From positions 166,217-230,216 of the forward strand of contig CACXHY010000001.1 in the NCBI GenBank assembly GCA_902767565.1: a stretch of 64,000 bases of DNA, in the 5' to 3' direction. The position numbers and the translations under genes were made by a program. The notes beneath the pieces were generated by a model, which saw nothing but the letters and a program-made list of their open reading frames with translations, made no database searches and was not told where the DNA came from. The stretch comes from an uncultured Eubacteriales bacterium (GTDB taxonomy: Bacteria; Bacillota; Clostridia; Christensenellales; Aristaeellaceae). Below, one piece after another: positions 1 through 64,000 of this stretch (its first letter is position 1; the number at the start of each line of letters is the position of its first letter).

Positions 1-141
1 GCTGCCTCCATTGCACTGAAAAATCCATTGGCTTTGCCAACATCCGCATTATACCCGAAAACGGACAAAATAACAATGATCCTGCGGCAATTTGTGGCGC
101 AGGATCGCAAAAAGGGGGCTTGTTTCTCCTCTGTATTTCGC

Positions 142-170
142 TTGCATTCCCATACAGGGACTGATAAAAT
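142..170 (+). promoter_or_regulatory. sigma70-like promoter of the isocitrate dehydrogenase gene (TTGCAT-17-TAAAAT)
   Basis: TTGCAT at 142-147, 17-nt spacer, TAAAAT at 165-170, about 30 nt upstream of RBS AAAGGAGG (185-192) and ATG 202. Confidence 0.5.
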
Positions 171-201
171 CGGATCGAATCCCCAAAGGAGGTTTCCGCC
201 G

Positions 202-1710
202 ATGAACAGGATCCGTATGACCACCCCGCTGGTAGAGATGGACGGCGACGAGATGACCCGCGTGCTGTGGGCCATGATCAAGGAAAAACTGCTGCTGCCC
301 TTCGTCGACCTCAAAACGGAATACTATGACCTGGGTCTCCCCCACCGGGATGAAACCGGCGACCAGGTGACCATCGACTCGGCCGAGGCGACCAAGCGGC
401 TCGGCGTGGCGGTGAAGTGCGCCACCATCACACCCAACGCCCAGCGCATGACGGAATACGATCTCCACGAGATGTGGAAGAGCCCCAACGGCACCATCCG
501 CGCGCTGCTCGACGGGACCGTGTTCCGCGCCCCGATCCGGGCGGAGGGCATCAGCCCGGTGGTGCGCACCTGGAAGGCACCCATCACCATCGCGCGCCAC
601 GCCTACGGCGATATCTACAAGAACACCGAGATGCGCGTGCCCGGCGCCGGCAGGGCGGAGCTGGTATTCACGGCCGAGGACGGCACCGAGACCCGCAAGA
701 CCATCCAGGAATTCAAGGGACCGGGCGTGGTCCAGGGCGTGCACAACCTGGACGGGTCCATCGCTTCGTTTGCCCGCAGCTGCTTTGAATACGCGCTGAG
801 CCTGAAGCAGGACCTGTGGTTCTCCGCCAAGGACACCATCTCCAAGACCTATGACGCGGACTTCCGCGACATCTTCCAGCGGATCTACGACGAAGAATAC
901 CGGGAAGCATTCGAAAAGGCCGGCATCACGTATTTCTACACGCTGATCGACGACGCCGTGGCCCGGGTCATCCGCTCCGAGGGCGGCTTCATCTGGGCCT
1001 GCAAAAACTATGACGGCGACGTGATGAGCGATATGCTGGCGACGGCCTTCGGCTCCCTCGCCATGATGACCTCCGTGCTGGTCTCCCCCGACGGCAAGTA
1101 TGAGTACGAGGCCGCTCACGGCACCGTGACCCGGCATTACTACCGCTATCTCAAGGGAGAAGCCACCTCCACCAACCCGACGGCCACCATCTTTGCCTGG
1201 TCCGGTGCCCTGCGCAAGCGCGGAGAGCTGGACGGTCTGGATGATCTGGTGATGTTTGCCGACCTGCTGGAGGAGGCCACCCTTGACACCATCGCCGGCG
1301 GCGTGATGACCAAGGACCTGGCCGCCCTGTGGGAGGGGGACGCCGCGGCCGTCACCTCCGAGGAGTTCCTGGATGCCGTCGCCGAGCGGATCCGGGAAGA
1401 GATGGAGGATGCCGACGACGGGGACGACGAGGCAGTCATCGACTTTGAAACCGTGGTCCTCCGGGATGAGGAAGGGAATGAAGAGTCCTTCGCGCTGGTG
1501 TACCGGGCCATGCGGGGGGACGACGAGTACGCGGTCCTGCTCTCCGATGACGAGGAGGGCTCGGTGCTCATCGTCCGCTGCGTGTATGAGCAGGACGACT
1601 GCAGCTACGAACCGGTGGACGAAGAGACCGCCGACGACATCTTCGATGAATTCCAGGCCGAATGCCCCGAGTTCTTCGATGATGACCCGGAGGATCCCGA
1701 AGATGAGTGA
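202..1710 (+). CDS. icd: NADP-dependent isocitrate dehydrogenase (IDH1/eukaryotic-like type) read-through fused to a C-terminal DUF1292-like acidic domain
   Basis: ATG 202 preceded by AAAGGAGG. N-terminus MNRIRMTTPLVEMDGDEMTRVLW and the whole 400-aa body match the monomer-type NADP-IDH family. Residues ~410-503 (EDADDGDDEAVIDFETVVLRDEEGNEESFALVY...EYAVLL...) match the DUF1292 pattern. The six-frame ORF start at 28 has no RBS. Confidence 0.85.
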   Translation: MNRIRMTTPLVEMDGDEMTRVLWAMIKEKLLLPFVDLKTEYYDLGLPHRDETGDQVTIDSAEATKRLGVAVKCATITPNAQRMTEYDLHEMWKSPNGTIRALLDGTVFRAPIRAEGISPVVRTWKAPITIARHAYGDIYKNTEMRVPGAGRAELVFTAEDGTETRKTIQEFKGPGVVQGVHNLDGSIASFARSCFEYALSLKQDLWFSAKDTISKTYDADFRDIFQRIYDEEYREAFEKAGITYFYTLIDDAVARVIRSEGGFIWACKNYDGDVMSDMLATAFGSLAMMTSVLVSPDGKYEYEAAHGTVTRHYYRYLKGEATSTNPTATIFAWSGALRKRGELDGLDDLVMFADLLEEATLDTIAGGVMTKDLAALWEGDAAAVTSEEFLDAVAERIREEMEDADDGDDEAVIDFETVVLRDEEGNEESFALVYRAMRGDDEYAVLLSDDEEGSVLIVRCVYEQDDCSYEPVDEETADDIFDEFQAECPEFFDDDPEDPEDE

Positions 1711-1969
1711 TGACTGGAGCATCGTCACCCTGACAGATGACGACGGCAACGAGATCGAGTTTTATGAGATCGGCCGCATCGATCTGGACGGCACGGTCTA
1801 TGTCTTTCTGGAGGACCCGGAAGACGAGGGCTCGGTGCTGGTCTTCCGCGCCGGGCGCGAAGGCGGTGAGGAAGTCCTGCAGACCGTGGAGAATGAGGAC
1901 GAGTGCGAAAACGCCTTCTATTACTTTCAGGCGGAGGCTGACGATTACGAGGTCGGACCCGCGGAGTAG
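1703..1969 (+). CDS. DUF1292 family protein (standalone copy), 8-nt overlap with upstream fusion gene
   Basis: MSDDWSIVTLTDDDGNEIEFYEIGRIDLDGTVYVFLEDPEDEGSVLV... is the typical DUF1292 signature. The ATG at 1703 overlaps the icd-fusion stop (1708-1710) in another frame. Confidence 0.75.
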   Translation: MSDDWSIVTLTDDDGNEIEFYEIGRIDLDGTVYVFLEDPEDEGSVLVFRAGREGGEEVLQTVENEDECENAFYYFQAEADDYEVGPAE

Positions 1970-2066
1970 ATCCCGTTCATCCGCAGCCCGATCCCCGCAA
2001 ACGACAACGGCCGCCCGATCCCGCGTCCCCGGAAGGGATGCGCGGGATCGGGCGGCTGCTTTTCAG

Positions 2067-3449
2067 TCAGTCCTCCGTCGGGGCCCGGGCCAGATCCACC
2101 TCAAAGGTCGTGCCCATGCCCACCTTGGAGCGCACGCGGATCTTGCCCGCGTGCGAGACCACGATGATCCTGGCGATGGAGAGTCCCAGGCCATGGCCGC
2201 CGGTCTCCGAATGGCGGGCCGCGTCGGCGCGGTAGAAGCGGTCAAAGATTTTGGGCAGTTCTTCCGTGGGGATGCCGCTGCCCTGATCCGCCACCGTCAG
2301 CAGGCAGCGGTCCGCCTTGCGGCGCACGCCCAGGGTCACGGTGGTACCCGGACCGGAATACTTGACGGCATTGTCCGTCAGGGCGCGCAGCACCTGCTTG
2401 ATCATGTTGCGGTCCGCCTCGATGAGGCAGGGTTCGTCCGGTGTCAGGAGGAAGCTGTGATCCGCGTGCACCATGGCTTCCTCCTGCTGCACCTCGGCCG
2501 CCACCTCCCGGGCGTCGAAGACGGTCTTTTCCAGCAGAAGCGTCTTCTTGTCATGCCTCGCCAGGAAGAGCAGGTTCTCCACCAGGTCCTTCATGGCCGC
2601 CGTCTCGGAACTGATGGCGTTCAGGCTCTCGCTGAGCACCTCCGGGTCTTCCTTTCCCCAGCGCTGCAGCATCTCGGCATAGCCCTGGATCACCGCGATG
2701 GGCGTGCGCAGCTCATGGGACACATCGGACACGAACTGCTTCTGGCTGTTGTAGCTTTGCTCCAGTCGGTCCAGCATGGAGTTGATGACTACCGCCAGTT
2801 CCTGCAGTTCCGTCTTCGTATTCGCCACGTTGATGCGGTTGGAGAGGTTCGCGGCCGACAGGGTGTCGGCCATCTCGGTGATGGAACGGATGGGCTCCAG
2901 CACGGATCTGTTGAGGCGTTTGGCCTTGCGCCAGAAGTAGATCATGCGCAGCAGATCCGCGGCCGCGCCGCCGATGGCCAGGATCAGCAGCGCCTGCCAT
3001 TCGCCCCGCAGATGCAGGGTCACCACGGCCCGGCCCCCGGTCTGCACCGGAACGGCAAATGACACCTGACCCGGAAAACCGCTGCCGAACAGGAGCCCCA
3101 GGTTCTCGCCGAGATCCGCGGGGCCGCCGTCGGGCTGATAGACCGCCTCCGCGCGGCCGTCCTGCAGGATCAGCTGGCTGTAGGCCTGTCCGTCCAGATC
3201 TGGCAGAGAAGCGGCCACGCGTTCCCTGAGGGGGGCCGTGCGCACGGCCTCCCCGATCCCGAAGGCCGCCAGCAGCAGCAGCGCCCAGATCAGGAAGGTC
3301 CGCGCCAGTTCCCCGCAATAATGCAGCGCGATGCGGTAGATCAGCGACAGCTTCACCCGCGACTGCGCCCTGACGATCCCGGAGTGCGTCGTCTCCGAAA
3401 GGCGGTTGAAACGCTCCACCGGTCTCGGTTCCTGTTTTTTCTCCGCCAT
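2067..3449 (-). CDS. sensor histidine kinase (HisKA + HATPase_c), membrane-bound
   Basis: H-box HELRTPIAVIQGYAEML and the ATPase motifs (DNAVKYS, DQGSGIP, GGHGLGLSIA) are present. Start MAEKKQEP at 3449 follows GGAGGA. The ORF track's longer N-terminus lacks an RBS. Confidence 0.85.
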   Translation of the reverse strand: MAEKKQEPRPVERFNRLSETTHSGIVRAQSRVKLSLIYRIALHYCGELARTFLIWALLLLAAFGIGEAVRTAPLRERVAASLPDLDGQAYSQLILQDGRAEAVYQPDGGPADLGENLGLLFGSGFPGQVSFAVPVQTGGRAVVTLHLRGEWQALLILAIGGAAADLLRMIYFWRKAKRLNRSVLEPIRSITEMADTLSAANLSNRINVANTKTELQELAVVINSMLDRLEQSYNSQKQFVSDVSHELRTPIAVIQGYAEMLQRWGKEDPEVLSESLNAISSETAAMKDLVENLLFLARHDKKTLLLEKTVFDAREVAAEVQQEEAMVHADHSFLLTPDEPCLIEADRNMIKQVLRALTDNAVKYSGPGTTVTLGVRRKADRCLLTVADQGSGIPTEELPKIFDRFYRADAARHSETGGHGLGLSIARIIVVSHAGKIRVRSKVGMGTTFEVDLARAPTED

Positions 3450-3459
3450 ATTTCCTCCG

Positions 3460-4146
3460 TCACAGGCTGAACAGATACCCGACGCCCCGGATGGTCTGGA
3501 TGGTGTGGATGCCGAAGCGCTCGTCGATCTTGTGCCGCAGATAGCGGATGTATACGTCCACGACGTTGGTGTCGCCGGCGTACTCATATCCCCAGACGTT
3601 GTTCAGCAGTTCGTCGCGGGTGACCGCCTTTCCCCGGTTCTCCATCAGATAGCGGAGAAGGTCGAATTCCTTCTTGGTCAGCGTGACCGGCTCCTCCCCG
3701 TACCGCACCGCGTAGCTGGCCGGATCGAGGACCAGCTTTCCGGCAGACAGCTTCGCGTCCTCCTCCGCCGGCGCGGCGGCCTGCTCCCGGGGCTTGCGCA
3801 GGGCGACGCGGATGCGGGCCAGCAGCTCCTCGATGGCAAAGGGCTTGGTCATGTAGTCGTCGGCGCCCATGTCGAGGCCCATCACCTTGTCCGACACGTC
3901 GTCCTTGGCGGTCAGCATGATGATGGGCACATCGCTCTCATGGCGAAGACGCCGGCACACCTCGATGCCGCTGAGTTCAGGCAGCATCAGATCCAGCACC
4001 AGCAGATCCGGCGCGTGATTCAGCGCCAGATCCAGGCCGGTGCGTCCGTCGCCGGCGGTCTCCACCTCATAGCCCTCGTGCTTCAGCTCAAGCTCCAGGA
4101 ATCGCGCGATCTTGCGCTCGTCCTCCACAATCAGGATCCTGCTCAT
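3460..4146 (-). CDS. OmpR-family response regulator (REC + winged-helix)
   Basis: MSRILIVEDERKIARFLELELKHEGYEV...; C-terminal trans_reg_C (VWGYEYAGDTNVVDVYIRYLRHKI); RBS GGAGGAG before ATG 4146. Confidence 0.9.
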   Translation of the reverse strand: MSRILIVEDERKIARFLELELKHEGYEVETAGDGRTGLDLALNHAPDLLVLDLMLPELSGIEVCRRLRHESDVPIIMLTAKDDVSDKVMGLDMGADDYMTKPFAIEELLARIRVALRKPREQAAAPAEEDAKLSAGKLVLDPASYAVRYGEEPVTLTKKEFDLLRYLMENRGKAVTRDELLNNVWGYEYAGDTNVVDVYIRYLRHKIDERFGIHTIQTIRGVGYLFSL

Positions 4147-4203
4147 GGTCTCTCCTCCACGCGGCAAAGGGAATGAGGGTCGTCCCCATTCCCGATGCAA
4201 TGA

Positions 4204-4935
4204 TCATTCGATGGTCGCGGTGGCGTAGCCTTCCTCGTCGGTCCCGACCACCATGCTGCCGTCGGTGCTCTCCACCTTGACCGGCACCTGGATCGTCGGG
4301 ACGCCGGCCGCGCGCCGTTCCATGTCGCTGACGATGTCCTCAAGGGGATCCGGGTCGGCCGCTTCCTCGGGCCAGGGCTCCCACACCTCGTCCTTCGGCG
4401 GCTCCTGCTTCCGCTGCTCCTCGGCGGCTTTCGCCTTCCGCGCAGCCTCCTGATGATGCTCCACGGCCTCGCCGACGCCCCGGGCAAAGTTCGTGGCCGT
4501 GCGCTTCACATTGTCGGCCGCGCTCTTCACCATCCGCTCGATGCGCTCGTTGCTTTCATCCGACAGGGCGGAAATGCTGATGCGATATCCAACCAGGATG
4601 CAGACGATGGCCGCTCCCAGCACCAGCCAGGGGCTGACGAACAGGGCGATGATGACGAACAGGATGGGAAGATTGATCACGGGCTTGCCGTTGCCGATTA
4701 CCATGAAGCGGGTTTGCAGGAAGCCTGCTTTCCGGGGCCGGCTCCCGGTGTCTTCCCTGTCCGGTTCGCTCCGCTCGTCCCCGGCTTCCTGCCGGATCCT
4801 TCCGTTGCGCTCCAGATCCACCAGCGCCCGCATCACATCGCCGTTGTGATAATCCAGCAGGGCGATGGCCTCCTCGTAGGTGATCCCGCTTTTGCGGCGG
4901 ATAAATTCGATATCCTCAATGGTGAAGCTTGCCAT
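4204..4935 (-). CDS. DUF4342-like protein with N-terminal NAC/UBA-like domain and two TM helices; co-operonic with the two-component system
   Basis: N-terminus MASFTIEDIEFIRRKSGITYEEAIALLDYHNGDVMRAL; hydrophobic stretch VINLPILFVIIALFVSPWLVLGAAIVCILV; RBS AAGGAGG before 4935. Confidence 0.5.
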   Translation of the reverse strand: MASFTIEDIEFIRRKSGITYEEAIALLDYHNGDVMRALVDLERNGRIRQEAGDERSEPDREDTGSRPRKAGFLQTRFMVIGNGKPVINLPILFVIIALFVSPWLVLGAAIVCILVGYRISISALSDESNERIERMVKSAADNVKRTATNFARGVGEAVEHHQEAARKAKAAEEQRKQEPPKDEVWEPWPEEAADPDPLEDIVSDMERRAAGVPTIQVPVKVESTDGSMVVGTDEEGYATATIE

Positions 4936-5082
4936 GGTGTTTACCTCCTTCTGCCACCGTCCCCCGGTGACAGCATCATCATATCATCCCTCCGCCGCCT
5001 TTGCTTGAGAATCCGTGGGGAAAGAGATGAGAATCAGATTAGAATACCATGGGGATTCGGACAGATCCGTCCGGGCCCGCTG

Positions 5083-5823
5083 TCAGAGGATCCTCTCCGG
5101 CATCCACCGCAGATGATCTCCGGACACCAGCCGGTACAGGATCCCGTTTCTTTCGCCGAGGATGCTGTCGTGAAAGCGGTCCTCCCCGTGACAGTGCGCG
5201 TAGATCACCTGCTCGGCTCCGTATTCCTCCGCCATGTCGGTAAACACGCTGCGCTCCTCCAGGATGCTCGTGGGCGGATAATGCAGGAACATCAGGAACC
5301 GCCGGTAGCCCGCAGCCCGGGCGGCCTCGAAGGAAGCCCTGAGGCGCTCGGCTTCCCGCCGGACCAGTTTCTCCGCCTGCCGTTCCTTCTCCTCGTCCCA
5401 GCCCACGATCCTGCGCCGCCGGTCCAGGTAAAAGGGGCCCTCGAACACGAAACCCTTGGTGCCAACCAGCGCGGCGTCCCCGCAGGCGGCAAAGCTGTTC
5501 TGCACGAAGGTCAGCGCTCCTCCGAATCGTTCGTTCAGCTGAGGGGTCTTCTTCACGTCCCAAAACATGTCATGATTGCCCCGGAACAGGATCTTCCGCC
5601 CCGGAAGAGCCATGATGTATCGGAAGTCCTCCTCGCACTCCGCGAGATCGCGCCCCCAGGAGTGATCCCCCAGCAGGACAAGAGTGTCCCCCGGTCCGAT
5701 CAGGGCGTCACAGTTCCTCCGGAACCGCTTCTCGTGATCCTTCCACAGGCCGGTCAGCTGGCCTCGGGCGTGAAGGGGCGTCTGAAAATGCAGGTGCAGA
5801 TCCCCGATGGCATACAGCCCCAT
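5083..5823 (-). CDS. metallophosphoesterase (calcineurin-like phosphoesterase family)
   Basis: GDLHL, GDHSWG, GNHD and HCHGE metal-binding motifs. Confidence 0.7.
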   Translation of the reverse strand: MGLYAIGDLHLHFQTPLHARGQLTGLWKDHEKRFRRNCDALIGPGDTLVLLGDHSWGRDLAECEEDFRYIMALPGRKILFRGNHDMFWDVKKTPQLNERFGGALTFVQNSFAACGDAALVGTKGFVFEGPFYLDRRRRIVGWDEEKERQAEKLVRREAERLRASFEAARAAGYRRFLMFLHYPPTSILEERSVFTDMAEEYGAEQVIYAHCHGEDRFHDSILGERNGILYRLVSGDHLRWMPERIL

Positions 5824-5975
5824 TCCGCGTCCCTCCCCCGTCCGTCCTTCGCGATCCTTCGCTCCGCTTCATTATAGTCGGCGTTCCCCGCGATTGCAAG
5901 ATGCCGCCGCATTGACATTTCTCCGAAAAAGCGGATAATGGGGAATGTTTTCATTAGCCATCCGGAGGTGATCGC

Positions 5976-8756
5976 GTGCTTGAACTGCGCGGTATCAAGA
6001 GATCCTATCGCACCGGCGAGCTGGTGCAGAAAGCCCTGGACGATGTCAGCCTGACCCTGCGGGACAGCGAATTCGTCTGTGTCCTCGGCCCCAGCGGCAG
6101 CGGAAAGACCACCCTGCTGAACGTGATCGGCGGCCTGGACCGCTACGACAAGGGAGACCTGCTCATCGGCGGCGTCTCCACAAAGTCCTACCGGGAGCGG
6201 GACTGGGACACCTATCGGAACCACACCATCGGCTTCGTGTTCCAGAGCTACAACCTGATCCCCCATCTGTCCGTACTGGCCAACATCGAACTGGCGCTGA
6301 CCATCGCCGGCGTGTCCGCGTCCGAGCGCCGCAGCCGTGCCCGGGAAGCGCTGGCGGAGGTCGGTCTGGCCGGTCAGGAGCACAAGCGGCCCAACCAGAT
6401 GTCCGGCGGCCAGATGCAGCGCGTCGCCATCGCCCGCGCCCTGGTGAACGACCCGGAGATCCTGCTGGCGGACGAGCCCACCGGTGCCCTGGACAGCGAG
6501 ACCTCCGAGCAGGTCATGGCGCTTCTGAAGAAGGTGGCGGAAAAGCGCCTCGTGGTCATGGTCACCCACAACGCGGAACTGGCGGAACAGTACGCCACCC
6601 GCATCGTTCGCCTGCGCGACGGGCGCATCACCGAGGACAGCGATCCCTGTGAAGACAGCCCCGCCGCGCCGGACAGCGCTGGCAAGGTGAAGAAGGCAGG
6701 CATGTCCTTCCTGACCTCCCTCAGCCTCAGCGCCCAGAACCTGCGCACCAAGAAGGGCCGCACCTTCCTGACGGCGCTGGCGGGATCCATCGGCATCATC
6801 GGCATCGCCCTGATCCTCGCCATGTCCTCCAGCGTCAACCAATACATCGTGGATATCCAGCGGGAGACCATGTCCTCCTACCCCGTGACCATCACCGCCC
6901 AGACCGTGGATCTCAGCGGGCTGACGGATCCGCGGGACGAGCTCGTCAATGAGCGGCGCAGCGCCATGGCCGACGCTCGGGAGAATCCGGATGTGATCAG
7001 CGCCGACTATACGCTCATGGAAGCCCGGCAGAACATGACCGGCAGCCTGATCGAGAACAACCTGACCGCCTTCAAGCGCTGGCTGGACGACCCGGAGAGC
7101 GAGATCCACCGGTACGTGGGCGGCAGCGGCATCGTTTACGGCTACAGCGTGGAATTCTCGGTCTACGCGTATGACGGGACCGGAGCCCTGCAGGACACGA
7201 ACAGCGATCCCGACGAGCTCGCAGGGAGCGGCGGACTCGGCTTTGATATGCGGGGCATGCGGGCCATGTCCGTCTTCTTCGGCGGCTCCGCAAGCAGCGG
7301 CGCGTCCAATTTCACCGAGCTGACCCCGGGCGCGGACGGGCAGCCTGTCAGCCAGGTCATTCTGGACAGCTACGAGCTGCTCGCCGGCAGCTGGCCCGCC
7401 GCGGCGGACGAGGTGGTGCTGGTGGTCGGACAGAGCGGGCGGATTTCCGTCAAGACCCTCTACCAGCTGGGACTGATCTCGCTGGAGGAGTATCAGGCCG
7501 CGGCGGATGCCGTCGCGGACGGCACCGAGCCCTCCCTGCCCTCATGGACCCACGCGGAGCTGGTGGGCCGGCGTTTCGTGCTGGTCCCTGCCAGCGAGCG
7601 CTTCGTCGCCAACGGTGACGGCACCTTCCGGGAGCTGGGCACCACGCCGGAGGAGGTCGCCCTGATGGCGGCGAATGGGATCCCCCTGCACGTAAGCGGC
7701 GTCGTGCGCCTCACGGGCAACGGCAGCGCGGTCATCATGGCCCCCGTCGGCTACACCTCCCTGCTGACGGACCTGATCATCGACCGCTGCAATGAGAGCG
7801 CCGTCGTGCAAGCCCAGCTGGCCAGTCCGGACACCAGTGTCCTGACGGGCATCGCCTTCGACCCGGCGGACGACGCCCGGAAGGTCGATGCGGCAAAGCG
7901 CTATATCGCGACGCTCTCCGTCTCGGACAAGGCGACGCTCTACGGCATGATCCTGTACGCCAACCCCGGCGCGTCCTCCTTCGGAAGCATTGGGTCTTCC
8001 GGCATGATGCCCGGCGGAGCGGCCGGCTTCATGCCGGGCGGCATGGACGAGGAAGCCACGGACGCCATGCTCACGGGCATGATCCTGGAGGCGGCGGACG
8101 ACGATACCCTGCTGATGGTCTACGATCAGTATGTGGCCGGCGACAGCTATGAGTCCAACCTGACCAGGTTCGGCTATGTGGACCGCGCATCCCCCGCGTC
8201 GATCTCCATCTACGCGGACAGCTTTGAAGCCAAGGACGCCATCACCGCGTCCATCCGGCGGTACAACGAGACGGTGACCGACAGCGAGAAGATCACCTAC
8301 ACGGACTACATCGCCCTCATCACCTCCTCCATCACCACCATCGTGGACGTCATCTCCTATGTGCTGATCGCCTTCGTGGCGGTATCGCTGGTGGTTTCCT
8401 GCATCATGATCGGCATCATCACCCATATCTCCGTGCTGGAGCGCACCAAGGAGATCGGCATCCTGCGGGCTCTCGGCGCTTCCCGGAGCAACATCACCTC
8501 CGTCTTCAACGCGGAGACGGTCATCGTCGGTTTCTGCGCCGGCCTGATCGGCGTGCTGGCCGCCATGGCGCTGACCGTTCCCATCAATCTGATCCTGCAG
8601 GCCCTCATCGGGTCGACGGGGCTCACCGTCTCCCTGCGGCCGCTGCACGCGCTGATCCTCATCGCCATCTCCATGGCCATCACCGTCGTCGGCGGACTCA
8701 TCCCCGCACGCAAGGCGAGCCGGAAAGATCCCGTGGAAGCCCTGCGCACGGAGTGA
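5976..8756 (+). CDS. ABC transporter, fused ATP-binding and FtsX-type permease (MacB-like)
   Basis: N-terminal Walker A GPSGSGKTT, signature MSGGQMQRVAIARAL, Walker B LLADEPTGALD; C-terminal 4-TM FtsX-like domain; GTG start at 5976 after GGAGGTG. Confidence 0.85.
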   Translation: MLELRGIKRSYRTGELVQKALDDVSLTLRDSEFVCVLGPSGSGKTTLLNVIGGLDRYDKGDLLIGGVSTKSYRERDWDTYRNHTIGFVFQSYNLIPHLSVLANIELALTIAGVSASERRSRAREALAEVGLAGQEHKRPNQMSGGQMQRVAIARALVNDPEILLADEPTGALDSETSEQVMALLKKVAEKRLVVMVTHNAELAEQYATRIVRLRDGRITEDSDPCEDSPAAPDSAGKVKKAGMSFLTSLSLSAQNLRTKKGRTFLTALAGSIGIIGIALILAMSSSVNQYIVDIQRETMSSYPVTITAQTVDLSGLTDPRDELVNERRSAMADARENPDVISADYTLMEARQNMTGSLIENNLTAFKRWLDDPESEIHRYVGGSGIVYGYSVEFSVYAYDGTGALQDTNSDPDELAGSGGLGFDMRGMRAMSVFFGGSASSGASNFTELTPGADGQPVSQVILDSYELLAGSWPAAADEVVLVVGQSGRISVKTLYQLGLISLEEYQAAADAVADGTEPSLPSWTHAELVGRRFVLVPASERFVANGDGTFRELGTTPEEVALMAANGIPLHVSGVVRLTGNGSAVIMAPVGYTSLLTDLIIDRCNESAVVQAQLASPDTSVLTGIAFDPADDARKVDAAKRYIATLSVSDKATLYGMILYANPGASSFGSIGSSGMMPGGAAGFMPGGMDEEATDAMLTGMILEAADDDTLLMVYDQYVAGDSYESNLTRFGYVDRASPASISIYADSFEAKDAITASIRRYNETVTDSEKITYTDYIALITSSITTIVDVISYVLIAFVAVSLVVSCIMIGIITHISVLERTKEIGILRALGASRSNITSVFNAETVIVGFCAGLIGVLAAMALTVPINLILQALIGSTGLTVSLRPLHALILIAISMAITVVGGLIPARKASRKDPVEALRTE

Positions 8757-8850
8757 TGCACCGAGTTGTTACAAGTGCGGGACCGCTATGGACTTTGACC
8801 CGCTTCTGTGGTAGAATCGTTCCGAAACTGGCGTCCCGGAAGGCGCCGCG

Positions 8851-9696
8851 ATGGAGGAGACCGACGTGAAACGACTGCTTGCCCTTCTGCTGGTCCTGAT
8901 CAGCCTCGCCCCGTGCGCCGTGGCCGAACGCCTGCCGGATGAGGTGCTGTTGACCTATTATGACGACAGCATCTTCTTCGGGGATTCCATCACCCAGGGC
9001 TTCCGCCGTTATGTATCCAACCGCCAGCAGACGGATCCGGGATTCATGAGCGGCGTGGAGATCGTGTGCACGGCCAGCATCAGCCTCTACGAGGGAAGCC
9101 GCCGGGGCCTGCAAACCAACCGTTTCCGGTATCGGGGCCAGGATCGTACCTTGTATCAGATCACCCAGCAGATCAGGCCGCAGAAGGTGTTCATCCTGCT
9201 GGGCCTGAACGACCCCGTGGGCATCCAGATCGAAAAGGCCATGGGCTGGATCCGGGACATCATGCGGGGGATGGATGAACTTTGCCCCGGCGTGGAGGTG
9301 TATTTCTTCTCCATGACCCCGGTCACGCCCGGCTACTGCTCGCAGAAGAACCGCCCCCGCTACCAGGAGCAGGTGGACGAGTACAACGCCCGGCTGATCA
9401 TGGTCTGCACGGATATGGGCGCGCATTATGTCGACATCGCGACGCCGCTGAAGGATGAGAACGGTTATCTCGCCTATGACTACAGCAGCGACAAGATCTG
9501 CCACCTCAGCGACGAGGGCGCTGCGGTCTGGGTGCAGGCCCTGTGCGATTATGCCCAGGAGCAGTACGATCTGGGCCTGTGGGTGCCCGGGCAGAACAAT
9601 GCGGGGCCGGAACTGACGCCCTCCACCGCCACGGATCTCGACGGGGCGACGCCTTCCGATCTGCCCTCTGTGCTGACACTGGATCCCAACTACTGA
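8851..9696 (+). CDS. SGNH/GDSL hydrolase family lipoprotein
   Basis: Signal peptide and GDS motif (FFGDSITQGF). Start may be the GTG at 8866 (VKRLLALLLVLISLAPCAV) with RBS GGAGGAG at 8853-8859. Confidence 0.7.
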   Translation: MEETDVKRLLALLLVLISLAPCAVAERLPDEVLLTYYDDSIFFGDSITQGFRRYVSNRQQTDPGFMSGVEIVCTASISLYEGSRRGLQTNRFRYRGQDRTLYQITQQIRPQKVFILLGLNDPVGIQIEKAMGWIRDIMRGMDELCPGVEVYFFSMTPVTPGYCSQKNRPRYQEQVDEYNARLIMVCTDMGAHYVDIATPLKDENGYLAYDYSSDKICHLSDEGAAVWVQALCDYAQEQYDLGLWVPGQNNAGPELTPSTATDLDGATPSDLPSVLTLDPNY

Positions 9697-9732
9697 CGCC
9701 CTGCCGTTTCCGGTTGAGAAAGGAGCCTGTCC

Positions 9733-10185
9733 ATGAAGAAGCTGCTCTCCGCGATCCTGACGCTCTGCCTGCTCTGCGCTTGTGCTCAGTGTGAGCCGGG
9801 CTCCGAAGGCGAGACCCTGCTGGACCGGGTGCTGCGTCTGGTCCCCGACGCCGCCGGGCTGGTGCGCATGAGCGGCGACGACCTCTACGACCTGATCGGC
9901 ATCGATCCCGAAAGCTGCGTGGACTGGGTCTATCTGGCCGCCGCGGATGCCCTGGAGGGGCGGGAACTGATCGTCGTCCTCATGCCCGACGCCGAAAGCG
10001 CCGACGAGGCGGAGACCTTGTTGGATCACTATCTGGAAGCCCGCATGCGGGAGACCCGCAACTACCTCCCCGACGCTTATCAGGCCCTTTCGGAAGCGAG
10101 CGTCGTGCGGCAGGGCTGCCTGCTGATCCTCTCTGTCGCCGCCCCGGAGGCGGATGAAGCCGCCCTGCTGCTTGCGGAGGAGTGA
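9733..10185 (+). CDS. DUF4358-like lipoprotein
   Basis: MKKLLSAILTLCLLCAC signal/lipobox; small acidic secreted protein conserved next to MBOAT/DHHW genes. Confidence 0.55.
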   Translation: MKKLLSAILTLCLLCACAQCEPGSEGETLLDRVLRLVPDAAGLVRMSGDDLYDLIGIDPESCVDWVYLAAADALEGRELIVVLMPDAESADEAETLLDHYLEARMRETRNYLPDAYQALSEASVVRQGCLLILSVAAPEADEAALLLAEE

Positions 10186-10191
10186 CGCCGC

Positions 10192-11571
10192 ATGGTGTTC
10201 AGTTCGTTCACCTTTCTGCTGCTGTTCATGCCCCTGACGCTGCTCGGCTGCCGTCTGCTGCCGGGCAAGGCTCGGATGCCCTTCCTGTTTGCGGCATCCC
10301 TGCTTTTTTATGGCTGGGGCTCTCCCCTGTGGCTGCTCCTGCTGTTCTGGTGCATGCTGGTCTCCTGGGCCGGCACCCTGCTGATGATGCGGGGAGGACG
10401 CCGGCGGCGCTGGTGTCTGGTGCTGATGATCGTGCTGGACCTGCTGCCCCTGTTCTGGTTCAAATACGCCGGCTTTTTCCGGGACACCGTCCAGTCCCTC
10501 ACCGGCTGGAATGCCTTTGAGGCCCTGAGCGGCCTGCTGGGCACGGAGGTGGTCACGCCCATCCTCCCGGCGGGCATTTCCTTCTTTACCTTTCAGGCCA
10601 TTTCCTACATCATCGATGTCTGGCGGGGAGACGCGGGAGCGCAGCGCAGTCCCGTTGTGTTCGGCGTCTATCTCTCGCTTTTCCCCCAGCTGGTGGCCGG
10701 CCCCATCGTGCGCTATTCCGATCTGGAAGCCCAGCTGCTGAGCCATCCGCGTCCCACCTGGGAGCAGATGCGATCCGGCCTGCGCCGCTTCTTTGTCGGT
10801 CTGGGCAAAAAGGTCCTGCTGGCCGACGCCCTGGGCCGCTTCTGGGGGCAGATGAACGGCGACCTGGCGTCGGCGGGAGCGCTCGGCGCATGGGCAGGCC
10901 TGCTGGCCTTCTCCTTTCAGATCTATTTCGACTTCTCCGGTTATTCCGACATGGCGCTGGGCCTGGGCGAAGCGCTGGGCTTCATCATGCCCGAAAACTT
11001 CCTGCATCCCTACCGCGCCATGAGTCTGACCGCTTTCTGGCGGCGCTGGCATGTCTCTCTCACCACCTGGTTCCGTGAGTATGTGTACATCCCTCTGGGC
11101 GGCAACCGCCGGGGCCCATGGCGCAGAGACCTGAACGTGATGATCGTGTGGGCGCTGACGGGCCTGTGGCACGGGGCAGGATGGCATTTCGTGCTGTGGG
11201 GCGTGTACTTCGGCGTCCTGCTGATCCTGGAGAAACGTTTCCTGATCGACACGGGCCGGATGGAGCGCATCCCGAAGCCGTTGCGGCACGTGCTGACTTT
11301 TCTTCTGGTGATGATGGGCTGGGGACTGTTCTCCGGCTTCGGCACTGCCCTGTTCGGGGCGATGTTCGGCTCTGCCGGCTGGGGCTCCGCCGCGGCGCAG
11401 CTGGCCTGCCTCGCCCACGTGCCCCTGCTGCTGTTCTGCTGTGTGATCTCTTTTGCGCCGAAGCTGCCGGACGTGAAAGCCTGGCGCTTCGCGGCCCCCG
11501 TGCTGGCCGTGCTGTGCTTGGCGGCGCTGGCGGCCCAGGGGTACGCTCCCTTCGTCTACTTTGCGTTCTGA
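10192..11571 (+). CDS. MBOAT family O-acyltransferase (DltB/AlgI-like)
   Basis: Multi-TM protein; the conserved His-containing region (WRRWHVSLTTWFREYVYIPLGGNRRG) is typical of membrane-bound O-acyltransferases. Confidence 0.85.
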   Translation: MVFSSFTFLLLFMPLTLLGCRLLPGKARMPFLFAASLLFYGWGSPLWLLLLFWCMLVSWAGTLLMMRGGRRRRWCLVLMIVLDLLPLFWFKYAGFFRDTVQSLTGWNAFEALSGLLGTEVVTPILPAGISFFTFQAISYIIDVWRGDAGAQRSPVVFGVYLSLFPQLVAGPIVRYSDLEAQLLSHPRPTWEQMRSGLRRFFVGLGKKVLLADALGRFWGQMNGDLASAGALGAWAGLLAFSFQIYFDFSGYSDMALGLGEALGFIMPENFLHPYRAMSLTAFWRRWHVSLTTWFREYVYIPLGGNRRGPWRRDLNVMIVWALTGLWHGAGWHFVLWGVYFGVLLILEKRFLIDTGRMERIPKPLRHVLTFLLVMMGWGLFSGFGTALFGAMFGSAGWGSAAAQLACLAHVPLLLFCCVISFAPKLPDVKAWRFAAPVLAVLCLAALAAQGYAPFVYFAF

Positions 11572-11584
11572 GGAGGCTGACGGT

Positions 11585-12718
11585 ATGAAACATGAAAGAC
11601 GTCTGCGCCTCCCCGACGGGGCAGCGGTCACGGCGGGGCTGCTGATCCTGCTGGTCTTCGGCGTGATGGCGGCGCTCGGCTGGGGCGGGACCTTTTCCGA
11701 GCGGGAGAACCGCAACCTGGCACCTGTGCCCGATACGCCCGACCCGGTCAACTGGAATACCGACAAGCAGGTGGAGAGTTATCTCACCGACCACATCCCT
11801 TTCCGCCAGGTCCTGGTGGCGGCGGACAGCGCGGGGCTGTACCTCACGGGGCGCAATTCTCAGCTGAACACCTGGCTGGCGGGCGGCGCGCTGGTGGAGC
11901 GGCCCGTGCAGACGGACGAGCTGTCCCTCCGCGACACGGAGCGCCGGCTGGGCCGTCTGGGCAGTTTCGCGGAAAAGGCCGGCGTCCCCTGGTACATCCT
12001 CACGCCGCCCACCCACGGCAGCCTGACGACAGCCCGCATGTCGCCGCTCATGGCGGCGCAGTACGCGCAGGAGGCGGACATCCACGCGCTGGTGGATGCC
12101 ACGGGTCACCGGGTGGACATGCCGGAGTCCTTCGCGGCCGACCCCGACACCATGTATTACCGCACGGATCACCACTGGACGCTGGCAGGCGCTTACCAGG
12201 CCTACGTGGCGCTGGGGGATGCCCTGGGCTATGCGCCTCTGCCGCTGAACGGCTTCCGGATCACGGAGTACGCCGGTTTCCGCGGCACCACCCTGTCCCG
12301 CTCCGGTCTGCCGTCCCTGTGGTCCGACACGCTGGTCTGCGCGGAGCCCGACAGCCCTGTCACCCTGACCGTGACCGACGGGGACAGCACGGTCACATGG
12401 GATCACCTGATCTTCCCCGAGGACGCCGCCACCTATGACGGCTACGCGGTCTACCTGCACGGGAACCACGGGCTGCTGATCATCGAGCGCCCCGACGCGC
12501 CGGAGGGCACCCTGGTGGTGTTCCGGGATTCCTTCGCCAGCTGCCTGCTGCCCATGCTCAGCCAGCATTACCGCCGGGTCATCGCCGTGGACGCCCGCTA
12601 CTACACCGGCGTTTTCTCCGATGCTCTGGCCGTGAGCGATGACACCGCCGCCATCCTGTATGTGTATTCCCTGGACAGCCTGGTGAACGGCAGTTACATC
12701 ACCCGGAAGGCACGGTAA
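11585..12718 (+). CDS. DHHW family protein (AlgX/AlgJ-like SGNH fold, MBOAT partner)
   Basis: Literal DHHW motif (YYRTDHHWTLAG); N-terminal TM anchor; RBS GAGGAGG before ATG 11585. Confidence 0.8.
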   Translation: MKHERRLRLPDGAAVTAGLLILLVFGVMAALGWGGTFSERENRNLAPVPDTPDPVNWNTDKQVESYLTDHIPFRQVLVAADSAGLYLTGRNSQLNTWLAGGALVERPVQTDELSLRDTERRLGRLGSFAEKAGVPWYILTPPTHGSLTTARMSPLMAAQYAQEADIHALVDATGHRVDMPESFAADPDTMYYRTDHHWTLAGAYQAYVALGDALGYAPLPLNGFRITEYAGFRGTTLSRSGLPSLWSDTLVCAEPDSPVTLTVTDGDSTVTWDHLIFPEDAATYDGYAVYLHGNHGLLIIERPDAPEGTLVVFRDSFASCLLPMLSQHYRRVIAVDARYYTGVFSDALAVSDDTAAILYVYSLDSLVNGSYITRKAR

Positions 12719-12881
12719 CCGTTTCATGGACCGGCAGGCGCATCGCCTGCCTTTTTGCGCCGCGACACAGGCGCTCGGGCCGAACGGCGCCTGGTCCCGC
12801 ATTGCATACTCCGGTCTGTTTTTGCTTGCGTTTGAGCGTCGCTTGTGATATCATTCTCCGCGAACGAAAGGGGTGTTTTTC

Positions 12882-14666
12882 ATGCGAAAGCAGCTGACGG
12901 ATCTGCGCGCGGTCATGCGGGAGAACCATGTGGACTGGGTGCTGGTGCCCACCGACGACTTCCATGCCTCCGAATACGTGGGATCCTATTTCAAGAGCCG
13001 CACCTTCCTGACGGGTTTCACAGGCAGCGCCGGCGTGGCGCTGGCGGGAAAGGACTGGGCCGGTCTGTGGACGGACGGCCGCTATTTCCTGCAGGCAGGC
13101 ATGCAGCTGGAGGGTTCCGGCTTTGAGCTGATGAAGATGGGCGAAAAGGACGTGCCCACGATCCCCCGGTATCTGGAAAAGCACCTGAAAGCCGGGGACG
13201 TGCTCTCCTTCGACGGCCGCACCGTCACCGCGAAGCAGGCCGCTGCCTACCGCGAGATCTGCGGGAAGGCCGGCGCGACGCTGCGCACGGATCTGGACCT
13301 GGTCGGGAGCATCTGGACGGATCGCCCGGCCCTCTCCGCCGAGCCGGTGTTCGAGCTGGACGTGGCCTGGACCGGAAAGAGCCGCACCGACAAGCTGGCG
13401 GAGATCCGCGGGGCGCTGCGCGATGAGGGAGCGGATGCCCTGGTGCTGTCCTCCCTGATGGACATCTGCTGGCTGCTGAACATCCGGGGCAACGACGTCA
13501 CCAGTACCCCGGTGGTGCTCAGCTATATGATCCTCACCCAGGCGGAAGCCCGGCTGTTCATCAATCGCGCCGTGCTGTCGGACGAGATCCTCGGCCGTCT
13601 GGAAAAGGACGGCGTGTCGATCGAGCGGTATGAGGACATTCTTCCCGCCGTGGCGAAGCTGCCCGCCGGGGCGAGGGTGTGGGCGGACCTGCGCACGGTG
13701 AACTCCGCCATTGAGGACGCGCTGCCCGAGGGCGTTACCGTTATCGACAAGCAGAACCCCACGGTGGTCCCCAAGGCCTGCAAGAACCCCACCGAGGTGG
13801 CCAATTTCCGTCAGGCTCACGTCAGGGACGGCGTGGCCGTCACCCGCTTCATCCACTGGCTGAAACACACCGTCGGCAAAGAACCCGTCACCGAGCTCAG
13901 CGCGGCCGCGAAACTGGAAACCTTCCGGGAAGCCCAGGAGCACTACATCGAGCCCAGCTTCTCTCCCATCATCGGCTACGGACCTCACGGAGCCATCATC
14001 CACTACGGCGCGACGGAGGAGAGCGATGTGCCGCTGGAGCCCCGCGGCTTCCTGCTGGCCGATACCGGCGGACACTATCTGGAGGGCACCACCGACATCA
14101 CCCGCACCATCGCCCTGGGGCCGCTGACCGAAGAGGAGAAGCGCATGTATACGCTGGTCCTCCGCAGCCACCTGCAGCTCGGCGCCGTCCGGTTCAAATA
14201 CGGATGCACCGGCCTGAACCTGGACTATGCGGCCAGGGCGCCCTTCTGGAAGGAAGGCCTGGACTACAACCACGGCACCGGCCACGGCGTGGGCTATGTG
14301 CTGGGCGTGCACGAGGGTCCCCAGAGCTTCCGCTGGCGCAGCGCCGGCACGGAACCCGCGGCCGTGCTGGAACCCGGCATGATCACCAGCGACGAGCCCG
14401 GCATCTATCTGGAGGGCAAGTTCGGCGTCCGCATCGAAAACCTGACGGTGGTGTGCGAGAGCGGCGAGACGGAGTACGGCCGCTTCCTGCACACGGAGCA
14501 TCTGACCATGGTGCCCTATGAACTGGACGCCGTGGAGCCTTCCCTGATGACCGCCGAGGAACGGGAACTGCTGAACGCCTATCATCGCCGTGTGCGCGAA
14601 GTCCTCACGCCCTTCCTGCCCGCGGAGGAAGCGGAATGGCTGAAGGAAGCCACCCGCGAGATCTGA
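12882..14666 (+). CDS. Xaa-Pro aminopeptidase (M24B, aminopeptidase P, long form with creatinase-like N-domains)
   Basis: Metal ligands HGTGHGVG, EPGIY and ENL are present; 594 aa; RBS AAAGGGG before ATG 12882. Confidence 0.85.
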   Translation: MRKQLTDLRAVMRENHVDWVLVPTDDFHASEYVGSYFKSRTFLTGFTGSAGVALAGKDWAGLWTDGRYFLQAGMQLEGSGFELMKMGEKDVPTIPRYLEKHLKAGDVLSFDGRTVTAKQAAAYREICGKAGATLRTDLDLVGSIWTDRPALSAEPVFELDVAWTGKSRTDKLAEIRGALRDEGADALVLSSLMDICWLLNIRGNDVTSTPVVLSYMILTQAEARLFINRAVLSDEILGRLEKDGVSIERYEDILPAVAKLPAGARVWADLRTVNSAIEDALPEGVTVIDKQNPTVVPKACKNPTEVANFRQAHVRDGVAVTRFIHWLKHTVGKEPVTELSAAAKLETFREAQEHYIEPSFSPIIGYGPHGAIIHYGATEESDVPLEPRGFLLADTGGHYLEGTTDITRTIALGPLTEEEKRMYTLVLRSHLQLGAVRFKYGCTGLNLDYAARAPFWKEGLDYNHGTGHGVGYVLGVHEGPQSFRWRSAGTEPAAVLEPGMITSDEPGIYLEGKFGVRIENLTVVCESGETEYGRFLHTEHLTMVPYELDAVEPSLMTAEERELLNAYHRRVREVLTPFLPAEEAEWLKEATREI

Positions 14667-14702
14667 AGCCCGAACCCACCCTGACATACGGGAGGAACGC
14701 CC

Positions 14703-15392
14703 ATGCGCAAGGGAGACGAATCCAAACAGCAGATCATTCGCGCCGCCGAGCGCCTGTTCTGCGCCAACGGCTTTGATGAGACCAGCGTGCAGCGCATCCT
14801 TGAGGAGGTCCACGGCAGCAAGGGCGGCTTCTACCACCACTTTGCCAGCAAGGAAGACCTCCTGCGGGCCATCTGCATGCAGCGCGCGGAAGCCGCGGCT
14901 TCCCGGGTGCTCAACGAGGTCAGCGAGCCCGATCCCCTTCGGCAGCTGGACCGGCTGCTCGGCGCCGTGATGCCCTTCTCGAAGGACGACCTGGTCTTCA
15001 TGGGCATGCTGATCCCCATCCTGGACCGCCCCGAGAGCACCCCCGTCCGGGTGGGTTATCAGGACGCGCTGGCAGCGGCCTTCGGACCCATGGTGCAGGG
15101 CTGCATCGAGGAGACGGCCGCCGACGGTACGCTGATGCCCGCAGATCCGAATATCACCGCGCCGGTCATGACCCTGCTGAACGCCTGCTGGTATGATACG
15201 GCGCTCCTGCTGCTGAAGAATATCAGGGAGGGGCGGCCCACCGACCCTTCGGCCCTGCTGGAGCGGCTGACCACCTGCCGCCGTTGCCTGGAGGTGCTGC
15301 TGGACGCGCCTTACGGCAGCCTGACCCTCGTTTCCCTGGAGGACTGGGCGGTTTTTGCCGAGGGCATTGCCCGTCAGATCCGGCGGCAGTAG
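14703..15392 (+). CDS. TetR/AcrR family transcriptional regulator
   Basis: N-terminal HTH (IIRAAERLFCANGFDETSVQRILEEVHGSKGGFYHHFASKEDLL). Confidence 0.85.
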   Translation: MRKGDESKQQIIRAAERLFCANGFDETSVQRILEEVHGSKGGFYHHFASKEDLLRAICMQRAEAAASRVLNEVSEPDPLRQLDRLLGAVMPFSKDDLVFMGMLIPILDRPESTPVRVGYQDALAAAFGPMVQGCIEETAADGTLMPADPNITAPVMTLLNACWYDTALLLLKNIREGRPTDPSALLERLTTCRRCLEVLLDAPYGSLTLVSLEDWAVFAEGIARQIRRQ

Positions 15393-15464
15393 CCGTTTCC
15401 ATCACCCGATTTCCGCACGGAGCGCGCCTCCGCGGGCACGCTCCCGCCAATGAAAGGATCCCGT

Positions 15465-17471
15465 ATGAAAGCGCTGATTCTGAACGCCGGCCTGGGCTCC
15501 CGCATGGGCAGCCTGACCGCTGAGCACCCCAAGTGCATGACCGAGATCGCCCCCGCGGAGACCATCCTCTCCCGTCAGCTCCGCCAGCTTTGCGATGCGG
15601 GCATCACGGATGTGATCATGGCGACGGGCTATTATCATGATGTGCTGACCGCGTACTGCGAAAGCCTGGGGCTGCCCCTGCGCGTCACCTTTGTGCGGAA
15701 TCCCCGTTTTCGCGAGACCAACTACATCTACAGCATCTACTGCGCCCGCGAGCTGCTGGACGACGACCTCCTGCTGATGCACGGCGACCTGGTCTTCGAG
15801 AACGAAGCCCTGGACCGCATCCTCGCCCACGAGGGCAGCTGCATGGCGGTGTCCTCCACCCTCCCCCTGCCGGAGAAGGATTTCAAGGCGGTCGTCGCGG
15901 ACGGAAAAGTCCTCAGGGTCGGCGTGAACTTCTTCACCGATGCCATGGAGGCCCAGGCCCTGTACAAGCTGCGCCGGGAGGACTGGCGGATCTGGCTGGA
16001 CAGCATTGCCGCCTTCTGCGAGGCAGGCCGGGACACGGTCTACGCCGAGGATGCCCTGAACGCGCTGGACGGCGCGGCCAACATCGGCGCGGCTGACCTG
16101 CAGAACCTGCTGTGCGCCGAGATCGACAACGCGGAAGATCTGGCGGTGGTGAAGGCCCGGCTCCGGGAGGTGGAACGCCGCACGGTCTATGTCTGCTTCG
16201 CCACCGATGTGCTGCACGCCGGGCATTTTGCCATTCTGGAAAAGGCCCGGCGTCTCGGCCATGTGACCGTGGGCGTGATGAGCGACGAGGCCGTGGCCAC
16301 CTACAAGCGTTTCCCCCTGGTGAACGAAGCCGACCGGGTCGCGATGTTCCGCAACGTGGTGGGCGTGGAGCGCGTGGTGGTGCAAAAGACCCTCAGTTAC
16401 AGGGAGAATCTGGAAAAGTACCGCCCGGACATCGTGGTCCACGGGGACGACTGGCGCAGCGGCATCCAGAAGCCCATCCGGGACGAGGTGGTATCCGTAC
16501 TGGCCTCTTACGGCGGGCGCCTGGTGGAATTCCCCTACGCCCGGGATGAGCAGCACGCCGCCCTGGACAAGCGCCTGAACGCGGAGCTGGGCACCCCGGA
16601 CGTCCGCCGGGGGCGGCTGCGCCGGGTGCTGGCCATGAAGGGCCTGGTCACCGCCATGGAGGCCCACTCCGGCCTCACCGGGCTGATCGTCGAAAAGACC
16701 GTGGTGGCCGAGAACGGCGGCGTGCGCCAGTTCGACGCCATGTGGATCTCCTCCCTGTGCGATTCCACCGCCAAGGGCAAGCCGGACATCGAGCTGGTGG
16801 ACATGACCTCCCGTTTCCGCACCATCGACGACATCATGGAGGTCACCACCAAGCCCATCATCTTCGACGGCGACACCGGCGGGCTGACGGAGCACTTCGT
16901 CTACACCGTGCGCTCTCTGGAACGGATGGGCGTCTCCATGGTCATCATCGAGGATAAGACCGGCCTGAAGAAGAACAGCCTCTTCGGGACGGAGGTGCCC
17001 CAGACCCAGGAGAGCATCGAAAACTTCTGCGCCAAGATCCGTGCCGGCAAGGCTGCCCAGAAGACCCGGGAGTTCATGATCTGCGCCCGCATCGAAAGCC
17101 TGATCCTGGAGCGCGGCATGGAGGACGCCCTCACCCGGGCCTTCGCCTTTGCGGAAGCCGGGGCCGACGCCGTCATGATCCACAGCCGCAAAAAGGATCC
17201 CGCCGAGATCTTCGAATTCATCGAGAAGTTCCGGGCGAAGGACGGCACGACCCCCATCGTGCTGGTGCCCACCTCCTTCAACACCGTGTATGAGGAGGAG
17301 TTCAAGGAGCGCGGCGCCAACATCATCATTTACGCCAACCATCTCACCCGCACGGGCTTCCCTGCCATGCAGGACGCGGCGCAGACCATCCTGCGCAGTC
17401 ACCGCGCGAAGGAATGCGATGACAAGTGCATGTCCATCAAGGACATCATCACCCTGATCCCGGAGGAGTGA
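15465..17471 (+). CDS. pepM: tri-domain phosphonate biosynthesis protein: LicC/PntC-like nucleotidyltransferase + HxGH cytidylyltransferase + phosphoenolpyruvate mutase (PepM)
   Basis: aa 1-~230 carry the GxGxR-type motif (MKALILNAGLGSRMG) of sugar/choline-phosphate nucleotidyltransferases. aa ~240-380 carry HxGH (VYVCFATDVLHAGHF), as in GCT/Fom1-type cytidylyltransferases. aa ~390-669 carry the PepM hallmark IIEDKTGLKKNSLFG (EDK-x5-NS) and LRRVLAMKGLVTAMEAHSGLTGLIVE. RBS GAAAGGA before ATG 15465. Confidence 0.8.
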   Translation: MKALILNAGLGSRMGSLTAEHPKCMTEIAPAETILSRQLRQLCDAGITDVIMATGYYHDVLTAYCESLGLPLRVTFVRNPRFRETNYIYSIYCARELLDDDLLLMHGDLVFENEALDRILAHEGSCMAVSSTLPLPEKDFKAVVADGKVLRVGVNFFTDAMEAQALYKLRREDWRIWLDSIAAFCEAGRDTVYAEDALNALDGAANIGAADLQNLLCAEIDNAEDLAVVKARLREVERRTVYVCFATDVLHAGHFAILEKARRLGHVTVGVMSDEAVATYKRFPLVNEADRVAMFRNVVGVERVVVQKTLSYRENLEKYRPDIVVHGDDWRSGIQKPIRDEVVSVLASYGGRLVEFPYARDEQHAALDKRLNAELGTPDVRRGRLRRVLAMKGLVTAMEAHSGLTGLIVEKTVVAENGGVRQFDAMWISSLCDSTAKGKPDIELVDMTSRFRTIDDIMEVTTKPIIFDGDTGGLTEHFVYTVRSLERMGVSMVIIEDKTGLKKNSLFGTEVPQTQESIENFCAKIRAGKAAQKTREFMICARIESLILERGMEDALTRAFAFAEAGADAVMIHSRKKDPAEIFEFIEKFRAKDGTTPIVLVPTSFNTVYEEEFKERGANIIIYANHLTRTGFPAMQDAAQTILRSHRAKECDDKCMSIKDIITLIPEE

Positions 17472-17474
17472 CCC

Positions 17475-18581
17475 ATGACACAGCGGATCCTGACACCCAA
17501 CGGACATTACCGCGAACTGGATGAAGCGCTTCGTGACCTGGGCGTCACCCGGCTGCTGCTGGTATGCGACGGGGCCTGGGAGCACCTCGACATCCGGCAT
17601 TGGGCAGAAGAACTCCGGGATGTGACCGTGACCTTCTTCCGGGACTTTCAGCCCAACCCCCGGTACGAGTCCGTCGCCGCCGGCGTGCGGTGCTTCCGGG
17701 AGGCGGACGCGCAGGCGATCTTCGCGGCGGGCGGAGGCTCGGCCATGGACGTGGCCAAATGCATCAAGCTTTTCTGCCGGATGGATGCGGGGCGCAATTA
17801 CCTGGATCAGCCCATCGTTCCCAACGATGTGCCGCTGATCGCCATGCCCACCACCGCGGGCACCGGCTCCGAGGCCACCCGTTATGCCGTCATCTACCGG
17901 GACGGCGAAAAGCAGTCCGTGACCCACGACAGTATCGTCCCCTCGGTGGTGCTGATGGATCCGAGCGCGCTGCGCATGCTGCCACCCTACCAGAGAAAAG
18001 CCACCATGCTGGACGCTCTCTGCCACGCGGTCGAATCCTGCTGGTCGGTCCACAGCACCGACGAGAGCCGCACATACGCGAGGGAGGCCATTTCTCTTGT
18101 GACGGCCCATATGCCGGGCTATCTCGCCAACGCGGAGGAGGGCAACGCGGGCATGCTGCGGGCAGCCAACACCGCGGGCAAAGCCATCAACATCACCCAG
18201 ACCACAGCCGGCCACGCCATGTGCTACAAGCTCACCAGCCTGTATGGCCTTGCCCACGGCCATGCCGCTGCCCTGTGCAACCGGGCGCTGTTTCCCTGGA
18301 TGCTGGCGCACCCGGAGCGCTGCACGGATCCGCGGGGGCCGGAGCACCTGCAGGCCGCGCTTCGGGACATCGCGTCCGCCATGAGCTGCGAAGCCCCGGA
18401 ACAGGCGGCGGACAAGCTGGATCGGCTGGTGCGGGATCTCGGCCTGAGCGTCCCCTCCCCCGCTCCGGAAGACTTTGACACGCTGGTCCGCTCGGTCAAC
18501 CCGGTGCGGCTGAAGAATTTCCCGATGAGGCTCGGGGAGGACGACATCACGGCGCTGTATCACCGCATCCTCCGGGCCTGA
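17475..18581 (+). CDS. iron-containing (group III) alcohol dehydrogenase, probable phosphonoacetaldehyde reductase (PhpC/FomC-like)
   Basis: Fe-ADH family motifs (GGGSAMDVAK, metal His cluster HAMCYKL...HGHA); sits between pepM and ppd; translationally coupled (GGAGGAG overlaps the pepM stop). Confidence 0.7.
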   Translation: MTQRILTPNGHYRELDEALRDLGVTRLLLVCDGAWEHLDIRHWAEELRDVTVTFFRDFQPNPRYESVAAGVRCFREADAQAIFAAGGGSAMDVAKCIKLFCRMDAGRNYLDQPIVPNDVPLIAMPTTAGTGSEATRYAVIYRDGEKQSVTHDSIVPSVVLMDPSALRMLPPYQRKATMLDALCHAVESCWSVHSTDESRTYAREAISLVTAHMPGYLANAEEGNAGMLRAANTAGKAINITQTTAGHAMCYKLTSLYGLAHGHAAALCNRALFPWMLAHPERCTDPRGPEHLQAALRDIASAMSCEAPEQAADKLDRLVRDLGLSVPSPAPEDFDTLVRSVNPVRLKNFPMRLGEDDITALYHRILRA

Positions 18582-18623
18582 GGTCGGTTCCGCGGAACCC
18601 ATTCACCGAGAAGAGGCGATATC

Positions 18624-19751
18624 ATGAACGTACAGACCTTCCTGCGGATCCTCGGCGCCGACTTCTACACCGGTGTGCCGGACAGCCAGCTGAAAGCCCT
18701 GTGCAACGCGCTGATGGCTGCCTACGGCATCGACCCGCGGCACCATGTGATCGCGGCCAACGAGGGCAACTGCGCCGCCCTGGCCGCGGGCTACCACCTC
18801 GCGACGGGCAGGGTCCCCGTGGTGTACATGCAGAACAGCGGCGAGGGCAACATCATCAATCCCGCGGCTTCCCTGCTGAACGGGAAGGTGTACGCCATCC
18901 CCGTGATTTTCGTGATCGGGTGGCGCGGCGAGCCCGGCGTCCACGACGAGCCCCAGCACATCTGGCAGGGCGAGGTGACCGTCAAGCTGCTGGAGGACAT
19001 GGACATCCCCTCCTTCGTCATCGGGAAGGACACCGCGGACGCCGAGGCGGAGGCGGCCATGGCGGGCTTCCGGGAGGAACTGGCCAAAGGGCGGGACGTG
19101 GCATTCGTCATCCGCAAGGGCGCCCTGACAGACGCCCCGGCCGTGCGCTACGAAAACGCAAACACCATGCTCCGGGAGGATATCATCCGGCATGTCGCCG
19201 CGGTCAGCGGGGATGATCCCGTCGTGTCCACCACAGGCAAGGCCTCCCGGGAACTCTTCGAGATCCGGGAAGCCCGAGGCGAAGGCCACGGGAAGGATTT
19301 CCTGACCGTCGGTTCCATGGGGCACGCCTCGTCCATCGCGCTGGGAGTGGCCCTGCAGAAGCCGGTCACCCGGGTGTGGTGCGTGGACGGCGACGGCGCG
19401 GCCCTGATGCATATGGGCGCCATGGCCGTCATCGGCGCGAACCGGCCCCGGAACCTGATCCATGTGATCATCAACAACGGCGCCCACGAGACCGTCGGCG
19501 GCATGCCCACCGCGGCCTCCCGGATCGATCTGACCGGTGTCGCCGCAGCCTGCGGCTATCCCAGCGCGGTGTGCGTGGACACCTTTGCGGATCTCGACCG
19601 CGAACTCGCGGCCGCCCGGGATCGCGGGGAACTGAGCCTGATCGAGGTGAAATGCGCCATCGGCGCGCGGGAGGACCTGGGCCGCCCGACCACCACCGCC
19701 CTGGAGAACAAACGGCGTTTCATGGAGTATCTTCGGGGGGACGGGGAATAA
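18624..19751 (+). CDS. ppd: phosphonopyruvate decarboxylase (TPP-dependent)
   Basis: N-terminus MNVQTFLRILGADFYTGVPDSQLKAL and ~375 aa length are characteristic of Ppd/AepY; TPP-binding GDG...NN region (VDGDGAALMHMG...IINNGAHET). Confidence 0.8.
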   Translation: MNVQTFLRILGADFYTGVPDSQLKALCNALMAAYGIDPRHHVIAANEGNCAALAAGYHLATGRVPVVYMQNSGEGNIINPAASLLNGKVYAIPVIFVIGWRGEPGVHDEPQHIWQGEVTVKLLEDMDIPSFVIGKDTADAEAEAAMAGFREELAKGRDVAFVIRKGALTDAPAVRYENANTMLREDIIRHVAAVSGDDPVVSTTGKASRELFEIREARGEGHGKDFLTVGSMGHASSIALGVALQKPVTRVWCVDGDGAALMHMGAMAVIGANRPRNLIHVIINNGAHETVGGMPTAASRIDLTGVAAACGYPSAVCVDTFADLDRELAAARDRGELSLIEVKCAIGAREDLGRPTTTALENKRRFMEYLRGDGE

Positions 19752-19765
19752 GACCCTCCGCACGC

Positions 19766-19804
19766 AAAAACCAGAGGCCGTTTCTGTCGACCTCTGGTTT
19801 TTTA
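19766..19804. terminator. bidirectional rho-independent terminator between ppd (+) and the KH-domain gene (-)
   Basis: AAAAA-CCAGAGG...CCTCTGG-TTTTTTT hairpin flanked by an A-tract and a T-tract. Confidence 0.7.
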
Positions 19805-19832
19805 TTCCATAATCGTCGGATGGGATCCGCGA

Positions 19833-20126
19833 TCATTCCGCGTCTTCCTCCGCGCTGTCATCCGGAGAAATCACGTCCTCCGCCAGTTCTTCCAACGGGC
19901 GCTGGATCTCCACAAACACATGGGCGCCATCCTTGGGGGTGGCGGCCTTCACCACAGAGCGGATCGCCTTGGCGATGCGGCCCTGCTTTCCGATCACTTT
20001 GCCCATGTCTTCCTCGGCCACGTTCAGCTCCAGAATGGTCCCTTCCGGGCCCTCCGTCTTCTGCACGCGCACCTGCTCGGGATGATCCACCAAGGACTTT
20101 GCCACAAATGTGAGCAGTTCCTGCAT
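19833..20126 (-). CDS. KH domain RNA-binding protein (YlqC-like)
   Basis: VQKTEGPEGTILELNVAEEDMGKVIGKQGRIAKAIRSVV has the GxxG KH motif; conserved position downstream of rpsP. Confidence 0.8.
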   Translation of the reverse strand: MQELLTFVAKSLVDHPEQVRVQKTEGPEGTILELNVAEEDMGKVIGKQGRIAKAIRSVVKAATPKDGAHVFVEIQRPLEELAEDVISPDDSAEEDAE

Positions 20127-20144
20127 GGAGTCTCCTTTCTGAGC

Positions 20145-20390
20145 TTACTTCTCGATGACGCCGGTCTTCTTCAGCAGAAGGCGAACGGTATCGGTGGGCT
20201 GGGCACCGGCGCCGAGCCAGTACTTGGCGCGCTCGCCGTCGACCTTCACCTCGGCGGGCTTTTCCATGGGATTGTAGTAGCCGATCTCCTCGATGAAGCG
20301 GCCGTCGCGGGGGCTGCGCTCGTCAGCGATGACGATGCGGTAGAAGGGGTGCTTCTTCATGCCCATTCTCTTCAGACGAATCTTGACCAT
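20145..20390 (-). CDS. rpsP: 30S ribosomal protein S16
   Basis: [41 protein letters not shown]; the true start is the internal ATG at 20390. Confidence 0.92.
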
Positions 20391-20518
20391 TGGGTTGTTC
20401 CTCCTCGTGTCGTTGCACAAATTCTATTGATGAAACCGCTTTGCGGGATCAACCGGATCCATGAGATGCGGACCGCGAATCCGTCCGCCGCTCATCATTC
20501 TGAATCCTGAACCGTTGC

Positions 20519-21856
20519 TTACATTCCCATGCCCTTCATGTTCTTCATCATGGCGCGCATCTTCTTGCCGCCCTTGGCGCCCTGGAACTGCTTCATCATC
20601 TGGCGCGCCTGATCGAACTGGCGGATGAGGGTGTTGACATCCTGCACCGTGGTGCCGCTGCCGGCGGCGATGCGCTTGCGGCGGGAGGCGTTGAGGATGC
20701 CGGGATTGCGGCGCTCCTTCGGTGTCATGGAGCGGATGATGGCCTCGGGCTTCTTCATGGCGTCGTCGTCCACGTCGATGTCCTTGCCCGACATGCCGGG
20801 AAGCATGCCGATCATGGAACGGATGCCGCCCATCTTCTTCATGCGCTGCATCTGCTGCAGGAAGTCTTCCAGGGTGAGGTCGGTCAGCTTGGTCTTGTTG
20901 GCCAGGGCGTCCATGTCGTCCTCGGTAAAGGCCTCCTGGGCCTTGTCGATGAGGGACAGCACGTCGCCCATGCCGAGGATGCGGCTGGCCATGCGGTCAG
21001 GGTAGAAGGGCTCGATATCGGTGAGCTTCTCGCCGATGCCGGAGAACTTGATGGGCTTGCCGGTCACCTGCCGCACGGACAGGGCAGCGCCGCCGCGGGT
21101 ATCGCCGTCGAGCTTGGTGAGGATCACGCCGTCGATAGTCAGCTTCTCGTTGAAGGTGGTGGCCACGTTCACGGCGTCCTGACCGGTCATGGCATCCACC
21201 ACCAGCAGGATCTCCTGGGGTTTGACGGCCTCCTTCACCCGGGCCAGCTCGTCCATCAGGGCCACGTCGATGTGCAGGCGGCCGGCGGTGTCGATGATGA
21301 GGACGTCGCAGCCGTAGTATTTCGCCTGCTGCACGGCTTCCTGAGCCGTCCTGACCGGGTCCTGGGTGCCGTGCTCGTATACCCTCGCGCCGACCTTTTC
21401 GCCCACCACCTGCAGCTGTTTGATGGCCGCGGGGCGGTAGATATCGCAGGCCGCCAGCATGGGCTTCTTGCCCTGCCTGATGAGCCAGCCCGCCAGCTTG
21501 GCCGCCATGGTGGTCTTGCCCGCGCCCTGCAGGCCGCAGAGCATGTAGATCGTGGGTGTGGAGGGGGACCAGGTCAGCTTGGCCTGGGTGGAGCCCATCA
21601 GCTCGGTCATCTCTTCGTTGACGATCTTGATGACCTGCTGGCCCGGGGTCAGGGAGGACAGCACCTCCTGCCCCACGCACTTTTCGGTGACGCGCTTGAT
21701 GAAGTCCTTGGCGACGGTATAGTTGACGTCAGCTTCCAGCAGGGCCATACGGACCTCGCGCATGCCCTCCTTGACGGTCTGCTCGTTCAGCTTGCCCCTG
21801 CCCGTCATCTTCTTCAGGGCGTTCTGCAGTTTCTGGCTCAAGCCCTCAAAGGCCAT
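20519..21856 (-). CDS. ffh: signal recognition particle protein Ffh
   Basis: N-domain, G-domain (GLQGAGKTT, DTAGR) and Met-rich M-domain (MMKNMKGMGM) are present. Confidence 0.95.
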   Translation of the reverse strand: MAFEGLSQKLQNALKKMTGRGKLNEQTVKEGMREVRMALLEADVNYTVAKDFIKRVTEKCVGQEVLSSLTPGQQVIKIVNEEMTELMGSTQAKLTWSPSTPTIYMLCGLQGAGKTTMAAKLAGWLIRQGKKPMLAACDIYRPAAIKQLQVVGEKVGARVYEHGTQDPVRTAQEAVQQAKYYGCDVLIIDTAGRLHIDVALMDELARVKEAVKPQEILLVVDAMTGQDAVNVATTFNEKLTIDGVILTKLDGDTRGGAALSVRQVTGKPIKFSGIGEKLTDIEPFYPDRMASRILGMGDVLSLIDKAQEAFTEDDMDALANKTKLTDLTLEDFLQQMQRMKKMGGIRSMIGMLPGMSGKDIDVDDDAMKKPEAIIRSMTPKERRNPGILNASRRKRIAAGSGTTVQDVNTLIRQFDQARQMMKQFQGAKGGKKMRAMMKNMKGMGM

Positions 21857-22205
21857 TGCTTTCCTCCTGTTCCAGCCGGATGAGTTCGTCCAGCACGGTT
21901 TCGGCTTCGTTCAGGCGCCCGGCGGCCAGCGAAGCGCGGCACCGGATCAGCCCTTCCTCCACCCGTTGAAAGCGGGCGGCGAGGTGAAGCCTGTTTTCCA
22001 TGTCGCGCAGCTTCTCCGCGGCGCGGTTCAGGGTCTCGTGCACGCCCTGGCGGCTGATCCCGGTGGTCTCGGCGATTTCCGAGAGGGACATGTCCTCCTC
22101 GCAGTGCAGGCTCAGCACCCGCCGCTGGTTTTCCGTCAGCAGCGCCCCGTAAAAGGCCGCCAGCCACGCCAGTTCCACTTTGCGTCCGAGATCTTCCAGC
22201 GCCAT
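21846..22205 (-). CDS. ylxM: YlxM/UPF0122 putative DNA-binding protein
   Basis: Sigma-70 region-4-like HTH (LSLSEIAETTGISRQGVHETLNRA); overlaps the ffh start; ATG at 22205 (MALEDLGRK). Confidence 0.8.
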   Translation of the reverse strand: MALEDLGRKVELAWLAAFYGALLTENQRRVLSLHCEEDMSLSEIAETTGISRQGVHETLNRAAEKLRDMENRLHLAARFQRVEEGLIRCRASLAAGRLNEAETVLDELIRLEQEESNGL

Positions 22206-22217
22206 GCCGCACCTCAC

Positions 22218-22252
22218 TGTCAATGGCTTTCCATTGACACCTGCGCATTATA
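22218..22252 (-). promoter_or_regulatory. ylxM-ffh promoter -10 (TATAAT) with a perfect palindrome TGTCAATGG-N4-CCATTGACA between the -10 and the RBS (candidate operator)
   Basis: Minus strand reads GGGTATAATgcgcaggTGTCAATGGaaagCCATTGACAgtgaggtgcggcATG. Confidence 0.5.
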
Positions 22253-22313
22253 CCCCCGGGAAAGCCGGATGTCAAGGGGTGGACAGCGGAAAATGAAAAG
22301 ACACGGCCCGCCC

Positions 22314-22342
22314 TTGCATTGCCCGGGCAAACGTGCTATAAT
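22314..22342 (+). promoter_or_regulatory. tRNA-Ser promoter (TTGCAT-17-TGcTATAAT, extended -10)
   Basis: TTGCAT 22314-22319 and TATAAT 22337-22342, about 10 nt before the tRNA 5' end. Confidence 0.65.
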
Positions 22343-22353
22343 GCGCCTTGCCT

Positions 22354-22442
22354 GGAGCGGTATCGAAGTGGTCATAACGGCCCTGACTCGAAATCAGGTG
22401 ACGGGCAACCGTCCGTGGGTTCGAATCCCACCCGCTCCGCCA
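22354..22442 (+). tRNA. tRNA-Ser (anticodon CGA), 89 nt, long variable arm, CCA encoded
   Basis: Acceptor GGAGCGG/CCGCTCC; anticodon stem CCTGA/TCAGG with loop CTCGAAA; long variable arm; T-arm GTGGG-TTCGAAT-CCCAC; discriminator G plus CCA. Confidence 0.85.
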
Positions 22443-22449
22443 ACAATAA

Positions 22450-22480
22450 CCGCCCGGCACCCGGTTCCCGGGCGGTTTTT
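22450..22480 (+). terminator. rho-independent terminator after tRNA-Ser
   Basis: CCGCCCGG...CCGGGCGG stem followed by TTTTT. Confidence 0.75.
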
Positions 22481-22541
22481 GTGTGTTCAACGCAGGGAAG
22501 GGCTCTCGGGCGAACGCCCGGTGCGGGCATTGGGTGAAGCG

Positions 22542-23753
22542 ATGAAAGACGCAGCATTGACCGGTATTGAAACAAGGAAGAAGGCAGTCCGTTTCATCAC
22601 GGAACAGATCCGGCACGTTTGTACCCAGTTTCCGCCGCGGACTCCCGGGAGCGAAGGCGAGCATGCGGCGGCTGAATACATGGCGGAGATCCTCCGGAAT
22701 GAATGCGGCTGCCGGGTGAAGACAGAACGCTTTGATTTCCATCCCGGCGGTTTTTGGGGCTATCTCCGGTTCTGTGTGGTTCTGGATCTCCTGTGCGTGA
22801 TGACATTCTTTATGACGCCGTGGCTCAGTCTCTTCTTCGGGACGGTTTCCATGGCGCTGATGATCTCCGAATACATTCTTTATCGGGAGCCGATCGATCC
22901 GCTGTTCGCAAAAAGACAGGGGACAAACGTGACCGCGGTCCGACCCGCCGGGGATGCCGTCCGGCAGCGGATCCTGTTCACGGGCCACATGGACGCGGCA
23001 TGGGAAGCCACGCTCAGCTATCACATCAGCGGCACGTTCTACATCGTGCATGCGCTGCTTGCGACATCAGGCGTCCTGCTGTACTGCCTCTGGTCCGTGC
23101 TGGCCCTGGCCGGTGCCGGAGCCTGGGTCGATACGGCGGCAAAGATCAGTCTGGTGTTCCTGCTGATCTGGCCCGGCGTTTTGTTCTATTGCAACGGCCG
23201 CAGGACGGTGGACGGCGCGAACGACAACCTGACCGGCTGTTTCCTGTCCATCGCATTGATGAAGGCTTTGGAGGAATGCGATGTCCGGCTGGACCATACG
23301 GAGGTGGGCGTCGTTCTGACCGGAGCGGAGGAAGCCGGCCTGCGCGGTGCAAAGGCATGGGCAAAGGCTCACCGCGAGGCGTATCAGGACGTACCGACCT
23401 TTTTGTTCACGATCGATACGATCCATCATCCGCAGTTCCTGATGGTGAATCAGCGGGATATGAACGGGCTTGTCCGGAACGACCGGGAACTGGCCGATCT
23501 GTTTGTCAGCGCGGCGGATGAGCTGGATATCCCCTGCGGCAGAGGGAGCATCCCCATGATGGGCGGATCGACCGACAGCGCAGCCTTCCGGCAAGCGGGC
23601 TTCCGGTCCGTCAGCGTCGCGGGCATGGATCACCATCTGGAGGACTATTACCACACGCGCAGGGATACCTGCGACCGGATCGACCCGGAAGGGATCGGGA
23701 ACTGCTTTGCCGTGATGGCCCGTCTCCTGGAAAAAATGGACGGCATCCGCTGA
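22542..23753 (+). CDS. M28 family metallopeptidase with N-terminal transmembrane segments
   Basis: M28 zinc-ligand motifs (TGHMDAAWEA, NDNLTGC, GAEEAGLRG, HT..D) are present. The ORF-track N-terminal extension (21723-22541) runs through ylxM and the tRNA and is spurious. ATG at 22542. Confidence 0.75.
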   Translation: MKDAALTGIETRKKAVRFITEQIRHVCTQFPPRTPGSEGEHAAAEYMAEILRNECGCRVKTERFDFHPGGFWGYLRFCVVLDLLCVMTFFMTPWLSLFFGTVSMALMISEYILYREPIDPLFAKRQGTNVTAVRPAGDAVRQRILFTGHMDAAWEATLSYHISGTFYIVHALLATSGVLLYCLWSVLALAGAGAWVDTAAKISLVFLLIWPGVLFYCNGRRTVDGANDNLTGCFLSIALMKALEECDVRLDHTEVGVVLTGAEEAGLRGAKAWAKAHREAYQDVPTFLFTIDTIHHPQFLMVNQRDMNGLVRNDRELADLFVSAADELDIPCGRGSIPMMGGSTDSAAFRQAGFRSVSVAGMDHHLEDYYHTRRDTCDRIDPEGIGNCFAVMARLLEKMDGIR

Positions 23754-23767
23754 ACGATCCCCGGGCC

Positions 23768-24239
23768 ATGCAGCAGACGGAAAGGCGCGCATCCAGTGCC
23801 AGTGGACATCGGATGGGCTTCTCTCATGGCTACGGGGATACCCCGGACCAAGCCTGCAGCATCGAGGCCATCCGCAAAGCCTATGATTTCGGCTGCACGT
23901 TCTGCGACACGGCGGAAGCATGCGGCCCCAACCTGCTCCCGGAGTTCCGGGGCCACAACAGGCCCATCCTGGACCTGATCGGCCGATACACTGAGAAGAA
24001 ACAAGCCACCAACGCAGATCTCCCTGGCCTGGATGCTGCACAAATACCCGAACGTGGTGCCGATCCCCGGATCGAAAAACCAGGGCCGCATCCTTGAAAA
24101 CCTCGGCGCATGGAACGTCAGCCTGACCGATGACGAGTTCAAAGCGCTGGACGAGGCGCTCGATGCGATCCCGGTTTACGGCCATCGCGGGTTTGTACAG
24201 GTCGAAGGGTCGAAGATGAGCGACTGGGGCAAGAAGTGA
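23768..24239 (+). pseudogene. aldo/keto reductase pseudogene (N-terminally truncated, internal deletion/frameshift)
   Basis: Two frames carry AKR fragments: GFSHGYGDTPDQACSIEAIRKAYDFGCTFCDTAEACGPN (AKR N-terminal region) and ISLAWMLHKYPNVVPIPGSKNQGRILENLGAWNVSLTDDEFKALDEA (AKR C-terminal region). The ~150 aa in between is missing. Confidence 0.7.
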
Positions 24240-24321
24240 AAGAGCGGTCTCAGATGGCCCTTCGGCGCGCAGGAGCTTTGAAAAGCAGACGCAGCCGGCC
24301 AACGACAGCATAAGCACCGTC

Positions 24322-24364
24322 AAAACAGCCTCCTCCGGGCTTCTGTCCCGGAGGAGGCTGTTTG
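24322..24364. terminator. bidirectional rho-independent terminator
   Basis: AAAA-CAGCCTCCTCCGGG-cttctgt-CCCGGAGGAGGCTG-TTTG. Confidence 0.75.
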
Positions 24365-24432
24365 CGTGAGATGGAAGGCGTCCCGTTTGCACCGCGGATG
24401 CGGCACCGGGCAGCCCGTCTGTCCTGCGCGGA

Positions 24433-24960
24433 TCACTCCGCAGGGACAAAATCTATATCGCTGATAAAATCCACCAGCGCCTGCACTTCCGCATCGGTCA
24501 GCTGGTCACCGGTCATCACGAACTCCAGCTCGTAGCCCCGGTAGATCGTGTAGATGTCCACAAAGCCTTCGCCCGTCACCTTCAGCAGGCGGGTGCCGTA
24601 GGCCGTCTCCAGATCCTCAAAGACGACCTCTTCGTCCATCTCCCGGAAGCTGTCGCGGATCTCCTCCACGGTCGCCTCATCCACATCGTTGAAGCGCTCC
24701 ACGTCGGCGTATTCTTCATTATAGGCAATGGACACGGTCACGACCGTCCTGCCCTCTCCGGCCGTGAGGATGCCCACCAGGTTCAGCGCGGTATCGGCCA
24801 CGGGCATATAGGTGTAGCCTTCGGGCACCCGGGTCCGGATGCCGAAGGACCCGCCCACGTTCAGCGTGCCGATCTCGGTCTTCACGGTGTCCTCACCCAT
24901 AGCGCAAGCCGCGCACAGGACCATGACCAGGCCCAGCGTCAGCGCGATGATTCTCTTCAT
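24433..24960 (-). CDS. secreted/lipoprotein of unknown function (acidic)
   Basis: MKRIIALTLGLVMVLCAACAMG signal peptide. Confidence 0.5.
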   Translation of the reverse strand: MKRIIALTLGLVMVLCAACAMGEDTVKTEIGTLNVGGSFGIRTRVPEGYTYMPVADTALNLVGILTAGEGRTVVTVSIAYNEEYADVERFNDVDEATVEEIRDSFREMDEEVVFEDLETAYGTRLLKVTGEGFVDIYTIYRGYELEFVMTGDQLTDAEVQALVDFISDIDFVPAE

Positions 24961-24991
24961 GTTCGTTTATCTCCCTTCGAATGCTTTCGCT

Positions 24992-25591
24992 TCACTGCAC
25001 ATAGCTCTTGTAGATAAAGCCGACCATGCCGGTCGCGGGGTCGGTCACCTGGTACCAGTCCTTCAGCTCGGCAATGACCGTCAGCTCGTAGTTGCCGCCG
25101 AAGGTGGCCATGGCTTGCGCGTTCTTGCTGGGGAACCACCGCAGATACACCCAGCCGCTGGCCCGGGTGGGACGCACGGTCACCGTATAGGGCGTCACGG
25201 TCTTCGCGGACGCGGTCAGGGTATTCATCTGGGAGACCGTGGTCGCGTTCTTGGTGGTGAACTCATTCGCCGGCTTCTGCTGCGCGGCGTCGGCGTTGTA
25301 GGGAGCGGGCTTCTGCTTCACCAGATAGCGGTACATGACGTAGCCGGTGCGGTTGCCGTAATCCAGCATCGCCCAACCGTCCTTGTGGCCGTAGATGATG
25401 ATCCTTTGGCCGTATGCCAGCGAGCCGATGACATTGCCGTCATCCGCGGCATTCATGCTGGAGCGCACCAGCAGGGGCTTCCCGTTCTTCGTGTAGACGT
25501 ACATCTCCGTCCCCTGGCTTTCCGACAGGGCGGCGGAAACGAGAAGCATCAGCGTCATCGCGGCGAGTACCAGAGCGATCGTTTTTCTCAT
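24992..25591 (-). CDS. secreted protein with two bacterial SH3-like domains
   Basis: Signal peptide MRKTIALVLAAMTLMLLVSAALS; two SH3_3-like repeats (GYVMYRYL / VGFIYKSYV); start at internal ATG 25591. Confidence 0.55.
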   Translation of the reverse strand: MRKTIALVLAAMTLMLLVSAALSESQGTEMYVYTKNGKPLLVRSSMNAADDGNVIGSLAYGQRIIIYGHKDGWAMLDYGNRTGYVMYRYLVKQKPAPYNADAAQQKPANEFTTKNATTVSQMNTLTASAKTVTPYTVTVRPTRASGWVYLRWFPSKNAQAMATFGGNYELTVIAELKDWYQVTDPATGMVGFIYKSYVQ

Positions 25592-25888
25592 TTCAGGTCC
25601 TTCCTTTCCCGCGCTGCTCTCTCTACCGGAACCGCGGCGTCCATTCCTCCGCCGTTTTTGATCGCTCCGGCATGTTTCGCGCATCCGCATTTTACACCAG
25701 CAGTGTCCTGAAGTCAACCGTGTGTCCGTGCGTGATTTGGCTGCATGGACCCACGGAGGATCTTCCGTGTGGGCAGTTTCTTCGGCAAGGCGCTCATGGA
25801 TCAAAACGGAAAGCACCCCGAAGAAAAGAGAACCGGCGAACCGGCTCCCTTATGTGTGCCTTATGATGTCATCGGGCCCGAACGCGGA

Positions 25889-27364
25889 TCAGCCCTTCAG
25901 CTCCCCGTAGAGCTTCAGGTACAGGTCGGCGGAATGCTCCCAGGAGACATCCTTTTCCATGTCACGGAGCACGATGGCATCCCAGCGGCCGCGGTCCTCG
26001 AAGTACAGCCACTCCGCGCGGCGCACGGCGTCCAGCAGCAGGTCCGCCCGGTACCGGTCGAAGGTGAAGCCATTGCCCTCGCCGGTATACTCGTTGTAGG
26101 GCTCCACGGTGTCCTTCAGGCCGCCGGTCTCCCGGACGATCGGGATGGTGCCGTACCGCATGGCGATCAGCTGGGTCAGGCCGCAGGGCTCGAAGAGGCT
26201 GGGCACCAGCAGAGCGTCCGCGCCGGCGTATATCTGATGGGCCAGGCTTTCGTCGTACTTGATGTAAGCGCAGACCTGCCCCTTGTATGCGCTTTCGTAA
26301 TAGCGGAAGGCGTCCTCGTAGCGCGGATCGCCCGTGCCCAGGATCACCACCTGGATCCGCTCGTCCATCATCTCGGTGAAGATGGTGTTGATCAGGTCCA
26401 GACCCTTCTGGTCCGTCAGGCGGGAGATCAAGCCCACCACGAACTTGTCTTCGTCCACCGCCAGGCCCAGCCGCTCCTGCAGGGCCTTTTTGTTCAGCTT
26501 CTTGGCCTGCAGCGCGTTCTCTTCCCCGTATGCGGCGTGCAGCAGCTTGTCGGTCCTGCTGTTCCAGATATCGATGTCGATGCCGTTCACGATGCCCTTC
26601 AGTTTCTCCCGGTGATAGGAGAGGTGGCTGTTGAGGCCCTCGCCGTAGAAGTCGGTCTGGATCTCCCCCGCGTAGGTGTCGCTGACGGTGGTGATCCGGT
26701 CCGCGTAGGCCAGGCCGCCCTTGAACATGTTGGCCTCCCTGTCGTTGACCTTGAACACGGCATAGTCAAAGAGGTAGTCCGGCAGGCCGGTCCAGTATTT
26801 CAGATGCTCGATGCTGCAGATCCCCTGGAACCGCAGGTTGTGGATGGTGAGGACGCTGCGGGCGGCGCCGACGGGGGTCACGCTGAACAGCGTGCGCAGA
26901 TAGACGGGCACCAGCGCCGCCTGCCAGTCGTGGCAGTGGATCACGTCCGGGATCCAGTCCATGAAGTTGAGAGCGGCCAGGGCAGCCTTCGAGAAATAGC
27001 AGTACTTGGGGATGTCCTCCCACAGGCCGGTATAGGGGTTGCCCCAGTCAAAGAACTCCCGGTTGTCGATGAAATCATAGGTGACCCCGTCCAGTACCGA
27101 CTCCATGACGCCCACGTGATAGGTGCGGCCATCCTGGGTCAGATCCATCATGAAGGAGCCCCTCCAGACCATGCGCTCCTTGAACCTGTCGGGGATGCAG
27201 CGGTAGCAGGGCATGATCACCCGCACCTCGCAGCCCTCCCGCAGAAGGGCCCGGGGCAGGGCATACATCACATCCCCCAGGCCGCCGGTCTTGATGAAGG
27301 GATAGCACTCTGAGCCGATGAAAGCGACCTTCATGGCCCGATCCGCAAGCTTGCCGTTCGACAT
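25889..27364 (-). CDS. glgA: glycogen synthase (GT5, ADP-glucose type)
   Basis: KVAFIGSECYPFIKTGGLGDV... has the K-T-G-G-L motif. The start is either ATG 27364 (MSNGKLADRAMK..., strong RBS AGAAGGAG 8 nt upstream) or the canonical MKVAF at 27334 (no RBS). Confidence 0.85.
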   Translation of the reverse strand: MSNGKLADRAMKVAFIGSECYPFIKTGGLGDVMYALPRALLREGCEVRVIMPCYRCIPDRFKERMVWRGSFMMDLTQDGRTYHVGVMESVLDGVTYDFIDNREFFDWGNPYTGLWEDIPKYCYFSKAALAALNFMDWIPDVIHCHDWQAALVPVYLRTLFSVTPVGAARSVLTIHNLRFQGICSIEHLKYWTGLPDYLFDYAVFKVNDREANMFKGGLAYADRITTVSDTYAGEIQTDFYGEGLNSHLSYHREKLKGIVNGIDIDIWNSRTDKLLHAAYGEENALQAKKLNKKALQERLGLAVDEDKFVVGLISRLTDQKGLDLINTIFTEMMDERIQVVILGTGDPRYEDAFRYYESAYKGQVCAYIKYDESLAHQIYAGADALLVPSLFEPCGLTQLIAMRYGTIPIVRETGGLKDTVEPYNEYTGEGNGFTFDRYRADLLLDAVRRAEWLYFEDRGRWDAIVLRDMEKDVSWEHSADLYLKLYGELKG

Positions 27365-27535
27365 GTCTGACGCTCCTTCTCTTTTACTGTCGTTGTGTGG
27401 TCCCGGTGATTTCACTATACCCCATCGGGCGGAATCGTTCAATAGGAAGATCGGAAACGGACCTCGTCAGCCTCTTTGTCCGCGGGGTATCGGTCCCGCA
27501 GCATCTTCATCTTCCCATGGCCTTGCGTCCGTGCG

Positions 27536-30361
27536 TCAACAGATGGCTGACGTATCGATCCAGACGGCAGGGCGGACGGCGTTCGTACTGCCTGCCGGAC
27601 TGCCTTTTACGCGGCCGTTTTCGGTTACCTCGCATGGAAAGCCCTTGCTTTCCAACGAGCGAAGCCACCAGCTGACGGTCATGCTGCCGTCCATGAAGTA
27701 ATCGCCGCTCGTATGCCATCTGACTTTGGAATACGCACGCCCGGTGGGCAGGCACATCCACTCGTCATCAGAGACAAAGCAGCGTTTCGCTTCCGCATAA
27801 CTCAGCAGGAACACCCTGTCCCGGGTGTCACGGCCGTCATCGGCACTGCTCTCCGGCCGGCTCTGGCTTCGGCTGTTATCCACATTCGACAGCAGGATCG
27901 CCTGCTGCTCCTTATCGCTGAATGCCGCATGCAGGAAGGTCTCGTTCAGCCATCTGCGTATATCGCTGTTTTCCCAGGGTTCATTCGTTTTGGCCCACCA
28001 GCGGTTCCAGTCGCTGTTTTCATCCTCCTCCGCTTCTTCACTGTATTCCGGCTCATCCCCATCGGCAAATTCGTTATACTGATACGCATCCACGCCGTAA
28101 ACGCTGATCAGCAGCGAGCGATGATCAGTTGCGTCGTGTTCCAGCACCTTCCACAGGATCGGAGCGGCGGATCCCGGCTCATCCGCAAGCGGATAGGAAC
28201 CGAAGGCCACGATCCTCCCGGGTGTCCCGAAGGGATCAGCGTCCGGAGCATGGCGCATCTTGTCCTGTTCCAGCATCGCGTCCACGTCCCGGTACCCTTT
28301 GATCTGCTCAAACAAGGCTTTCGCCCGACCGTACATGCCCGCGCTGTAGTACGCCATGCCTGATCCGTATTTTTCCTCCCGGGCGTCAGGCGCTTCGAGT
28401 ACGCGTTCCCGGGCCTGCTTCGTCTCCGCGTCCAGCCTGGCGCAGTTGGCCTCCTCGTCCGCCAGGCGCTGCGTGGCCTGACGCAGCCTGGCCTCCACCT
28501 CGGCGCGCCGTTTGCCGCTGAACAGCCCGCGCAGCTGGCTCAGTTCCTCATTCAGGCGCCGCACTTCGGCGGAGGCCTGGTTCCTGGCGGCAACCGCTCT
28601 CTGCGACGCCTGGATCGCCTTCTGCGCGGCCTGATCCGCATTCTGATACGCCGAGCGCTGCTCCTCACAGCGGCGCCGGATCTCATCGGCCAGCCCTTCC
28701 GCCTGCCGAATCCCCTGCCGCCATTCGGCCTGACGCCTGACCAGAGACTCCGCCTTTTCCCGAAGGCGCAGCATGTCCTCTCTTCTGACTTCGCGATCGC
28801 GCTCTTCGCACTCCTGTTTCAGCGGTGCAAAGCTTTCGACGGCGATGAACTCCCGTCTTTTGTTTTCCACCATCCGGACCTGGTAAACGGTGTTCGCCTG
28901 CCGCAGCTGCTGCCGAAGGATCTCCATCGCGCGGGACTCACATTGCCGTATCAGTTCCTCCGTGGCATCGGTACGGACGCTCCTCAGCTCCTGTCTGGCC
29001 TTCATCAGGCCGTCCACCGAAGCGAGCGGATCGTTCACCAGCGCCGCCGCGCGCCCGACGGTCCTCCGGTCCTGCTCCTCCCGTTTTTCCAGGTGGGCGA
29101 TCCGCGCCTGCAGCACCCATGCCAGCCACTCCCGGGCGTCTCTCAATCCTATCTCACCGGGGATCCGCTCCAGGCGCATCCTGAGCTGCCCGTCGGAAAA
29201 GCGAAGCGCCTTCCGGTAGTCCTTGTCCTCCTGCAAGTCGGGTCTGAGCGCGATCAGCCGGCTGTCGCTGTCGCACCGGTACCTGGTCAGCAGACGCAGC
29301 CAATAGGCCTGGGCGTTTTCCGGATCCTTGTCCAGCACGCGGTCGATATACTCGTCCGCCTTCGCCCATTCCTGATCCTGCAGGAACAGTTCAGCGCGCC
29401 TGAGCAGCGGCGCGGTCTCGCTCGCGTTTCCGTTTCCGTAACCGACCGCCGCGGGCGCGGGCGCCATCTCCTTCCCGCACAGCTTCACCACGCCCCGGGT
29501 CAGGTCCTGCAGCCAGCCCAGCTTTCCCATATCCTGGGCCTGCAGCTGGCGGAACTCCTTGGGGATATCGTAGGCGTCCACGTCCTTGAAGCAGGGGATC
29601 AGCGTCTTGCTCCTGTCCGTCTTCATCATTGACAGGAAGCGCATCCATTCGTTCTTCACCCACACCGCGTCGTAGTATTCGAATTTCGTACCGACCGCGA
29701 GCATAACTTTTGCCGAGGACAGGGCCGCGTAGATGTAAGGCTCATACTGCTGCCCCAGCTTGTCCTCCAGCGTGATCCGGGCGAAAAACACCTTGAGTCC
29801 CCTGCCGGTCAGGCTGTCGTATATGTCCTGGGCCAGCACGCTGTCCTCGGTGCGGCCGCCCTCCTCCGCCGTTTCCTTGTAGCAGATGAACACGTCGTAG
29901 GGCGCTTCATTGGCCACGATCGTCAGGATCCCCTTCTGGATGCGGTCAATGGCTTTCGCCTCGTCCCGGTACAGCCGCCGCGATATGGCGTCCGCATATT
30001 CGCAGGCCTGTTCAAAATCGCTGTCATCCAGAATGGACGCGGTCAGGGTCCGGTGGCAGGTGGGCACTTTGTTCCCCGTGGCCGGATCGTCCACATATTC
30101 GATGCCGTACTTGCACAGGCACTGGCCCCAGTACGCTTCCGCTTCCTCAGGGAATTCCGCCGTGATGGAGACGTACACAGCCGCCGCCCGGTCGAATTCC
30201 GCATTCATCCGCAGCCGGTTCGCCCGATTGAACAGGTTGGCCCTTTTTTCGTCGTCCGCCGCGGGGACGGTCTGCTGCGTGCCGCAAAAGTCGCATTCAC
30301 AGATCGTGCTCCCCGCCGTGATGTTCAGATCCCCGCCGCACATTTTGCATTTCAGGATCAT
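27536..30361 (-). CDS. large zinc-ribbon / TPR-like / TIR-domain / coiled-coil / DUF6273-like protein (candidate NADase effector)
   Basis: N-terminal CKMCGG...CECDFCG zinc ribbon; TPR-like EAEAYWGQCLCKYGIEYVDD; TIR domain ~29490-29910 (DVFICYKETAEEGG...LKVFFARITLEDKLGQQYEPYIYAALSSAKVMLAVGTKFEYYDAVWVKNEWMRF); long coiled coil; C-terminal ILWKVL...WWLRS...PAVWID domain; RBS GGGAGGA before ATG 30361. Confidence 0.75.
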   Translation of the reverse strand: MILKCKMCGGDLNITAGSTICECDFCGTQQTVPAADDEKRANLFNRANRLRMNAEFDRAAAVYVSITAEFPEEAEAYWGQCLCKYGIEYVDDPATGNKVPTCHRTLTASILDDSDFEQACEYADAISRRLYRDEAKAIDRIQKGILTIVANEAPYDVFICYKETAEEGGRTEDSVLAQDIYDSLTGRGLKVFFARITLEDKLGQQYEPYIYAALSSAKVMLAVGTKFEYYDAVWVKNEWMRFLSMMKTDRSKTLIPCFKDVDAYDIPKEFRQLQAQDMGKLGWLQDLTRGVVKLCGKEMAPAPAAVGYGNGNASETAPLLRRAELFLQDQEWAKADEYIDRVLDKDPENAQAYWLRLLTRYRCDSDSRLIALRPDLQEDKDYRKALRFSDGQLRMRLERIPGEIGLRDAREWLAWVLQARIAHLEKREEQDRRTVGRAAALVNDPLASVDGLMKARQELRSVRTDATEELIRQCESRAMEILRQQLRQANTVYQVRMVENKRREFIAVESFAPLKQECEERDREVRREDMLRLREKAESLVRRQAEWRQGIRQAEGLADEIRRRCEEQRSAYQNADQAAQKAIQASQRAVAARNQASAEVRRLNEELSQLRGLFSGKRRAEVEARLRQATQRLADEEANCARLDAETKQARERVLEAPDAREEKYGSGMAYYSAGMYGRAKALFEQIKGYRDVDAMLEQDKMRHAPDADPFGTPGRIVAFGSYPLADEPGSAAPILWKVLEHDATDHRSLLISVYGVDAYQYNEFADGDEPEYSEEAEEDENSDWNRWWAKTNEPWENSDIRRWLNETFLHAAFSDKEQQAILLSNVDNSRSQSRPESSADDGRDTRDRVFLLSYAEAKRCFVSDDEWMCLPTGRAYSKVRWHTSGDYFMDGSMTVSWWLRSLESKGFPCEVTENGRVKGSPAGSTNAVRPAVWIDTSAIC
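29490..29910 (-). other. TIR domain region within the 941-aa protein
   Basis: DVFICY (beta-A), SAKVMLAVGT (beta-D-like), WVKNEW (alpha-C-like, putative catalytic Glu). Confidence 0.6.
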
Positions 30362-30386
30362 GACCATTCCTCCCGAATCCTTCGCT

Positions 30387-31082
30387 TCACTTGCTGATGG
30401 CGGCTACCCGGTTGCGCTCTGTGAGGGTGTCGAGCACTTTCGTGCAGAGCTTTCCGGCCCCGTCCCTGTCGCCGTCCGTGATGGCCTGCTGAAGCTCCTT
30501 CATCTGCTGCAGGATGTCCTCCTCCAGCGGCACGGTCTCAGCGGAGGAGACCGGATCGCTGAAGCGCAGCTCCTCGGCCAGCTTCTTCACCTTCGCCTTC
30601 AGCTCCCCTTCGGGGCACACGGAGGCCAGGGACGCAGCCAACGACTGCAGCCCCCGCATGAAGGTGACGTCCTTTTTCAGCTGTGCGTCCTGCCGGACCA
30701 CCTCGTCCCGAACGGTCTCCGTGGTGATGCATCCCACCACCGCGGCGGCGAACAGCAGGGCAGAGGGGATCACCGCGCACCAGGCCGGTACCGTCACGAA
30801 GATGCACAGCACCATCACGATGAGACTGAGGATCAGCTGGACCGCCAGGTAGATCAGCCCCACCCTGGCCACGGAAAACCCATAGAAGCGGCTCCGGGCA
30901 TCATTCTTCCCCATTTCCGCCGCATTGAAAACATAAAGCTGGAAAACGATCGCCAGCAGGCCGAAGCCGAAGGAAAGCCAGAAGGCCGCGTTCCGCTTTG
31001 CCGGAAGAAAGAGGGAGATCATCACGAACACGCCGGCGACGACGAGCATCAGCACGATGGCGCGCAGGGTAAGCTTTTTCAC
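30387..31082 (-). CDS. small 4-TM membrane protein with cytoplasmic coiled-coil tail (unknown function)
   Basis: Four hydrophobic helices in the first 130 aa, then a charged, helical C-terminus; 4-nt spacer to the SPFH gene and 19 nt to the TIR gene. Confidence 0.6.
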   Translation of the reverse strand: MKKLTLRAIVLMLVVAGVFVMISLFLPAKRNAAFWLSFGFGLLAIVFQLYVFNAAEMGKNDARSRFYGFSVARVGLIYLAVQLILSLIVMVLCIFVTVPAWCAVIPSALLFAAAVVGCITTETVRDEVVRQDAQLKKDVTFMRGLQSLAASLASVCPEGELKAKVKKLAEELRFSDPVSSAETVPLEEDILQQMKELQQAITDGDRDGAGKLCTKVLDTLTERNRVAAISK

Positions 31083-31085
31083 GGG

Positions 31086-32915
31086 TCATTCTCCTCTCTT
31101 CCGTCCGCAGTTGCCGCAGAAATTGCCGGTGATGCCCTTCTGACCGCACACGCAGTCCCACGCGGCCGGAGGCTCCGGACGGCGGGCGCCGCAGTTGGTG
31201 CAGAAGTTGCCGGTGATGCCCTTCTGTCCGCAGCCGCAGTCCCAGGTCTGCACAGGTGCAGGCCGCCGGGCGCCGCAGTTGCCGCAGAAATTGCCCGTGA
31301 TGCCCTTCTGCCCGCAGCTGCAGTCCCAGGTGTCCGCGGACGGGGCGGCGGAGGCGGGAGACGCGGGCTGTGCCTGGATGTTCATCGCCTGCATGATGCC
31401 GCCGAGCTGCGGGGCGATGGCACCGGCAGCCGCCATGCCGACCCCGAGGCCCAGCATGTCGCCGATGATGCCGCTGCCGCCGCCGGACGAGATCACCGGC
31501 CCCATATTACCGATGCTTTCCGCATAGGCCTTCTGCACCTCGGCCTGCAGCACATCCTTCTGGCTATATCCCTTGGCCTTCATGATCTCGGCCTCCGTCA
31601 GACCGGCCATGCGCTGCGCCTGAGCCTCTGCCTGCGCCTCGATGACCCGACGTTCCGCGGCCCTGCGGGCGATCTCGGTCTCGGTGGTCTGGCGCTGGAT
31701 CTCGGCCTCCCTGCGGGCCGCCTCAATGGCTGCCTTGCTCTGCTCCTCCGCGGTCCGGTACATGGTCTCGCTCTGTGCCTTGGCGGTCTTCACCGTGGCC
31801 TCGGCCTGATACATGCGGGTCTGGAGCGTGATGGTATGGAGCTCGCGGATGCGCTTGAAGTTCGGGTCGTCCTCCGGCAGCACCACATTGGTCACGTAGA
31901 ACTGCGGGATGGTCAGGCCGTAATCCTCGAATCCCGGAGCGATCGCGTCCCGCAGGCTGGCGGAGAGCAGGTCCAGTTTCGTATCGATCTCCAGGATATC
32001 GATGGCTTCCTTCGTGATGATGGAAGCCAGGTTCGTCTTGACGGCACTGGTGATGAGCGGGCGGAAGGAGGCCTGGATCGACTTCGTCAGTCCCGGGCCT
32101 TCTTCCCAGGAGATGCCCTTCATGGTGCCGACCAGTTTGACCAGCAGCTTGCGGGAGTTGGAGACCTGCACGTTCATCTCACCGGAAGCGCCCAGCTGCA
32201 GCGGTGTGCCGGTCAGCGGATCGATAAAGCGGGCTTTCTCCGGAGTGCCCCACTTGATCGCCATCTGCACGGTCTTGTTGATGAAATAGACCTCCGAGTG
32301 AAAGGTGCCTTCCGTATCGGTGGGCAGGGGGCTGACCCGCTCCAGCATGGGCAGCTTCTGCGTCTCAAGGGTGTAACGGCCGGGTCCGAAGAGATCCAGA
32401 GCCTGACCGTCGCGGAAGAAGATAGCCTCCTGGCTCTCGTGGACGATCAGCTGGGAGCCGTAATTGAAATCCTCGATGGGATGCTTCCAGACGAAGACGC
32501 TGTTGTCGCCCTCGTATTTGATGATGCTGGCCAGACCGTCCCGGCGGGTCTGCTCCGCGATCAGGCGCTCCTGCACGTCGTTCACATAATCGCAGACCGG
32601 GCAGGTAAAGCTGACGGCGCCTTTTGCCGTGCTCAGCCGGATGCCGCACTGGCGGCAGGAGAAGGCCTGCTCCCGCTGTCCGTCCGACAGGGCGTCGATG
32701 GAGGCATTGCAGACCGGGCAGACCGCCTTGGAGCCCTTGGTCTGATCATAGACGATCTGGTTGGAACAGCGCGGGCACTTGACCGAAGCCATTTTATCCA
32801 GCTTCAGGTCGATGGTGTATCCGCAGCTGCAGGGGATCTTCTTTTTCGCGAAGATCCCGGTCTTTCCCTGGGCATACTTCCCGCACGCGGGACACGCGAT
32901 CGCAAACTGTGCCAT
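31086..32915 (-). CDS. SPFH/band-7 domain protein with N-terminal and tandem C-terminal zinc ribbons (COG4260 / YdjI-like, flotillin-like)
   Basis: Four CxxC pairs in the first 150 aa; central SPFH domain with coiled coil; C-terminal WDC(x)CGQKGITGNFCxNCGxRRP repeated three times; RBS GGGAGGAAAG before ATG 32915. Confidence 0.75.
   Translation of the reverse strand: MAQFAIACPACGKYAQGKTGIFAKKKIPCSCGYTIDLKLDKMASVKCPRCSNQIVYDQTKGSKAVCPVCNASIDALSDGQREQAFSCRQCGIRLSTAKGAVSFTCPVCDYVNDVQERLIAEQTRRDGLASIIKYEGDNSVFVWKHPIEDFNYGSQLIVHESQEAIFFRDGQALDLFGPGRYTLETQKLPMLERVSPLPTDTEGTFHSEVYFINKTVQMAIKWGTPEKARFIDPLTGTPLQLGASGEMNVQVSNSRKLLVKLVGTMKGISWEEGPGLTKSIQASFRPLITSAVKTNLASIITKEAIDILEIDTKLDLLSASLRDAIAPGFEDYGLTIPQFYVTNVVLPEDDPNFKRIRELHTITLQTRMYQAEATVKTAKAQSETMYRTAEEQSKAAIEAARREAEIQRQTTETEIARRAAERRVIEAQAEAQAQRMAGLTEAEIMKAKGYSQKDVLQAEVQKAYAESIGNMGPVISSGGGSGIIGDMLGLGVGMAAAGAIAPQLGGIMQAMNIQAQPASPASAAPSADTWDCSCGQKGITGNFCGNCGARRPAPVQTWDCGCGQKGITGNFCTNCGARRPEPPAAWDCVCGQKGITGNFCGNCGRKRGE
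31108..31345. repeat. three tandem 84-nt direct repeats inside the SPFH gene (encoding 28-aa zinc-ribbon repeats)
   Basis: Repeat units start at 31108, 31192 and 31276 (period 84) with ~85% identity between units. Confidence 0.85.
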
Positions 32916-33096
32916 TGTTCTTTCCTCCCGATCAGTGTATCGCTTATACCTGCGCGATCCGGCGCATGGCGGCTGACGACGGTCTGTCACGCGTCAGCCC
33001 GGAGAAGCCGCCGGTACGCGTGTCCGGTTGCCGGAACGGCTGTCCCGTCACCGCAGCGCAAGCCTCTGTCTGCGGCAGATCATTTCACTATTTTGG

Positions 33097-33125
33097 AGTA
33101 TACCACAATTGCGGCGCGGATTCAA
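33097..33125 (-). promoter_or_regulatory. near-consensus sigma70 promoter (TTGAAT-17-TATACT, TG-extended) of the SPFH/4-TM/TIR operon
   Basis: Minus strand reads cTTGAATccgcgccgcaattgTGgTATACT; about 175 nt upstream of the SPFH gene start. Confidence 0.6.
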
Positions 33126-33281
33126 GTCTCGTGACGGAGAAGGACCGGTCAGACCTGACGCCGCAGCGCATCCAAAATGACCCGAAGCGCCGGCGGAGCA
33201 TCCTTTCCACCACACCATCGAGAGGAAGCGTCCGCAGGGCGGGAGAACGCCGCGCTCCGGGCATGAAGCGGCGTGTCCGCA

Positions 33282-33322
33282 CAGAGCAAAACCCCGGGAA
33301 CGGCGGGTTTGCCGTCCCGGGG
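33282..33322 (-). terminator. rho-independent terminator after the VirD4-like ATPase gene
   Basis: CCCCGGGA(A)CGGC-aaaccc-GCCGTTCCCGGGG hairpin followed by TTTTGCTCT on the minus strand. Confidence 0.7.
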
Positions 33323-33393
33323 CAGGATGCAAGGTATTCTGCTGCCCGTCTGCGGATCGTCGCGGGCATCGGTCGAAGCCGGTGGAACGGTCC

Positions 33394-34794
33394 CTATGCG
33401 CTTTGCCGTGCCGCGTCCCGGGAGAGGCGCCGCTCGACCGCGCTGAGGTCTTCCAACTGCGTATAGAAAGGCGGCGTTCTTTCCCGGATGATCACGCCTT
33501 CCTCATACCGCATCAGCGACAGCTGGGCAGGCGTGATCAGAGGATCGCCGAGGGGGTTGTGACCGCACAGCTGGCTGAGTTTCAACCTGAAGCTTTCATC
33601 CTTGGCGATGTTCAGCGCGATCCAGGTGGAGCAATTGGCGGATATCGTTCCCGCCGCCGCGCCGTATACGCCTTCCAGCTGGCTGTAGCTCTGGATCGCG
33701 AGGACATACCGGATGCCGCGTGACCGGGAGATGGTCAGCGCCGTTTCCAGCCCTGGGATGGCAGGCCGGATATTGCACAGCTCATCCAGGTATATCTCCG
33801 TGCGGACCGGCAGGCGGCCGCCATGCTTCATGGCGCAATCGTTCAGGTCCTGGATCATCTGCGTCAGGAGCATCCCCTGCAGGCCGCCCAGCGCTGTCGA
33901 GTCATCCGGAAGGCTGATGTAGAGCACCGTCGGGCTGAGACCGATCTCCTGAAAGTCCAGGGCTTTGGGACGGGTCATCATCTCCAGGATATCGTCCCGG
34001 GCCGTAAAGTGCGTGATATAGCTGTTGAAGCAGGTCAGCACGTTGCCCCGCGTTACGTTGGAGCCATTCCGGAAGCCTTCCAGATTCCGCCGGGCCGGTG
34101 AATCCTTCGGGAGTTCGTCCGCAGAACTGAACAGCGGCGAAAGACTGTCGTAATCGCTGTCTGCCGTAATGGAAGCAGCCATTTTCAGCACTACGGACAG
34201 TGTCAGATCCCGGTTTGACTCCCAGATCGTGTAACAGATGCCCCGGAACAGGCTTGCGGAGGTGTTGCGCCAGAACGGATCGGAGCGGCTGCTTGGACCG
34301 TCATTAAAAACGGCGGCGATCAGGTCCTCCAGCAGTTTGACCGCCTTGTTCCGCTGCTTTCCGCCCTGCTTGTAAAGCGTGTTGATCTTCAGGAAGGGAT
34401 TCCAGGGGCTGCCCTTCTCGGGATCCCGGAAATCGACCCGCCGGATGGTGTATCCGCATTTGCGGGCCAGGTCCGACGTGGCCGCTTCCAACTCGCCCTT
34501 CACGTCAAAGACCACATAGGAGCGTTTGCTGCGGGCGGAGAGGGAATAGAGAAGCGACGGAATGATGATCAGCCGGGACTTGCCGGTGCCGGTGGCGCCG
34601 ATCACCAGCACATGGCGGCACTCATCTCCGCCGTCGGCCAGGACCCGGCCCCCGTGGTTGAGTAGGATGACGCCACCCTCCTCGCGGGCGTCGTCCCACG
34701 CGCCCTGCACGCAGCCCGGCATGCCGGTCAAGTCCGCATCGGAAGCCCATCCGGAAGAAGTATGCAGTCGATTCAGATACTTCTCGTAGTACAT
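33394..34794 (-). CDS. TraG/VirD4/TrwB-family (type IV coupling protein-like) ATPase, soluble form without TM helices
   Basis: Walker A VLVIGATGTGKS; FDVKGELEA motif; DPFWRNTSASLF; C-terminal region typical of T4CP all-alpha/TraG-D_C; no N-terminal TM segments; RBS AAGGAGG before ATG 34794. Confidence 0.65.
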   Translation of the reverse strand: MYYEKYLNRLHTSSGWASDADLTGMPGCVQGAWDDAREEGGVILLNHGGRVLADGGDECRHVLVIGATGTGKSRLIIIPSLLYSLSARSKRSYVVFDVKGELEAATSDLARKCGYTIRRVDFRDPEKGSPWNPFLKINTLYKQGGKQRNKAVKLLEDLIAAVFNDGPSSRSDPFWRNTSASLFRGICYTIWESNRDLTLSVVLKMAASITADSDYDSLSPLFSSADELPKDSPARRNLEGFRNGSNVTRGNVLTCFNSYITHFTARDDILEMMTRPKALDFQEIGLSPTVLYISLPDDSTALGGLQGMLLTQMIQDLNDCAMKHGGRLPVRTEIYLDELCNIRPAIPGLETALTISRSRGIRYVLAIQSYSQLEGVYGAAAGTISANCSTWIALNIAKDESFRLKLSQLCGHNPLGDPLITPAQLSLMRYEEGVIIRERTPPFYTQLEDLSAVERRLSRDAARQSA

Positions 34795-34805
34795 GGCATC
34801 CTCCT

Positions 34806-35567
34806 TCATTCGACGGAGCCGAACCCGATCCTCCTGGAGCCGGGGCATCTGTCGGGCTTTCCCGTCCTCGTCCTGTTGAAGCGATTCATGTAGGAGTAGG
34901 GGTCCTCCAGCGCCGAACGAAGGCTGTCTTCCGTGATGATGTCATTCCCGGCGCCGCAGGAGTGCAGAAAGCGCACGGCATCAAACCCCTTGTCGCCCTC
35001 CACCTCTCTCAGCGCGGCTTTCAGGAGCCGCGCCGCTTCATCGGTCGCGCAGGTCATGCCCGCCTTCCCGAGCATCACGCGGAGAGAGGCATGCCAATGG
35101 CGGCTCCTCACTTGCTCCACGTCCAGCCTGCCGTCAAAATCCAGGCAGTCGGCTGCCGTCAGACATTCGTTTTCCGTCGATACGCCGTAGAATACCGTGA
35201 CGCATTTCGAGGCGAGGCCATCGCGGATGGCCATGACCTCGCCCAGAGCCTTCAGGCGGTGACGGTCCTCCGGGTGTTTCAGCAGGCCGGAGATGTTCAG
35301 CAGAACCAATCCGCAGAAATGGCTCTTTCTCCCCGCCGCGGCGATCAGTCTTCCGCACAGGGCGGCCAGATCACGAAAACTGTTGGGGTCCTCATCCCCG
35401 GTGATCTCCATGGAGACCATGGGGCAGCTGTTCAGAACGGTGCGTTCTGGAAAACCGTCGGGTATGGAAGCATTGATGCCGCAGATGATTTCCTCCAGAT
35501 CATCTTTCGGGCAGTTGAGCAGGATCCGGGAACCGGGTGGTTTGGCAAAGAGCTGCGCAATCGTCAT
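34806..35567 (-). CDS. hypothetical protein (253 aa), co-operonic with the VirD4-like ATPase
   Basis: 12-nt spacer to the downstream gene; no recognisable motifs. Confidence 0.45.
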   Translation of the reverse strand: MTIAQLFAKPPGSRILLNCPKDDLEEIICGINASIPDGFPERTVLNSCPMVSMEITGDEDPNSFRDLAALCGRLIAAAGRKSHFCGLVLLNISGLLKHPEDRHRLKALGEVMAIRDGLASKCVTVFYGVSTENECLTAADCLDFDGRLDVEQVRSRHWHASLRVMLGKAGMTCATDEAARLLKAALREVEGDKGFDAVRFLHSCGAGNDIITEDSLRSALEDPYSYMNRFNRTRTGKPDRCPGSRRIGFGSVE

Positions 35568-36173
35568 TTCCGTCGCGTTCCTCCCGCGTGCGTCCGCATT
35601 GCCGCTTGCGATGTTCCGTTTGCACCTGTACGATATCAGATAATGAGCCCTTTGTCATTGACCTTGCAGTTCACACCGGGAAAGCAGACGCGCATCCCGG
35701 AAGCAGAAAAGGCCGTGATCGCCGGTGCCGCATGGTGCCGGCCGTCACGGGCTGTTCCTTATCCGGTGCGGTTGATCATACCGCTCATCATCCTCCGCCG
35801 TTTCAGGCGTGCCGTTCTCCGGGGGCCTGGATCGGGGCGGATCTGCGGTCCGCCGTATTTCAGGCGGTTTCGTCACCGGTCAGATCGCCGTCGGTTGGCC
35901 GGAAGATCAGGACCTTGCTCCGGAACGCTTTCCAGGCGGAATCGAAACAGCGCTTACCGCAGCAGACAACCCGGGTTCGGGTGCCGTCCCGGCGAAGCAT
36001 CTCATGCTTCAGACAGGCGCTATCGCCATGTGTGAAGCTGTTGTTCACCTGTAGCATGAAAGCTTGATCCGCGCTTGTCTTGCGGGAACGGTCCGCATGT
36101 GCTATATTCAGGGAAGCACATGTTTCCCCCATCCAATGACTGATAGAGCGCCTGCGCGCAAAGGAGGAGCACC

Positions 36174-36692
36174 ATGGCCGAAACCCTGATCACCCTGAAA
36201 ACACGGCGCAGCTGCCGGGCCTACAAGCCGGAACTGATCGAAGAGGACAAGCTGAACGCCATCATTGAAGCCGGCACCTACGCCGCCACCGGCATGGGCC
36301 GGCAGTCGCCCATCATCATCGCCGTCACGGACAGGACCGTGCGGGACCGGCTCTCCCGGATGAACGCCGCTGTCATGGGCGCCGGCTCCGATCCCTTCTA
36401 CGGCGCGCCGGAACTGCTGATCGTGCTGGCTGACCGGGATATGCCCACCTATCTGTACGACGGCAGTCTGGTCCTCGGGAACATGATGAACGCCGCCGCG
36501 GATCTGGGCGTAGCCAGCTGCTGGATCCACCGGGCGAAGGAAGAGTTCGAGAGCGAGGAAGGCAAGGCCTTCCTGAAGGAGCTTGGCATCGAGGGCAACT
36601 ACGAGGGCATCGGCCACCTGATCCTCGGCTACGCCGCAAAGCCCGCCGCGGATCCGGCTCCCCGGAAGGCTGATTATGTCTACAGGGTGTGA
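36174..36692 (+). CDS. nitroreductase family protein
   Basis: LKTRRSCRAY...; small NAD(P)H nitroreductase fold signature; RBS AAAGGAGGAG. Confidence 0.8.
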   Translation: MAETLITLKTRRSCRAYKPELIEEDKLNAIIEAGTYAATGMGRQSPIIIAVTDRTVRDRLSRMNAAVMGAGSDPFYGAPELLIVLADRDMPTYLYDGSLVLGNMMNAAADLGVASCWIHRAKEEFESEEGKAFLKELGIEGNYEGIGHLILGYAAKPAADPAPRKADYVYRV

Positions 36693-36766
36693 TCGCTCCG
36701 CATCCCGCGCACCCGCAAGCCGCTTTGCCCGCCTGCGCGTCTGACAGGACAGGAGGACACGATCCC

Positions 36767-37936
36767 ATGCTTCCCACCCTCGCACCCGAAACTCGGAGCT
36801 GGCTGGACGACGTCCACAAAAAGCTGTGCCGCAAAATGCCCTATGCCGTCGAAAAGGCGCGGCAGGTCCCCTGGATCCCCTACAGCACCCGGGACGGCGG
36901 CTGGGCACCCAACGCCATCGACTGGTGGACCAACGGCTTCTGGCCCGCCGCCATGTGGCAGATGGCGCTGGCTACCGGGGATGCCCGCTACCGGGAGGAG
37001 GCCGTGCGGACCGAGATCATGCTGGACGACGCCCTCGCCCATTTCGACATCCTCAATCACGACGCCGGCTTCATGTGGCTGATCTCCTCGGGCGTCCGCC
37101 ACGCCCTGGAAGACAGCGCGGAAAGCTATGGCCGCGCCATGCGGGCCGCCCAGCACCTCGCCTGCCGCTTCAATCCCAACGGCTTTATCCGGGCCTGGAA
37201 CGGCGCTCACAACGCAGGGTGGGCCATCATCGACTGCATGATGAACCTGCCCCTGCTTTACTGGGCCAGCCGGCAGACCGGGGATCCCCGCTTCCGGCTG
37301 ATGGCCGAGCGTCACGCGGACACCGCCATGCGGACATTCGTGCGGCCGGACGGCAGCTGCCACCACATCGTGGCCTTTGACCCCGTGACGGGGGATGTGA
37401 CCGACACCCCCTGCGGGCAGGGATTCGCGCCGGGTTCCAGCTGGAGCCGGGGACAGGCATGGGGACTGTACGGTTTCACCCTGAGCTGGCTGCAGACCGG
37501 GAGGCGGGAATACCTTGACACGGCGCGACGCATCGCCGCCTGTTTCGTCTCACAGCTGACGGAGGACGGCATCCCGCGCTGCGATCTCCGTCAGCCGGCG
37601 GAGCCCGACCTGAAGGACTGCGCCGCCGGAGCCATCGCGGCCGCCGGGCTGATCGTGCTGTCACGGGAAACGGAGGAGCGGGAGGCCGCTATGTTCCTGG
37701 AGGCGTCGCTTCGCATGCTCCGGGCAATGGAACGGACGTGCGTCAACTGGGCTTTGGACGATCCGGCCCTGCTGACCCGCTGCACGACTGCCTATCACGA
37801 TCCCGGCGGTCATCACATCGCCATGGTCTACGCGGACTATTTCTTTATCGAGGCGATCGAGGCGCTGCGCGGGCAGGAAATGCTGTTCTGGGCACCGGAC
37901 CTCCGCTCCGCGGGGAAGGACGGTGAGCGCCCGTGA
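36767..37936 (+). CDS. glycoside hydrolase family 88/105-like (unsaturated glucuronyl/rhamnogalacturonyl hydrolase)
   Basis: WTNGFWPAAMWQMALATGD, HDAGFMW and SRGQAWGLYGF motifs; RBS GGAGGAC before ATG 36767. Confidence 0.6.
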   Translation: MLPTLAPETRSWLDDVHKKLCRKMPYAVEKARQVPWIPYSTRDGGWAPNAIDWWTNGFWPAAMWQMALATGDARYREEAVRTEIMLDDALAHFDILNHDAGFMWLISSGVRHALEDSAESYGRAMRAAQHLACRFNPNGFIRAWNGAHNAGWAIIDCMMNLPLLYWASRQTGDPRFRLMAERHADTAMRTFVRPDGSCHHIVAFDPVTGDVTDTPCGQGFAPGSSWSRGQAWGLYGFTLSWLQTGRREYLDTARRIAACFVSQLTEDGIPRCDLRQPAEPDLKDCAAGAIAAAGLIVLSRETEEREAAMFLEASLRMLRAMERTCVNWALDDPALLTRCTTAYHDPGGHHIAMVYADYFFIEAIEALRGQEMLFWAPDLRSAGKDGERP

Positions 37937-39069
37937 CCGTACGGCAGGAATGGCTGGACAGCCTGCTGCGCATCGTTTCGCCTGTGCTGAACGCGCTGGC
38001 GGAAGGCCGGCTGAAAGAGACGCTGCCGCAGGACTTTCAACCCGACCGTGCACGTTTCGCGCCGCTGGAGGCCTTTGCCCGGAGCATGCTGGGCCTGGCC
38101 CCCTGGCTGGAGGCGGACCCTGCGGAGCTGAGCCCGGAGGAAAGGAAGCTTCAGCGCGTCTGGCGGGAAAAAGCCCTGGTCTGCCTGGATCGGGCCACAG
38201 ATCCCGCTTCGCCTGATGCCATGCTGTTTGACCGGGACGGACAGCCGCTGGTAGACATCGCCTTTCTGGCGCACGCCGTTGTGCGGGCTCCCCGGGCGCT
38301 GGCGGGTGCCCTGAACAGCCGGGTCCGCCGGCAGCTGGCGGACGCCTTCCGGTCCAGCCGCAGGATCCCGTCCGGTGAGTCCAATTGGATGCTGTTCACC
38401 GCCATGGTGGAAGCCGGGCTTTTCGCGCTGGGCGAGGAATGCGATCTCATGCGCATCCTGGCGCCGCTCCGGGCCTTTCAGGGCTGGTATCTGGGCGACG
38501 GCATTTACGGGGACGGTCCCCGTTTCCGCTGGGATTCGTACAACAGCTTTGTGATCCAGCCCATGCTGACGGATCTGGTGCGGCAGACCGCCTGCCTTCA
38601 TCCCGACATAGAGGCCATGAGGGAAAACGTCCTGCGCCGGGCTGCCCGCCACGCCTCTCAGCTGGAGAGGATGATCGGTCCGGACGGGAGTTACCCTGTT
38701 ATCGGCCGTTCCGTCTGCTATCGCTTCGGTTCCTTCCAGATGCTGGCCCAGGCCGCGCTGCAGCATATGCCGTTACCCGGCCTCTCCCCTGCCGCCGTCC
38801 GCTGCGGCCTCACCGCCGTGATCCGCCGGGTGTCGTCCGGGGACGGGATGTTTGACGGCGCTGGATTCCTGCGGCCCGGCATCATCGGCTCGCAGCCGGA
38901 GCTGGCGGAGTATTACATCAATACCGGCTCCCTCTACCTGTGCAGCGCGGTTTTCCTGCCGTTGGGGCTCTCCCCCGCCGATGCCTTCTGGGCCGACCCC
39001 GATGCCGACTGGACTTCCAGGGTCATCTGGGGCGGCGGTGCCGGCACATTGGACCACGCCGTCGATTGA
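37933..39069 (+). CDS. DUF2264 domain protein
   Basis: Length and motifs consistent with DUF2264; commonly paired with GH88/105 hydrolases; GTG start overlapping the upstream stop. Confidence 0.55.
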   Translation: MTVRQEWLDSLLRIVSPVLNALAEGRLKETLPQDFQPDRARFAPLEAFARSMLGLAPWLEADPAELSPEERKLQRVWREKALVCLDRATDPASPDAMLFDRDGQPLVDIAFLAHAVVRAPRALAGALNSRVRRQLADAFRSSRRIPSGESNWMLFTAMVEAGLFALGEECDLMRILAPLRAFQGWYLGDGIYGDGPRFRWDSYNSFVIQPMLTDLVRQTACLHPDIEAMRENVLRRAARHASQLERMIGPDGSYPVIGRSVCYRFGSFQMLAQAALQHMPLPGLSPAAVRCGLTAVIRRVSSGDGMFDGAGFLRPGIIGSQPELAEYYINTGSLYLCSAVFLPLGLSPADAFWADPDADWTSRVIWGGGAGTLDHAVD

Positions 39070-39326
39070 AAGCAGCCGCTCGGGCTGTGCCGGCACCTGT
39101 GGGACTCCTTCATCGCGGCGCCGCGGCGCCGCGTTGCTTGTTCAGCCTTCGCATGGCCGGACGGCGGGAAACACGCCCGAAAATGCCTTTCCATCGGGGG
39201 CCGGGGACGTTTTTCCGCGGAAAGCTTCCCCCGGACGGCTCACTCTCTCCTCACCCTCCCGGCGGAGAGCGGCCGGAGGTGAACGATAACTCGCCGGTTT
39301 TTTCGGCGCTTTTTGCTTTCCGCCAT

Positions 39327-39355
39327 TTGACGGACTGTTCCCGACATGATATGAT
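39327..39355 (+). promoter_or_regulatory. sigma70-like promoter (TTGACG-17-TATGAT) at the truncation junction upstream of the ABC transporter genes
   Basis: TTGACG at 39327-39332 and TATGAT at 39350-39355. Confidence 0.5.
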
Positions 39356-39357
39356 AG

Positions 39358-39567
39358 GTTGATTATGTATCGGATGCGCTGGACAAACTCAGCTGCACCC
39401 GCATCGTCATCGCTCACCGCCTGTCCACCATCCGCAACTGCGACCGGATCCTCGTCATGAACAAGGGCACGATCATTGAGGAAGGCACCTATGAGGAACT
39501 GATCGCGGCCGACGGATATTTCGCGGAACTGGTCGAGCGCCAGCGGCTGGACACCGCGAGCGCCTGA
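39358..39567 (+). pseudogene. 5'-truncated remnant of an ABC exporter ATP-binding gene (last ~70 codons only)
   Basis: VDYVSDALDKLSCTRIVIAHRLSTIRNCDRILVMNKGTIIEEGTYEELIAADGYFAELVERQRL is the D-loop/H-loop C-terminus of ABC exporters. The frame opens directly after a TAG at 39355-39357 and has no start codon. Confidence 0.7.
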
Positions 39568-39611
39568 CCGCATCCATCCCACGATATGGCTCACAGAAAG
39601 GAGATCATTCT

Positions 39612-41006
39612 ATGGAGTCCTGGCTTGTCAAAGGCGTGTTCGATCCGCTGGAGTTCATCGGCACGCTGTACTTCGGCACGCTGTCATGGTATACCATCGT
39701 CTGCCGTCTGCTGATGATGCTGGGAATCTGGAAGATTCTTGAGAAGTCCGGCATCAAGGGCTGGTGGGCGCTGATCCCGTGGGCGCGGGATTACCAGCTG
39801 GCCCGGTGCGCCGGCCGAGAGCCCGAGGGCAGGGTCCTGAGCGTGCTGAATTTCGTCATCAGCATGGTCGACACCTTCGGCTTTGCGACGCTGGTGGCGC
39901 TGCACCGGGACGCGGAGGCCCAGGCTGCGAACGCGGTCATCATGGCCGATGTGCTCACCCTGACGCTGGGCCTTGCTTCAGTGATCTATCAGATCCGCGT
40001 TTATTCCGGGCTCTGCGAGGTATACGGTGTCCGCAAGCGCTGGCTCTGGGCGTGGATCCTGGACCCGACCAGCGCCATCGTGCCGCTGATCTGGGGTTTC
40101 GGCAAGAAGTTTCAGCCTGCCTGGCAGGTGGAGGATATCCGGGCGGAGATGGCCCGGCTGGCGAGCCGCGGCAGCGCCGACGTGATGGACGAGGGCCTGA
40201 CGGTGAATCTGGAGGAGCGCAGCGCCACGGAATTCTTCCAGAAGAAAGTGCTGCTGCGGGACATCCACATGTCCATCCCCCAGGGGCACATGGTCCTGCT
40301 GCTGGGCGGTTCCGGCGCGGGCAAAACCACCTATCTGAATGCCATCAACGGCTATGAGAAGGCCGATGCCAAGGTCCTGCTGAACGGCAGCGACATGTAT
40401 ACCCAGTACAAGAAAATGCAGTATGAGGTCGGATTCGTGCCCCAGGCCGAAATGATGCGGGGCAAGGACACCGTGCTGCACACCCTGCTGGACGCGGCAA
40501 AGCTCCGCCTGCCCCAGGACGTGACCGCGGCGCAGCGCCGGGAGCGCGTGAACGAAGTCATGGACATCTTCGGCCTCCAGCCTGTGAAGAACAACCTGGT
40601 GGAGAAGCTGTCGGGCGGCCAGAAGAAGCGCCTGTCCATCTCAATGGAATTCATCTCCAATCCGTCGCTGTTCATCCTGGACGAGCCGGACTCGGGTCTG
40701 GACGGCGTCATGGCGCGGGAACTCTTCGAGCAGCTGCGGAAGATCACCGACACCGGCAAGATCGTCATCGTCATCACCCACACGCCGGACCGCGTGATCG
40801 ACCTGTTCGACGACGTGATCGTGCTGGCCAAGGACAGCGCCCGCACCGGGCGGCTGGCCTTCTACGGGAGCATCGACGAAGCGCGCGCGTTTTTCGGGCG
40901 CGAGCGCATGGAACAGATCGTCAAGTCCGTCAACCGCAAGGAAGAGGGCGGCGACGGTCTGGCGGATGATTTCGTGATGAAATACGCGGAGGTGCAGCAT
41001 GGCTGA
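39612..41006 (+). CDS. ABC transporter ATP-binding protein with N-terminal ~180-aa membrane domain
   Basis: Walker A GGSGAGKTT, signature LSGGQKKRLSI, Walker B LFILDEPDSGLD. Confidence 0.85.
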   Translation: MESWLVKGVFDPLEFIGTLYFGTLSWYTIVCRLLMMLGIWKILEKSGIKGWWALIPWARDYQLARCAGREPEGRVLSVLNFVISMVDTFGFATLVALHRDAEAQAANAVIMADVLTLTLGLASVIYQIRVYSGLCEVYGVRKRWLWAWILDPTSAIVPLIWGFGKKFQPAWQVEDIRAEMARLASRGSADVMDEGLTVNLEERSATEFFQKKVLLRDIHMSIPQGHMVLLLGGSGAGKTTYLNAINGYEKADAKVLLNGSDMYTQYKKMQYEVGFVPQAEMMRGKDTVLHTLLDAAKLRLPQDVTAAQRRERVNEVMDIFGLQPVKNNLVEKLSGGQKKRLSISMEFISNPSLFILDEPDSGLDGVMARELFEQLRKITDTGKIVIVITHTPDRVIDLFDDVIVLAKDSARTGRLAFYGSIDEARAFFGRERMEQIVKSVNRKEEGGDGLADDFVMKYAEVQHG

Positions 41007-42291
41007 TGTGAATGAGAAAAAGGTCCGCAGCTTCAGGGCAAGGCACCGGGGCCGCGATGCGCAGGTGTTCATCTATCTGGGCAAGCTGCTGCGCATGTTC
41101 GTCTATCAGAGCGACTGGAAGGTGCTGCCCATGGCGGCCCTGATCGCCGGACTGGTGGGCATGGTCATCCGGAAGCGCATGTTCATCAACATGGAGGGCA
41201 CGCTCATGGGCGCCTTCGCCCTGGTATGCGTGTGCATCTGGAACGGCTGCTTCAACTCGATCCAGGTCATTTGCCGCGAGCGCGACGTGATCAAGCGCGA
41301 ACACCGCTCCGGCATGCATATCTCCTCCTACATCTTTTCGCACATGGTCTATCAGATGATGCTGTGCATCGCGCAGACCGCCATCACCCTGTATGCCCTC
41401 CGCCTGATCGGCATCAGTTTCCCCTCCAAGGGCCTGATCACGCCGTGGATGATCATGGATCTGGGAATCTCGATGCTGCTGATCACCTACGCTTCGGACA
41501 TGCTGTCCCTGTGGGTGTCCACCCTGGCGAAGACCACGACCACCGCCATGACCATCATGCCCTTTGTGCTGATCTTCCAGCTGGTGTTCTCCGGCGGCAT
41601 GCTCAACCTGCCGGCCTGGACACAGCCCCTGACCTACTTTACCATCTCCAACCCCGGCCTGAAGGTGCTGGCCGCGCAGTCGGACATCAACAACCTCCCC
41701 TTCGTGACGATTTCCGACATGATCGGCAGGATGCGGGACAACGAGATCAGCGGGGAGATCACGCTCGGACAGGTTCTGGACCTTCTCTCGGATGAGGAAA
41801 ACCCCACCGTGGCGAACATCCGCGAGATCGAGCTCGGCAGCATCCGGACCGTCGGCGAACTGCGGGACGCGCTGTACAGCTCGCAGACCGTTCAGGCTCA
41901 CCGCGATGACGCGCTCACGGAAGGATTCACCGTGGGGGACGCGCTGGATCTGCTGGAGCCCTTCTGGGAGCAGAACGCGGACACGCCCATCCCCGGCTCC
42001 ACAACGGTCGGCGCGGTGGTCGACTGGCTCGCAGCCAACCCGGATGTGCAGGCGCACCGGGAGGACAAGTTCAGCTTCAGCGTGACCGTGGGCCAGCTGC
42101 TGGATTTCGTGGGCGAGGAGAATGTGCGCACGTTCGTGGAGGAGAAAGCCGCAGCGACAAGCTACAAGCCGGAATACGAGCTGACCACGAAGAACGTCAC
42201 CGCCTACTGGCTGCACATCGGCGCGTTCATCCTGGGCTTCGCACTGCTGGCCACCATCACGCTGGAGTTCATCGACAAGGACAAGCGCTGA
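40999..42291 (+). CDS. ABC-2 type permease with large extracytoplasmic domain containing ~50-aa internal repeats
   Basis: Six TM segments; the region 41750-42200 encodes 2.5 repeats of the pattern TVGxxLDxL...VQAHR(D/E)D; start overlaps the ATPase stop. Confidence 0.75.
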   Translation: MADVNEKKVRSFRARHRGRDAQVFIYLGKLLRMFVYQSDWKVLPMAALIAGLVGMVIRKRMFINMEGTLMGAFALVCVCIWNGCFNSIQVICRERDVIKREHRSGMHISSYIFSHMVYQMMLCIAQTAITLYALRLIGISFPSKGLITPWMIMDLGISMLLITYASDMLSLWVSTLAKTTTTAMTIMPFVLIFQLVFSGGMLNLPAWTQPLTYFTISNPGLKVLAAQSDINNLPFVTISDMIGRMRDNEISGEITLGQVLDLLSDEENPTVANIREIELGSIRTVGELRDALYSSQTVQAHRDDALTEGFTVGDALDLLEPFWEQNADTPIPGSTTVGAVVDWLAANPDVQAHREDKFSFSVTVGQLLDFVGEENVRTFVEEKAAATSYKPEYELTTKNVTAYWLHIGAFILGFALLATITLEFIDKDKR

Positions 42292-42301
42292 CCGGAGCAA
42301 G

Positions 42302-42694
42302 CGATCCATTATCCTGGCGGAGATCACCCACCCGGACCAGAAGAAGATCCTGAACCGCCTGATCATCACCCTTCCTCTGCCGGGCGTCGGCGCGATCCTG
42401 ACGATGCTGGACTTCAATATGCTGTGGCGCTGCTTCTCCCGGAGCAGCCAGACGCTGGCCATGATCTCCCTGTGGGTGGCAACCGGGTATCTGGTGAAAG
42501 AGGGCAAGTACCGCTATGGGTCTCTGCCGACGGCGCTCCCCGCCGCCTTCATGTCAGCCGTCAGCCTCACCTGCATTCTGATGGCGGAGGAGGGCTTTGG
42601 GCTCTCTTCCTCCGTCGCCTGCCCGGCGGGAGCCTGCTTTGCCGCCGCCATGCTCGCCGTATATGCGGTGCTGTTCAGGCGGTTCCGCGGGTGA
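42302..42694 (+). pseudogene. C-terminal fragment of a CstA-like (carbon starvation protein A family) membrane protein
   Basis: FSRSSQTLAMISLWVATGYLVKEGK and YGSLPTALPAAFMSAVSLTCILM resemble the conserved C-terminal TM helices of CstA (FGxSNQxLAxxAL...K). No start codon or N-terminal body. Confidence 0.35.
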
Positions 42695-43370
42695 CAGCGA
42701 ATCAGGTCCTTCTCGCTGCGGACACGGCTGTCTTTGCACGGTTTTGGCAGTAGATCAACGGATTGTTCTTTTGCAAAGGGTCTGAGGTGTGAGAACAGCA
42801 ACAGAAAACAGCCGCACAACGCCTGGGAGCGCCTCTTTCCGCGAGGCGACAGACGCGCTTGTGCAAGCTGCGTACAGAAGAGTACTACATACAGATCAGA
42901 TTGTCAAGCAGCGCGAAGCATACGAACAGGAGTTGAAGGACACGACGAGGCTGAAACACATTACATCTGATCGGAAGCGGCATTGTATCCGGGTTTCGGA
43001 TGAGGTGAAGAGAATGAATAAGACAAAAGCTCGAGCCTCATGGGTATAAGTCCCGTCAACACCGCTGAAAGCGGAGAATCAGCTCAAGCTCCCTCAAAAC
43101 ATATCACAGAAGCTCGAAAGTGTCAAGCAGTCGCATTCGAGCGACCGGAAGCAACACGCAGGTATTATCCGTGAACACAAACGAAGGTGTCCGCCGTCCG
43201 TCGGATGCAGCAATGCTGCCCCCTCCGTACACGTCCAAGACGTCAACTGCAGACCCCTCAATTCGATTATGCCCGGAAAACCGACACCGTCAAGCAGCGC
43301 GATGCATTCGCGCAGGCTCAAATCACCGCTGAGACCGAAACGCATTACGGCGATCGGGAGCGGTGTTTTA

Positions 43371-44465
43371 TTACGCGCCGAAGTATGCCGAGATCTCCCG
43401 CATCCGTTCGCTCTGCCTGGCGCCGAAGGGACAGCGGCGGTCGCAGTGGCTGCAGCCCACGCAGTCCGAGGCGGTTTTCTCCAGCTTGCGGTAATGGTCC
43501 GCCGCCATGGCGTCCCCGGCCCGGGCCAGGTCGTAGTATTTGTTGATGAGGCCGATATCCAGCCCCGCCGGGCAGGGCTTGCAATGGTTGCAGTACACGC
43601 ACCGGCCGCCGGCCTCCGCCGGGGCGAAGGTGCCGATGACGCTGTAGTCCAGCGCCTCCTCGGGCTGCTCGAAATAGGCCAGCAGACGGCGCACATCCTC
43701 CGTATCCCGCACGCCGCATAGGGCGGTCAGCACCCCCGGCTTGTCCAGGACATACCGGATGCACTGGTAGGGCGTGAGGGCCGCGCCGAAGGGCGACTGA
43801 TCGGCGAAGAGCAGCTGGCCGCCGGAGAAAGGCTTCATGACCGAGATGCCGATGCCATCCTTCTCGCAGCGGCGGTATACCGCCTCCCGCTCCTCCACCC
43901 CGCCGTTGGCGAACTCGCCGTGACCGTAATCATAAGCGGGGTTGACGGAGAACATCAGCATGTCCACGGGCGCCTCGTCCAGGATGCGCTGAATGACGGC
44001 GGGCGTGTGGGAGGACAGGCCGATATGCCGGACCGTGCCGTCCTCCTTCAGCCTCAGCAGATGATCCAGGACGCCGTTGCGCCGGTAGGTCTCCCAGTCG
44101 CCCGGTTCGTCCTGGCAATGGATGAAGCCGTAGTCGATATAGTCGGTCCGAAGCTGTTCCATCTGCCAGGCCACCGAGCGCTTCACATCGTCGATCTTCA
44201 GGGACCAGCCGTAGGTGCCCTTGCTGTAATCCGCGCCGAAGTGGATCTGGTAGCGCACGTCCGCGCGCACATCCCTCAGCGCCTCGCCCCAGAGGGGAAA
44301 GGCCCTGCCGTCCCCGGCGGCGAGGTCGAAATAGCGGATGCCGCCCTCATAAGCGGTGCGCAGCGCCTCCACGCCCTCCTCCATGCCGGCCTCGTACAGA
44401 TAAGCCGAGCCGAGACCGATCACGCTGATGCTGTCGCCCGTGCGCCTGTTGGTCCTGTACTCCAT
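43371..44465 (-). CDS. aldo/keto reductase fused to a C-terminal Cys-rich 4Fe-4S ferredoxin-like domain
   Basis: AKR N-terminus MEYRTNRRTGDSISVIGLGSAY; C-terminal CVYCNHCKPCP...CVGCSHCDRRCP; RBS GGGAGG before ATG 44465. Confidence 0.8.
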   Translation of the reverse strand: MEYRTNRRTGDSISVIGLGSAYLYEAGMEEGVEALRTAYEGGIRYFDLAAGDGRAFPLWGEALRDVRADVRYQIHFGADYSKGTYGWSLKIDDVKRSVAWQMEQLRTDYIDYGFIHCQDEPGDWETYRRNGVLDHLLRLKEDGTVRHIGLSSHTPAVIQRILDEAPVDMLMFSVNPAYDYGHGEFANGGVEEREAVYRRCEKDGIGISVMKPFSGGQLLFADQSPFGAALTPYQCIRYVLDKPGVLTALCGVRDTEDVRRLLAYFEQPEEALDYSVIGTFAPAEAGGRCVYCNHCKPCPAGLDIGLINKYYDLARAGDAMAADHYRKLEKTASDCVGCSHCDRRCPFGARQSERMREISAYFGA

Positions 44466-44664
44466 GCCAACGCCTCCCTTTGTCGGCTGCATCCCGAAAC
44501 GGACGGCGCTGTCCGTACCGCCCGCGTGTACTTTGGGATCCGGTTCCGATTCCTTGATTCCCTGATGATATGATATAATATCCCACCGGGAGAAAAAGCG
44601 CAAGGGCTTCCATGCACCCGGCTCCGCGGCATGCGGGATGATCTGCGGGATGGAGAGGGATCCG

Positions 44665-45096
44665 ATGAGATTCAGGCACACGAACCGGCACGGCTTCCTG
44701 ATCGGCTTTATCGATTTCTTTACGGCGGGGATCTTCCTGCTCTTCTACATGCCGCTGAGCGGGCTGCAGGATGAGATCGAGGAAGTCCTCGGCCACCGGG
44801 TGCTCCCCTATCGGAAGGCCTATCTGCTGGGCATCCCGACGCTCTTTGCGTACCCGCTGATCTGGATGGCGCGGATCTGCCAGGAACTGAAGGACAGGGC
44901 TATCGCGCTCGGCGTTGACGGCCCGTACACCAGCTGGCGCCACATGGTCGGATGGAACACCCTGGGCCTGCCGCTGATGGGCCCCGCGGTGGCCACGCAC
45001 CGCTTCTTCAATACCCTGAACCGGGTGGAAGCCGAACTGAACCGGCGGACAGCCGGCGAAACCGCTGGACCGGCAGAGAGGAGAGCACAGCCATGA
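44665..45096 (+). CDS. DUF4234-like small membrane protein
   Basis: Two hydrophobic helices with GxY...W-type motifs. Confidence 0.45.
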   Translation: MRFRHTNRHGFLIGFIDFFTAGIFLLFYMPLSGLQDEIEEVLGHRVLPYRKAYLLGIPTLFAYPLIWMARICQELKDRAIALGVDGPYTSWRHMVGWNTLGLPLMGPAVATHRFFNTLNRVEAELNRRTAGETAGPAERRAQP

Positions 45097-45353
45097 TCCG
45101 GACGACCGTGAAGATCTCGGGCATAATGTGCGGCAGGTGTGAAGCCCACATCAACGACGCCATCCGGGCGGCCTTCCCTGTGAAGAAGGTCTCAGGCTCC
45201 CACGGAAGGCGTGATGCTGTCATCCTCTCGGAAGTGCCGCCCGACGCGCAGAAGCTCCGGCAGATCATCGACGCCACGGGGTATACCTTCGTGTCCGCGC
45301 AGACGGAGACCACCGCCGAAAATGGGCTTTTCGCCCGGCTGTTCGGGCGCTGA
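45093..45353 (+). CDS. heavy-metal-associated (HMA) domain protein, CopZ-like
   Basis: ferredoxin-like fold pattern with a degenerate metal-binding motif MCGRC (canonical HMA motif is GMxCxxC); 86 aa; overlaps the upstream stop. Confidence 0.5.
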   Translation: MIRTTVKISGIMCGRCEAHINDAIRAAFPVKKVSGSHGRRDAVILSEVPPDAQKLRQIIDATGYTFVSAQTETTAENGLFARLFGR

Positions 45354-45392
45354 CCCGGCCTCCGCCATTCTCGGTACAAACAAGGAACACGG

Positions 45393-45600
45393 GTAACTGT
45401 TCAGTCGGTCGGCAGACCCACATGGATGGACAGGAAACGCACAAATCGGTTTTCTTCCAAGCGAGCCGTGTATGGCGGGTGCGGGCCGCAGGCCCGCACT
45501 CTCTTCTCCCCCTTCCCTCGGGAATGGGGTAGGGGGATGGGGCAAAGCGGTTTGGAGATCATCTGCTGACGCAGTTCACAGGGCGGACTGAACAGTTACG
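45393..45600. repeat. 14-bp perfect inverted repeats (GTAACTGTTCAGTC / GACTGAACAGTTAC) bracketing ~180 bp of non-coding DNA
   Basis: The left arm is at 45393-45406 and the right arm at 45587-45600. The interior has G-rich and C-rich tracts and a GTGCGGGC/GCCCGCAC hairpin. Confidence 0.7.
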
Positions 45601-45634
45601 AACATAGTTCGATCCAGCAGCGCTTTCTCCGGTG

Positions 45635-45663
45635 TTGACAAGTGGCAAAGCATGTGATATGAT
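45635..45663 (+). promoter_or_regulatory. consensus sigma70 promoter (TTGACA-17-TGaTATGAT) of the DUF3793 gene
   Basis: TTGACA at 45635-45640 and TATGAT at 45658-45663. The ~125-nt leader contains the self-complementary CCGCGCGG...CCGCGCGG hairpin (45691-45730) and GTTAGTTTATGCTAAC. Confidence 0.65.
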
Positions 45664-45793
45664 CTGACTGTTAGTTTTGACTAATACCTGCCGCGCGGCA
45701 TGTGTTTCTCCCTTCTCATGATCCGCGCGGCTTCTCTAAGACATAAAGGTTAGTTTATGCTAACACTTGATGCATCAAATCACGGAGGCCGTT

Positions 45794-46342
45794 ATGTCCC
45801 ACGAAATGCTGATCCGATGCTGCGCGCCGACCATGGCCTGCCTGAAAACCGGCAGCATGTTCACCTGCGCCTTCGACAGCAGGGAAGCCATGACGGACGA
45901 GCTGCGCAGGCTGAACCGGCGGCTTGGCGGCAAAGGCCTGCGCATCCTCCCCCTGCGCTGGCGCGGCGGGAGGGCGCTGCTGTACCTGTACCGGCCGAAG
46001 CTGCTGGAACGGGACCTGCGCGACCCTCTGTCCCGCAGGCTTCTCTCGGAGTGCGGCTATACCTGCGGCGACGCAGCGGTGTGCATCGCCCGGCTAATCT
46101 CGCGCCTGCGGGACAGCGCCGGTTTCCCCCACGAGGTGGGGTTGTTCCTGGGCTATCCCCCGGCGGACGTGGACGGATTCATGCACCGGAAGGACGAGTG
46201 CAAGCTCTGCGGGATCTGGAAGGTCTACGACGACGTGGAGAGCGCGACCCGTCAGTTTGCCCGCTGCAGGCACTGTACGGAGATCTATCTCCGCCGTTAC
46301 GCGGATGGCTGCTCCCTCGACAGGCTGGCCGTCGCCCGATGA
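45794..46342 (+). CDS. DUF3793 family protein (Cys-rich)
   Basis: MSHEMLIRCCAPTMACLKTGSMFTC...GYPPADVDGF; RBS GGAGG before ATG 45794. Confidence 0.55.
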   Translation: MSHEMLIRCCAPTMACLKTGSMFTCAFDSREAMTDELRRLNRRLGGKGLRILPLRWRGGRALLYLYRPKLLERDLRDPLSRRLLSECGYTCGDAAVCIARLISRLRDSAGFPHEVGLFLGYPPADVDGFMHRKDECKLCGIWKVYDDVESATRQFARCRHCTEIYLRRYADGCSLDRLAVAR

Positions 46343-46534
46343 CCGTGCTTGCGCGGCCGCGCCGGAACTGCAGATCAAATCACACAGGCCGTGCCGGACA
46401 TGGCATGGCTTTTTCACGTCTCCCGGTCTTTTTCGTTAAGCACGCGTATTCGCGGTTGCGTCGGGAGGACTTTTGCGGTATGATGATCCTGTCAGGATAA
46501 GAAAAACGAATCCGAAACGACGGGAGCTGAGCCC

Positions 46535-47407
46535 ATGCACCGACAGATGCGCTACTTCATCGCCGTGGTGGAGACCGGCAGCTTTTTCGAGGCCGGAGAG
46601 GTCTGCCACATCTCGCAGTCCGCCGTCTCCCAGCAGATCAAGGCGCTGGAAAACGAACTGCAGGTCACGCTGCTGGAGCGGCACGGGCGGAAGTTCACGG
46701 TGACCCCGGCGGGACAATACTTCTATGCCCAGGCCAAACGGCAGGTGGCGTCGCTGGATGTGCTGATCCGCGAGGTGCGGCGCATCGACAGCGACGAGTA
46801 CCAGAGCCTGCGAGTGGGCGTCCTGAACGGCTTCAGCCCGCGCATCATGCGGCAGGCGATCCGGGAATTCACGCAGAATCATCCCCACGTGCGCCTTTCC
46901 CTGACCACCGGGACCCACGAGGAGCTCTTTCACGCGCAGCACGACGGCAGGCTGGACATGGCCGTCAACGACCAGTGGCGGAAGCTGTCGGAGCAGGCCA
47001 TCAACGAGGAACTGACGGACCAGCCGCTCTTCGCCATGCTCCGGCAGGACCACCCGCTGGCGGTCGCGCCGGTGGCTGCCCTGGAAGCGCTGAAGGATTG
47101 GATGTGCATCCTTGTCACGCCGGAGGAACAGCGGGAGAACGAGGTCGTGCACTGGCGGGATTACTTCGGCCTGCAGAGCGACTTTCTGTTTGTGGATAAT
47201 GTGGAGACCGCCTGCATGGACGCCGCATCGGGAGCCGGATTCTACCTGTGCGACGGGGACATGCCGTGCCCCGACGGAACAGTCCTGCTGCCCCTGACCC
47301 GGGGCGGCGCGCCTATGACCCGCAAGATGTTCGCCTTCTGGCCGGAGAGCCGCGATTCTTCCCTGCAGTGGGAGTTTACCCAAGCGCTGCACACGGTCAT
47401 CAAATAA
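46535..47407 (+). CDS. LysR family transcriptional regulator
   Basis: N-terminal HTH MRYFIAVVETGSFFEAGEVCHISQSAVSQQIKALENEL plus a LysR substrate-binding domain. Confidence 0.9.
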   Translation: MHRQMRYFIAVVETGSFFEAGEVCHISQSAVSQQIKALENELQVTLLERHGRKFTVTPAGQYFYAQAKRQVASLDVLIREVRRIDSDEYQSLRVGVLNGFSPRIMRQAIREFTQNHPHVRLSLTTGTHEELFHAQHDGRLDMAVNDQWRKLSEQAINEELTDQPLFAMLRQDHPLAVAPVAALEALKDWMCILVTPEEQRENEVVHWRDYFGLQSDFLFVDNVETACMDAASGAGFYLCDGDMPCPDGTVLLPLTRGGAPMTRKMFAFWPESRDSSLQWEFTQALHTVIK

Positions 47408-47530
47408 GTGTTTCTTATTGGACGGCCTCGGAATCGGAATTGATTCGGGGCTGGTTTTTGTTTATGATGAAGATGCAGCAGGGAGATGGCTGTATCATCA
47501 GAGACAGACGGGCAGAAAGGCGGATGCGGT

Positions 47531-48043
47531 ATGGCTACACTCATCGCGTATTATTCCAGGAAGGGACAGAACTACTGGAATGGCAATATCATTGACCTGG
47601 CCAAAGGCAACACTGAGCGTGCTGCGGAATTCGTGCAGAAGGCGGTCGGCGGCGATCTGTTCGAAATCGAGACCGTGCGGACGTACAGCAAGGATTATCA
47701 CGCCTGCACTGTTGAGGCTAAAGCTGAGCTGCAGGAGGGTGCCCGCCCAGAGCTGAAGGCGATTCCGGACAGCCTGGACGATTATGACACGATCTTCCTG
47801 GGCTACCCCAACTGGTGCGGCACGATGCCCATGGCGGTGTGGACGTTCCTGGAGCACTTCGACCTGACCGGCAAGAAGATCGTGCCCTTCTGCACCAACG
47901 AGGGCAGCGGCATGGGCAGCAGCGAACGGGACCTGAAGAAGATCTGCAAAGGCGCGACTGTCGTGTCCGGCCTTTCGGTTCACGGGTCCGAAGTGACAAA
48001 CAGTGAAGCAAAAATCGCGGCCTGGGCGAAGAATAACGTTTGA
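47531..48043 (+). CDS. flavodoxin family protein
   Basis: LIAYYSRKGQNY...DTIFLGYPNWCGTMP flavodoxin-like fold. Confidence 0.7.
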   Translation: MATLIAYYSRKGQNYWNGNIIDLAKGNTERAAEFVQKAVGGDLFEIETVRTYSKDYHACTVEAKAELQEGARPELKAIPDSLDDYDTIFLGYPNWCGTMPMAVWTFLEHFDLTGKKIVPFCTNEGSGMGSSERDLKKICKGATVVSGLSVHGSEVTNSEAKIAAWAKNNV

Positions 48044-48057
48044 GGAGGAAAATCACC

Positions 48058-49191
48058 ATGACAGAAAACCGCTATTTCCCGGAAATCCACGGCAACTTCG
48101 GCTTCGGCTGCATGCGCCTGCCCATGAAGGACGGCGAGGTGAACCACGAGCTGTTCTGCCGGATGGCGGACGCCTTTCTCGACGCGGGGCTGAACTACTT
48201 CGATACGGCCCACGGCTACCTGGGCGGCAAGAGCGAGACGGCGATCCGCGAAGCCGTCGCGAAGCGGCATAACCGGAGCGAGTTCATCCTCACGGACAAG
48301 CTGACCACCTCTTTCTTCAGGAAACAGGAAGACATTCGTCCTTTCTTCGAGAGCCAGCTGGAAGCCTGCGGCGTAGATTACTTTGATTTCTACCTGATGC
48401 ATGCTCAGGACAGGAACAACTATCAGAAATACAAGGCCTGCCGCGCATATGAGACAGCCCTCGAGCTGAAGGCCGAAGGCAGGATCCGCCATTTCGGCAT
48501 CTCCTTCCACGACAAGGCCGAGGTGCTGGATATGATCCTCACCGAGCACCCGGAGATCGAGGTCGTGCAGATGCAGTTCAACTATGTGGATTACGAGGAT
48601 GCCTCCGTGGAAAGCCGCAAGGTCTACGAGGTGGCCGAGAAGCACGGCAAGCCCGTCCTCGTCATGGAGCCGGTGAAGGGCGGCAGCCTGGTGAACCTTC
48701 CGGAAGAAGCTGACAGGATCTTCCGCGATCTGGGCGGCGGCAGCAACGCCAGCTACGCCCTGCGCTTCGCGGCGAGCTTCCCGAACATGTGCGTGGTCCT
48801 CTCAGGCATGAGCGACATGGCCCAGATGGAGGACAACCTGAGCGCCATGCGCGATTTCGAACCCCTGAACGCCGAGGAGCGGGAGGCAGTGGACAAGGTC
48901 TGTGCCATCTTCCGCGGGCTGAACCTGATCCCCTGCACGGGCTGCCGCTACTGTATCGAAGAGAGCACCTGCCCGAAGGGAATCCGCATCCCGGACATGT
49001 TCTCCTCCCTGAATGCCCACGAGGCTTTCCACAACTGGAACACCGCCTATTACTACAACAACGTCATCACCGGCGATGGCCACGGCAAGGCCTCCGAGTG
49101 CATCCGCTGCGGCAAGTGCGAGCGGGTCTGCCCCCAGCATCTGCCGATACGGGAATTGCTGAAGAACGTCGCAGAGACCTTTGAGACCTGA
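48058..49191 (+). CDS. aldo/keto reductase fused to a C-terminal 4Fe-4S ferredoxin-like domain (paralog of 43371..44465)
   Basis: AKR N-terminus GFGCMRLPMKDG...YFDTAHGY; C-terminal CTGCRYCIEESTCP...CIRCGKCERVCP; RBS GAGGAGG before ATG 48058. Confidence 0.8.
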   Translation: MTENRYFPEIHGNFGFGCMRLPMKDGEVNHELFCRMADAFLDAGLNYFDTAHGYLGGKSETAIREAVAKRHNRSEFILTDKLTTSFFRKQEDIRPFFESQLEACGVDYFDFYLMHAQDRNNYQKYKACRAYETALELKAEGRIRHFGISFHDKAEVLDMILTEHPEIEVVQMQFNYVDYEDASVESRKVYEVAEKHGKPVLVMEPVKGGSLVNLPEEADRIFRDLGGGSNASYALRFAASFPNMCVVLSGMSDMAQMEDNLSAMRDFEPLNAEEREAVDKVCAIFRGLNLIPCTGCRYCIEESTCPKGIRIPDMFSSLNAHEAFHNWNTAYYYNNVITGDGHGKASECIRCGKCERVCPQHLPIRELLKNVAETFET

Positions 49192-49198
49192 GGGGGAC

Positions 49199-50041
49199 AT
49201 GGAAATGTTGAACAAGGAAGTTATGCTTGTGACCGGCGCCGGGCAGATCAGCATGGCGATCGCCCGCCGCGTGGGCTTCGGAAAGAAAATCATCCTCGGT
49301 GATAAACGGATCGAAAATGCCAATGCCATTGCAAAGACCATGAACGAAGCCGGTTTCGATGTTGTGCCCTTTGAGATGGATCTCTCCAGCCGCGAAAGCA
49401 TTCTTGCGATCATCGCGGAAGCGCAGAAGTACGGCGAAATCAAGTATCTGGTCAACGGTGCGGGCGTGTCGCCGAGCCAGGCGCCGATCGAGGTTGTCCT
49501 GAAGGTTGATCTCTACGGCACGGCGGTATTGCTCGAAGAAGTCGGCAAAGTGATCGCCCCGGGCGGCAGCGGCGTGACGATCTCCAGCCAGTCCGGCTGG
49601 CGGATGCCCGCGCTGACCGCGGAGGAGGACGCGCAGCTGGCCACGGCCCCCACAGAAGAGCTGCTGAGCCTGCCGATCCTGCAGAAAGAGAACGTGCGCG
49701 ACAATCTCCACGCCTATCAGCTGGCGAAGCGCTGCAACGAAAAGCGCGTCATGGCGGAGTGCGTCAAATGGGGCATGCGCGGCGCGCGGCTCAACGACAT
49801 CGCTCCGGGCATCATCGTGACGCCGCTGGCCATTGACGAGTTCAACGGCCCCCGCGGAGACTTCTACAAGAATATGTTCGCAAAGTGCCCGGCCGGACGT
49901 CCTGGAACGGCGGACGAGGTTGCGAACGTTGCTGCCCTGCTCATGAGCGACGCGGGCGCCTTCATCACCGGCTCCACCGTCCTGATCGACGGCGGTGCGA
50001 CCGCCAGCTACTTCTACGGCCCGCTGAAGCCGCAGGCCTGA
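49199..50041 (+). CDS. SDR family oxidoreductase
   Basis: VTGAGQISMAIARR glycine-rich NAD(P)-binding motif; catalytic YxxxK (YQLAK). Confidence 0.8.
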   Translation: MEMLNKEVMLVTGAGQISMAIARRVGFGKKIILGDKRIENANAIAKTMNEAGFDVVPFEMDLSSRESILAIIAEAQKYGEIKYLVNGAGVSPSQAPIEVVLKVDLYGTAVLLEEVGKVIAPGGSGVTISSQSGWRMPALTAEEDAQLATAPTEELLSLPILQKENVRDNLHAYQLAKRCNEKRVMAECVKWGMRGARLNDIAPGIIVTPLAIDEFNGPRGDFYKNMFAKCPAGRPGTADEVANVAALLMSDAGAFITGSTVLIDGGATASYFYGPLKPQA

Positions 50042-50072
50042 ACCAGACGCGGAGGAGAAAGAGGGAATCGCC

Positions 50073-51500
50073 TTGACATTCATCCAGAGACTGATCGAAC
50101 CCAAAGCGCAGCTTCCGGAGGAGCGCAAGACCTTCACCAACGCCACGCTGAAGGCCATGATCGTCCCGCTGGTCATCGAGAGCGTCCTGCAGATGGTGGT
50201 CGGCCTGGCCGACACTATGATGGCCAGCCATGCCGGCGAGGGCGTACTGACCGGCGTCGGACTCGACAATCTGATCATCACGGTCTTTATCTATCTGTTC
50301 ACCGCCCTATCCGCGGGCGGCGCGGTGGTCGTGTCTCAGTATATCGGCAGCAGGGATCAGGAGCATGCCGACCTCTCCGCATCCCAGGTCTTTCATATCG
50401 CCGGGCTGCTGTCGCTGGTCTGCACGGCGCTCATGCTGATCTTCGGCGAGGCGCTGATCGACTGGGTCTTTGCCGAAAAGAGCGACGCCGTTAGATCCGC
50501 CTGCAAAACTTACATGTGGATCGTGGCGCTTTCCTTCCCGGCCACGGCGATCTACAACGCAGGGGCCGCGGTCTTCCGGGCCATGGGACAGACGCGCATC
50601 ACCATGTGGGTCACTCTGACGGGCAATATCGTGAACGTGATCGGAAACGCCATCGGCGTCTTTGTCCTGCACGCCGGGGCGGCGGGCGTCGCGTGGCCCA
50701 CCACCATATCCTGGTACCTGAATGCGGCGCTGATGACCTGGCTCTGCCTGGGCACCTCCCGGGGCGAGGCTCTGCTGGAACATCTGAAGGCATCGCGCAA
50801 GGTAAAAGTCAGGCTCCGGCCCCGCGACGCGTTCGTCCTGCACCCCGCGATGGCGAAGCGCATCCTGGGCGTCGCCATCCCCAACTCCATCGAGAACACG
50901 CTGTTCCAGGCTTCCAAGGTGGTCATCAGCTTCATGCTGCTGGCCAGCCTGCCCGACATGCACATCGACGCGAACTCCACCGGCCAGACCTTCTGGTCCC
51001 TCGCCGCCTGCATGGGAACGGCCATGGGCACCGTCTTCATCACCGTGGTCGGACAGTGCACCGGCGCGGGCGACAATGAAGCCGCGGAGTGGTACATCCG
51101 GAAACTGACCCGGCTGTCGCTGGTGCTGGCCACGGTCTGGAACGCCATGGTCATGATCCTCTGCCCGCTGCTGATGCCGCTGTACGATCTGCCCGTGGAG
51201 ACAAAGACGCTGATCCTCATCATCGTGGGCATCCACAACCTGTTCTCCGCCTTCGTGCAGCCCTTCTCCGGGCCGCTGTCCTCGGGTCTGCGGGCCGCGG
51301 GCGACGTGAAATTCACCATGTGGGCATCGATCTTCGCCACGGTGGTCTGCCGCACCTTCCTGTCCTTCGTCTTTGCAAAGTGGCTGGGGATGGGCGTGAT
51401 CGGCATCGCCATCGCCATGGTGCTGGACTGGTGCATCAAAGCGGTCCTCGACGCGTCACGTTTTGACAGCGGCAAGTGGAAGGACCGCAAGATCATCTGA
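50073..51500 (+). CDS. MATE family efflux transporter
   Basis: 12-TM architecture; MATE N-terminal motif (TFTNATLKAMIVPLVIESVLQMVVGLADTMM); TTG start after GAGGGA. Confidence 0.8.
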   Translation: MTFIQRLIEPKAQLPEERKTFTNATLKAMIVPLVIESVLQMVVGLADTMMASHAGEGVLTGVGLDNLIITVFIYLFTALSAGGAVVVSQYIGSRDQEHADLSASQVFHIAGLLSLVCTALMLIFGEALIDWVFAEKSDAVRSACKTYMWIVALSFPATAIYNAGAAVFRAMGQTRITMWVTLTGNIVNVIGNAIGVFVLHAGAAGVAWPTTISWYLNAALMTWLCLGTSRGEALLEHLKASRKVKVRLRPRDAFVLHPAMAKRILGVAIPNSIENTLFQASKVVISFMLLASLPDMHIDANSTGQTFWSLAACMGTAMGTVFITVVGQCTGAGDNEAAEWYIRKLTRLSLVLATVWNAMVMILCPLLMPLYDLPVETKTLILIIVGIHNLFSAFVQPFSGPLSSGLRAAGDVKFTMWASIFATVVCRTFLSFVFAKWLGMGVIGIAIAMVLDWCIKAVLDASRFDSGKWKDRKII

Positions 51501-51669
51501 TGCCGGTCTCACATCGGAATCGCAAGTCACGCAAAGGGATTCAGCCGAAGGTCCGGGGCAGGCGGAAGGCCCCGGCAGCGCTCAGCAGAGTGCGAGATCC
51601 CCTTGCCGGGATACGGTATTTCTGATATGATCGGTATGACAACCCGCGAGGACAAGGAGGGATCCGGAT

Positions 51670-51996
51670 ATGGCCATCACCGTCAACCTGCGCTACACCG
51701 GCACGGGCGGAAATGCCCGCAAGTTTGCCGAGGAAATGACCGCGAGCGGCACCGTCGACGCGATCCGCGCCGAGGCCGGCAATCTGCGCTACGAATACTT
51801 CATATCTCTGGACGACCCCGAAACCGTGCTGCTGATCGACAGCTGGACGGACCAGACCGCGATCGACGTTCACCACGCCTCCCCCATGATGGCGACCCTC
51901 GCCGCGCTGCGCGAGAAGTACGACCTCCACATGGCGGTGGAGCGGTATGTCAGCGCGGAGGTCCCGGAGTCGGAGAACCGCTTCATTCGCAGGTGA
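51670..51996 (+). CDS. antibiotic biosynthesis monooxygenase (ABM) family protein
   Basis: ~108 aa ferredoxin-like ABM domain. Confidence 0.55.
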   Translation: MAITVNLRYTGTGGNARKFAEEMTASGTVDAIRAEAGNLRYEYFISLDDPETVLLIDSWTDQTAIDVHHASPMMATLAALREKYDLHMAVERYVSAEVPESENRFIRR

Positions 51997-52138
51997 ACCT
52001 GTCTGCCGTGCCGGATCGGCTGCCTCCGGCACGGTTTTGTGATGGCCGCGCACCCATATGGATCGTCCAATCTTGCACAAGTCTGCGCCATCGGGTATAA
52101 TGGCGGTGATATCTCAGAGAAACGGAACGGTCACGGTC

Positions 52139-53464
52139 ATGGAAAAAGAGCAGGAGAGCCGCTTTGAACACGGCGGGCTGATCACGAACTACTTCCGCCT
52201 GGCGCTGCCGGTAGTGCTGGGATCCATCGTCACCATCGTCTACAATCTGGCGGATACCTATTTCATCTCGCAGACAGAAAACACCTCGCTCATCGCAGGG
52301 GTGTCGGTTTGCGCGCCGATCTTCACGATCCTGATGGCCTTCGGAAACATCTTCGGTCAGGGAGGCAGCTCTCTGCTCTCCCGCCTTCTCGGACAAAAGC
52401 GCCCGAAAGACGCGCGGAGGGTCAGCGCATTCTGCTTCTGGATCGCGCTGGCCACGGGAGCAGCTGTCGGAGGGCTGGCGCTTGTGCTGCGGGATCCCTT
52501 TCTTTCCATTTTGGGCGCCAGCGCGGACAGCCTGCCTCACGCCCGGGAATACGGGACCGTGCTGATGCTTGGCGCACCGCTCATCACGGTGAATTTCATC
52601 CACATGAACCTGCTGCGCTGCGACGGAAAGGCCGCCCTCTCCATGACGGGCACGCTGATCGGCGCCGCGGTCAACATCATTCTGGATTCGCTGCTGATCC
52701 CCGGCATGGGCGCCTGCGGCGCGGCCATCGCCACCGTCATCGGGTACGGCTGCAGCGATCTGTTTCTGTTCTTCATCGCCGCACGCTTCAGTGCCGTCCT
52801 TTCCGTCCGTCCGCTGCTGCGCATTGAAGAGCCGTTCCTGAAGGATGTGCTGTCCATCGGCGTAACGGCCGCGATCACCAATATCGCCGGCAGCATATGC
52901 ATGATCCTGCTGAACCGGCAGCTGCTGCCGTACGGGGATGACCGCATCGCCGCCATGGGCATTGTGCTGAAGGTGACCATGATCGTGCAAATGATCCTGG
53001 TAGGCTTCTCCTTCGGAGGCGTGCCGCTGTTCGGTTATCTCTCCGGCGCCGGAAGACAGGATCGGATCCGCAAACTGCTGCGGTTCTGTCTGCTGTTCCT
53101 CGTCAGCCTGTCGCTGCTCATGACCCTTGTCATCGTGCTGGCGGCGGCGCCGCTCCTCAGCCTCGTCACCCCGGATGAGCAGCTGGTCACGCTCGGCGTG
53201 CCCATGCTGCGCCGGCTGGTGAGCGGCTGCGTTTTCGCGGGCGTGGTGATGCTGCTGACCTGTCTCTGCCAGGCGTCGGGCAAGGCCGGGCCCGCGCTGA
53301 TCCTGTCCCTCAGCCGTCAGGGCGTCGTCTTCGCGGTCGTGCTGCTGATCGCATCCCGCCTGTTCGGGTACGAGGGCATTCTCGCGTCCCAGCCGGCGGC
53401 GGATCTGCTCAGCGCGGTGCTGGCCGTGCTCATCGTTCGGCGCATTCTGACGGGCATAGAGTGA
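52139..53464 (+). CDS. MATE family efflux transporter (second copy)
   Basis: 12 TM; MATE motifs. A TATAAT at 52094-52099 suggests its own promoter; start taken at ATG 52139 (MEKEQES). Confidence 0.75.
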   Translation: MEKEQESRFEHGGLITNYFRLALPVVLGSIVTIVYNLADTYFISQTENTSLIAGVSVCAPIFTILMAFGNIFGQGGSSLLSRLLGQKRPKDARRVSAFCFWIALATGAAVGGLALVLRDPFLSILGASADSLPHAREYGTVLMLGAPLITVNFIHMNLLRCDGKAALSMTGTLIGAAVNIILDSLLIPGMGACGAAIATVIGYGCSDLFLFFIAARFSAVLSVRPLLRIEEPFLKDVLSIGVTAAITNIAGSICMILLNRQLLPYGDDRIAAMGIVLKVTMIVQMILVGFSFGGVPLFGYLSGAGRQDRIRKLLRFCLLFLVSLSLLMTLVIVLAAAPLLSLVTPDEQLVTLGVPMLRRLVSGCVFAGVVMLLTCLCQASGKAGPALILSLSRQGVVFAVVLLIASRLFGYEGILASQPAADLLSAVLAVLIVRRILTGIE

Positions 53465-53571
53465 TGCGCCGGACCATCATGACCCGGCGACCGGACGGAT
53501 CTGTCCTCACGGCGGGATGCGCATTCACAGGCCGCTTGCCCTTCCGTGACGGCATGGGATGACCGAGAGAG

Positions 53572-54447
53572 GTGAGACCGTTGTACCTGTCAGCCTTCTA
53601 TTTCCCGGGCGCGGAGCGGGAAGCCGACTTCATGTTCGGCCTCAAGACCACGTACGATCAGAGCGTTTATCCGTATGGCGTCCTTCCGAAGGCGGGCCTT
53701 GACGAGATCTTCTTCAAGCCTGTAACGATCCTGTACGGCGGAAACGGCTGCGGCAAAAGCACCGCCCTCAATGTGATCGCGGAAAAGCTGCGGCTGGACC
53801 GGACCTGCTCGTATAACCGGTCCCGCTTCTTCGGGCGGTTCGTGGATGACTGCCGGGCTTCGGTGGAGGACGGGATCCCGAAGGGGAGCCGCATCATCAC
53901 CAGCGACGACGTGTTCAACATGATGCTGGACATCCGCGCGCTCAACGACGGCATCGACCTCCGGCGGGAGGAGCTGGCGGAAGACTACTTCCGGCTGAAG
54001 CGGGAGAGATTCCGGGTGCAGTCGCTGGACGACTACGAGCACCTGCGGCAGGTGACCCTCGCGCGGAGCAAAACGCTGAGCAGATTCATGGCGCAGGAGT
54101 CCGGGAAAAGCGTCCGGGAACGCTCCAACGGCGAGAGCGCGCTCATGTACTTTCAGAGCAGGATGGACACGGATACCCTCTGCCTGCTGGACGAGCCCGA
54201 AAACAGCCTGAGCCCGGAGAACCAGCTGATCCTGGCGGACTTCCTGGCCGAAGCCGTCCGCTACTGCGGGAACCAGCTGATCATCAGCACCCATTCCCCC
54301 TTCCTGCTGGCGCTCCCGGGCGCCCGCATCATCGACCTGGACCGGCAGTCCGAGGTGGCGGACAGCTGGACCGAACTGAAGAATCCCCGGGTCTATTACG
54401 AGTTCTTCAGGAAACACGCGGCCGAGTTCGAGGACCGGCGGGAATGA
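53572..54447 (+). CDS. AAA-type ATP-binding protein (AAA_21/ABC-ATPase-like, orphan)
   Basis: P-loop GGNGCGKST and Walker B LLDEPENSLSP; no adjacent permease or partner; GTG start. Confidence 0.55.
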   Translation: MRPLYLSAFYFPGAEREADFMFGLKTTYDQSVYPYGVLPKAGLDEIFFKPVTILYGGNGCGKSTALNVIAEKLRLDRTCSYNRSRFFGRFVDDCRASVEDGIPKGSRIITSDDVFNMMLDIRALNDGIDLRREELAEDYFRLKRERFRVQSLDDYEHLRQVTLARSKTLSRFMAQESGKSVRERSNGESALMYFQSRMDTDTLCLLDEPENSLSPENQLILADFLAEAVRYCGNQLIISTHSPFLLALPGARIIDLDRQSEVADSWTELKNPRVYYEFFRKHAAEFEDRRE

Positions 54448-54544
54448 ATCCCGCAGAGGAAAAGGCGGCCCGCCGCTCAGAGGACGGACCGCCCACGCTT
54501 TAAGGAAATGGCGGGAGAAGCGAAGGCCTCTCCCGTCATTTGCG

Positions 54545-54841
54545 TTACTCGATGTTCAGAACATCCGAAAACCCGGTGACCTCGAAGACTTCCTTTACGA
54601 GTTCGTTGGCGTTCCTGATGACCAGCCCGTCCTTGTTCATCAGGCTCTTATGGGCGGTCAGCAGTACGCGCAAACCCGCCGAGGAAATATAGTCCAGCTT
54701 TTCAAGGTCAAGGGTCAGGGAGGAAATCGCAGGGAGATGCTTGTTCAGAAGCTCCTCCAGTTCCGGTGCAGACATCGTGTCCAGGCGCCCCTCCAGGGCG
54801 ACAGCCAGCTTGTCATTTTCTCTGGTTGGATGAATCGTCAT
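54545..54841 (-). CDS. STAS-domain protein (anti-sigma-factor antagonist-like)
   Basis: LEGRLDTMSAPELEELL...LDLEKLDYISSAGLRVLL, with the conserved phospho-Ser context DYISSAG. The start is probably the internal ATG at 54841 (MTIHPT, spacing to AAAGGAG ok). Confidence 0.75.
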   Translation of the reverse strand: MTIHPTRENDKLAVALEGRLDTMSAPELEELLNKHLPAISSLTLDLEKLDYISSAGLRVLLTAHKSLMNKDGLVIRNANELVKEVFEVTGFSDVLNIE

Positions 54842-54864
54842 ATCCATTTCTCCTTTGCATCGAC

Positions 54865-55407
54865 TCACTCGGCAAATTCCTTCGTGACGGTGAGTTCGAC
54901 AAGATGCCGCCGGATCCCGATCTTCACGTCGTCCGTGAGGGAGAGCAGGACCGAGCGCTCCAGCTTATCCCATTTGGGCTCATTGATCACCGTGTCGGTG
55001 AGATCCGCGGCCTGGGAACGGTTGCCGGATTCGCTGTAGTAGCGGTCCACATCCGAACCCACCGCCATGGCGGCCTCGTAGATCTCACGGAGTTTTCCGA
55101 GGAAACCCTTGGCCGCTTCATTGGTCCCGGAGGAGGAGGAGCGGACCAGTTCGCCGCGCTGCGTGTTGCCCAGCGTCTGCCTGGACTGCAGATGCAGGGT
55201 AAAGACCTTCCCCTCGTTCTCGATCCAGAACTCCGCGTCCAGCTTCCCCGCGATACTGCGCACCAGGGAAAGCATCTCCTCGGTGATCAGGCAGAGCTGC
55301 CGGGTCTCCTTCGGGGTAAGAATGCCCTCCGCTGCCAGTTCCGTTTCCTTGTGAGCGTCACTGAAGCCATCCCCGGTGCTGCGGATGACAATGGTTCTTG
55401 ATTTCAT
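54865..55407 (-). CDS. hypothetical protein (180 aa) co-operonic with the STAS protein
   Basis: No clear motifs; the stop abuts the STAS gene start. Confidence 0.4.
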   Translation of the reverse strand: MKSRTIVIRSTGDGFSDAHKETELAAEGILTPKETRQLCLITEEMLSLVRSIAGKLDAEFWIENEGKVFTLHLQSRQTLGNTQRGELVRSSSSGTNEAAKGFLGKLREIYEAAMAVGSDVDRYYSESGNRSQAADLTDTVINEPKWDKLERSVLLSLTDDVKIGIRRHLVELTVTKEFAE

Positions 55408-55534
55408 GGGTTCAGGTTCCTCCTTTGGTCGAACATGATAAGCGCCGCCGGATCCTCATCGCGCACCCCGGCGCTCCGCGGGCATGACAGCCGCTGTGAT
55501 GCCACGCCCGCGGAGCCGCTGTGATGCGCGGCAA

Positions 55535-57577
55535 TCAAATTGCCGTCAGGAAAGGCGCCAGAATGGACAGCATGAGCGAAGCGATCAGCAGGATGATGGC
55601 GCCGCCCAGACGGGAAGAGATCTGCGCGAAGGGCATGAGTTCCATGCGGTCGGCGGCAGAGAGCACGGCCACATCGCCTGTGCCGCCCATGTTGGACATG
55701 CACAGACCCGCGGTGACGCCGGACTCAAAGGGATAGAAGCCGACAAACTTGCCGATGAGCGCAGCGCCGGTGAACGCGCCGATGCAGGTGGCCGCGCACA
55801 GCAGCAGGTAAGTGATGCTGAAGCTGGAGATGACGGTGGCGATTTCAAGATAGCATACGCCAATGCCCAGAAGCAGCACGTTGGTCAGGTTCTTCATGAT
55901 GAACTGGAACCACTGATAGCAGGCTACTTCGATATGTTCCGGGACGATGTTGGTGATCTTGCACACAGCCACGGTAATGATCATCCACGCGTAGGCATGC
56001 ACGGTAATGCCGGTTCCGAGTGCGTTCCAGCAGCCCTGCAGAATGTAGCCGACGGCAAAGAAGGTACCGGAGACCAGAAGGCCAATGCCGAGGTTCTTCA
56101 AATCGATCTTGTCGCGCTTCTGCTGCATTTCGGGGCTGATTTCCATTTCCTTGGGATCCATGGTGCCCGCCTGCATCAGGGCGCCGTTTCCGTTCAGTTT
56201 GCCCTTGAGGACCTTGACCAGGATGCCGGCCAGCACGATGGAGATCGCGTTGCCGATGGCCACGGCCGGCGTCATGACGGACAGAGCCTGCGCCGCAGAC
56301 ATGGAGCCGCTGCCCTCAAAGATCTTGGATAGCGGGGACGCGCCGGCGCCCATGCCGCCGCCCATGATGGGCAGGGCAATCAGCAGCAGCGCGTTCATGG
56401 GCGGATACCCCATGATGAGCGCCACGCCCATGCACAGCGCGAAGGCCAGGATCAGGCCGCCGAAGATGGCCGGGAAGTAACGGGCCGCAGCCTTCATCAG
56501 GAGCTTGCGGTTCATGCCCAGAATGGAGCCCGTGATCAGGGCCGCAATGTACCAGTCAAGGAATCCGCCGGTGGTTTTGAAGAAGGTGCCGATGTTGCTC
56601 ACCAGGTCCAGATTGCCGAAGGGAAGGAACATATTCCAGCCCTTTTTGCCCTCGTACTGCTTGGCGAGCTCGCCGGTATCCAGATACTCCTGAATCTCAG
56701 GCACGCAGTCGGCCGCTTCCACAGAAACGCTCTTGACGGCTTTGCCGCCGTCAAACTCAACCTTTACGGTGACGGGCTTGTTCTGATAGCCCTTGACGAC
56801 GGAGGTGTAGGTTTTGCCTTCTTCACGCTTGACGCTGGAATCCTTCAGGATGCCGTTGATCGCGCCGTTGACGGCCGTCACGGTCACTCCGATTGGATCC
56901 TTCTTGCCGGATGAGGCCGTGACACCCGTGTAGTAGCCGCTGAATGCCTCGCCGGTAATGTAGGCGCGGGCTGCGTCCGCCTGCGTGCCTGCCGCTTCGT
57001 CGGCTGTGATGTCCACAATGTACTCATTGGGCTCAACGACCAGCGTCTTTACCTTTCCGCCTTCGTTCCTGCCTTTGACGACATTCGCATCAACGGTGAC
57101 CCTGACGGTCACACGCTTTGTATCGGCCGCGTCGCCTTCCTTGACTTCCGGATAGGTGTATACGTACTCCCTGGCCGTGTCCGGATTGTCCTTGTCCACC
57201 TCGTTGATGAGGATGTGGTCGACGGCCTTGTCCACCAGTTCTACGGCTGCCCGGGTCTCGGTCGGCAGAGCGTACTTGGCCGTCACGCTGTTGAAAGCCG
57301 GGATCAGTCCGAAATAGACCAGCAGCGCGGAGCCGAAGATGACCACGATGGCGCCGCCGCCCAGGTAGGACTTGATGATGGGCGTATGGTCACCGATCCA
57401 GGCGAGGATCTCGCCCACGACGATCATAAAGACGAAGCAGCCAGCCATGCCGGCCGGAAGCACACCCAGATAAGTGGCCAGCAGTACCAGCACGGTGACG
57501 ATCGCGAAGATTGGCCAGGGTAGGCCGAAGAACTTCAAAGGATTCTTCTTTTTTTCCGTCGGTTTTGCGTTGCTCAT
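55535..57577 (-). CDS. 2-hydroxycarboxylate transporter (2-HCT, CitS/MleP family) with a ~230-aa extracytoplasmic insertion
   Basis: N-terminus LKFFGLPWPIFAIV...GDHTPIIKSYLGGGAIVVIFGSALLVYFGLIP and the C-terminal two-thirds match 2-HCT topology. aa ~120-350 form a non-membrane insert (VTVRVTVDANVVKG...VVKGYQNKPVTVKVEFDGGKAVKSVSVEA). Start ATG 57577 (MSNAKPTEKKK). Confidence 0.7.
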   Translation of the reverse strand: MSNAKPTEKKKNPLKFFGLPWPIFAIVTVLVLLATYLGVLPAGMAGCFVFMIVVGEILAWIGDHTPIIKSYLGGGAIVVIFGSALLVYFGLIPAFNSVTAKYALPTETRAAVELVDKAVDHILINEVDKDNPDTAREYVYTYPEVKEGDAADTKRVTVRVTVDANVVKGRNEGGKVKTLVVEPNEYIVDITADEAAGTQADAARAYITGEAFSGYYTGVTASSGKKDPIGVTVTAVNGAINGILKDSSVKREEGKTYTSVVKGYQNKPVTVKVEFDGGKAVKSVSVEAADCVPEIQEYLDTGELAKQYEGKKGWNMFLPFGNLDLVSNIGTFFKTTGGFLDWYIAALITGSILGMNRKLLMKAAARYFPAIFGGLILAFALCMGVALIMGYPPMNALLLIALPIMGGGMGAGASPLSKIFEGSGSMSAAQALSVMTPAVAIGNAISIVLAGILVKVLKGKLNGNGALMQAGTMDPKEMEISPEMQQKRDKIDLKNLGIGLLVSGTFFAVGYILQGCWNALGTGITVHAYAWMIITVAVCKITNIVPEHIEVACYQWFQFIMKNLTNVLLLGIGVCYLEIATVISSFSITYLLLCAATCIGAFTGAALIGKFVGFYPFESGVTAGLCMSNMGGTGDVAVLSAADRMELMPFAQISSRLGGAIILLIASLMLSILAPFLTAI

Positions 57578-57634
57578 GGCACAATTCCCTTTCCTCTCGT
57601 TCTGGCATGGGGGTTGGGGGATCACCTGACCGGA

Positions 57635-58804
57635 TCACAGTCTCGCCACACCGCTGTCACGGGCAGCCTGGGCGACGGCGGCGGCCACGGCCGGGCCGAT
57701 GCGCTTGTCGAAGGCCATGGGCAGGATGTAGGTTGCACTGAGTTCCTCCGGGGAGACAAGATCAGCCAGGGCGTGGGAAGCGGCCTGCTTCATGGCCTCG
57801 TTGATATCGCGGGCGCGCACGTCCAGGGCACCGCGGAACAGGCCCGGGAAGCACATCACGTTGTTGATCTGGTTGGGATGGTCGCTGCGGCCGGTGCCCA
57901 CCACCGCCGCGCCGGCGGCCAGAGCTTCATCCGGCTCGATCTCGGGCGTGGGGTTGGCCATGGGGAACACGATGGCGCCGGGGGCCATGGAACGGACCAT
58001 GTCCTGGCTGACGATGTGCGGCGCGCTGACGCCGATGAACACGTCGGAATCCTTCATGGCGTCGGCCAGCTTGCCGGAGAACTTCTCCGGGTTGGTGATC
58101 CTCGCCATCTCCTCCTGGGCAGGGTTCATCTGCTCGCCCTCGCAGAGGATGCCGAAGCGGTCCACCATCTTCAGGTGCTTCACGCCGAGGTTCATCAGAT
58201 GCTTGCCGATGGCGATGCCGGCGGAGCCCGCGCCGTTGATGACGCACTTTGCCTCGCCGATGTCCTTGCCCACCACGCGGAGGGCGTTGATCAGCGCCGC
58301 GCCGACCACGACGGCGGTGCCGTGCTGGTCATCATGGAACACGGGGATGTCGCAGATCTCCTTCAGCTTGCGCTCGATCTCGAAGCAGCGCGGTGCGGCG
58401 ATATCCTCCAGGTTGATGCCGCCGAAGGAGCCGGAGATCAGGTACACGGTCCGGACGATCTCGTCCACATCCTTGGAGCGAATACAGATGGGGAAGGCGT
58501 CCACGTCGCCGAAAGCCTTGAACAGCGCGCACTTGCCCTCCATGACGGGCATGCCCGCCTCGGGGCCGATGTCGCCCAGGCCCAGCACAGCGGTGCCATC
58601 GGTGATGACGGCCACCATGTTGTGGCGGCGGGTCAGGGTGAAGGACTTGTCATAGTCCTTCTGGATCTCCAGGCAAGGTTGGGCCACACCGGGGGTGTAG
58701 GCCAGGGACAGGTCCTCCTTGTTCCGGACGGGCACACGGGAAACGACCTCGATCTTGCCCTGCCACTCGCCGTGCAGGCGCAGGGATTCCTCTGCGTAAT
58801 TCAA
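57635..58804 (-). CDS. NAD(P)-dependent malic enzyme (bacterial short type), TTG start
   Basis: (M)[19 protein letters not shown] matches the MaeA/YtsJ N-terminus. The dinucleotide motif is [13 protein letters not shown] at 58804 sits 7 nt after a perfect AGGAGG; there is no in-frame ATG/GTG with an RBS upstream. Confidence 0.8.
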
Positions 58805-59101
58805 AGGAACACCTCCTATATATTTGCTGATTCCATTGTATATGGCTTGAGCGGAAAAAGCAAGCCCATTTTCGACAAATACGAGGAATTTGCTTTGAAA
58901 CCATAAGATATGCTGCGCCTTCTTCTTCATTGCACGGACAAGGCGCAGTGCATGCCGATCCGGCAGTGCCGCTGCAGTGAGTGCCGTTTGCGGACATGGA
59001 ACATACCCGCGGCGGTCTTTTCTGCGGCGCGGGGATCCCGGCAAATCAAGAGCCCCCGCCCGCAGAACTGCGGACAGGGGCAGTTCGGCCTCGCGGCCGG
59101 A

Positions 59102-60253
59102 TCACTTGTTCAGGTAAATGAGTTCGTGGGTCTCGGGATCACGGGCAAACTGGGACAGGAATTCCCAGACCACCTCGGCCTCGGAGGGCATGAGCCAGTG
59201 GGGAGCGCCCTCGACCGCCACCAGACGGAAGGTGCAGACACCGTCCTCGTTGTAGTAGCTGCCGATGTAGTAATTCTGCTCGTCATAGTGGCGGACTTCC
59301 ATCTGGCCCAGGGTCTGGTACTGCAGGCCGGTCATGCGTTCCACGCCGTAGGCGGAATTGCGGGCCACGTTTTCCAGCAGTTCGGGGGTCATCTCCGGAG
59401 CCACGGCGCCGCTGACGGTGATCCAGTAGTTGACCTCGGGCGTGGCGATGGGCATGCTGTCGGCAGTGCCTCCGAAGAAGCAGATGGGCATGACCGCCGC
59501 GCCCAGGGCGTCGAATTTTTCCTGATCGAACGCCCAGTAGAGCTGAGAGTCGGGCTCGCAGGGAGTGTTGTCGCGCTCGTCACCGATGCCGTCGCCGTTC
59601 TTGCCGAGCGGTCCGATGCCGCCGGGGGCCGCCGCTGCGAAGAGCTCGGGATAATTGATGATCGCGTTCAGGGTCGAGACGCCGCCCTTGGAGAAGCCGG
59701 TGACGTAGATACGGCTCTCGTCGATGGAATACTCGCCGCGCACGGTGTCCAGAATGCGCGGGATCTCCTCGATCAGGATATCGCCGTTGCTGGCCCAGGG
59801 ACAGATGGTGATGAAGCCCTCACGGCCGCCCAGCTCGGCAAAGCCGTAGGTCTCCGCCAGCATGATATCGTTCTGGTTGCCGTGCAGGCAGAAGACCACC
59901 GGGAACTTGTAGTCCTCGCCGAACTCATGGCCGGTGGGCACGAACACGGACCACATATGGTCCGCATCATCCGCGTCATAGACCTTCTTGGTCAGACCCA
60001 GGGAAGCCCAGTGAGCGATGACTGCGGGATCTTCCTGGCCCGCCAGGCCATAGACGGTGAAATAGTACAGTTTCTCATACAGCATGTTGGCGGCCTTGGT
60101 CTCAATGAATTCCGTCGGCTTGTAAAGCTTGGCCTCACGGCCGGAGCCCATCAGGTAGCCGGAGAACGCGTCGTACACGGGATCAGCAGCCAGCGCGGAG
60201 ACGCAGCTCAGCATCATCGCGGCCACAAGGGCCAGAGCAAACAGTTTTTTCAT
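59102..60253 (-). CDS. secreted alpha/beta hydrolase (esterase/PHB-depolymerase-like)
   Basis: Signal peptide MKKLFALALVAAMMLSCVSALA; nucleophile elbow GFSKGG; RBS GGAAGGGGA before ATG 60253. Confidence 0.7.
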   Translation of the reverse strand: MKKLFALALVAAMMLSCVSALAADPVYDAFSGYLMGSGREAKLYKPTEFIETKAANMLYEKLYYFTVYGLAGQEDPAVIAHWASLGLTKKVYDADDADHMWSVFVPTGHEFGEDYKFPVVFCLHGNQNDIMLAETYGFAELGGREGFITICPWASNGDILIEEIPRILDTVRGEYSIDESRIYVTGFSKGGVSTLNAIINYPELFAAAAPGGIGPLGKNGDGIGDERDNTPCEPDSQLYWAFDQEKFDALGAAVMPICFFGGTADSMPIATPEVNYWITVSGAVAPEMTPELLENVARNSAYGVERMTGLQYQTLGQMEVRHYDEQNYYIGSYYNEDGVCTFRLVAVEGAPHWLMPSEAEVVWEFLSQFARDPETHELIYLNK

Positions 60254-60647
60254 GGTTCCCCTTCCTTTCATTTGCGGTCGGTCAACTGGGAAACGGGTTG
60301 CTGTGCGTTCAGCACGTTCCCGGCCGTCATATGATATGCGCAGCGTATCATCATGAGCAGAGCCGGAGCCGTGCGGGATGCCGGTGATCGGCGGGGTCCT
60401 GAAGCCCATCCGCCATGATTTGACCCGTCCGTGCGTCATATAATGCAACACGTGTCTCTTTGTTCGTGACGATCGTATCACTATATTTGTGTTATGTCAA
60501 TATGTTTTTTTCCGTTTTGAACATTTTGTGGAGGCCAGTCGATGTTCTCCCGTCTCTGTGATCCGGATCAATTGCAGACGCGTGTCTGTATTTGCAAACG
60601 GAGCGATCGTATACCCGGCCGCGGACCCTGGCGGGAGCATGCCACCA

Positions 60648-60697
60648 CAAAAAAACAGGAACGGTCCCGCGGAAACCATATCCGTCGGGACCGTTCC
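60648..60697 (-). terminator. rho-independent terminator of the esterase gene 60769..61587
   Basis: Perfect 12-bp stem GGAACGGTCCCG...CGGGACCGTTCC followed by TGTTTTTTT on the minus strand. Confidence 0.8.
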
Positions 60698-60768
60698 CGG
60701 GTGTGCTGCCGGCATATCAGGCTTGCCCTGTACTGCACATCGGCAGGATCGGATCCTTATGCCTGAGG

Positions 60769-61587
60769 TCAGACCCCTACGTTGCCGCTGTTGCGGCCCT
60801 GGCCGGTCATCTTCAGAGGCAGCCAGTCCAGCGCCCGGTGGATCTGGTCATCCCAGAGATCCCAGGTGTGGCCGCCATCGGTTTCTGCCCACGTGATATC
60901 GAAGCCCGCGTCTTCAAAGGCCTTCCTGTAGGCCCGGTTGACGTCGATCAGGCTGTCCCCGGTGCCGCACGCAAGATAGATCCTCGGGAGCTCCGCGTTC
61001 TCCCGGACAAGGCGCTCGATCAGGACCCGGGGATTGCGGTCCGAGGACACTGCCTCGTTCAGCGGGCCGAAGTTGCTCTCCTCAAAAGAGATGCGGGCCG
61101 ACCCGGCATTCTCCGCGTCCTCAAGGATATGGAGCGCTGAAGACAGGCCGATAATATGGCTGAAGGTCTCATGGTATTTCAGGCCGTTCCTGACAGCGCC
61201 GTATCCGCCCATGGACAGGCCGCCGATAAAGGTGTCCTCGCGCCGACGGGAGAGCGGGAACATCCGCCGGGTGATCTCCACCAGCTCCTCACCGATGTAC
61301 TGCCCATAACGGTCTCCCCCGGCAGGCTGGTCGAGGTAGAAATGGTTGTCCCCCGAAGGCATCACCACCGCCAGATCCCGCTCCTCCGCCCAGCGCTGGA
61401 TGCGTGTCCCGCTGACCCAGTCGCCGCAGGAGCCCAGCAGCCCGTGCAGAAGATAGAGCGTCTTGAAGGGCTTCGGCGGCGGCACGGGCGAGCCGTCAAA
61501 GCTGATCTTGTCCACCGGCAGGATCACCTGGATCGGCACCGAACGAAACAGGCACTGCGAGACAAAGCTGACCTGGATCAAAGCCAT
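60769..61587 (-). CDS. esterase family alpha/beta hydrolase (S-formylglutathione hydrolase/esterase D-like)
   Basis: GLSMGGYGA nucleophile elbow; TLYLLHGLLGS; RBS AAGGAG before ATG 61587. Confidence 0.7.
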   Translation of the reverse strand: MALIQVSFVSQCLFRSVPIQVILPVDKISFDGSPVPPPKPFKTLYLLHGLLGSCGDWVSGTRIQRWAEERDLAVVMPSGDNHFYLDQPAGGDRYGQYIGEELVEITRRMFPLSRRREDTFIGGLSMGGYGAVRNGLKYHETFSHIIGLSSALHILEDAENAGSARISFEESNFGPLNEAVSSDRNPRVLIERLVRENAELPRIYLACGTGDSLIDVNRAYRKAFEDAGFDITWAETDGGHTWDLWDDQIHRALDWLPLKMTGQGRNSGNVGV

Positions 61588-61801
61588 GGGAACGCTCCTT
61601 TCGGGACGGTCATCAACGGTTTTTGGATAGCGCTGCGGACATGAATTGACAGATCACGACCGCACGGTCCGCCGCTGTGTCCATTCTATGCAAAAACACC
61701 GGCATCGTCAAGAACGGATAAATAGCTTGCACCGCGTGTCCATTCATAGTATAATGCAGGCAGAGAAGCATGTTCCCTGACGACAGCGCGGGAGGTCAGC
61801 T

Positions 61802-62467
61802 ATGAATAACCCCGAACGGCGTGACAGACAAATGCTCTACATATCGGATGACGCGGTCTATCAGGAACAGCTGCCCGCCCGCAGGCTGACGCAGAAGCTG
61901 AACACGGCGGACCGGTCCGACTTCGCGGCCATCACGGCCATCTGCAGGGAACTGCTGCCCAATGTGGCCGAACCGTTCATCAATCCACCCTTCTACTGCG
62001 ATTACGGGACCCACATCTACTGCAAGGGCTCCTTCTTCATGAACTACAACTGCACCATCCTGGACGTGTCGAAGGTCGTCGTCGGGGACAATTTCCTCTG
62101 CGGTCCCAATGTGGCGATCTACAGCGCCAGCCATCCCCTCCACCCGGCGGTGCGCAACACGGCCTATGAGCTGGGGCTGGATGTGGTCATCGGCGATAAT
62201 GTCTGGATCGGCGGCAACAGCGTGATCTGTCCCGGGGTGACCGTCGGCAGCAACGTGGTGATCGGAGCGGGCAGCGTGGTGACCCGGGACATCCCGGACT
62301 GGTCCTTCGCCGCCGGGAACCCTGCCCGGGTCATACGCGCCATCACGGAAGAGGACTGCGCGTTCTACGCTCACCGCCGGCCCATCGATGCGGAGGCATT
62401 TGCCCATATGCAGACCATGTGGGAGGAGGCCGGGGACAGCGTCAAGTATCCGAAAGCGGATGATTGA
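61802..62467 (+). CDS. sugar O-acetyltransferase (maltose/galactoside acetyltransferase-like, left-handed beta-helix)
   Basis: Hexapeptide repeats (VVIGDNVWIGGNSVICPGVTVGSNVVIGAGSVV); RBS GGGAGG before ATG 61802. Confidence 0.8.
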   Translation: MNNPERRDRQMLYISDDAVYQEQLPARRLTQKLNTADRSDFAAITAICRELLPNVAEPFINPPFYCDYGTHIYCKGSFFMNYNCTILDVSKVVVGDNFLCGPNVAIYSASHPLHPAVRNTAYELGLDVVIGDNVWIGGNSVICPGVTVGSNVVIGAGSVVTRDIPDWSFAAGNPARVIRAITEEDCAFYAHRRPIDAEAFAHMQTMWEEAGDSVKYPKADD

Positions 62468-62670
62468 AGCTCTCGTCCGGCGGCTCCCGGTATGAACAGA
62501 GGATGCCTTCGTCCCCTCCCCTTCGGCGAAACGCAGCCCCGGTTTCGCCCGGCATCGTTTACAATAATTGCGTGATTTTACCTTTTCTTAACTTTTTTGT
62601 AAAAAGTACTTCCATTTTTCGCCTGCATCGTGTATAATGTGCACGATTGCGAAAGCAGGAGGGATCGCAT

Positions 62671-62946
62671 ATGTCCGAGGTATTCAAGACCCAGCAGTAC
62701 AGAACCACCAAGATGGAGCCCATCCCCTCCTCGGGAAATGAGGCGCAGGACATCCTGATGTATGTGTACAGCGCCCTGCAGGCAAAGGGCTACGATCCCA
62801 TCACCCAGCTGGTGGGCTATATCATCTCCGGAGATCCTACCTACATCACCAGTTATAACCAGGCCCGCAGCCTGATCTGCCGCCTGGAGCGGGACGAGAT
62901 CCTGGAGGAACTGGTGGCCTTCTACATGGAGGGACACAAGGGCTGA
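62671..62946 (+). CDS. ireB: IreB family regulatory phosphoprotein (UPF0297)
   Basis: [43 protein letters not shown] is near-identical in pattern to the IreB family; RBS AGGAGGG before ATG 62671. Confidence 0.8.
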
Positions 62947-62963
62947 CAGCGCGCCGAGATCCG

Positions 62964-62990
62964 ACCCGTCCGGAAACGGGCGGGTTTTTG
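62964..62990 (+). terminator. rho-independent terminator after ireB
   Basis: CCCGTCCG-gaaa-CGGGCGGG followed by TTTTTG. Confidence 0.65.
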
Positions 62991-63137
62991 TGCGCATTTT
63001 GTGACGAACACGGGAAGACGCAGCCGCGTGGGAACGATCTTCTGATTTCCGTCTCTCCTTCCCTTTTTGGTTGAGATGTGGTAGGATACAAGCTGATCAA
63101 ATGTCGGCGGAGAGCATCCGCCGGAAGAGAGGTTCAC

Positions 63138-64000
63138 ATGCAGCGATCAGACAGGCAGGCCGTGGATGCCATCCTCAACGACTATGCCGGCGGGCGGCTG
63201 ATCGACCGGATGGAAATGCCGCACCGGCCAGACAAGGAATCCGTGTACTCCCTGCTGGAGGAGCTGTTTTCCGTGCTTTTCTACGGGTATTATCCCTCCA
63301 AAGCCCGGCTGGCGGACGACCCCACCGACGCGCTGCGGATGGTGGTGGAGGAAGCCATGCTGCACATGCGGCACCTGGTGATGAGCGCCCTGCCCTGCGA
63401 TGCACGCTACGCGGCCATGTCCACCGCGGAGATCGCGGAAGAGGCCGGCGAGATCACCGAAGCGTTTTTCCGATCGATCCCCCGTGTACGCGCCCTGCTG
63501 GACACCGATCTGCAGGCGATCTTCAACGGTGATCCCGCGGCGGAAAACCGGGATGAGATCCTGCTGGCCTATCCGGGCTTCTACGCCATCACCATCTATC
63601 GCCTGGCCCATGAGCTGCAGATGCTGCAGGTGCCCATGCTGCCCCGCATCATGAGCGAGCGGGCCCACAGCCAGACCGGCATCGACATCCATCCCGGCGC
63701 AACGATCGGCCCGTCCTTTTTCATCGACCACGGCACCGGCATCGTGGTGGGCGAGACCACGGTGATCGGAGAAGGCGTCAAGCTCTATCAGGGCGTGACC
63801 CTCGGCGCGCTCTCCACCCGCGGCGGGCAGTCCCTGCGGGGAAAGCGCCGCCACCCCACCATCGGCAGCAGCGTGACGATCTACGCCGGCGCTTCCGTGC
63901 TGGGCGACACGACCATCGGCGACGGCTGCACCATCGGGTCCAACGTATTCATCACCCGGGACATCCCGGCCGACACCACGGTCACCATGCAGGATCAGGA
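63138..64000 (+). CDS. cysE: serine O-acetyltransferase (long N-terminal form), 3' end beyond the window
   Basis: The hand translation gives ...HPGATIGPSFFIDHGTGIVVGETTVIGEGVKLYQGVTLGALS...HPTIGSSVTIYAGASVLGDTTIGDGCTIGSNVFI hexapeptide repeats and a SAT N-domain. RBS GAAGAGAGG before ATG 63138. There is no stop before position 64000. Confidence 0.85.
   Translation, partial: MQRSDRQAVDAILNDYAGGRLIDRMEMPHRPDKESVYSLLEELFSVLFYGYYPSKARLADDPTDALRMVVEEAMLHMRHLVMSALPCDARYAAMSTAEIAEEAGEITEAFFRSIPRVRALLDTDLQAIFNGDPAAENRDEILLAYPGFYAITIYRLAHELQMLQVPMLPRIMSERAHSQTGIDIHPGATIGPSFFIDHGTGIVVGETTVIGEGVKLYQGVTLGALSTRGGQSLRGKRRHPTIGSSVTIYAGASVLGDTTIGDGCTIGSNVFITRDIPADTTVTMQDQ

Follow-up and report, generated by a model that had tools for sequence, protein, structure and literature searches.

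Two adjoining genes occupy positions 55535 to 58804 of the window (the whole 64,000-nucleotide stretch of DNA analysed), coordinates that the initial annotation had given correctly; these and all other features described below lie on the reverse (-) strand. The first gene (57635..58804) encodes a short-type NAD(P)-malic enzyme of 389 aa. Both malic-enzyme domains were detected by Pfam (malic, PF00390, E 2e-32; Malic_M, PF03949, E 5e-24), and the protein corresponds to positions 20-408 of the 764-position PRK12861 model (NCBIfam, 360 bits), that is, to the malic-enzyme part alone; the C-terminal phosphotransacetylase-like domain is missing, which makes the enzyme one of the short prokaryotic type. 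A ribosome-binding site, AGGAGG (58812..58817), sits 7 nt before the TTG start codon at 58804-58802, and a TTG start with (A)AGGAGG at a spacing of 6-8 nt was kept in all seven loci compared. The transporter gene follows on the same strand after a gap of 57 nt. In eight of eight fetched loci, which covered the long, mid, and short forms of the transporter described below, the malic enzyme was directly upstream of it, and the enzymes were 87-94% identical. The earlier description of a short-type malic enzyme, co-operonic with the transporter and begun by a TTG 7 nt after AGGAGG, was thus borne out.

Farther upstream, TTGCTT-17 nt-TACAAT (58835..58863) appears to be a promoter-like element: its hexamers are conserved at this position, reading TTG[ACT]TT and TACAAT, TATAAT, or TAAAAT across seven loci. 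This candidate was not called in a consensus scan because its -35 hexamer matches at three of six positions only. A terminator-like hairpin with a 13-bp stem, including 10 GC pairs, ends the upstream esterase-like gene at 59052..59081 and marks the upstream boundary of the unit. Downstream of the transporter, a co-oriented pair of genes (54545..55407) encodes a 180-aa protein and a STAS anti-sigma antagonist; no terminator-like site was found between the transporter and this pair, while two follow it (54535-54463), and the pair is possibly co-transcribed with the transporter. Any link of the pair to the transporter's insert was ruled out, because the pair is conserved in loci L001 and L002 only and is absent downstream in L003-L006.

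The transporter and the site of its insert

The open reading frame of the transporter spans 55535-57625; an ATG at 57577 yields a protein of 680 aa with the N-terminus MSNAKPTEKKK, encoded with its stop codon at 55535..57577. This protein belongs to the family of 2-hydroxycarboxylate transporters (2-HCT; PF03390 / TC 2.A.24): the PF03390 match scored 447.4 bits against a cut-off of 26.2 (E 5.1e-134) and fell into two stretches with the insert between them. Sequence alignment to SeCitS (5a1s; E 4e-73) paired residues 13-92 with CitS 20-99 and residues 336-673 with CitS 113-445, and the AF2 model matched the CitS structures 5a1s and 9lsk at E ~1e-15 with target TM-scores of 0.73-0.79. We took 11 transmembrane helices plus two helical hairpins with GGxG motifs as defining a CitS-type fold, and assigned the transporter to it from the AF2 match and the motif alignment; the hairpin motifs GGGMG (residues 406-410) and NMGGTG (629-634, with GGTG at 631-634) align to the GGxG hairpins of CitS. 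The initial annotation had given 430-450 aa as the usual length for the family; relatives without the insert in this transporter's own clade are longer, at 460-500 aa.

Three parts of the protein can be distinguished. Residues 1-93 (57299..57577), which align to CitS 20-99, form a cytoplasmic N-terminus (as in CitS; PMC4718727) and helices H1-H3, modelled by AF2 at 21-36, 44-64, and 75-88. Residues 94-316 (56630..57298) form the extracytoplasmic insert, composed of two FMN_bind-derived modules, with a pI of 4.98 and one Cys. Residues 317-680 (55538..56629), which align to CitS 113-445, comprise the native end of the loop, LPFGNLDLV, and helices H4-H13 with both GGxG hairpins. The insert therefore follows three transmembrane helices in CitS numbering, according to both the CitS alignment and the AF2 helices, and not two as first described.

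In the alignment to 5a1s, 243 residues of the transporter take the place of 13 CitS residues (between CitS 99 and 113); the extra sequence amounts to about 220-240 residues. The site is the tip of a small hairpin that forms part of the outward-facing H3-H4 loop, and the insertion point falls within the short-form hairpin ...KTVDG.TVYNM.... This loop belongs to the static dimer-contact domain, or scaffold, and not to the moving helix bundle, which in CitS consists of H5-7 and H11-13; CitS Asp112, where H4 begins, is part of the contact domain and close to the periplasmic face (PMC4718727). The H3-H4 loop was measured in the 120 database homologs closest to the transporter: about 92 clusters have 26-48 aa there, five have 126 aa, and 13 have 232-270 aa. 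The insert matches no known loop of a recognised 2-HCT subfamily, a match that would have spoken against its being an addition; the loop is 26-48 aa in most close homologs.

Two diverged modules of FMN_bind descent

Module 1 (residues 105-222; 56912..57265) is the more diverged copy and is predicted to consist of a helix, three strands, and two short helices, the AF2 elements being H106-126, E136-142, E156-163, E175-182, and H202-216. Module 2 (residues 223-316; 56630..56911) is the better conserved, FMN_bind-like copy, modelled at pLDDT 80-92; the insert model as a whole reached a pLDDT of 81.7 from 15 sequences only. The two repeats are real: alignments of module 1 and module 2 are homologous by hhalign (probability 97.6%, E 2.8e-12). 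With this result, the PF03390 match in two stretches, and the CitS alignment, the proposal of a 680-aa 2-HCT member carrying a large, extracytoplasmic, two-repeat insert was upheld.

Pfam on its own recognised little in the insert. Searched alone, the insert gave no match to FMN_bind (PF04205) even at E up to 10, only sub-threshold matches to Big_3_4, RTX, and NEAT; in the precomputed Pfam annotation of all long forms, PF03390 was the sole entry; and the module 2 profile found nothing below E 0.7 among PDB sequences. A profile search of 1.84 billion representatives with module 2, however, returned 145 matches, among them multi-FMN_bind proteins and one transporter cluster; PF04205 was carried by 133 of the 141 matches scanned (10 of 10 in a smaller set). 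Compared directly with canonical FMN_bind repeats, module 2 aligned with a probability of 98.6% (hhalign, E 8e-16) and module 1 with 74.8% (E 2.6e-5). In the reverse direction, a canonical FMN_bind profile run against all open reading frames of the window (hmmsearch) matched the transporter gene alone (E 3.7e-9), in module 2 (domain E 1.5e-8). Read in the frame of the canonical domain, the predicted elements run from three strands to two helices, the order seen in solved single FMN_bind domains (PMC10339131). The modules therefore descend from FMN_bind (PF04205). The initial annotation had called them FMN-binding- or NEAT-like; the first half of that description holds, at the level of distant homology, while NEAT (PF05031) was rejected (E 0.12; 13.3 bits against a cut-off of 32.8; 42 of 119 model positions).

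The modules have lost the motifs through which FMN is held and covalently linked. The canonical flavinylation motif, D-x-x-[S/T]-G-A-[S/T] (PMC12052999, PMC8238504), was present in 102 of 144 new relatives (260 occurrences in total); searched for as D..[ST]G[AS][ST], it occurred in none of the 18 insert-bearing proteins. Both modules are without the ET(P)G Thr whose role is to bond flavin N5, and an ET[PAD]?G string was found in just two of the 18. Module 2 ends in S/G-N-I-G (SNIG or GNIG), so that neither Ser nor Thr occupies the position of attachment. Given these losses, the insert modules most likely carry no FMN. The stretch LDLVSNIG, which comes after the insert, was also considered as a second decayed flavinylation site, derived from the IDAVSGAT stretch of a lost domain end, to which hhalign does align it. 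This candidate was rejected, and LDLVSNIG was treated as native transporter sequence, because all short forms share it and the 2HCT Pfam model covers part of it (from profile position 81 on).

Evolution and likely role of the ectodomain

The transporter exists in long (two-module), mid (one-module), and short forms, whose membrane cores are mostly 85-93% identical. Thirteen long and five mid clusters carry the insert, in independent assemblies from ENA, NCBI, and JGI; the same architecture is present in four GTDB species representatives (MAGs) from different rumen studies, and the carriers are a small, narrow set of Clostridia, all uncultured and mostly from the rumen. The N-terminal junction, A(F/Y)N(S/T)V..AK, is common to most long and all mid forms, which argues for a single insertion followed by duplication or deletion. 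The insert is dispensable, since short forms with near-identical cores exist, with a malic enzyme again preceding the transporter in the one short-form locus that was examined. The insert also evolves much faster than the core: identity among inserts is 23-57%, far below that of the core, and NG86 omega was 0.08-0.16 in the core, 0.31-0.66 in module 2, and 0.18-0.75 in module 1.

We favour, at a probability of roughly 0.55, the reading that an ordinary malate importer carries an accessory ectodomain without a cofactor. The two genes would form a malate-utilisation pair of the malic-enzyme-pathway type: a 2-HCT transporter with the CitS elevator fold would import L-malate or a close 2-hydroxy-dicarboxylate, and the adjacent malic enzyme would decarboxylate the imported malate to pyruvate. 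In this small group of Clostridia, some 220 residues would have been gained at the hairpin tip of the outward-facing H3-H4 loop. Secreted multi-flavin proteins are their probable source: the FMN-binding domain (PF04205) of such proteins would have been excised from a repeat array one helix out of register to give the last helix of one repeat, three strands, and the first helix of the next. The module would then have been duplicated and, in some lines, trimmed to one or lost entirely. The ectodomain may stabilise or cover the outer face of the dimer or make contact with envelope or partner proteins. Because the modules sit on the static scaffold, they would be tolerable without disturbing transport, and the ectodomain would evolve quickly in the manner of exposed surface parts.

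The speed of that evolution could also mean that the insert is a nearly neutral passenger, a fragment in a permissive loop that is tolerated, drifting, and repeatedly lost, with no selected function. The H3-H4 loop is a hot spot of length change (32, 41-54, 126, and 232-270 aa); the cofactor motifs have decayed; insert dN (0.36-0.94) roughly matches or exceeds core dS (0.5-0.7); and long and short forms interleave by core similarity, the closeness of the cores leaving no clear tree in which short forms are deletion derivatives of an ancestral long form. The dN values and the interleaving suit a passenger and a useful domain equally well. Against drift alone, no stop codon interrupts the reading frame in at least 18 insert-bearing clusters and in the four species-level MAGs, and omega was below 1 within each region in all 10 comparisons. 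Conservation extends to the hydrophobic pattern and to the GKKG(W/Y)NM junction, a confident fold was predicted from a shallow alignment, and the module was duplicated with both copies retained. We consider a mere passenger unlikely.

Somewhat less probable still is that the ectodomain remains a flavoprotein, either flavinylated in module 1 by an extracellular ApbE at Thr232 or binding flavin non-covalently, with malate uptake coupled to extracytosolic redox or electron transfer. The modules' descent from FMN_bind invites this reading, as does a motif relic, K226-D-P-I-G-V-T232 (56882..56902), at the junction of modules 1 and 2. In the hhalign alignment, its G230-V231-T232 is paired with the canonical G-A-T, and Thr234 with the second Thr; the database twin P0001 has G-A-T where the window protein has G-V-T; nine of 13 long forms have a Thr at this position; and module 2 retains the stacking aromatic (GY) in 13 of 13 long forms. 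Substitutions of D to A, G to A, and A to V reduce flavinylation but do not abolish it (PMC12052999). The survival of a partial G-V-T, together with the incomplete effect of A to V, tells against a cofactor-less ectodomain, for which loss of flavin is probable. The relic, however, is not conserved among orthologs, and its Asp is displaced by one residue; the Thr is missing in four long forms, and position -1 is Lys in five. Such poor conservation argues against a selected cofactor site. The absence of the canonical motif, the lost N5-bonding Thr, and the ending of module 2 noted above also tell against a flavoprotein. A profile search of the open reading frames found no other FMN_bind protein in the window, and the genes called in the 18-kb L001 locus gave no ApbE-family match. 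The most specific version, in which an extracellular ApbE would flavinylate Thr232 and the elevator transporter would bear a covalent flavin on its outer face, linking malate uptake to extracellular redox state or to extracytosolic electron-transfer partners, is slightly more doubtful than flavin retention in general.

The initial annotation suggested a substrate-capture or sensor domain, which would bind malate or citrate outside the cell and hand it to the transporter or regulate it. The insert is indeed extracytoplasmic and on the transporter's own polypeptide, is predicted by AF2 as a folded two-domain unit, and is retained under the same constraint (omega < 1) in at least 18 clusters. The ancestral fold is that of a small redox-cofactor domain, though, and not of a solute-binding protein; conservation falls mostly on Gly, Pro, and hydrophobic residues, and no polar cluster is conserved; and the identity among inserts compares with about 90% for the substrate site and the malic enzyme. 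Near-identical cores dispense with the insert, in the short-form locus examined beside the same upstream malic enzyme, and the insert sits on the static scaffold, away from the hairpin gates. Capture or sensing thus seems improbable. An assembly chimera or frameshift artefact can be dismissed: although relative P0005 has an internal core duplication that looks artefactual, the same architecture recurs with identical junctions in the independent assemblies and species representatives listed above, P0013 alone is on eight contigs, and GC is even across the gene, so the misassembly against which the initial annotation had cautioned did not materialise.

A search of the accessible literature turned up no 2-HCT member bearing an ectodomain, in agreement with the initial view that a domain grafted into such a transporter would be new for the family; within that literature, a fast-evolving, decayed flavin-domain add-on in a 2-HCT loop is undescribed. 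If it is an accessory ectodomain, it represents a clean natural case of an elevator transporter with a domain inserted into its static scaffold, identifies a loop that tolerates a graft of 100-270 residues and may be useful for placing fiducials or sensors in 2-HCT/CitS-type proteins, and implies that FMN_bind repeats can be recruited after cofactor loss. Because decayed FMN_bind copies are invisible to Pfam, surveys of extracytosolic flavinylation would neither count nor exclude them. If flavin were retained, this protein would be the first among secondary transporters to carry a covalent flavin outside the cell. Under any reading, malate uptake with a malic enzyme is ordinary core biology, and the carriers form a narrow group.

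Comparison with known systems

The paired genes are likely to serve malate catabolism to pyruvate, by analogy with the maePE-type operons established for malate use (PMC5457438). As in maePE of the Lactobacillales, a malic enzyme and a malate-type transporter adjoin in the same orientation; unlike there, the order is enzyme then transporter, and the host belongs to a high-GC, rumen-type lineage of Clostridia. No MaeK/MaeR two-component genes were found among the immediate neighbours (esterase-like, 180-aa protein, STAS, and AAA_15/AAA_21 ATPase).

With CitS (PDB 5A1S, 5X9R, 9LSH) and the wider 2-HCT family (MleP, CitP, MaeN, CimH, MaeP), the transporter shares its fold and helix order. Like CitS, it has both GGxG hairpins and equivalents of Arg428, the helix-13 Arg that binds the substrate carboxylate (R656, in QISSRLGG), Tyr348 (Y576), and Ser405 (kept as T633). 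Unlike CitS, it has about 230 extra residues in the external H3-H4 loop and Met at the positions of the citrate ligands Asn186 and Arg402 (Met409 and Met630); its score against the CitS equivalog NF047943 (366 bits) fell below the cut-off of 600 for a citrate/sodium symporter. Gene context suggests L-malate or a close 2-hydroxy-dicarboxylate as the substrate.

The modules are detectably homologous to the repeats of secreted multi-FMN_bind flavoproteins (CbFMN4, SaFMN3; PMC10339131) and to the FMN_bind domains of RnfG, NqrC, and PplA, and have in common with such repeats the (G)Y/F loop and the F..Q(F/Y).GK helix, along with a predicted layout of three strands and two helices. They differ from these flavoproteins in having neither the canonical motif nor ET(P)G, from canonical repeats in a register offset by one helix, and from FMN_bind arrays in lying below Pfam detection and in their setting, a transporter loop instead of a soluble array.

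The long transporter and its insertion point

Both sequence and predicted fold place the 680-aa window transporter (55535-57577, minus strand) in the 2-HCT family: the Pfam 2HCT match reached 447 bits, split in two pieces, and the AF2 model matched CitS structures with a target TM-score of up to 0.79. CitS proper was rejected as its identity, the score falling under the CitS equivalog cut-off. The open reading frame extends upstream as far as a GTG (57625); translation from the ATG at 57577 yields the 680-aa product, with an N-terminus as in relatives, and GC content is even across the gene.

When aligned to SeCitS, the Na+/citrate symporter that served as reference (5A1S), residues 13-92 corresponded to CitS 20-99 and residues 336-673 to CitS 113-445. 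The initial annotation placed the insert (residues 94-316; 56630-57298) after two transmembrane helices, but three precede it, both in this alignment and in the AF2 model (residues 21-36, 44-64, and 75-88). SeCitS has its N-terminus in the cytoplasm; helices H5-7 and H11-13 make up the moving bundle and the other helices the static dimer-contact domain, and Asp112, where H4 starts, lies close to the periplasmic surface (PMC4718727). This topology, together with the alignment and the modelled helices, puts the insert on the outside of the cell, in the static domain's H3-H4 loop. Insert-free (short) relatives read ...PAAKTVDG(E/A)TVYNM.LPFG.LDLV... in this loop and two-module (long) forms read ...PAFNSV-[insert]-GKKGWNMFLPFGNLDLV, which locates the graft at the tip of a small hairpin. 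H3-H4 loop lengths vary generally (32, 41-54, 126, and 232-270 residues).

Other length differences were seen in the alignment of transporter relatives (A1). Some short and one-module (mid) forms (P0019, P0022, P0024, P0067, P0072, and P0087) carry a C-terminal extension of ~25 residues, e.g. NPEAVSQMLETVKTAAAAVPIG, which the window protein lacks. P0072 has an extra 13-residue insertion within the native LDLVG-NIG loop, and P0005, a short form of 633 aa, has an internal duplication of ~165 core residues (A1 columns ~565-730), which probably reflects either an error of assembly or a tandem duplication of recent date.

The malic enzyme and the gene unit

The transporter belongs to a run of four co-oriented genes on the minus strand, from 59044 to 54545: a malic enzyme with both malic-enzyme domains (57635-58804), the transporter, a 180-aa protein (54865-55407), and a STAS anti-sigma antagonist (54545-54868; TIGR00377, 67.6 bits). 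Terminator-like hairpins bound the unit, one on its upstream side (59081-59052) and two on its downstream side (54535-54463). Pfam and NCBIfam gave no match for the 180-aa protein, whose reading frame overlaps the STAS gene by 4 nt, the pair spanning 54545-55407. The pair also lies downstream of the long-form transporter in two compared loci, L001 and L002 (72% and 61% identity), and was not found in the ~5 kb downstream in L003-L006; the two genes may encode a partner-switching pair in which one partner has escaped recognition. Adjoining the unit on the opposite strand is a gene whose 291-aa product matches AAA_15/AAA_21 (AbiEii-like ATPase; 53572-54447, plus strand). Upstream of the malic enzyme (59102-60481, minus strand) is a gene for a protein of 459 aa, as counted from its listed GTG, that matches Esterase and Peptidase_S9 weakly around the serine motif GFSKGG; because a hydrophobic, signal-peptide-like stretch lies ~80 residues from this N-terminus, translation may really begin further downstream. 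The sole tRNA gene of the window is a tRNA-Ser (CGA) at 22354-22442 on the plus strand.

The malic enzyme is 389 aa long when read from the TTG at 58804-58802, which follows an AGGAGG (58817-58812) by 7 nt, and shares 87-94% identity with the genes that immediately precede the transporter in eight other loci. In all seven loci with the start region available, the start reads TTG AA(T/C) TA(C/T) GC and is preceded by (A)AGGAGG and by a promoter-like element, TTGnTT-17 nt-TAnAAT (58835-58863, minus strand), found at the same position in L001 and L003-L007; a consensus promoter scan did not call this element. An in-frame ATG 42 codons upstream lacks a ribosome-binding site and would overlap the element. 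The TTG start proposed in the initial annotation is thus well supported.

Two citrate ligands of SeCitS, Asn186 and Arg402, are replaced in the window clade by Met409 and Met630 (motifs GGGMG, 56348-56362, and NMGGTG, 55676-55693, minus strand), and the equivalents of Arg428, Tyr348, and Ser405 are kept, a pattern pointing to a substrate that carries fewer carboxylates than citrate does. The core is an ordinary 2-HCT elevator transporter. The substrate site, the sub-cut-off CitS score, the conservation of the malic enzyme, and the example of maePE operons (PMC5457438) together point to malate uptake, which would supply the malic enzyme.

FMN_bind ancestry of the insert

The insert had been described as two repeats resembling FMN-binding or NEAT-like modules. 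The repeats were borne out, modules 1 (residues 105-222) and 2 (223-316) being homologous to each other (hhalign 97.6%, E 2.8e-12). Each is predicted to form a long helix, three strands, and two short helices, with pLDDT of 80-92 in module 2 and a mean pLDDT of 81.7 (pTM 0.75) for the insert modelled alone. A Pfam scan of the insert gave nothing significant, and a PDB sequence search with the module 2 profile gave no match. Searched against 1.84 billion representative proteins (E up to 1e-3), that profile returned 145 matches, with P0011 as the sole transporter cluster; in many of the others the match is repeated, up to 10 times, and PF04205 (FMN_bind) was found in 133 of the 141 matches scanned with Pfam, and in 10 of 10 in a separate scan. 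Aligned with one another, 44 canonical repeat units matched module 2 by hhalign at 98.6% (E 8e-16) and module 1 at 74.8% (E 2.6e-5), and their profile, run against all six-frame ORFs of the window, matched the transporter only (E 3.7e-9). The FMN_bind half of the earlier description therefore stands and the NEAT half does not (E 0.12). Since the insert misses both the Pfam threshold and the flavinylation motif, we call it FMN_bind-derived rather than an FMN-binding domain.

A single FMN_bind domain comprises three strands and two helices, with FMN held between the helix N-termini and stacked on a first-loop Tyr; a Thr or Ser that opens helix 1 bonds to it, and its covalent link is to the first residue of the last helix, a Thr (PMC10339131). 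The ApbE motif reads D-x-x-[S/T]-G-A-[S/T] (PMC8238504, PMC12052999). The transporter modules align one helix out of register with the canonical repeats: each starts with the helix that ends the previous canonical repeat and ends at (Q/K)(Y/F).G..G, just short of the next flavinylation site. ET(P)G is replaced in the modules by DCV, GCP, NHP, GQD, and others. The canonical flavinylation motif occurred in 0 of 18 insert-bearing proteins; among the 144 new relatives there were 260 copies, at least one in each of 102.

Distribution and possible role of the insert

Of the clusters among the best 120 database relatives, 13 are long, as is P0011 in addition, five are mid, and about 97 are short. Wherever a source is named, it is a metagenome or a MAG with the label Clostridia or Clostridiales; among GTDB species representatives the carriers are four MAGs, which to judge by their record names (Sheep_Rumen, RUG, RUI) come from work on the rumen. 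The malic enzyme-transporter pair is found in loci of all three forms. Identity between membrane cores is mostly 85-93%, and ranking by core similarity mixes long with short forms; mid-form cores are nearest to the long form P0015, and the insert begins with the junction A(F/Y)N(S/T)V..AK in most long and all mid forms. We read these sequences as reflecting one probable insertion, after which modules were duplicated or deleted and the insert was lost repeatedly.

Inserts are 31-55% identical to that of the window over their whole length (23-57% per module). By NG86, window against five loci (L001, L003-L006), omega was 0.08-0.16 in the core, compared with 0.31-0.66 in module 2 and 0.18-0.75 in module 1. 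Insert dN (0.36-0.94) was similar to core dS (0.5-0.7) or higher, and insert dS (0.84-2.7) exceeded core dS in all five comparisons, possibly because of misalignment, diversifying selection, or homogenisation or recombination of the core.

Mounted on the static scaffold, the ectodomain need not disturb bundle movement, and near-identical cores without it indicate that it is not needed for transport. With the cofactor motifs lost and the conserved positions mainly structural, these points favour a cofactor-less accessory surface module on an ordinary transporter, to which we give a probability slightly above one half (about 55%). That the insert is instead a nearly neutral passenger is a good deal less likely, at perhaps one chance in five. 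Doubtful, though still to be weighed, is a residual flavin module. The module 1/module 2 junction (56882-56902) retains a relic of the flavinylation motif, KDPIGVT in the window protein but KDPIGAT in its twin from the database, P0001; in the comparison of P0001 and P0121 with the window, the twin differs at two residues, one of them within the relic. G-to-A and A-to-V substitutions lower but do not abolish flavinylation in a model protein (PMC12052999), so residual modification of the window protein is possible. Against this, the relic is poorly conserved elsewhere (DPIGKT in five proteins, DPVTAT in one, DPVAKT in one, no Thr in four), which argues against a selected flavinylation site; the equivalent position after module 2 is Gly, Asn, or Arg of the native loop. 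A malate capture or sensor domain, after the substrate-capture or sensor role first suggested for the insert, appears marginally less probable again. An assembly artefact can be dismissed, as the insert recurs with identical junctions in independent assemblies.

The insert-bearing transporter is thus real, rare, and structurally curious, and no mention of a 2-HCT protein with such a domain was found in the searchable literature. FMN_bind repeats do pair with other membrane or redox proteins too: in the alignment of FMN_bind relatives of the module (A7), an ABC permease domain (BPD_transp_1) occurs in one protein and Cytochrom_C552 in two.
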